A stretch of 63,372 nucleotides of DNA, counting the filler, from Olpidium bornovanus S191 (taxonomy: Eukaryota; Fungi; Olpidiomycota), in NCBI GenBank assembly GCA_017911155.1. It is 29 parts of 29 records of this genome, joined end to end, with 100 filler letters (N's around TTAATTAATTAA, not from the genome) between each part and the next. Parts side by side here need not be neighbours in the genome. Positions count along the whole stretch, not along the records: positions 26,389 to 29,697 come from JAEFCI010007757.1; 28 more parts are not named here. The stretch is one strand, 5' to 3'. The notes beneath the pieces were generated by a model that was not told the DNA's origin, searched no databases, and saw only the letters and a list, made by a program, of their open reading frames with translations. The number at the start of each line of letters is the position of its first letter. Position 1 is the stretch's first letter. The position numbers and the translations under genes were made by a program. Below, in pieces: positions 1 to 63,372 of this stretch.

Positions 1-17344: not shown

Positions 17345-17780
17345 AAAAAAACTCAAAGATAGCACCAATAGCATTCACTTACCCCAAACCTGATCACTTG
17401 CCGCCAAAATAAAATCAAAATAAAAAATTTTGAGACTTAGCATGCTTATAGTACTCGACGAGGGCTTTCAAACAAGCTAAAGCGCTGCTCGACCCAATCA
17501 CTGGACACTGAGAACGCAGCACCCGAAAAGAACGCAAAGATAGTACTAATAGTATTCCCTTATCGCAAAACTGATCACTTGCCACCAAAAAAGAGATCAA
17601 TGTGGAAAATTTCAAAACTTGGCACGCTTATAATATTCGACGAGGGCTTTCAAACAAGTTAAAGTGCTGCCTAATCCGATCACTGGGCTTGCAAACGAGC
17701 TAAAGCGCTGCCCAATTCGATCACTGGGCGTTGAGAATGCATCACTTGAAAAAATCGCAAAGATAGTACTAATAGTATTC
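17345..17780. repeat. Diverged AT-rich tandem repeat, ~181-bp unit, ~2.3 copies
   Basis: CAAAGATAG recurs at 17354, 17535 and 17758. CTGATCACTTGCC and CGACGAGGGCTTTCAAACAAG recur in register. The second copy carries an internal ~42-bp duplication. Confidence 0.85.
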
Positions 17781-17804
17781 TGGTAAGGTCCATACTGCGG
17801 AGCC

Positions 17805-18225
17805 GGCGTGGAGCGAGAGCGGGGTGGCTGGAGGTGGCGCGATGGGCGGACACCGAATGACGCTTGGCGGGAGCGAGGCGGCCGGAGGCGGCGCGACGGG
17901 CGGACACCAGATGGCGCCAGGCGGGAGCGGGGTGGCCGGAGGTGGCGTGACGGGCGGGCACCGGATGGCGCTTGGCGGGAGCGCGGAGGTCAGAGGTGGG
18001 GCGGCGGTTGGCCGAAGGCGGCGCAACGGGTGGGCACCGGATGGCGCTTGGCGGGAGCGAGGCTGCCGGAGGCGGCGCGACAGGCGGACACCGGATGGCG
18101 CCAGGCAGGAGCGGGGTGGCCGGAGGTGGCGAGACGGGCAGGCACCGGATGGCGCTTGCCGGGAGCGAGATGGTCAGAGGTGGCGCGGCTGGTGGCCGAA
18201 GGCGGCGCGATGGGTGGGCACCGGG
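17805..18225. repeat. GC-rich minisatellite with higher-order structure (54+54+76 = 184 bp)
   Basis: The anchor CACC(G/A)(G/A)ATG starts at 17851, 17905, 17959, 18035, 18089 and 18143, with a final CACCGG at 18219. Confidence 0.9.
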
Positions 18226-18432
18226 GCGCAGCGGACGACGGAAAGGGAAAGCGTGTGTTTGTTGTGTTTCGGGTGAGGGCGAAGCGCGAATTCACCTGTG
18301 GGCGCATTCCCCGGGGGGAAGTGGTTTCTATNNNNNNNNNNNNNNNNNNNNNNNNNNNNNNNNNNNNNNNNNNNNTTAATTAATTAANNNNNNNNNNNNN
18401 NNNNNNNNNNNNNNNNNNNNNNNNNNNNNNNC

Positions 18433-19436
18433 ATGCAGGCAATCACTGTCTGGGAAGATGGTCAGTTTTACAAGCCCTTCGATGGTTCTCATACGAAGCA
18501 GCGTGATTCATTCTCGACTCTCGTTTTCGGCCTCCCGACTCAGCGGAAAGGACTGAATTCATACACCGCGGCAAACGGCACTTGGATTTTCTCCAAACGG
18601 AAATCCAGGACCGGTTCGTGAACCAGACGTTCTTTAATTTCAGCGCCGCCGCATTCAAATCGGGAGGATCCCGACCCGCGACCGCCGCTTCGCTTAGAAG
18701 CCTCCCTGGCGCCCCGGCTCCCGAACGTAACCGTCAGCCGGGCCATACTAAAAAATCTGGTTCAACAAATGAAGGGCAGCAGTCAAATGGTACGCCAGCG
18801 TCACGTTCACCGCCTCCGGGGTCGACGGCAAATGTGGATGCCAGTGCTACCGCGGCATCGATCCGGCCTACCCCTCGTCGAAGCAAGCCTTCAGACGGCA
18901 AGTGTTTAGGAGTCGTCAGGCGGTCGTCATCCTACGGGAGTCTATCGTCTGTTTCAAAGACGGGATCGAGAGGAAGCTACGCGTTGGACAAGGGAGTCCC
19001 AAACTGGACGCCCGCATCCGGAAACCGCCATCCGTCCCATACTTTGAGCAAGGGGCCCCGGGACCCCGCTCATCCATTGCGATCAACTTCCGCTGGCGTT
19101 GCCACCACGCCACGAAATGGCTGCGCCGGGAACGACGCGACGTCGAAGGGGATTAATTCCTCGCCGTCGGCGGCTTGCGTGGATTCCCTGGCGGTGAGAT
19201 CGCAAAAGTTTGGGGGCAGATGCCCAGACGGGGAAGGCGTTTCAAGACGCGATGGTCGCATTCCGCCGGCAGGTTGCGACCCGGAGCATTTCAAGCAAGG
19301 TCTTGGCGGATTCGCCAGGGTCCGAGAACAGGGACCAGTGACCGCTAAACCCCTTCCTGCTCGGTTGACGGAAGGCACCCACCAACAACGGCCACCTATA
19401 CCATCTTTCGGCGACGTGGAACGGCTTTTGGGCTAG
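18433..19436 (+). CDS. Hypothetical protein, 3' part, with a Ser/Pro-rich tail
   Basis: Open frame 18582-19436, preceded by a plausibly structured segment (EFIHRGKRHLDFLQTEIQDRFVNQTFFNFS). No family recognised. Confidence 0.35.
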
Positions 19437-20306
19437 ATGCGTTGGCCCACGTGATTAAGGGTTCTGCACTTCTTCTGCAATGCTCCATCGCAACCTGGAA
19501 GTCCAATTTTTCCACCCGTTCTTTCATTCTCGTTTGATTCATGACTCCTTACTTCTTGGCCCGACCAGTAGTCCAAGCGCATTTTGAGCCGCAGATCACA
19601 TTCGCCTTAACCTATCCCACGTCCTTGGCTGCTTCTTTGTTGAGCTAAGCCTATCCAAAACAGCAATGCATGAATCGCAATTATTCTATTCCTCGTGATG
19701 ACACCGGCTGTGCTTCTTGGACTTTCTCCCGTGAGATTGTCTGGATATGCTGCTGCTCTACCCGGCTGCCGTTTACTGGGACGTCCTCTCATCCTTGCGG
19801 GTAAAAAGTCATCGTAACCCAGCCCTTAAACGACACACGCCTTACTGGACTTCAACTCTTTTGGCTGCGCACGCCGTCTTGTCATCTAATCCAGTCGCGG
19901 AGGGTGCAGTAGGACCGTCACAGAGTCTGCGTTCCTGCTCGAGGTGGGGAAAAGGGGCTCCAGCCGTATTACCGGCAGCAATTACGCTGCCGGCTGGCAC
20001 CTCCACTTCTCCGAAGCGGACACGGCAGTGTCGCCCTGTCGGCAAGAGGATCCGCAGCCAGTCGGCGAGCTGCAGGCGTCTGGCCTTGGCGGTGGCTGGC
20101 GGAGGGCCGGCCAGCTTAGAAATCCAGGATCATAGTCAACTTGGCGGCAGTGTGAGAATATTCTTGTCGAGCAAATATCAGTCCGAACGACCGAGGGCGC
20201 ACACGGCGACGGCAACGGGGAGGACCGACGCCCGCCGCCGCGCTCCCGCCGCGCCGGCGCGTCCCCCCGTTCGTCCGCGTGGGGAAGACGCGGTCGCTCA
20301 TCTGCG

Positions 20307-21688
20307 TTGTTCATGTCCACGACGCCGCCGTCCGTCTCTCCCCGCTCTCGACACTCGCCTGGCAGCCCCCGCACCGCGGCCTCTCAGGGCAACCCCGCTA
20401 CGGAGCCCGCTGTGACAGCGGCGCCGTTGTCTTCGGGAGAGAGCCTGCTTGCAGCGCAGCAGCTGCGCTCGTCGCCATTTTCGTCGCCTACTCCCGGTCG
20501 GGCCAGCCGACCCAACCTTGCGCAGATGACGCCCGTACTGCGCAAGGATGGCGATGCGCGGTCGCAGCAAGAGCGGACGCCCAGCAACGCGATACTGGAG
20601 AAGGGCGGTGGCAGCCGCGACGACAAGGAGGAAGAAGACGACGCTGGGAGAAGGGACAGCGTGTCGCAACCGCTGGTCTTGCAGCCTCTGAGCAAACTCA
20701 GCGGAGGCGACCTGTCGTCGTTCGCGCTGCTCGTAGTATTATGTGGGTGGATTGAGTTTACAGCCGCCACTGCCCTTTGGTGCCGTCCGTCGAAGGCGGA
20801 CGCCGTCGGTTTCCTGCCATCGGTTTTCCGCCGCCTGCGTAACCCGTATCTCACCGGCTGGCGGAACCCGCCTCCATCCTCCGTCGTTGGCCTCGCGCAA
20901 CGTCAAGAGAAGACATGCTGCAGGGCGTTCCTGTCGGTAAGTATATCTCTTCCGCGTTCGCCTGCTTGAATTCCTATCTTTCTCACCAGCACTCAATCCT
21001 GTGTCGTCCGCTCCGCCGTCAGGGTTGACTTTCGGCACAATACCATTTCTTCTCAAATCCTCTCTGAGCTACGCGGAGATCGCTGTCTTTTCCCTCGCAA
21101 GCTACCCGTACAGCCTCAAGCTGTTGTGGTCCCCCATCGTGGACTCGGTTTACGCGAAAAGGTTTGGCCGGCGGAAGTCATGGATCATTCCGATCCAGCT
21201 GACCTCGGGTCTGCTGTTTTGGTGGATAGGCGAGAGGGCAGAAAGCTTCGTTAGCGGGGTACGTCGTGGCAGGCGCCTCACGCCAACGGGCGTCCGGAGG
21301 TTCAAACCATTGCTGTTGCCCCACGACGCGTCTGAGTCTGTTGCCTGACTGCTTTGGACGTCTCAACTGCTTCAGTCTGTAAATATCTACTACGTCACGT
21401 TCGTATTCACTTTAGCAATTTTCCTTAGTGCGACACAAGGTAACTGCTTTCCTCCCCTTTCCGCACGCTGCCGCAACTGTTCAACGTCTTGTTGGTATTT
21501 ACTATTTTTCCCTTCGTTGTTGGTGCTCCGTTGCTTCGAGATATCGCGGTCGACGGCTGGGCGTTAACCATGCTGTCGAAGGAGAATTTGACATACGCGT
21601 CAACGTCTCAAACGGTGGGCATCAACACGGGATATTTCTTGTCATTTACGGTGTTTCTCGCACTGAACTCTCCTGAATTCTGGTGAGA
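20307..21688 (+). CDS. Acetyl-CoA transporter (SLC33A1/AT-1, Acatn family, MFS), 3'-truncated
   Basis: DLSSFALLVVL | MLQGVPV | GLTFGTIPFLLKSSLSYAEIAVFSLASYPYSLKLLWSPIVDSVYAKRFGRRKSWIIPIQ; IFLSATQ | DIAVDGWALTMLSKENLTYASTSQTVGINTGYFLSFTVFLALNSPEF. Confidence 0.93.
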
Positions 21689-22656
21689 NNNNNNNNNNNN
21701 NNNNNNNNNNNNNNNNNNNNNNNNNNNNNNNNTTAATTAATTAANNNNNNNNNNNNNNNNNNNNNNNNNNNNNNNNNNNNNNNNNNNNCATGCGCCAGGC
21801 GGGGCGCCCTCCGGCGGCGGCGGCGGCGGCGGCGGCGGACGCCGGAAAAGTCGAAGTCACCGACCGGACCTACGTGCTCGTCTGGCTGGGGCTCGTCGGG
21901 CCGAGCGTCGGGCTGCGGATCCCGAAGGAGGCTTACCGCGCGGCCAACGCCGGAGCCGGGGCAAAAGGAGGCGGGGAAGGCGCCGCCAGGGCGAAGGACC
22001 CGTCGTCACCCAACCCGCTTGACGACTTTTTCCGGGACGATTGAGTTTTTATTTTTTCTTCAGTTTACGGCGGGCCAAAAAAAAAAAGAAAAATTAAGGA
22101 ATTTCACTTCGTTTCACGTACATCTCTCGCAAATCGAGGTTAAAAACTCCGCATGTTTTTTTTTTCCTTTTTTTGTTTGTTCTCATTCTTGTTTTTTCCT
22201 CTTTTTTTCGGTTTTCTTGGTTCTTGGCACAAGGCCACGCCCTTATTGGCGGGCGCAAAACTTTTTTTTTTTTTTTGGTCCGGCGGGCAAAGTCTCTCTC
22301 TGGGGAGAAAAGAAAAAAGAAAGCAAAAAGAGCGGCGAATCTCGGAGGCTTGGGCCGCAGGTTTTGCGGACGGTAGGACCGTGCGCGCGGGAGGGGGAGA
22401 AGGCGAGCGTGCGAGGCAAGGGCGGGGCAGATTTGCGGAGACAGGTCCGCCGAGGTCAGCGGGTCCGCAGGCTCTTTCGGTCCGCATGTGGAGCCGCCGT
22501 AAAACGGCGAAAGCGGGGTTAGAGGGGGCGGAGGCGTGAATGCATCGGCCGCGGACCTGATACGCATACGAAATGATCAGCTGCCAGTGTGTCACTTGTG
22601 AAATGACCGTTCGCGGATATTTTAGCTCGCTTGCACCGGCAAAAAAAGGAAGCGGC

Positions 22657-23200
22657 TCACATTCGACCGTACGGCTTGAGACCAGAAAGTAAGTCGCCGA
22701 CAACGGCCTTGGTCAACAGCTTCTGCGCCTGCAGCGCCAGATCATCGAGGGACTCGATGACATCGTCGAAAATTCTGCCTTCCCCTATCGGATCGTCGTC
22801 CACTTCCCCGGCATTGACATCCGCCAGTTGCATCTCGGACGAACTCTGCGACGACGCGATTGAATCGACTTGCGCGGTTCTAAATCGCTTCGCCGCGTCG
22901 GCCATATCCTGATACAACTCCAAGAAGAGCTGACCGGGAACCCGCGTGCACCACACAAGGCTTTCAACACGAGCTCACGATACACTACGGACGGATATCG
23001 GCTGCGCCTGTATGGCAATGTACCACATCTTCAGACCACTCCTTCAAGACGGACGCCACGTGCAGTGCGCTGCATAGCACAGCGCACAACCGTACACTCG
23101 CCGCCTCCGTAAGTGCGACACCAGACCGGCCGTGGACGTCAACAATCTTCTGCATGGCGTCGCAGTAGCGCTCCAGAACAGCCACCTGGAGGGAAACAAA
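22657..23200 (-). CDS. RINT-1/Tip20 family (Dsl1/NRZ tethering complex) internal fragment
   Basis: RLCAVLCSALHVASVLKEWSEDV | LFLELY...IFDDVIESLDDL...AVVGDLLSGLKPY matches the RINT1_TIP1 pattern NS..Y...VL.EWS..V.FLEL...IFD..I..L. Confidence 0.65.
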
Positions 23201-25099
23201 CAGCCGTATCCGGTGCGCCTTTCGCGAAACCTGCGGATATTTTTCTGCATTTATGCNNNNNNNNNNNNNNNNNNNNNNNNNNNNNNNNNNNNNNNNNNNN
23301 TTAATTAATTAANNNNNNNNNNNNNNNNNNNNNNNNNNNNNNNNNNNNNNNNNNNNCCAAACGCGCTTCCCACCCACCCAGCCCACCCCATTCCCCTATG
23401 CGCTATGCCACCTGGACAGAACACGCCGCCGACGGCCAGCGGCTCTCCCCCGCCCCGCCGACCCCGCCGTCCGCAGCCGCCTCGTCCGCCGGCAGCCCGC
23501 GCGAAGGAAATGGACGAGAAGGAGGAGGGCCCAGCGACGACGACGGCGGAGAGCAAGAGGTGCGTATGCAGCCGAGGGCCTCCCCCAGGCAACCCTCCCG
23601 GAGGAGGAGGGGCCGTCCCGGGAGGACAGGGGGGGGGGGGGGGGGGGGGGGGGGGGGAAAGGGGGGTTTAGCCCGCGACAAATCAACCCGGAAGCCCGCG
23701 TCCACGTTCTCCATCTCCACGCCGGCGCATCCCAGTGGCTCCGGGCGGCGCGTTCAGCCCGACTCGCTCCGCTTGCGTGTGTTAGGTCACGTTTTGCCTT
23801 CCCCGTCCCCCCTCTTCCCACCCCCCCGTTAGCGTTGACCTAACCAGGCACGCGTAACCACCGCAGGGTTGCAGACGCACCGGGAATGTAGACCCGCCGC
23901 CCGAAGGGGCGTGTCCCGCCGCACCTATGTCGAACGCCACCTGGCCGTGCGTAATGAACCGCAAGGACGACGCGGTGGCGGCATCGGACCATTCTAGCCA
24001 TCGAACAGCAAATGGTGCGACGCTGCAACCTACTCCGCCGGAGCTTGACCCCGAGGCGTTGGCAAACCTCGACGCTGTTTGCCAGGCGGTGAAAAAGCAG
24101 GCATGTGTCCGAAAGAAATTCGCTTGCGTTTTGTCACGTTGAGACAAGCGTGGCGTGGTAGTCAACAGAGATGGATAGCAGCAGTTGGCTCCTGGTTTGC
24201 GCGTATTTGACTCTTGCATTCGCCTCATCCCCGATGCTTTACCAGGTCCTGATGTGGGGCCCGAAGGCAAAGTGGAAAATAGACTTACTTCTTTTGCCCG
24301 ACGCCTTGCAAGACGCGGGCATCGCTGACCCAACGCCCAGCGCATTCCCCGGAATGCTCTCGGCCCCGGCGCCGCCGCTTTTGGCCGGTCCCGGCAAAAG
24401 TTCCGGCGCCGACGGGGCCCACGATGCGCCTTACGCGCACGCTTTATTTGGCGGGAACGAAATCCGCCACCAGGTGCACAGATTCGACAGACTGGTTACA
24501 TCGGAGCCCCATAAAATGGTGAGCCGGTAACCACTGTAAAAATGGAACACGCCTGGTTTTGCCTGGTGACGCGCAGTTAACCGAAATTCGATGTCACGTT
24601 GTCAAACTGGTTGAAAGCTGCAGTTGGCAGACGCTATGGAGAGAATAAAAAGTCTGGAGATTGCGCTAGCGGCGCAACAGGCCGAGATGTCCGAAAGGGT
24701 AAGTTTTGTCTTTGTTTCAATGCGCTCTATGAAAAAGCCTTCCGCCGCTGGTGGGCGCCGGAAACTTATATCTTATGCTTTTTGAACACGCCGGTATGCC
24801 GATCTTTAGCTCGCTGAAGCCGGCGTGCGGGCGGAAAAGGCTGTTGCGCACGCGCTCGCGTTCACGAAGCATTTGCAGCGCCAGGAGTCTGAGCTGGCTG
24901 CGCGTCACGAGGTGGAGCGGCGCCTGTGCCAGTCAGAAGTTCAGATGTTAAGGAAGAAGCTTCAAGACTTGACCGGGGCCCGCAGGTTTGCTGCCATGGN
25001 NNNNNNNNNNNNNNNNNNNNNNNNNNNNNNNNNNNNNNNNNNNTTAATTAATTAANNNNNNNNNNNNNNNNNNNNNNNNNNNNNNNNNNNNNNNNNNNN

Positions 25100-25835
25100 G
25101 ATCCGGGCTCGTTGAAAGCGATGTGCCCGTCAGGGCCGATTCCTGATGCAGAAAGATTCGGGAAATGCGACCCCCACGTCGCCGTAGCTGGAAATTTGGG
25201 GCAAATATGCGGCATTCATGCTCTTTGAAAACAAGCCGGTCATGCCCTACCTCCGAGGAACAGCTCAATACCGCCGTAATAAGCTATCTTCTCCTCGTAC
25301 TTCCTACATTCTTCTTCCAGGTCGGCAGCGTTCCCGTTCAGGAGATTGATGTTCTCGGGTCTGATGTCCACTTTGTCAAACAAACGTGCGTGCTTGAAGT
25401 GCCAGTAGCTCTGGGGGTGGTTGCTAGCTGCAAGGGGACAAGGCGGAAGCACGCGTTCAACATGGACCAGATGGATCATCGAAAGGACTGTACAAGGCGA
25501 AAGGGAGAATTACCGGTCCACGCCGACGTATTCGTCCATATTGAAGGTGACGACATTCTTAAAGCTGAGATTGCCGCACTCGACGTACTTCACGAGACGT
25601 TCGTAGACCCTTACGGGCGATGAGCCTGTGGGAAGTCTTAGAACGAACGGGCGTTCCTCAGTTACGCTAAATGCGTCGATCCTGTCCTTGATATAACCAG
25701 CTGTTTTCCGCGCGAACCAAAGGTTTCAGAAAAGAGCCGTGCGGGGTGCGCCCGCGAGCGTTCGTACAACGTCGGCTCACCCAAGTAGTCGGCCACCTCG
25801 CGCTCGTTTTTCCGGATAACCAGGCGCACATTTGT
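25100..25835 (-). CDS. Glucosamine-6-phosphate deaminase (NagB/GNPDA), 5' exons
   Basis: [16 protein letters not shown] | [38 protein letters not shown] | NHPQSYWHF...[39 protein letters not shown] | [14 protein letters not shown]. Confidence 0.95.
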
Positions 25836-26224
25836 CTCGTCTGGAGGAGTTGCCGTGGCGCCGGAGGGCGGACGAAAGCGGAGGTTGTGCCCAGAAACGC
25901 AGAAACGCGTTCGAGTTCGGCGTGGCAGAAGCGCGCGTTAGCGCGGCCTCTCGGGCGACACAGGCGCACGCTGCGCAGTCGTGCGCGCGCGCGGGTGGAG
26001 GGAGTGGCGGGCGGGGGGGAGGCGGGGGCGGGAGCAGCGCGCGGGGTTTTTGCCGCTCGACGGCGGGCCTCCCCAGGTATGGGGAACGGCGTGAGCGCGG
26101 TTTTGTCTGCGAGAGGGGGTTTTTTTTTTCTCTTCTCGCTGGAAAACGAAAGCGCTGCTGGTTTTCTCCTGGCGAGTCGGAAGACGGGGAGGGGGTGAGA
26201 GCAGGGGGCAAAGGGGGGCGAGGG

Positions 26225-26270
<46 letters not shown>

Positions 26271-26429
26271 CGGGGGGGGGGCGCCCCCNNNNNNNNNNNN
26301 NNNNNNNNNNNNNNNNNNNNNNNNNNNNNNNNTTAATTAATTAANNNNNNNNNNNNNNNNNNNNNNNNNNNNNNNNNNNNNNNNNNNNCCCCGCCCCCCG
26401 CCCCACCCCCCCCCCCCCCCGCGCCCCCG

Positions 26430-26469
<40 letters not shown>

Positions 26470-26815
26470 GGGGGGGGGGACGCAGCCCGTGCGCCCGTCG
26501 CAGCGGAGAGCGCCGGCGAAGGTCGGAGAAGCACGGGGCGACGTCAACAAAGTGCCGCCGGCTCCTTCCTTCCCGGCGACCTCCCTCCCCTTCCCCCCAT
26601 CCCCCCTTCCCCCCCTCCTCCCCCCCCCCGGCCCGCCCTCACCACCACCCGTATCAGCTGCAACGCCCCCTTCCCACTGAGTCAACTGCAACCCCGCACG
26701 CCCGCCGCAGCAGAGCGCGCCGACGGAGGAGGGGGGTTGGGGAGAAGGGGGAAGCAAGGGGGGGGGACGTTCAGAGCGCTTATCGGCTGGTTCCGCCTTG
26801 TGTTTGACCGGCACC

Positions 26816-26991
26816 TGACGTCATCCGCACTCTTTCGCCCGGGCATTTGCCACCCCGGTTAATTTTGCCCGCCAATCCGCGCTTTCATCTCCCGACGCGT
26901 TCCACCCCCCAATCAGACGCGTCTCCCGCTCTCAACCGCCGCCCAGCCGCCCCCGCCTGCCCCGCCGCCTCGCCCCCCTTAGGGTATAAAA
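26816..26991 (+). promoter_or_regulatory. Pol II-type promoter motif cluster: CRE palindrome, CCAAT boxes, GC boxes, TATA box
   Basis: TGACGTCA at 26816-26823, CCAATC near 26872 and 26909, several CCGCCC, and TATAAAA at 26985-26991, ~40 nt upstream of the repeat array. Confidence 0.5.
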
Positions 26992-27029
26992 GGCGCTCGC
27001 TCCCCGCCAAAAAATCTCCTTTTTCTCAA

Positions 27030-27880
27030 CACGAACTACATAGGCAGCCGAAACTCCTTCAACTGAGGAGCGTAGGTTTGCGCCAACCTTTTCCTCCTTA
27101 TTTTAGCTACTTACTATAGCTCCTTACTATAGCTCCCTTACTTTAGCTCCTTCTCCCCTGTAGAAGAACTACGTCACCTCTGATCCCGGAAACCGGGTAC
27201 GTAGGCAGCCGAAACTCCGAAAGGAGCGTAGGTGCGAGGCCCCCGCCCCCTCCTCTCCCTCCTTACTTTAACTCCTTCCTTTCCCTCCGTAGAAGAACTA
27301 CGTCACCTCTGATCCCGGAAACCGGGTACGTAGGCAGCCGAAACTCCGAAAGGAGCGTAGGTGCGAGGTCCCCGCCCCCTCCTCTCCCTCCTTACTTTAT
27401 CTCTTTCCTTTTCCCTCCGTAGAAGAACTACGTCCCCTCTGATCCCGGAAAACCGGGTACGTAGGCAGCCGAAACTCCAATAGGAGCGTAGGTTCGAGGC
27501 CCACCCCCTCCTCTCCCTCCTTCCTTTTCCTTCGTTTCCATTTTTCTTCGCTTGGAACGACGTTCCCTCTGATCCCGGGGCAACCGGGTACGTTGGCAGC
27601 CGAAACTCCTCCGGTTGAGGAGCGTAGGTCCGAGGGAATTCCCGCTTTCTATTTTTTTTCCTTCCCCTCCTTCCCCCGTTTGGAACTACGTTTCCTCTGA
27701 TCCCGGGCAACCGGATACGTAGGCAGCCTAAACTTCTCCAGTAGGAGCGTAGGTCCGAAGGAAGCCCTGCCTTTCCCTCCTTCTTTTCCCTCTTCTTCTC
27801 ATTTGGAACCACGTTCCCACTGATCCCGGCGGCAACCGGGTTACATTTGCAGCCAAAGCTTTTCGGAGCGGAGGTCCGGC
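27030..27880 (+). repeat. Tandem array of ~7 units (127-161 bp): conserved ~70-nt structured core plus a variable pyrimidine-rich spacer
   Basis: The core element T(A/T)GGCAGCC starts at 27041, 27202, 27331, 27462, 27593 and 27720, with a diverged copy near 27847. Consensus GAACTACGT-NNCCTCTGAT-CCCGG[loop]CCGGG-T-ACGTAGGCAGCCGAAA-CTCC[loop]GGAG-CGTAGGTNCGAGG. Confidence 0.95.
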
Positions 27881-41012: not shown

Positions 41013-42190
41013 ATGAAAACGGGCCAGCTCGAGGTGTTCGGCGCCGCAGAGAAGCGCAACATGGTTAAGTACATCGGGGGAATAATGCTTTACAAGTTCG
41101 CGCTGGAAACGCTGAACGGATGCATGTCCTCGATAGTCCTCAAAAGGACGAACCCCGAATTAGGGTGAGTTTTTTTCTTCTGCGTTTTTTTTTTTGTTTG
41201 TGTGGTTTGTACGTGGCCCCGGTTTTGCATACCGGCCGCCGGGTGGTTTTTCTTTTTTCCGGGAGAGGTGGCGGGCGGGGGGCGAGAGGAGCGCGGGGGT
41301 TGTCGGAACGTTTCTGAACACTGACGAAGAAAAAAAAACCACAAAAAATATATACGTCAAAATCCAAAAAAAAAAAAATAAATAAATAAAAAAACCGACG
41401 CAGGCCGAACAAGATGTGGACGATCATGCTGTCGATCAACTACGCCTGCCAGTGCCTCGGATCTCTCCTCGTCTCCCCGCTCGTCAAGAGGTTCGGCACC
41501 CATGTCGTCTTGTCCCGGAGCATTGTCGCGTTCGCGCTGATCGTCCTCGTCGTGCCCATAATGGAGCTCGCCACCGGGGGCGGCTTCCAGAGCGGATTAG
41601 GGAACGAGAAAACGTACTCTCCCGGTAAGAGAGAGTTTGATCCCCGCGCCTTTTTTGGCCAAACCTTAATTGGGAGAAGAGGTTGGGGAAAAAAAACCCC
41701 CCTCACCCCACCACGCTCCCCGTGTTCACAAATCGTGTGTCCATGTTCTTTTTTTTTTCTTTCTCAGGCAATTGGAATCCGCTGATTCTGTTCGCCATAT
41801 ACCCGATAACTGGAATCTTTTACGGGATGGTCGAACTGATCCGGCGGATGATCCCCGCTGAGATCGTCGGGCCGGACGAGATTAAGCTCAAAAAGCTGGA
41901 CTCGTTGGTGCACATCTTCTACGAGGTGGCGGGCACCGCCGGTGCGCTGCTGTCGTCTTACTGGATCGCGTATTTCAACTACGGCTACTCCCTCGCCGTC
42001 ATCCCCGTGATGTTCTCGCTGTCGGCGCTGGTGTGGGCGAAGATCAGGCTGAGCAACGTCGTCGTCGGCGGCGCCGACCAGCCCGCGGCGGACACCACCG
42101 CGAAACGCCGGTTGCCGATCTTGGCGGAGCTCAAGGAGATCGTGTCGGCCTTCGTCTACTCGGTGTGGCTCGGGGCGAAGCTCGTCATGG
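41013..42190 (+). CDS. Uncharacterised fungal MFS-like membrane transporter, 3'-truncated
   Basis: EKRNMVKYIGGIMLYKFALETLNG; several transmembrane helices; GIFYGMVELIRRMIPAEIVG...KLKKLDSLVHIFYEVAGTAGA. Confidence 0.8.
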
Positions 42191-42519
42191 NNNNNNNNNN
42201 NNNNNNNNNNNNNNNNNNNNNNNNNNNNNNNNNNTTAATTAATTAANNNNNNNNNNNNNNNNNNNNNNNNNNNNNNNNNNNNNNNNNNNNCATGGAGCCC
42301 TCAAAGAAAGATTGAATGAATCCGAGAAGGTAGACGTCCGTCTCTTCAGGTAGAGTGCAGGCGGGGGTGCGGGACGCGATGTCAACAAAACGACAAGATT
42401 TGCACTTGAACGGCAGTTAAAATTTGCACGCTCGAACCCGTTAAGATGAGCGCCAACGCTTCCTTTACGGCCGCAAAATAACCGCCTCCAGCACCCCTTG
42501 GGGTGATGCGGCGGTTCTC

Positions 42520-43378
42520 AGTCCACGTGAACCATATTATGAAGAAGGCGGCGGCGAACAGCACGATCGCGGTCGCGTACGGCGCGGTGAAGGTATCGGA
42601 TATTCTTGACAAATAGTTTGCAGCGCCGCCAGATAATATGGCTACCAGGCCGTTCCCAAAGGACGCCCAGGAGAACGTGTCGCTCAGCCAAGCCGGGTTG
42701 AAACCTGCGCTCGACAACCGCAGACCGAAATGGCGAAACGAGGTAAAGTTCGATCGACGAGGAAAGCTGCCACGTGTGACGCAGGGTCCGACGCGTCGCC
42801 TTTGTTGCGCGCACAGTGCGCCGCAAGTCGGCATTTTGCCCACCTCTTGCATCATGCTCGGCAACCATCCAGGCCTCGAACACCGAAAACAGCAACGTGG
42901 TGCTAATGCCGCTTAGCACGCGGCCTAGCAGGAGGACCGTGTAGTCGGCAAAAAATTTCGTGACGCACGATGCGGAGTAAAGAAAGCAGAAGGCGATGCA
43001 GAGCTTTCTTCGGCCGCTGGTGGGGCAGCAAGTCCGGGTGTTCACGACAGGGCCGGGAAATCAGAGAGAAGGAACCATCGTGTGGTCAGGCGCAAAAGAA
43101 AAAAAAAAAAATTGTCTCGCTGCTCGACTTCAAAACCTCGCAATCGCGGCGCGACGTTACGAAAAGCAGGCAAAGCAATGCTCTTGGGCAGGCCCCCCCG
43201 GTGCGCGGGGAAAGCGCAAGGGCAAACAACTTGCCAGATTCACGCGGCGTACGCTTACATTCTGTCCGCAACAGAGCCCACAAAGCTGCCAAAAACAGCG
43301 CTCGACACGTAGCCAGCCACAAACAGCAAGGCGATCGAATCCAGCGGGTAGCCGTAGGCCTTGTACAGAGCATACATG
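42520..43378 (-). CDS. Molybdate-anion transporter family (MFSD5/DUF791) fragment
   Basis: YALYKAYGY...IALLFVAGYVSSAVFGSFVGSVADR; RKLCIAFCFLYS; LLLGRVLSGISTTLLFSVFEAWMVAEH; WLSDTFSWASFGNGLVAILSG; TWTEN. Confidence 0.9.
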
Positions 43379-43478
43379 NNNNNNNNNNNNNNNNNNNNNN
43401 NNNNNNNNNNNNNNNNNNNNNNTTAATTAATTAANNNNNNNNNNNNNNNNNNNNNNNNNNNNNNNNNNNNNNNNNNNN

Positions 43479-44713
43479 CATGCAGCTCTTGAATCGATTC
43501 GTCCGCGTCGACGCCCACGGGGGCCTCGTTGGTAGCGTAACTGGCGACTCTCCGCGCAACTTCGTCTACCAGCTGGAGCTTGTGCATGTTCAGTCCGTAC
43601 GTAGTTCCGAAGTAGTGGGTGCTGCGGTGCGGCGGGCCGTCGGGGTCATCCGGCCGCTCAAAGGAAACTACGCGGCGGGAATCGTTTTGCATCAGCAAAG
43701 GCGGGCGGACACTCGATCCCCAAATGCACCCCAACAAAATTGCGTTTCTCACCGAGCGCGTAGGTCGGAAAAATGGCGAAGACGGCGCCAGTGTGGCCCA
43801 GGCCCTTCGCGGTCGCAGCCATGTGAAACTCGAGAATGTGCGACGGACACCCGTAAAGGTGCAGCGCCCTGAGGAGAGCCACAAGAAATTCCTCGAGTTT
43901 TTTCATGGTCGCCGCGTGCTTCTTTGAGGCGAGCGCCTCGGGCGCGTCGTCCTCCAAATGCACGGGAGGCGGCGCCGTTTTACTGCGGGGAGCATCCTGC
44001 AGGACGTACCCGACCCGCTCGGCTGCTAACGGAGAAGACTTCCCGGGAACGGAGTCGGTTCGGGGATGCGTCGGCCGGCCTACCACCGTGGGCGAGAGGG
44101 GCGTTGAAGCGCCGTGGCCAGAGGAGAAGAAGTGACTTCGTTGCTGCTGAAGAGTCTCTGCGGTCTGCTGAGCACATGGGTCGACCGCTGGCTCTCTCGC
44201 TGCTTCCTCGACCGCAACCGGCGGCAGGGCTGCGGCGCCGCTTAAGATCGACCCGCTCGCAACAACGTCCAGCAGATCCTTGATGACGTCCTTGTTCTCC
44301 CGCTGCTCCTTCTCGGTGTAAACCACGGAAGGGCGCAGAACGGACGGCGTCCTCAGGGTCAAAACGTGCTTCTGGGTTCTCCGGAGAGACGGCAGGGCGG
44401 CCAAGACGCGAGTGCGACATCCGGACGCGGCGCCGGTCGTCTGGTCTCCGTCATCTGCCGAATACGGCGGGCTCTGCTGCAGCTGCCCGGTTATGGTCAG
44501 GGCGTGCGGCGAAGAGTTGCGCCGAGTGCTCTGCGTGCCGGCTGCGATACCGTCGGGATGCGGTTCAACGGCATTGGCACACAAAGGCCGCCAAGAAAAG
44601 GACCGCCGGACGTTACGCGGGTGATCGGGACTCGTCCGCGCCGAAGGCTGCGCCAGAAAGGACGGAGGCAAGTCCGACGCCGCGCCGGAGGGGCGAGCAA
44701 CGAAAGGTTCCAT
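43479..44713 (-). CDS. ThrE/DUF1212 (Prm10-like) membrane exporter, N-terminal part
   Basis: A disordered N-terminus is followed by EFLVALLRALHLYGCPSHILEFHM...VFAIFPTYAL | VSFE...GLNMHKLQLVDEVARRV, the ThrE YG.P.H.LE and L.KL..V motifs. Confidence 0.75.
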
Positions 44714-45026
44714 GAGCGTTGCGGAGCGGCGGCGCGGGGCGTACCGAGCGGCTTCCGAACGGCGGGATCGGCCGGCAGGGCGGCGAGCGGGCGGCGACGG
44801 GGACAGGGGGCTCAGGCAAGTGCGCTTACCCGCGTCCGCCTGGGTGTCCGAAGGGCGAGCGGTTTGCCTGCGTGGCGCGCGGGGGTGGCGGATCTGGCGG
44901 ACGGGCGGGCGAGCTCGCGCGACCGCGTGCGCGCGGGATCGGGGCGGGGGCGTTTCCGCGATTGGCTCGGGGAGCCGCTTTCGCACCAATCACAGCGCGT
45001 ACCACCCTCCTCCACGCCCCTCCTCG

Positions 45027-45084
<58 letters not shown>

Positions 45085-45639
45085 CCCCCCCCCCCCCCCG
45101 CCCCCCCCCCCGCGCGCGCTCTTACGGGCGGGCGCCGCGTGGCCACCACCCCCCCCCTGTCCCTCTTCCCGCTCCCCCTTTTCCCCTTGCCCTGTTTCCC
45201 TCTCCGTTGGCAAAAGTATCAAGCGCACCCGGATGCAGCACACTTTTATTGAACCCGACTATGCAGCGCGTGATACGCCTATGTTAAACCGACTATGCAG
45301 CGCGCTGGTACGCGATCATTGAACCAACCACGTAGCGCGCGATAGCCGGAACCTGGCGAGCTAAGCAGAATGCGCGACCCGCCCAGCCCATCAGGGCATG
45401 CCAACGCGACATGCGGTCGACGGGCACATCTCGACAAGTCGCTAACGGCGTTGCGCGCAAACGTTCACCATCAAGCATCCTGTTTCAGCGATGACCCCGG
45501 CAGCAACCACCGCGAAACTGACGCGCGGGTTAGTTCCGTCAGCCATGCTTCGGTTGTCCCTCGATTCGCGGGAGCGCTTTTCGTACTTTTGCTGTGCGCT
45601 TCTCGCACCTCGAGGCGGCAACCGTTTTCGTCTGGAAGT

Positions 45640-45850
45640 CACCACGTTCTTGACCAAGTCGATGGTGAACGCGTCGGTGATGGCCTCCCCTTCCGGGTCC
45701 CGCGACGCAAAACGGGGAAGCGGACGGTTCCTTTTCGTGGCGAACAGATCAATAATGCGGGGGCCCCAGCGGTGTTCCAACGCGCGGAACCAGACGGGAT
45801 TTGGCTTCCAGTCCGAGGTCGTGGTACCGCGGGCAACCAAGGAGTGATCG
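45640..45850 (-). mobile_element. Relic of a tyrosine-recombinase (DIRS/Ngaro-type) retrotransposon, post-RNase H methyltransferase-like segment
   Basis: DWKPNPVWFRALEHRWGPRIIDLFATKRNRPLPRFASRDPEGEAITDAFT fits W.L...F..I...WG...IDLFA...N..L..F.S.......DAF. Confidence 0.7.
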
Positions 45851-46559
45851 CATAACCCTAAGTAAGTCGCCAGGATCGTGGTCTCTTCGGTGTGCGGGCC
45901 GGTGCTAGTTTCTTCTCCCCCTTTTCCCGTCCTTTTTCCTCCTTTTTCTTCTTCCCCCTTTCTTTCACCTTTTGATAATACAGCGCTCAAGAGAAACAAA
46001 GAAGACGAAGGCTGCACCGCCCCCGTCATCTGGCGCAAAATTTGGACAAACATGTTCCCAAAATTATAGGTGAAGCGAAGGATCAAATAGGCTTTGTTCC
46101 AACTGTTACAGACTACGACGGGTTAAGGGTGATCGTGCGATCATCCGCTAACATGTTGTAAGCCTATTTCATTCACATCTGTGTGTGGCGAACACAGATT
46201 ATTATCACTGTGTGGTCTTTGTACTTTCAATCAAAAACCGAGTCTAAAATGTAGCCATACCCCTATCTATTTAGATTTACTTCCCAGGTGGGGTGGTGTA
46301 GCAGGCAAAATCAGGGAGCCTCGGTGCCTTATTAGACCTGAGTGTGTCTATAAACGAAAGATGTACACTCGCTCAACACAATGAAAGAGATGCGGAGGTT
46401 ATCTCCGAAACCTCTGGCATTACAAAATTTATAGGAAACTCTTCAGAGGCATCTGCTGGCCCCCAATATGTGTGAAACACCACAAGCTACTTCCAAGCTT
46501 TCAGTTCTACCCTGACAAGATATTTCGGACTTTCTGAAGCGTCCGTCCAGTTCCGGTAG

Positions 46560-46751
46560 CAACTGGTGTGATGCGCGCGCGCCTCGGGTGCCGTCCGTGG
46601 CCAACGCCGCAGGCACTCTTGCGGGTCCCGGTCATGAAACACCTTCTGAAACTGCATTACGCCCAAGACTTCGAAAGTCTGGAAGCTAACAGGAAACTCC
46701 GTACTCTGAGGCAGACAGGGACAGTGCAGGAGTATACCCTTCAATTTAATG
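46560..46751 (+). mobile_element. Ty3/gypsy-type gag fragment
   Basis: LKLHYAQDFESLEANRKLRTLRQTGTVQEYTLQFN (L..L.Q.G.V.EY...F). Confidence 0.65.
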
Positions 46752-47188
46752 NNNNNNNNNNNNNNNNNNNNNNNNNNNNNNNNNNNNNNNNNNNNTTAAT
46801 TAATTAANNNNNNNNNNNNNNNNNNNNNNNNNNNNNNNNNNNNNNNNNNNNCCCACGCGTTCGCCGCTTACGTTCGCCATCCCTGCTTCAGGCATCAGAT
46901 CGCAAAAGACGAATCTACGCCTTCGCGTTCTCATCCGCCTCGCGTTGTTCCCGAATCCTCTGCTTGAGCATGAAAACAGAACAACGTGCTTTTGTAACCA
47001 GAGCCAGCGCAAGACAAAACTTTCTCTTTTTTAATGGAATCAAAACTCCAAGGTTGAGGGGCCGACACACATATGTATATGTATGTATGTACTGCGGGCC
47101 GCACCCCTTCCCCCAACGCTCTCTCCTTCTCTATGATACACGCTATGGTACACGTTATGGTACAAGAGCTTCCCCCCCTCCCCCCCAC

Positions 47189-49000
47189 CTACGCCTTCGA
47201 GCTCGCCAGCACCGCGCCCACCAGGCCCGCCGCGTCTGCCGCCGTTTCCGCCGAAAATTCCACCGCGTACGCCGCGGGCTCAGACGTCTCGCTGAACCCC
47301 TCGTCGCCGCGGCCGCCGTTCGCCGCCGCGGGTATCCTCCCGGGGAACACTATCCTGAACCCGTGCGCTGCCGGCGACCACGTCCCTTCATCGACCGCCT
47401 TCGACCGCCGCAGCGCCGGAGCGTCGAGCGTGTGGCGCCGCCGGACGTCCACCGCGCACCGGAACAGCGGGTCACTGGCGCCTTCCGGCGCAGACATGAT
47501 CACCAGGTGCGGGGGGTAGAACGCGAGCATGCGCCGGCGCCACACCTGTGAAGGGGGACAGGAGGGTGGTGAGCGGGGGTGGGTCGGTCTGCAGTCAGCA
47601 AAACGAACGCACGTCCCGGAATAAAAATCCTGGAGTGGAGGGGAAGGGGACGGGGCGGGGGGTGGGGTGGTCGAGGGTAGCAGGCGTACTGACCATCGAG
47701 TCACTAAAGCGAACCGACATCATCCCCATCCATTTGATCTGGTTGAACTGGCGAAGGACCTCCAGCACGCGCACCACGAGGTCATCCAGTCCGTTTCCGG
47801 CCCCGATCAGGGCCTTGAGAACAACAGGCGGGTAGGGAACGTCTTCATCCGCGTTCAGCTGGACGAGCGCGCTGACGCACTCGTCGAACGCCCGCGGCGG
47901 CTGCTGCTGGTGGGCGGATGCCGAGTATGGCCAGAACGCGACCGACGCCTTGAGCGTCCCGACCGTCGTCACCGCCGACTCCGTGGCCTGCCGCGATCCA
48001 AGAGCGCTGGATGGACGGCTATCGCCGGCGGGCTTCTTTCCTCTCAGCCACCCTCTCTTGCCGCCCCGCGGAGAAGCGGGCGCCGCCGGGTTGGCCGCAT
48101 TGGCGAACTCGACGGTCGTCGTGAACGGCCAGCGCTGGTTCAGCCCGGAGCCCGGGTGCTCCGGCCGGGACCAGTCCGCCAGCAGCTCGCTGCTCAGCGT
48201 CACTCTCGGCCCTGCGAGGCGGGTGGCGGAGCCACCCGGCGGAACCTGAGGAGGCGCCTTCGCTCGGGATACGGCCCAAGCTTCTCCCTGCGTGGTGATG
48301 CTCTGGGTGGACGGCGAGTGGAACAGCTTCCTGAGGTTCCTGCCCAGTGGATTATGATGCAGAGAAGACCTCATCGACAGGTTGTCGACCGAGTCCATCG
48401 ACCGGATCATCCTTTGCGCCGGGACCGTTACGACGAGAGTGATGCTCAAGCTGGCGCCGGTATTCGCAATCCTGGCAATCGCGTTGTCAGACTTGCAAGT
48501 GCGCACAGGCAAGACGTGGACACGAAGGGATTGGGCATTCAGTGTTTGCTGCCCGACGCAGCTCGCCCTTACATGTCAAAATCCTCGTCAATGACTATTC
48601 TGCCGGACACGAACGGCTTCGGCCGCGACGAGAACTCGGTTCCGTTGCAGTTCACTATGCAGTGGACCATGGGCGGTTCTTGCGGCTGTGCAGGCGCGGA
48701 GCCGGTGGTACCCTGGTTTCCAGTGACGGCGGCGACGACCTCAGGCGAGGTCACCACGTGCTCGATGGCGTGCAGCCGAACGTACAGCCTGCCCTGGCAG
48801 GAGACGTCCGCTCCGGACATGAAGGGACTCGCTCGAACGTACTCCAGTTCGTCGGTAATGATGTACTTCTCGGCCATGCCAGATTGTCTGGGGCTTGACA
48901 GGGTCGCGTTACGCCTGCTGCCATGAGTTGCAGGCGGCAAGGGCAGAGGGCGTTGCTGGATCTTTGTCGCATGCGTTTCGGACGACAGGACCGGGATCGG
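47189..49000 (-). CDS. Anillin-related (Bud4/Mid2-like) C-terminal C2/AH plus PH domains
   Basis: GRLYVRLHAIEHV...HCIVNCNG...IVIDEDFDM (compare Bud4 GRLFVKV.GVKDL...LDNG.HC...IGQEFEL); PH-like IKWMGMMSVRFSDSM | VWRRRMLAFYPPHLVI...AVEFSAETAADAAGLV. Confidence 0.55.
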
Positions 49001-49779
49001 CGACGGCGAGTATACCAGTTCACGCACCCTGCGCACAGTCATTTTGTACGTCACGCCCTTGCACAGGCGCGCGGGCGTCGCAGGAGCATTGATCTGACAC
49101 GCGTGTATTGCGTCAGCGCCGAGGAACACAAACAATGGGCAGGTTCGCGGGCGATCCACACCTTGTTGCGGTCGAGACCTCCGACATCGCTCGCATGATT
49201 ATCCAGAAAAACGTCCTCCTCGTTCATTTCGGGAAGCGTGGCCCGCTGCGCGATACCCGCGGCGCACGGGCCGGGATCTGAAACGTCGCGGTCGGGGACT
49301 TCGTCGTCGGCACNNNNNNNNNNNNNNNNNNNNNNNNNNNNNNNNNNNNNNNNNNNNTTAATTAATTAANNNNNNNNNNNNNNNNNNNNNNNNNNNNNNN
49401 NNNNNNNNNNNNNCATGGCAGCCGTCATCTTTATTTTTTCAAGGAAACGCCGACGTCGAAAGAAGTCGTGGGCCGCTTTTGCACAATCGCCCGAATTCTG
49501 TGGCGGACGGCGCGTCGGTAACAAGCGTTTCCATCTAGGTGGTTCTGGACAGCATCCCCAGCTGCTTGTAGGAAACCGTCCTTGGAGTTCATTCCGTTCA
49601 TCGCCCTTCGTGTAGGCAACCTGTGAAGCTGGCAACTCGTGAAAACCACACGATCAAGTTGCACGCGGCCTAGCCGCAAAAGAGCGGTCGCAGCCTTCAG
49701 TACCCGAAAAAAAAAGCAAGGGAAAAAGGACAAGGGCAAGCCAAGGGCAATGCCTCTCTTGCCTGCACTGGGGGAGCAG

Positions 49780-50960
49780 TCGAGATCGGGCCAGGTTTTC
49801 TGAGACACACACCTGCAAGTGCGGGCGCCAGGGGCACCTCGCCAAAGTCTGCCGCGCGCCTGAGCACATCGTCACTGTCTTCCAGAAGTTTTGAAAGCTC
49901 AAAGCGGAGGTCGCGGCCGCCCGCCGCAATGGAAACCTGGTTGCCGACCCGAATACCGCCGGTGCCGCCCACCACCCATTCGCCCCGCCAGATGCACCAA
50001 TGGATGCCCTTGGAATGCCTACTCTTTCGAGGCCATGAACGCCAAGGCTGAGGCCATCAAACAGGACGCGGACGGTGGTGAGACCGTCAACCTGTTGATC
50101 GACAGTGCGACCACACACACGATCTTGAAAAACCGCAACTTCTTTACCGCCTCCTCTGCTCGAGAGCATGCTTTCCGCGGCTGAGCCTCATCTTTTTCTG
50201 GAATTTCCGGCGAAGCGGTCTCCATTTGGAGACGTCGGAGGACGGAGGGCACTACACATCAAATCTTCCCGAATAGAAATGGCTTTTGCGATTGGGTTTT
50301 TACTGCATAAAATTTGGCACTCCCGGTGTGCCGACCTTTTCGTTTTCCGTGGCCACTAACGTAGTCTTGTGGAATAACCGTCTTGGACACCCGGGAGCAA
50401 CCATGCTCCTGAAACTGATACCGACTGTAACCGGCTATGGCCTCTGTACATCTGACATTGACACCAAACCAGGCCGATGCAATGCCAGTGGACGGGGGGA
50501 AATCAATCTCCCAACTGTCCACATGGAAGCTGCCGCGTAAAAAACCGGTCATGCTTACTAGGCTTCATGGCGACATTTGTGGACCAGTGGCCCTCGCGTC
50601 GAGCCCGTCAAGTATTTCCTTGTCCGTTTCGGGGCAAGATCACCCCAGGAGCTGCTCTCGGGGGGGGGGGGGGGGGGGAGGGGGGGGGGCCCCCCCCCCC
50701 CCGGGGGGGGGCGGGGGGGGGGGGGGGGGGGGGAAACTCGACGTTGACCACCTCCGCACTTGCGGATGCCGTGTCTGTGCACCAATTCCCACCCCTAAGC
50801 TAAAATCCAAACTGGCCGAACAGCGCCGTGGAAGGATCTACGTCGTCTTTGGTTCGCCCAGCATAAATTCAATTCTTTGACCCTGCCACCTGGGCGCTCC
50901 TCCGGGCACGCTTCGCGAGCTGCGTGTTTGATGAATCCATGTTCCTCGAGCTACCGGTGT
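49780..50960 (+). mobile_element. Degenerate Ty1/copia gag-pol relic (zinc knuckle, protease, GAG-pre-integrase, integrase ends), Bianca-like motifs
   Basis: CKCGRQGHLAKVCRAPEHIVTVFQ (~49810); LIDSATTHTILKNRNFF (50095); LWNNRLGHPGATML (~50370); RLHGDICGP (~50565); HLRTCGCRVCAPIP...RRGRIYVVFGSPSI (~50755); DPAT...ARFASCVFDESMF (~50880). Confidence 0.85.
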
Positions 50961-51158
50961 CTTTACCAAAGGGAAGTTCCTCCTTCCGTTCTGATTCCCG
51001 GAATTTTAGCGCACCCGAGACGCTCACTATGAACTCTGACCGGTGCACAGCGCTCACANNNNNNNNNNNNNNNNNNNNNNNNNNNNNNNNNNNNNNNNNN
51101 NNTTAATTAATTAANNNNNNNNNNNNNNNNNNNNNNNNNNNNNNNNNNNNNNNNNNNN

Positions 51159-51245
51159 CGAGAGCTTCTCCGCGACTTTCTCCAGCGCGAGGTCGTCGGT
51201 CGACGCGGCCTTTTCGATTATTGCCGCCCGTCTCTCGCTGTCCAT
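51159..51245 (-). CDS. Start of a hypothetical protein (runs off the contig)
   Basis: ATG at 51245 opens MDSERRAAIIEKAASTDDLALEKVAEKLS up to the contig edge. Confidence 0.35.
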
Positions 51246-51825
51246 GATGCAACCAGCCTAGAATTTTGCCGGGACGCCAGGTGCGCAGAGGGAGAGGGAT
51301 GGGGGTGGGCGGGGAAGAGAAAATGGGAAATTTCCGGGGCCGCGGGGACGCGCGTGCGTGCGGAGAAGAAAGGGGGAAGGTGGGGTGGAGGGAATGCGAC
51401 CCGCCGAGTCAGCAAACCCCCCCCCCCCCTCTCTCGCGGCGGAGCAGAAACGGGACGGAAGCTGGAAAAAAAAAAAAAAAAAAAAAAAAAAAAGAAAGAA
51501 CAGGATAAGAAAGTGAGGGGAGGGGGAGGGGGCACGGGGTTGATGGGCTTGGAAGGAGCTATGTAGAAAGTTTTCTTGGAGCCGCGGAGAGGCCCCCGAA
51601 TGCGGCGGGATGGGGGGAAGGAGGAGGAGGATGGATGGATGAATGGGTTGGTGGGCGGGGGAAGGCGCCTCCTTGCAGATGCGGGGCACGTTATCGTGCG
51701 AAAAAAAAAAACAAAGGCTTGTTTAAAAATGAAACAGAAAAGCCGATGACGGCAAAAGAAACCCCCCCCCCCCCCCCCCCCCCCGGGGGGGGGAGGGGGG
51801 GGGGGGGGGGGGGGGGGAAATGGGG

Positions 51826-63372: not shown

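What the first reader, a model, noticed from the sequence alone, without database searches (positions are those of the whole stretch)
27030..27880. Promoter-driven tandem array of a conserved structured RNA-like module (pseudoknot topology, swapped tetraloops): candidate new ribozyme or ncRNA repeat
Seen: about 7 copies of a ~70-nt core separated by variable pyrimidine tracts. Stems are conserved while loops vary. Hairpin 1 is CCCGG/CCGGG with loops AAA, AAAA, GGCAA, GCAA and CGGCAA (GNRA-like). Hairpin 2 is CTCC/GGAG with loops GAAA, AATA and AGTA, extended stems (CTCCTC/GAGGAG), and GCTT-TTCG-GAGC in the last copy. The outer stem CTACGT/ACGTAG changes on both sides to CGACGT/ACGTTG in one copy; that pairing survives through G-U only on the plus strand. 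CCTC/GAGG (TTCCCTC/GAGGGAA in one copy) would cross the outer stem. The order A-B-hairpin-A'-hairpin-B' is the same as the HDV-ribozyme P1-P2-P3-P1'-P4-P2' layout, although the HDV-specific L3 and J4/2 sequences are not evident. The linkers CTGAT, GCAGCCGAAA and GCGTAGGT are highly conserved. Unit lengths (127-131, 161) do not keep a reading frame. The array starts ~40 nt after a TATA box with CCAAT/CRE motifs on the same strand. Inference: a multimeric structured transcript, possibly self-processing or retrozyme-like.
Basis: partly seen in the sequence, partly recalled or inferred. Interest (0 to 1): 0.75.

Follow-up and report, generated by a model that had tools for sequence, protein, structure and literature searches.

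The report
Orphan tandem array, hairpin-bearing 70-nt core
A real tandem array of six and a half copies of a sharply bounded ~75-base core lies downstream of a eukaryote-style TATA promoter; it may encode a repeated RNA module, but nothing supports a ribozyme and no relatives were found to test the proposed fold.

Summary
There are six full copies and one 5'-truncated copy of a ~70-78 nt core, with a period of 123-131 nt (161 for the first). CU-rich spacers separate them. The array starts about 40 nt after a consensus TATA box that has two CCAAT boxes and a perfect CRE upstream.

Cores are 70-100% identical and spacers 42-94%, and the conservation boundaries are sharp. All length variation inside the core falls in the loops of two short hairpins. 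Canonical tetraloops (GAAA, GCAA, UUCG) and most wobble pairs are valid only on the plus strand.

The structural reading is not proven:
- Only two pairs change on both sides.
- The covariation score is not beyond shuffles.
- The proposed pseudoknot helix is only 69% paired.
- Neither single units nor the whole array fold more stably than shuffled sequence.

Rfam gives no match to any ribozyme or ncRNA family. HDV-like and hammerhead defining features are not met.

No related array was found in viral, metagenome or prokaryote genome collections, in phages or plasmids, or through the protein searches. The source organism is unknown; it looks like a eukaryote or a large nuclear DNA virus.

Best reading (about 0.35): a plus-strand Pol II noncoding transcript made of reiterated two-hairpin modules with CU-rich linkers, acting as a multivalent binding platform. 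Interest is moderate to low until relatives or expression data exist.

The parts
26816..26823 (+). Perfect CRE/ATF palindrome TGACGTCA, about 170 nt upstream of the TATA box
   Evidence: motif scan; sequence
26872..26913 (+). Two CCAAT boxes, at 26872 and 26909, on the same strand as the TATA box
26985..26992 (+). Consensus TATA box TATAAAAG, followed by a CT-rich block. A transcription start around 27015-27030 is inferred, not shown.
27033..27077 (+). u0: a 5'-truncated core. The outer-stem 5' arm is joined directly to the 3' half. It keeps the GCAGCCGAAA linker, hairpin 2 (5 bp with a 7-nt loop) and GCGUAGGU.
   Evidence: nhmmer E 1e-8; alignment A1
27078..27165 (+). Spacer 0 (88 nt). It contains a 13-nt micro-repeat (CTCCTTACTATAG, 4.5 copies, 27094-27152) and ends in a YAG.
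   Evidence: TRF
27166..27233 (+). u1 core: outer stem CUACGU/ACGUAG, hairpin 1 CCCGG-AAA-CCGGG, hairpin 2 CUCC-GAAA-GGAG
27295..27362 (+). u2 core, identical to u1. The following spacers are 94% identical.
27425..27493 (+). u3 core, with loops AAAA and AAUA
27555..27629 (+). u4 core. The outer stem is changed on both sides to CGACGU/ACGUUG (U-A to G-U). Hairpin 1 has loop GGCAA. Hairpin 2 is extended to 6 bp. The crossing helix is extended to 7 bp with the GAGGGAA at 27632-27638.
27683..27754 (+). u5 core. Hairpin 1 has loop GCAA and a C-A mismatch at its base. Hairpin 2 is 5 bp with a U-G wobble. The linker G is changed to U.
27806..27875 (+). u6, the degenerate terminal copy. The outer stem and crossing helix are broken, hairpin 1 is kept, and hairpin 2 is re-formed as GCUU-UUCG-GAGC.
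27234..27805 (+). Spacers s1-s5 lie between the cores (27234-27294, 27363-27424, 27494-27554, 27630-27682, 27755-27805). They are 51-62 nt, 77-85% pyrimidine and rich in CCCU/CCUCC. All except s1 carry a run of four or more T.

Best explanation
The array is most likely the 5' part of a plus-strand noncoding transcript made by RNA polymerase II from the TATA/CCAAT/CRE promoter at about 26816-26992. About 870 nt of this RNA would consist of one partial and six full copies of a ~75-nt module.

Each module is proposed to fold locally into two parts. The first is a 6-bp stem enclosing a conserved single-stranded CCUCUGAU strand and a 5-bp hairpin. The second is a hairpin of 4-6 bp sitting on a GCC/GGU stem across a GAAA/CGUA internal loop. 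Modules are strung together by CU-rich linkers that cannot pair with each other.

The proposed function is a multivalent platform: many identical small folds and invariant single-stranded motifs, including two UAGG per unit, a 5'-splice-site-like AG|GU after every core, and CU tracts. Such a platform would bind several copies of one or a few RNA-binding proteins or snRNPs, as repeat modules do in known long noncoding RNAs.

What is shown: the array, the selective conservation of the core, the confinement of indels to hairpin loops, and the presence of the promoter motifs. What is inferred: transcription, strand, fold and binding function.
For: - The array is real.
- Cores are 70-100% identical and spacers 42-94%.
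- Invariant columns run without a break from GAAC to GGUNCG. Flanks that are not low-complexity are already unalignable between u1-u3 and u4-u6. Array homogenisation alone would not produce this.
- Apart from a single-base insertion in u6, all gaps in the core alignment fall in the two hairpin loops, while the stems stay paired: 97-100% of cells for hairpins 1 and 2 and 92% for the outer stem.
- Insertions in hairpin 2 of u0, u4 and u5 add complementary bases on both sides.
- One U-A to G-U double change in u4, an invariant G-U pair, and GAAA/GCAA/UUCG loops are valid only on the plus strand.
- The TATA box, two CCAAT boxes and the CRE are on the same strand, immediately upstream.
- No coding signal: no Pfam hits, no ATG on the plus strand, unit lengths out of frame, and no relatives for the 216-aa minus-strand ORF.
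Against: - Thermodynamics give no support. Single units have z-scores of -0.7 to -1.1, the whole array +0.5, and the minus strand about 0. The modular fold is not recovered in the whole-array minimum-energy structure.
- Covariation is statistically weak, with only 6 paralogous copies.
- Indels and stem-perfecting changes at palindrome centres can arise by templated mutation of DNA without selection.
- CU tracts evolve quickly by slippage, which inflates the contrast between core and spacer.
- There is no evidence of transcription, no relatives, and no known source organism.
- The first AATAAA on the plus strand is 2.4 kb downstream of the TATA box.
Confidence: 0.35

Rival explanations
1. The array acts at the DNA level: reiterated binding modules that work as an enhancer, a spacer-promoter-plus-repeat block of the kind found in rDNA intergenic spacers, or an auxiliary part of a viral lytic replication origin. 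Here the short dyads and the homopyrimidine/homopurine mirror tracts matter as double-stranded or triplex DNA, not as RNA.
For: - The period of ~130 bp and the layout of a promoter followed by repeats match known spacer-promoter/enhancer-repeat arrangements. This comparison rests on my own knowledge and was not tested here.
- The region has strong, sustained purine/pyrimidine strand asymmetry and further repeats upstream: a 37-nt direct repeat at 26486/26693, a C40/G49 junction, and AP-1 and CRE sites.
- The whole 3.3-kb piece lacks convincing genes.
- There is no excess RNA folding energy.
Against: - The spacing between dyad arms varies (3-6 nt and 4-9 nt) while the arms are kept. This is unusual for dimeric DNA-binding sites.
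- The u4 double change preserves pairing only as G-U, not as a DNA palindrome.
- No rRNA gene lies in the piece.
- The only origin-like motif is a single 7-of-8 match beside a (TA)5 tract at 28136, outside the array.
Confidence: 0.22
2. The array is a neutral or nearly neutral minisatellite. It expanded by unequal crossing-over. The apparent stems with variable loops come from quasi-palindrome templated mutation plus partial homogenisation, and there is no function at either the RNA or the DNA level.
For: - u1 and u2 are identical in the core and 94% identical in the spacer, and the edge copies u0 and u6 are degenerate. This is the classic pattern of array turnover.
- The fold is no better than shuffled sequence.
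- Covariation is not significant.
- No relatives were found anywhere searched.
Against: - The conservation boundaries are sharp, and the cores of u3-u5 stay 83-87% identical while their spacers, including the non-repetitive first and last 10 nt, are near random.
- Unpaired linkers such as CUGAU, GCAGCC and GGAGCG are invariant in all copies that have them.
Confidence: 0.2
3. The array is a multimeric precursor that is cut into unit-length small RNAs. Cutting could be by a new self-cleaving motif, by host nucleases as in polycistronic small-RNA clusters, or each unit could be its own Pol III gene.
For: - A conserved ~75-nt core with divergent spacers is the usual look of tandem small-RNA genes.
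- Junction nucleotides are invariant, as in ribozymes.
- The order of helices permits an HDV-like nested double pseudoknot in u1-u5.
- Five of six spacers carry a run of four or more T.
- u3 carries a box-B-like GGTTCGAGGCC.
Against: - No Rfam ribozyme, snoRNA, tRNA or other family matches at E<=10, and ARAGORN finds nothing.
- HDV-like details and the hammerhead core are not met (see the membership table).
- The box-B-like site is not conserved in the other units: GGTGCGA and GGTCCGA.
- There is no box C or ACA motif.
- The pseudoknot helix is 69% paired, with a single pair changed on both sides.
- The array has only 6-7 copies and none are dispersed, unlike retrozymes and satellite ribozymes.
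Confidence: 0.13
4. The cores are short noncoding exons and the CU-rich spacers are ~61-nt introns of a multi-exon transcript.
For: - Every core ends in AG|GU (GUGCGA, GUUCGA or GUCCGA).
- Spacers s0-s2 have branch-point-like CUUAC/UUAAC motifs, a polypyrimidine tract and a UAG immediately before the conserved GAAC.
Against: - Spacers s3-s5 contain no AG at all before the next core; they end UUUGGAAC or GCUUGGAAC.
- The +4 and +6 positions of the putative donors are off consensus.
- The exons would be 68 nt, with no ATG.
- No splice-aware data are available.
Confidence: 0.1

Closest known systems
Repeat-module long noncoding RNAs (Xist A-repeat; Drosophila hsr-omega repeats; NORAD/FIRRE repeat units). 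The comparison rests on my own knowledge.
   Same: Several copies (6-9) of a short conserved core that can form small hairpins with tetraloops. The cores are separated by pyrimidine- or U-rich spacers of variable length, near the 5' end of a Pol II transcript. Short invariant single-stranded motifs are present; UAGG here resembles the hsr-omega nonamer AUAGGUAGG.
   Different: No sequence similarity to any of them. The core is three times longer than the Xist A-repeat core. Transcription and protein binding are not shown. The host is unknown.
HDV-like self-cleaving ribozymes (HDV, CPEB3, drz families)
   Same: The order of complementary segments, A-B-hairpin-A'-hairpin-B', allows a nested double pseudoknot. 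An invariant C follows hairpin 2.
   Different: - No covariance-model match.
- P1 is 6 bp and starts with C-G, not G-U.
- P3 is 5 bp, with a 3-nt L3 in three units, so P1.1 cannot form.
- There is a 4-nt linker between P2 and P3, and a 10-nt J1/4.
- J4/2 is 9 nt.
- P2 is only 4 bp in three units.
Spacer-promoter plus ~135-140-bp enhancer repeats of rDNA intergenic spacers, and pyrimidine-rich IGS transcripts (pRNA, PNCTR). The comparison rests on my own knowledge.
   Same: A promoter directly followed by about ten or fewer tandem units of ~130 bp. The sense strand is pyrimidine-rich and the surroundings are noncoding and repeat-rich.
   Different: No rRNA gene or Pol I promoter could be identified in the 3.3-kb piece. 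The TATA/CCAAT/CRE set is of the Pol II type.
GC-rich tandem repeats in abundant herpesvirus origin-adjacent transcripts (EBV IR2 125-bp repeats in BHLF1; MDV 132-bp repeats, PMC12425393)
   Same: A repeat period of 125-132 bp downstream of a TATA promoter in a repeat-rich noncoding region with homopurine/homopyrimidine tracts.
   Different: In those viruses the copies are near-identical and overlap ORFs. Here the copies have diverged, with a conserved core only. No herpesvirus gene or match was found. CpG is not depleted (observed/expected about 1.0).

Membership tests
HDV-like ribozyme | Match to the Rfam covariance models of the family (HDV, CPEB3, drz-Agam and others) | tested here: not met
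   cmscan at E<=10 on the 3.3-kb piece and on 376 nt holding three units found no hit in the array.
HDV-like ribozyme | Nested double pseudoknot in the order P1-P2-P3-P1'-P4-P2' | tested here: inconclusive
   The order of complementary segments is present in u1-u5. The crossing helix is 4 bp in u1-u3, 7 bp in u4 and 6 of 7 in u5. It is 69% paired overall, with one pair changed on both sides.
HDV-like ribozyme | P1 of about 7 bp, beginning at the cleavage site with a G-U wobble | tested here: not met
   The outer stem is 6 bp and opens with C-G in five of six units. The feature itself is recalled from established knowledge.
HDV-like ribozyme | A short P3 with an L3 that supplies two nucleotides to P1.1, and a short J4/2 carrying the catalytic C | tested here: not met
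   Hairpin 1 is 5 bp. Its loop is AAA or AAAA in u1-u3, which cannot pair with the GC that follows P1'. J4/2 would be 9 nt.
HDV-like ribozyme | Site-specific self-cleavage | not testable with these tools
   This needs in vitro transcription.
Hammerhead ribozyme / retrozyme | Conserved core CUGANGA ... GAAA ... UH around three stems, with a covariance-model match | tested here: not met
   The sequence is CUGAUCC, with no GA. Thirteen nucleotides lie between hairpin 1 and GAAA. There is no Rfam hit. There are only 6-7 copies and none are dispersed.
Twister, twister-sister, pistol, hatchet, hairpin and VS ribozymes | Match to the family covariance model | tested here: not met
   No hits at E<=10.
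tRNA-like or Pol III small-RNA gene array | Cloverleaf or internal A and B boxes conserved in each unit, followed by a T-run terminator | tested here: not met
   ARAGORN finds none. The box-B-like GGTTCGAGGCC occurs only in u3 and the position varies in the others. T-runs of four or more occur in five of six spacers, but these spacers are 73-85% pyrimidine.
C/D or H/ACA snoRNA cluster | Box C (RUGAUGA) with box D (CUGA) and a terminal stem, or H and ACA boxes | tested here: not met
   Only CUGA is present. There is no box C and no ACA, and no Rfam hit.
Repeat-module lncRNA (functional analogy, not a sequence family) | Several conserved cores separated by variable pyrimidine-rich spacers within one transcript | tested here: inconclusive
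   The core-and-spacer architecture is met. That it forms a single transcript, and its expression, cannot be tested here.
rDNA intergenic spacer repeats | Location between large- and small-subunit rRNA genes | tested here: inconclusive
   No rRNA match lies within the piece. The flanks beyond the piece are not available.

The most novel reading that the evidence does not exclude
The ~75-nt core is a new class of self-processing or ligand/protein-binding RNA fold, with a three-helix core and a pseudoknot. It would be made as a multimer and released as unit-length RNAs, and it would be unrelated to any Rfam family.
Probability: 0.05. Interest if true: 0.85.

Novelty: new member of a known kind. 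Interest (0 to 1): 0.33.

Why it matters
If the core is a functional RNA module, this would be a compact natural example of a multivalent repeat RNA. It has a well-defined promoter and unusually clear module boundaries, which would make it useful for studying how repeat lncRNAs recruit proteins. The less likely case of a self-processing motif would add a ribozyme class. As it stands, the array is an orphan. Without the source organism, expression data or orthologous arrays, it cannot be told apart from a DNA-level repeat element or a minisatellite. Its present value is as a lead, not a discovery.

Tried and rejected
**RNA family and gene searches**
- Rfam at permissive E-values, twice: only chance hits outside the cores.
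- tRNA scan: none.
- Bacterial promoter/terminator scan: uninformative.

**Searches for relatives**
- An exact 15-mer of the core in viral contigs gave 36 single chance hits.
- Gapped core patterns in viral, metagenome and prokaryote genome collections gave nothing.
- A looser pattern that fits all six units gave only single-copy hits, all consistent with chance.
- A core profile run over all 286 fetched loci gave one weak hit, which lies in a bacterial coding sequence.
- blastn against phages and plasmids gave nothing.

**Attempts to identify the source through proteins**
- Ten ORFs have no Pfam domain, and none is in the 15-billion-protein collection by exact look-up.
- The 216-aa minus-strand ORF across the array has no homologues.
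- The ORF at the right edge gave one spurious repeat-protein hit among 1.84 billion representatives.

**Literature**
- Searches for core motif strings and for 129-bp repeats led nowhere relevant.
- The MDV 132-bp repeats differ: their copies are identical and coding.
- The AmFV paper gave no match.

**Ideas considered and dropped**
- An AUG-free leader as a signal: not significant against dinucleotide shuffles, P 0.16.
- A coding repeat on the minus strand: the frame changes between units and there are no relatives.
- Alphaherpesvirus oriS: only one 7-of-8 OBP-like site.
- Human origin: nothing suggests it.

Full report
**Scope.** Only the piece 26389-29697 was analysed.

Yes. Tandem Repeats Finder reports a 129-nt period (3.6 copies, 89% matches, score 663) at 27148-27609. 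The repeat finder recovers five-copy families of the core with spacings of 123-131 nt, and 161 nt for the first interval. A profile built from the six aligned cores finds exactly six full copies (E 1e-19 to 1e-25) and one partial copy (27037-27080, E 1e-8). It finds nothing else on either strand of the piece.

The copies are u0 27033-27077, u1 27166-27233, u2 27295-27362, u3 27425-27493, u4 27555-27629, u5 27683-27754 and u6 27806-27875.
- u0 lacks precisely the segment between the two TACGT motifs of a full unit.
- u6 is degenerate.

The spacers are 51-88 nt and 73-85% pyrimidine.

**2. What favours a constrained, plus-strand, folded module?**

(a) *Selective conservation.* Cores are 70-100% identical pairwise against 42-94% for the spacers that follow them. 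In a full-unit alignment the invariant columns run from GAAC to GGUNCG, and conservation collapses abruptly on both sides. This includes the first and last ~10 nt of the spacers, which are not simple pyrimidine runs. u1 and u2 are a recent duplicate. u3-u5 carry the real signal: 83-87% core identity with spacers that are near random.

(b) *Indels sit in the loops.* Apart from a single-base insertion in u6, all gaps in the core alignment lie in the loops of the two hairpins.
- Hairpin 1 loops are AAA, AAA, AAAA, GGCAA, GCAA and CGGCAA.
- Hairpin 2 loops are GAAA, GAAA and AAUA. u0, u4 and u5 have longer inserts that add complementary bases on both sides, giving 5-6 bp. u6 has GCUU-UUCG-GAGC.
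- The stems stay paired: 97-100% of cells for hairpins 1 and 2 and 92% for the outer stem.

(c) *Strand.* Several features are valid only on the plus strand:
- GAAA, GCAA and UUCG are special tetraloops there; their complements are not.
- An invariant G-U closes a GCC/GGU stem.
- The u4 outer-stem double change (U-A to G-U) and the U-G wobbles in u5 and u6 pair only on the plus strand.
- Against this, two C-A mismatches (u5, u6) would favour the minus strand.

(d) *Orientation.* The array follows a good Pol II-type promoter on the same strand.

**3. What speaks against it, or limits it?**

- Folding energy gives no support. Units have z-scores of -0.7 to -1.1, and +0.5 for u6. The whole 885-nt array scores +0.53 on the plus strand and -0.01 on the minus strand. 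The modular fold does not dominate the global minimum-energy structure.
- Covariation is thin. However, only two pairs change on both sides, and 68 of 500 shuffles reach the covariation score.
- The crossing CCUC/GAGG helix is 69% paired. It is 4 bp in u1-u3, 7 bp in u4, 6 of 7 in u5 and lost in u6.
- Indels and stem-perfecting changes at the centre of DNA quasi-palindromes can arise without selection, and CU tracts turn over quickly by slippage. Points 2a and 2b are therefore suggestive, not decisive.

**4. The ribozyme claims**

Rfam 15 at E<=10 returns nothing in the array. This holds for the whole piece and for a 376-nt input holding three units, which loosens the filters and E-values.

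HDV-like features fare as follows (defining features recalled from established knowledge, checked):
- The helix order is compatible.
- P1 is 6 bp and opens C-G rather than G-U.
- P3 is 5 bp, with a 3-4-nt A-only loop in three units, so P1.1 cannot form.
- There is a 4-nt P2-P3 linker, a 10-nt J1/4 and a 9-nt J4/2.

The hammerhead core is absent (CUGAUCC). I put self-cleavage at about 5%. Only a cleavage assay can settle it.

**5. Other readings examined**

- *Mini-exons.* Every core ends AG|GU, and s0-s2 look like ~61-88-nt introns, with CUUAC/UUAAC motifs, a pyrimidine tract and a UAG. s3-s5 contain no AG before the next core, so this can hold at most for the first three junctions.
- *Pol III units.* A box-B-like GGTTCGAGGCC occurs only in u3, and ARAGORN finds nothing. 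T-runs are expected in pyrimidine-rich spacers.
- *snoRNA cluster.* There is no box C or ACA.
- *Coding.* There is no ATG on the plus strand up to 27972, though this is not significant (P 0.16). Units are out of frame. The 216-aa minus-strand ORF changes frame between units and has no Pfam domain or homologue.
- *DNA-level element.* The context would suit a spacer-promoter/enhancer-repeat block or a viral origin-adjacent repeat. It is repeat-rich, strand-asymmetric and gene-free, with a 37-nt direct repeat at 26486/26693, an AP-1 site, a C40/G49 junction, and a (TA)5 tract beside GGTTCGCAGG. The variable arm spacing and the G-U-only compensation argue against simple protein-binding palindromes.

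**6. Relatives and source**

None were found.
- The core patterns are absent from viral, metagenome and prokaryote genome collections, apart from single chance hits.
- Phages and plasmids give nothing.
- Protein-level tricks to find the contig or its relatives failed.
- Literature searches gave only analogies.
- Composition (58% GC, CpG observed/expected about 1.0) and the promoter style suggest a eukaryote without CpG depletion or a nuclear large DNA virus.
- The C/G homopolymer block at the left edge may be a contig-end artefact.
- Nothing suggests human origin.

**7. Verdict**

The array and its anatomy are confirmed. The interpretation as a structured plus-strand RNA repeat is plausible, and I take it as the best single explanation (about 0.35): a multivalent repeat-module noncoding RNA. 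The pseudoknot and ribozyme layer is unsupported.

The rivals remain open: a DNA-level repeat element (0.22), a neutral minisatellite (0.20), a processed small-RNA precursor including a ribozyme (0.13), and mini-exons (0.10).

The module has no known family, but the kind of thing it most resembles is known. Interest is moderate to low until the source, expression or orthologues are available.

Noticed in passing
window 26389-26479: A run of about 40 C (with a few G/A interruptions) abuts a run of 49 G (one A) at the very left edge of the piece, forming a near-perfect 40-nt inverted repeat. It could be a contig-end or sequencing artefact (poly-G) or a real hairpin-forming homopolymer junction.
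   Followed up: partly
window 26486-26522 and 26693-26729: A 37-nt GC-rich direct repeat (29 of 37 identical), 207 nt apart, upstream of the promoter. One copy follows the C/G homopolymer block and the other follows a C-rich tract (26580-26650), and a purine-rich tract lies downstream of each. An AP-1 site, TGAGTCA, lies at 26678.
   Followed up: partly
window 27094-27152: A 13-14-nt micro-repeat (CTCCTTACTATAG, about 4.5 copies) occurs only in the first spacer. Its CUUAC...UAUAG units look like reiterated branch-point and 3' splice-site signals.
   Followed up: no
window 27303-27953 (minus strand): A 216-aa ATG-initiated ORF runs through five repeat units, changing frame relative to the unit each time. 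It has no Pfam domain, no homologue and no exact database entry, so it is probably spurious.
   Followed up: yes
window 27635-27644: A perfect palindrome, GGGAATTCCC (NF-kB-site-like, with an EcoRI site), is present only in the spacer after u4. Its GGGAA half belongs to the GAGGGAA (27632-27638) that forms the 3' arm of the extended crossing helix of u4.
   Followed up: no
window 28136-28160: A (TA)5 tract is followed 5 nt later by GGTTCGCAGG, a 7-of-8 match to the alphaherpesvirus origin-binding-protein site as I recall it. There is no inverted partner site, so this is a weak lead only.
   Followed up: partly
window 28513-28530, 28812-28830, 29140-29159: Two T-rich runs (T9-A-T4 and T5-AG-T9) and an A20 run. 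The second T-run and the A20 run form an imperfect inverted repeat flanking about 300 nt. These may be retroposon tails or a foldback element. The only AATAAA on the plus strand is at 29429.
   Followed up: no
window 29508-29697: An ORF with a good Kozak-like context (GCCATGG) runs off the right edge of the piece. Its 94-aa extended translation has no real relative among 1.84 billion representative proteins.
   Followed up: yes
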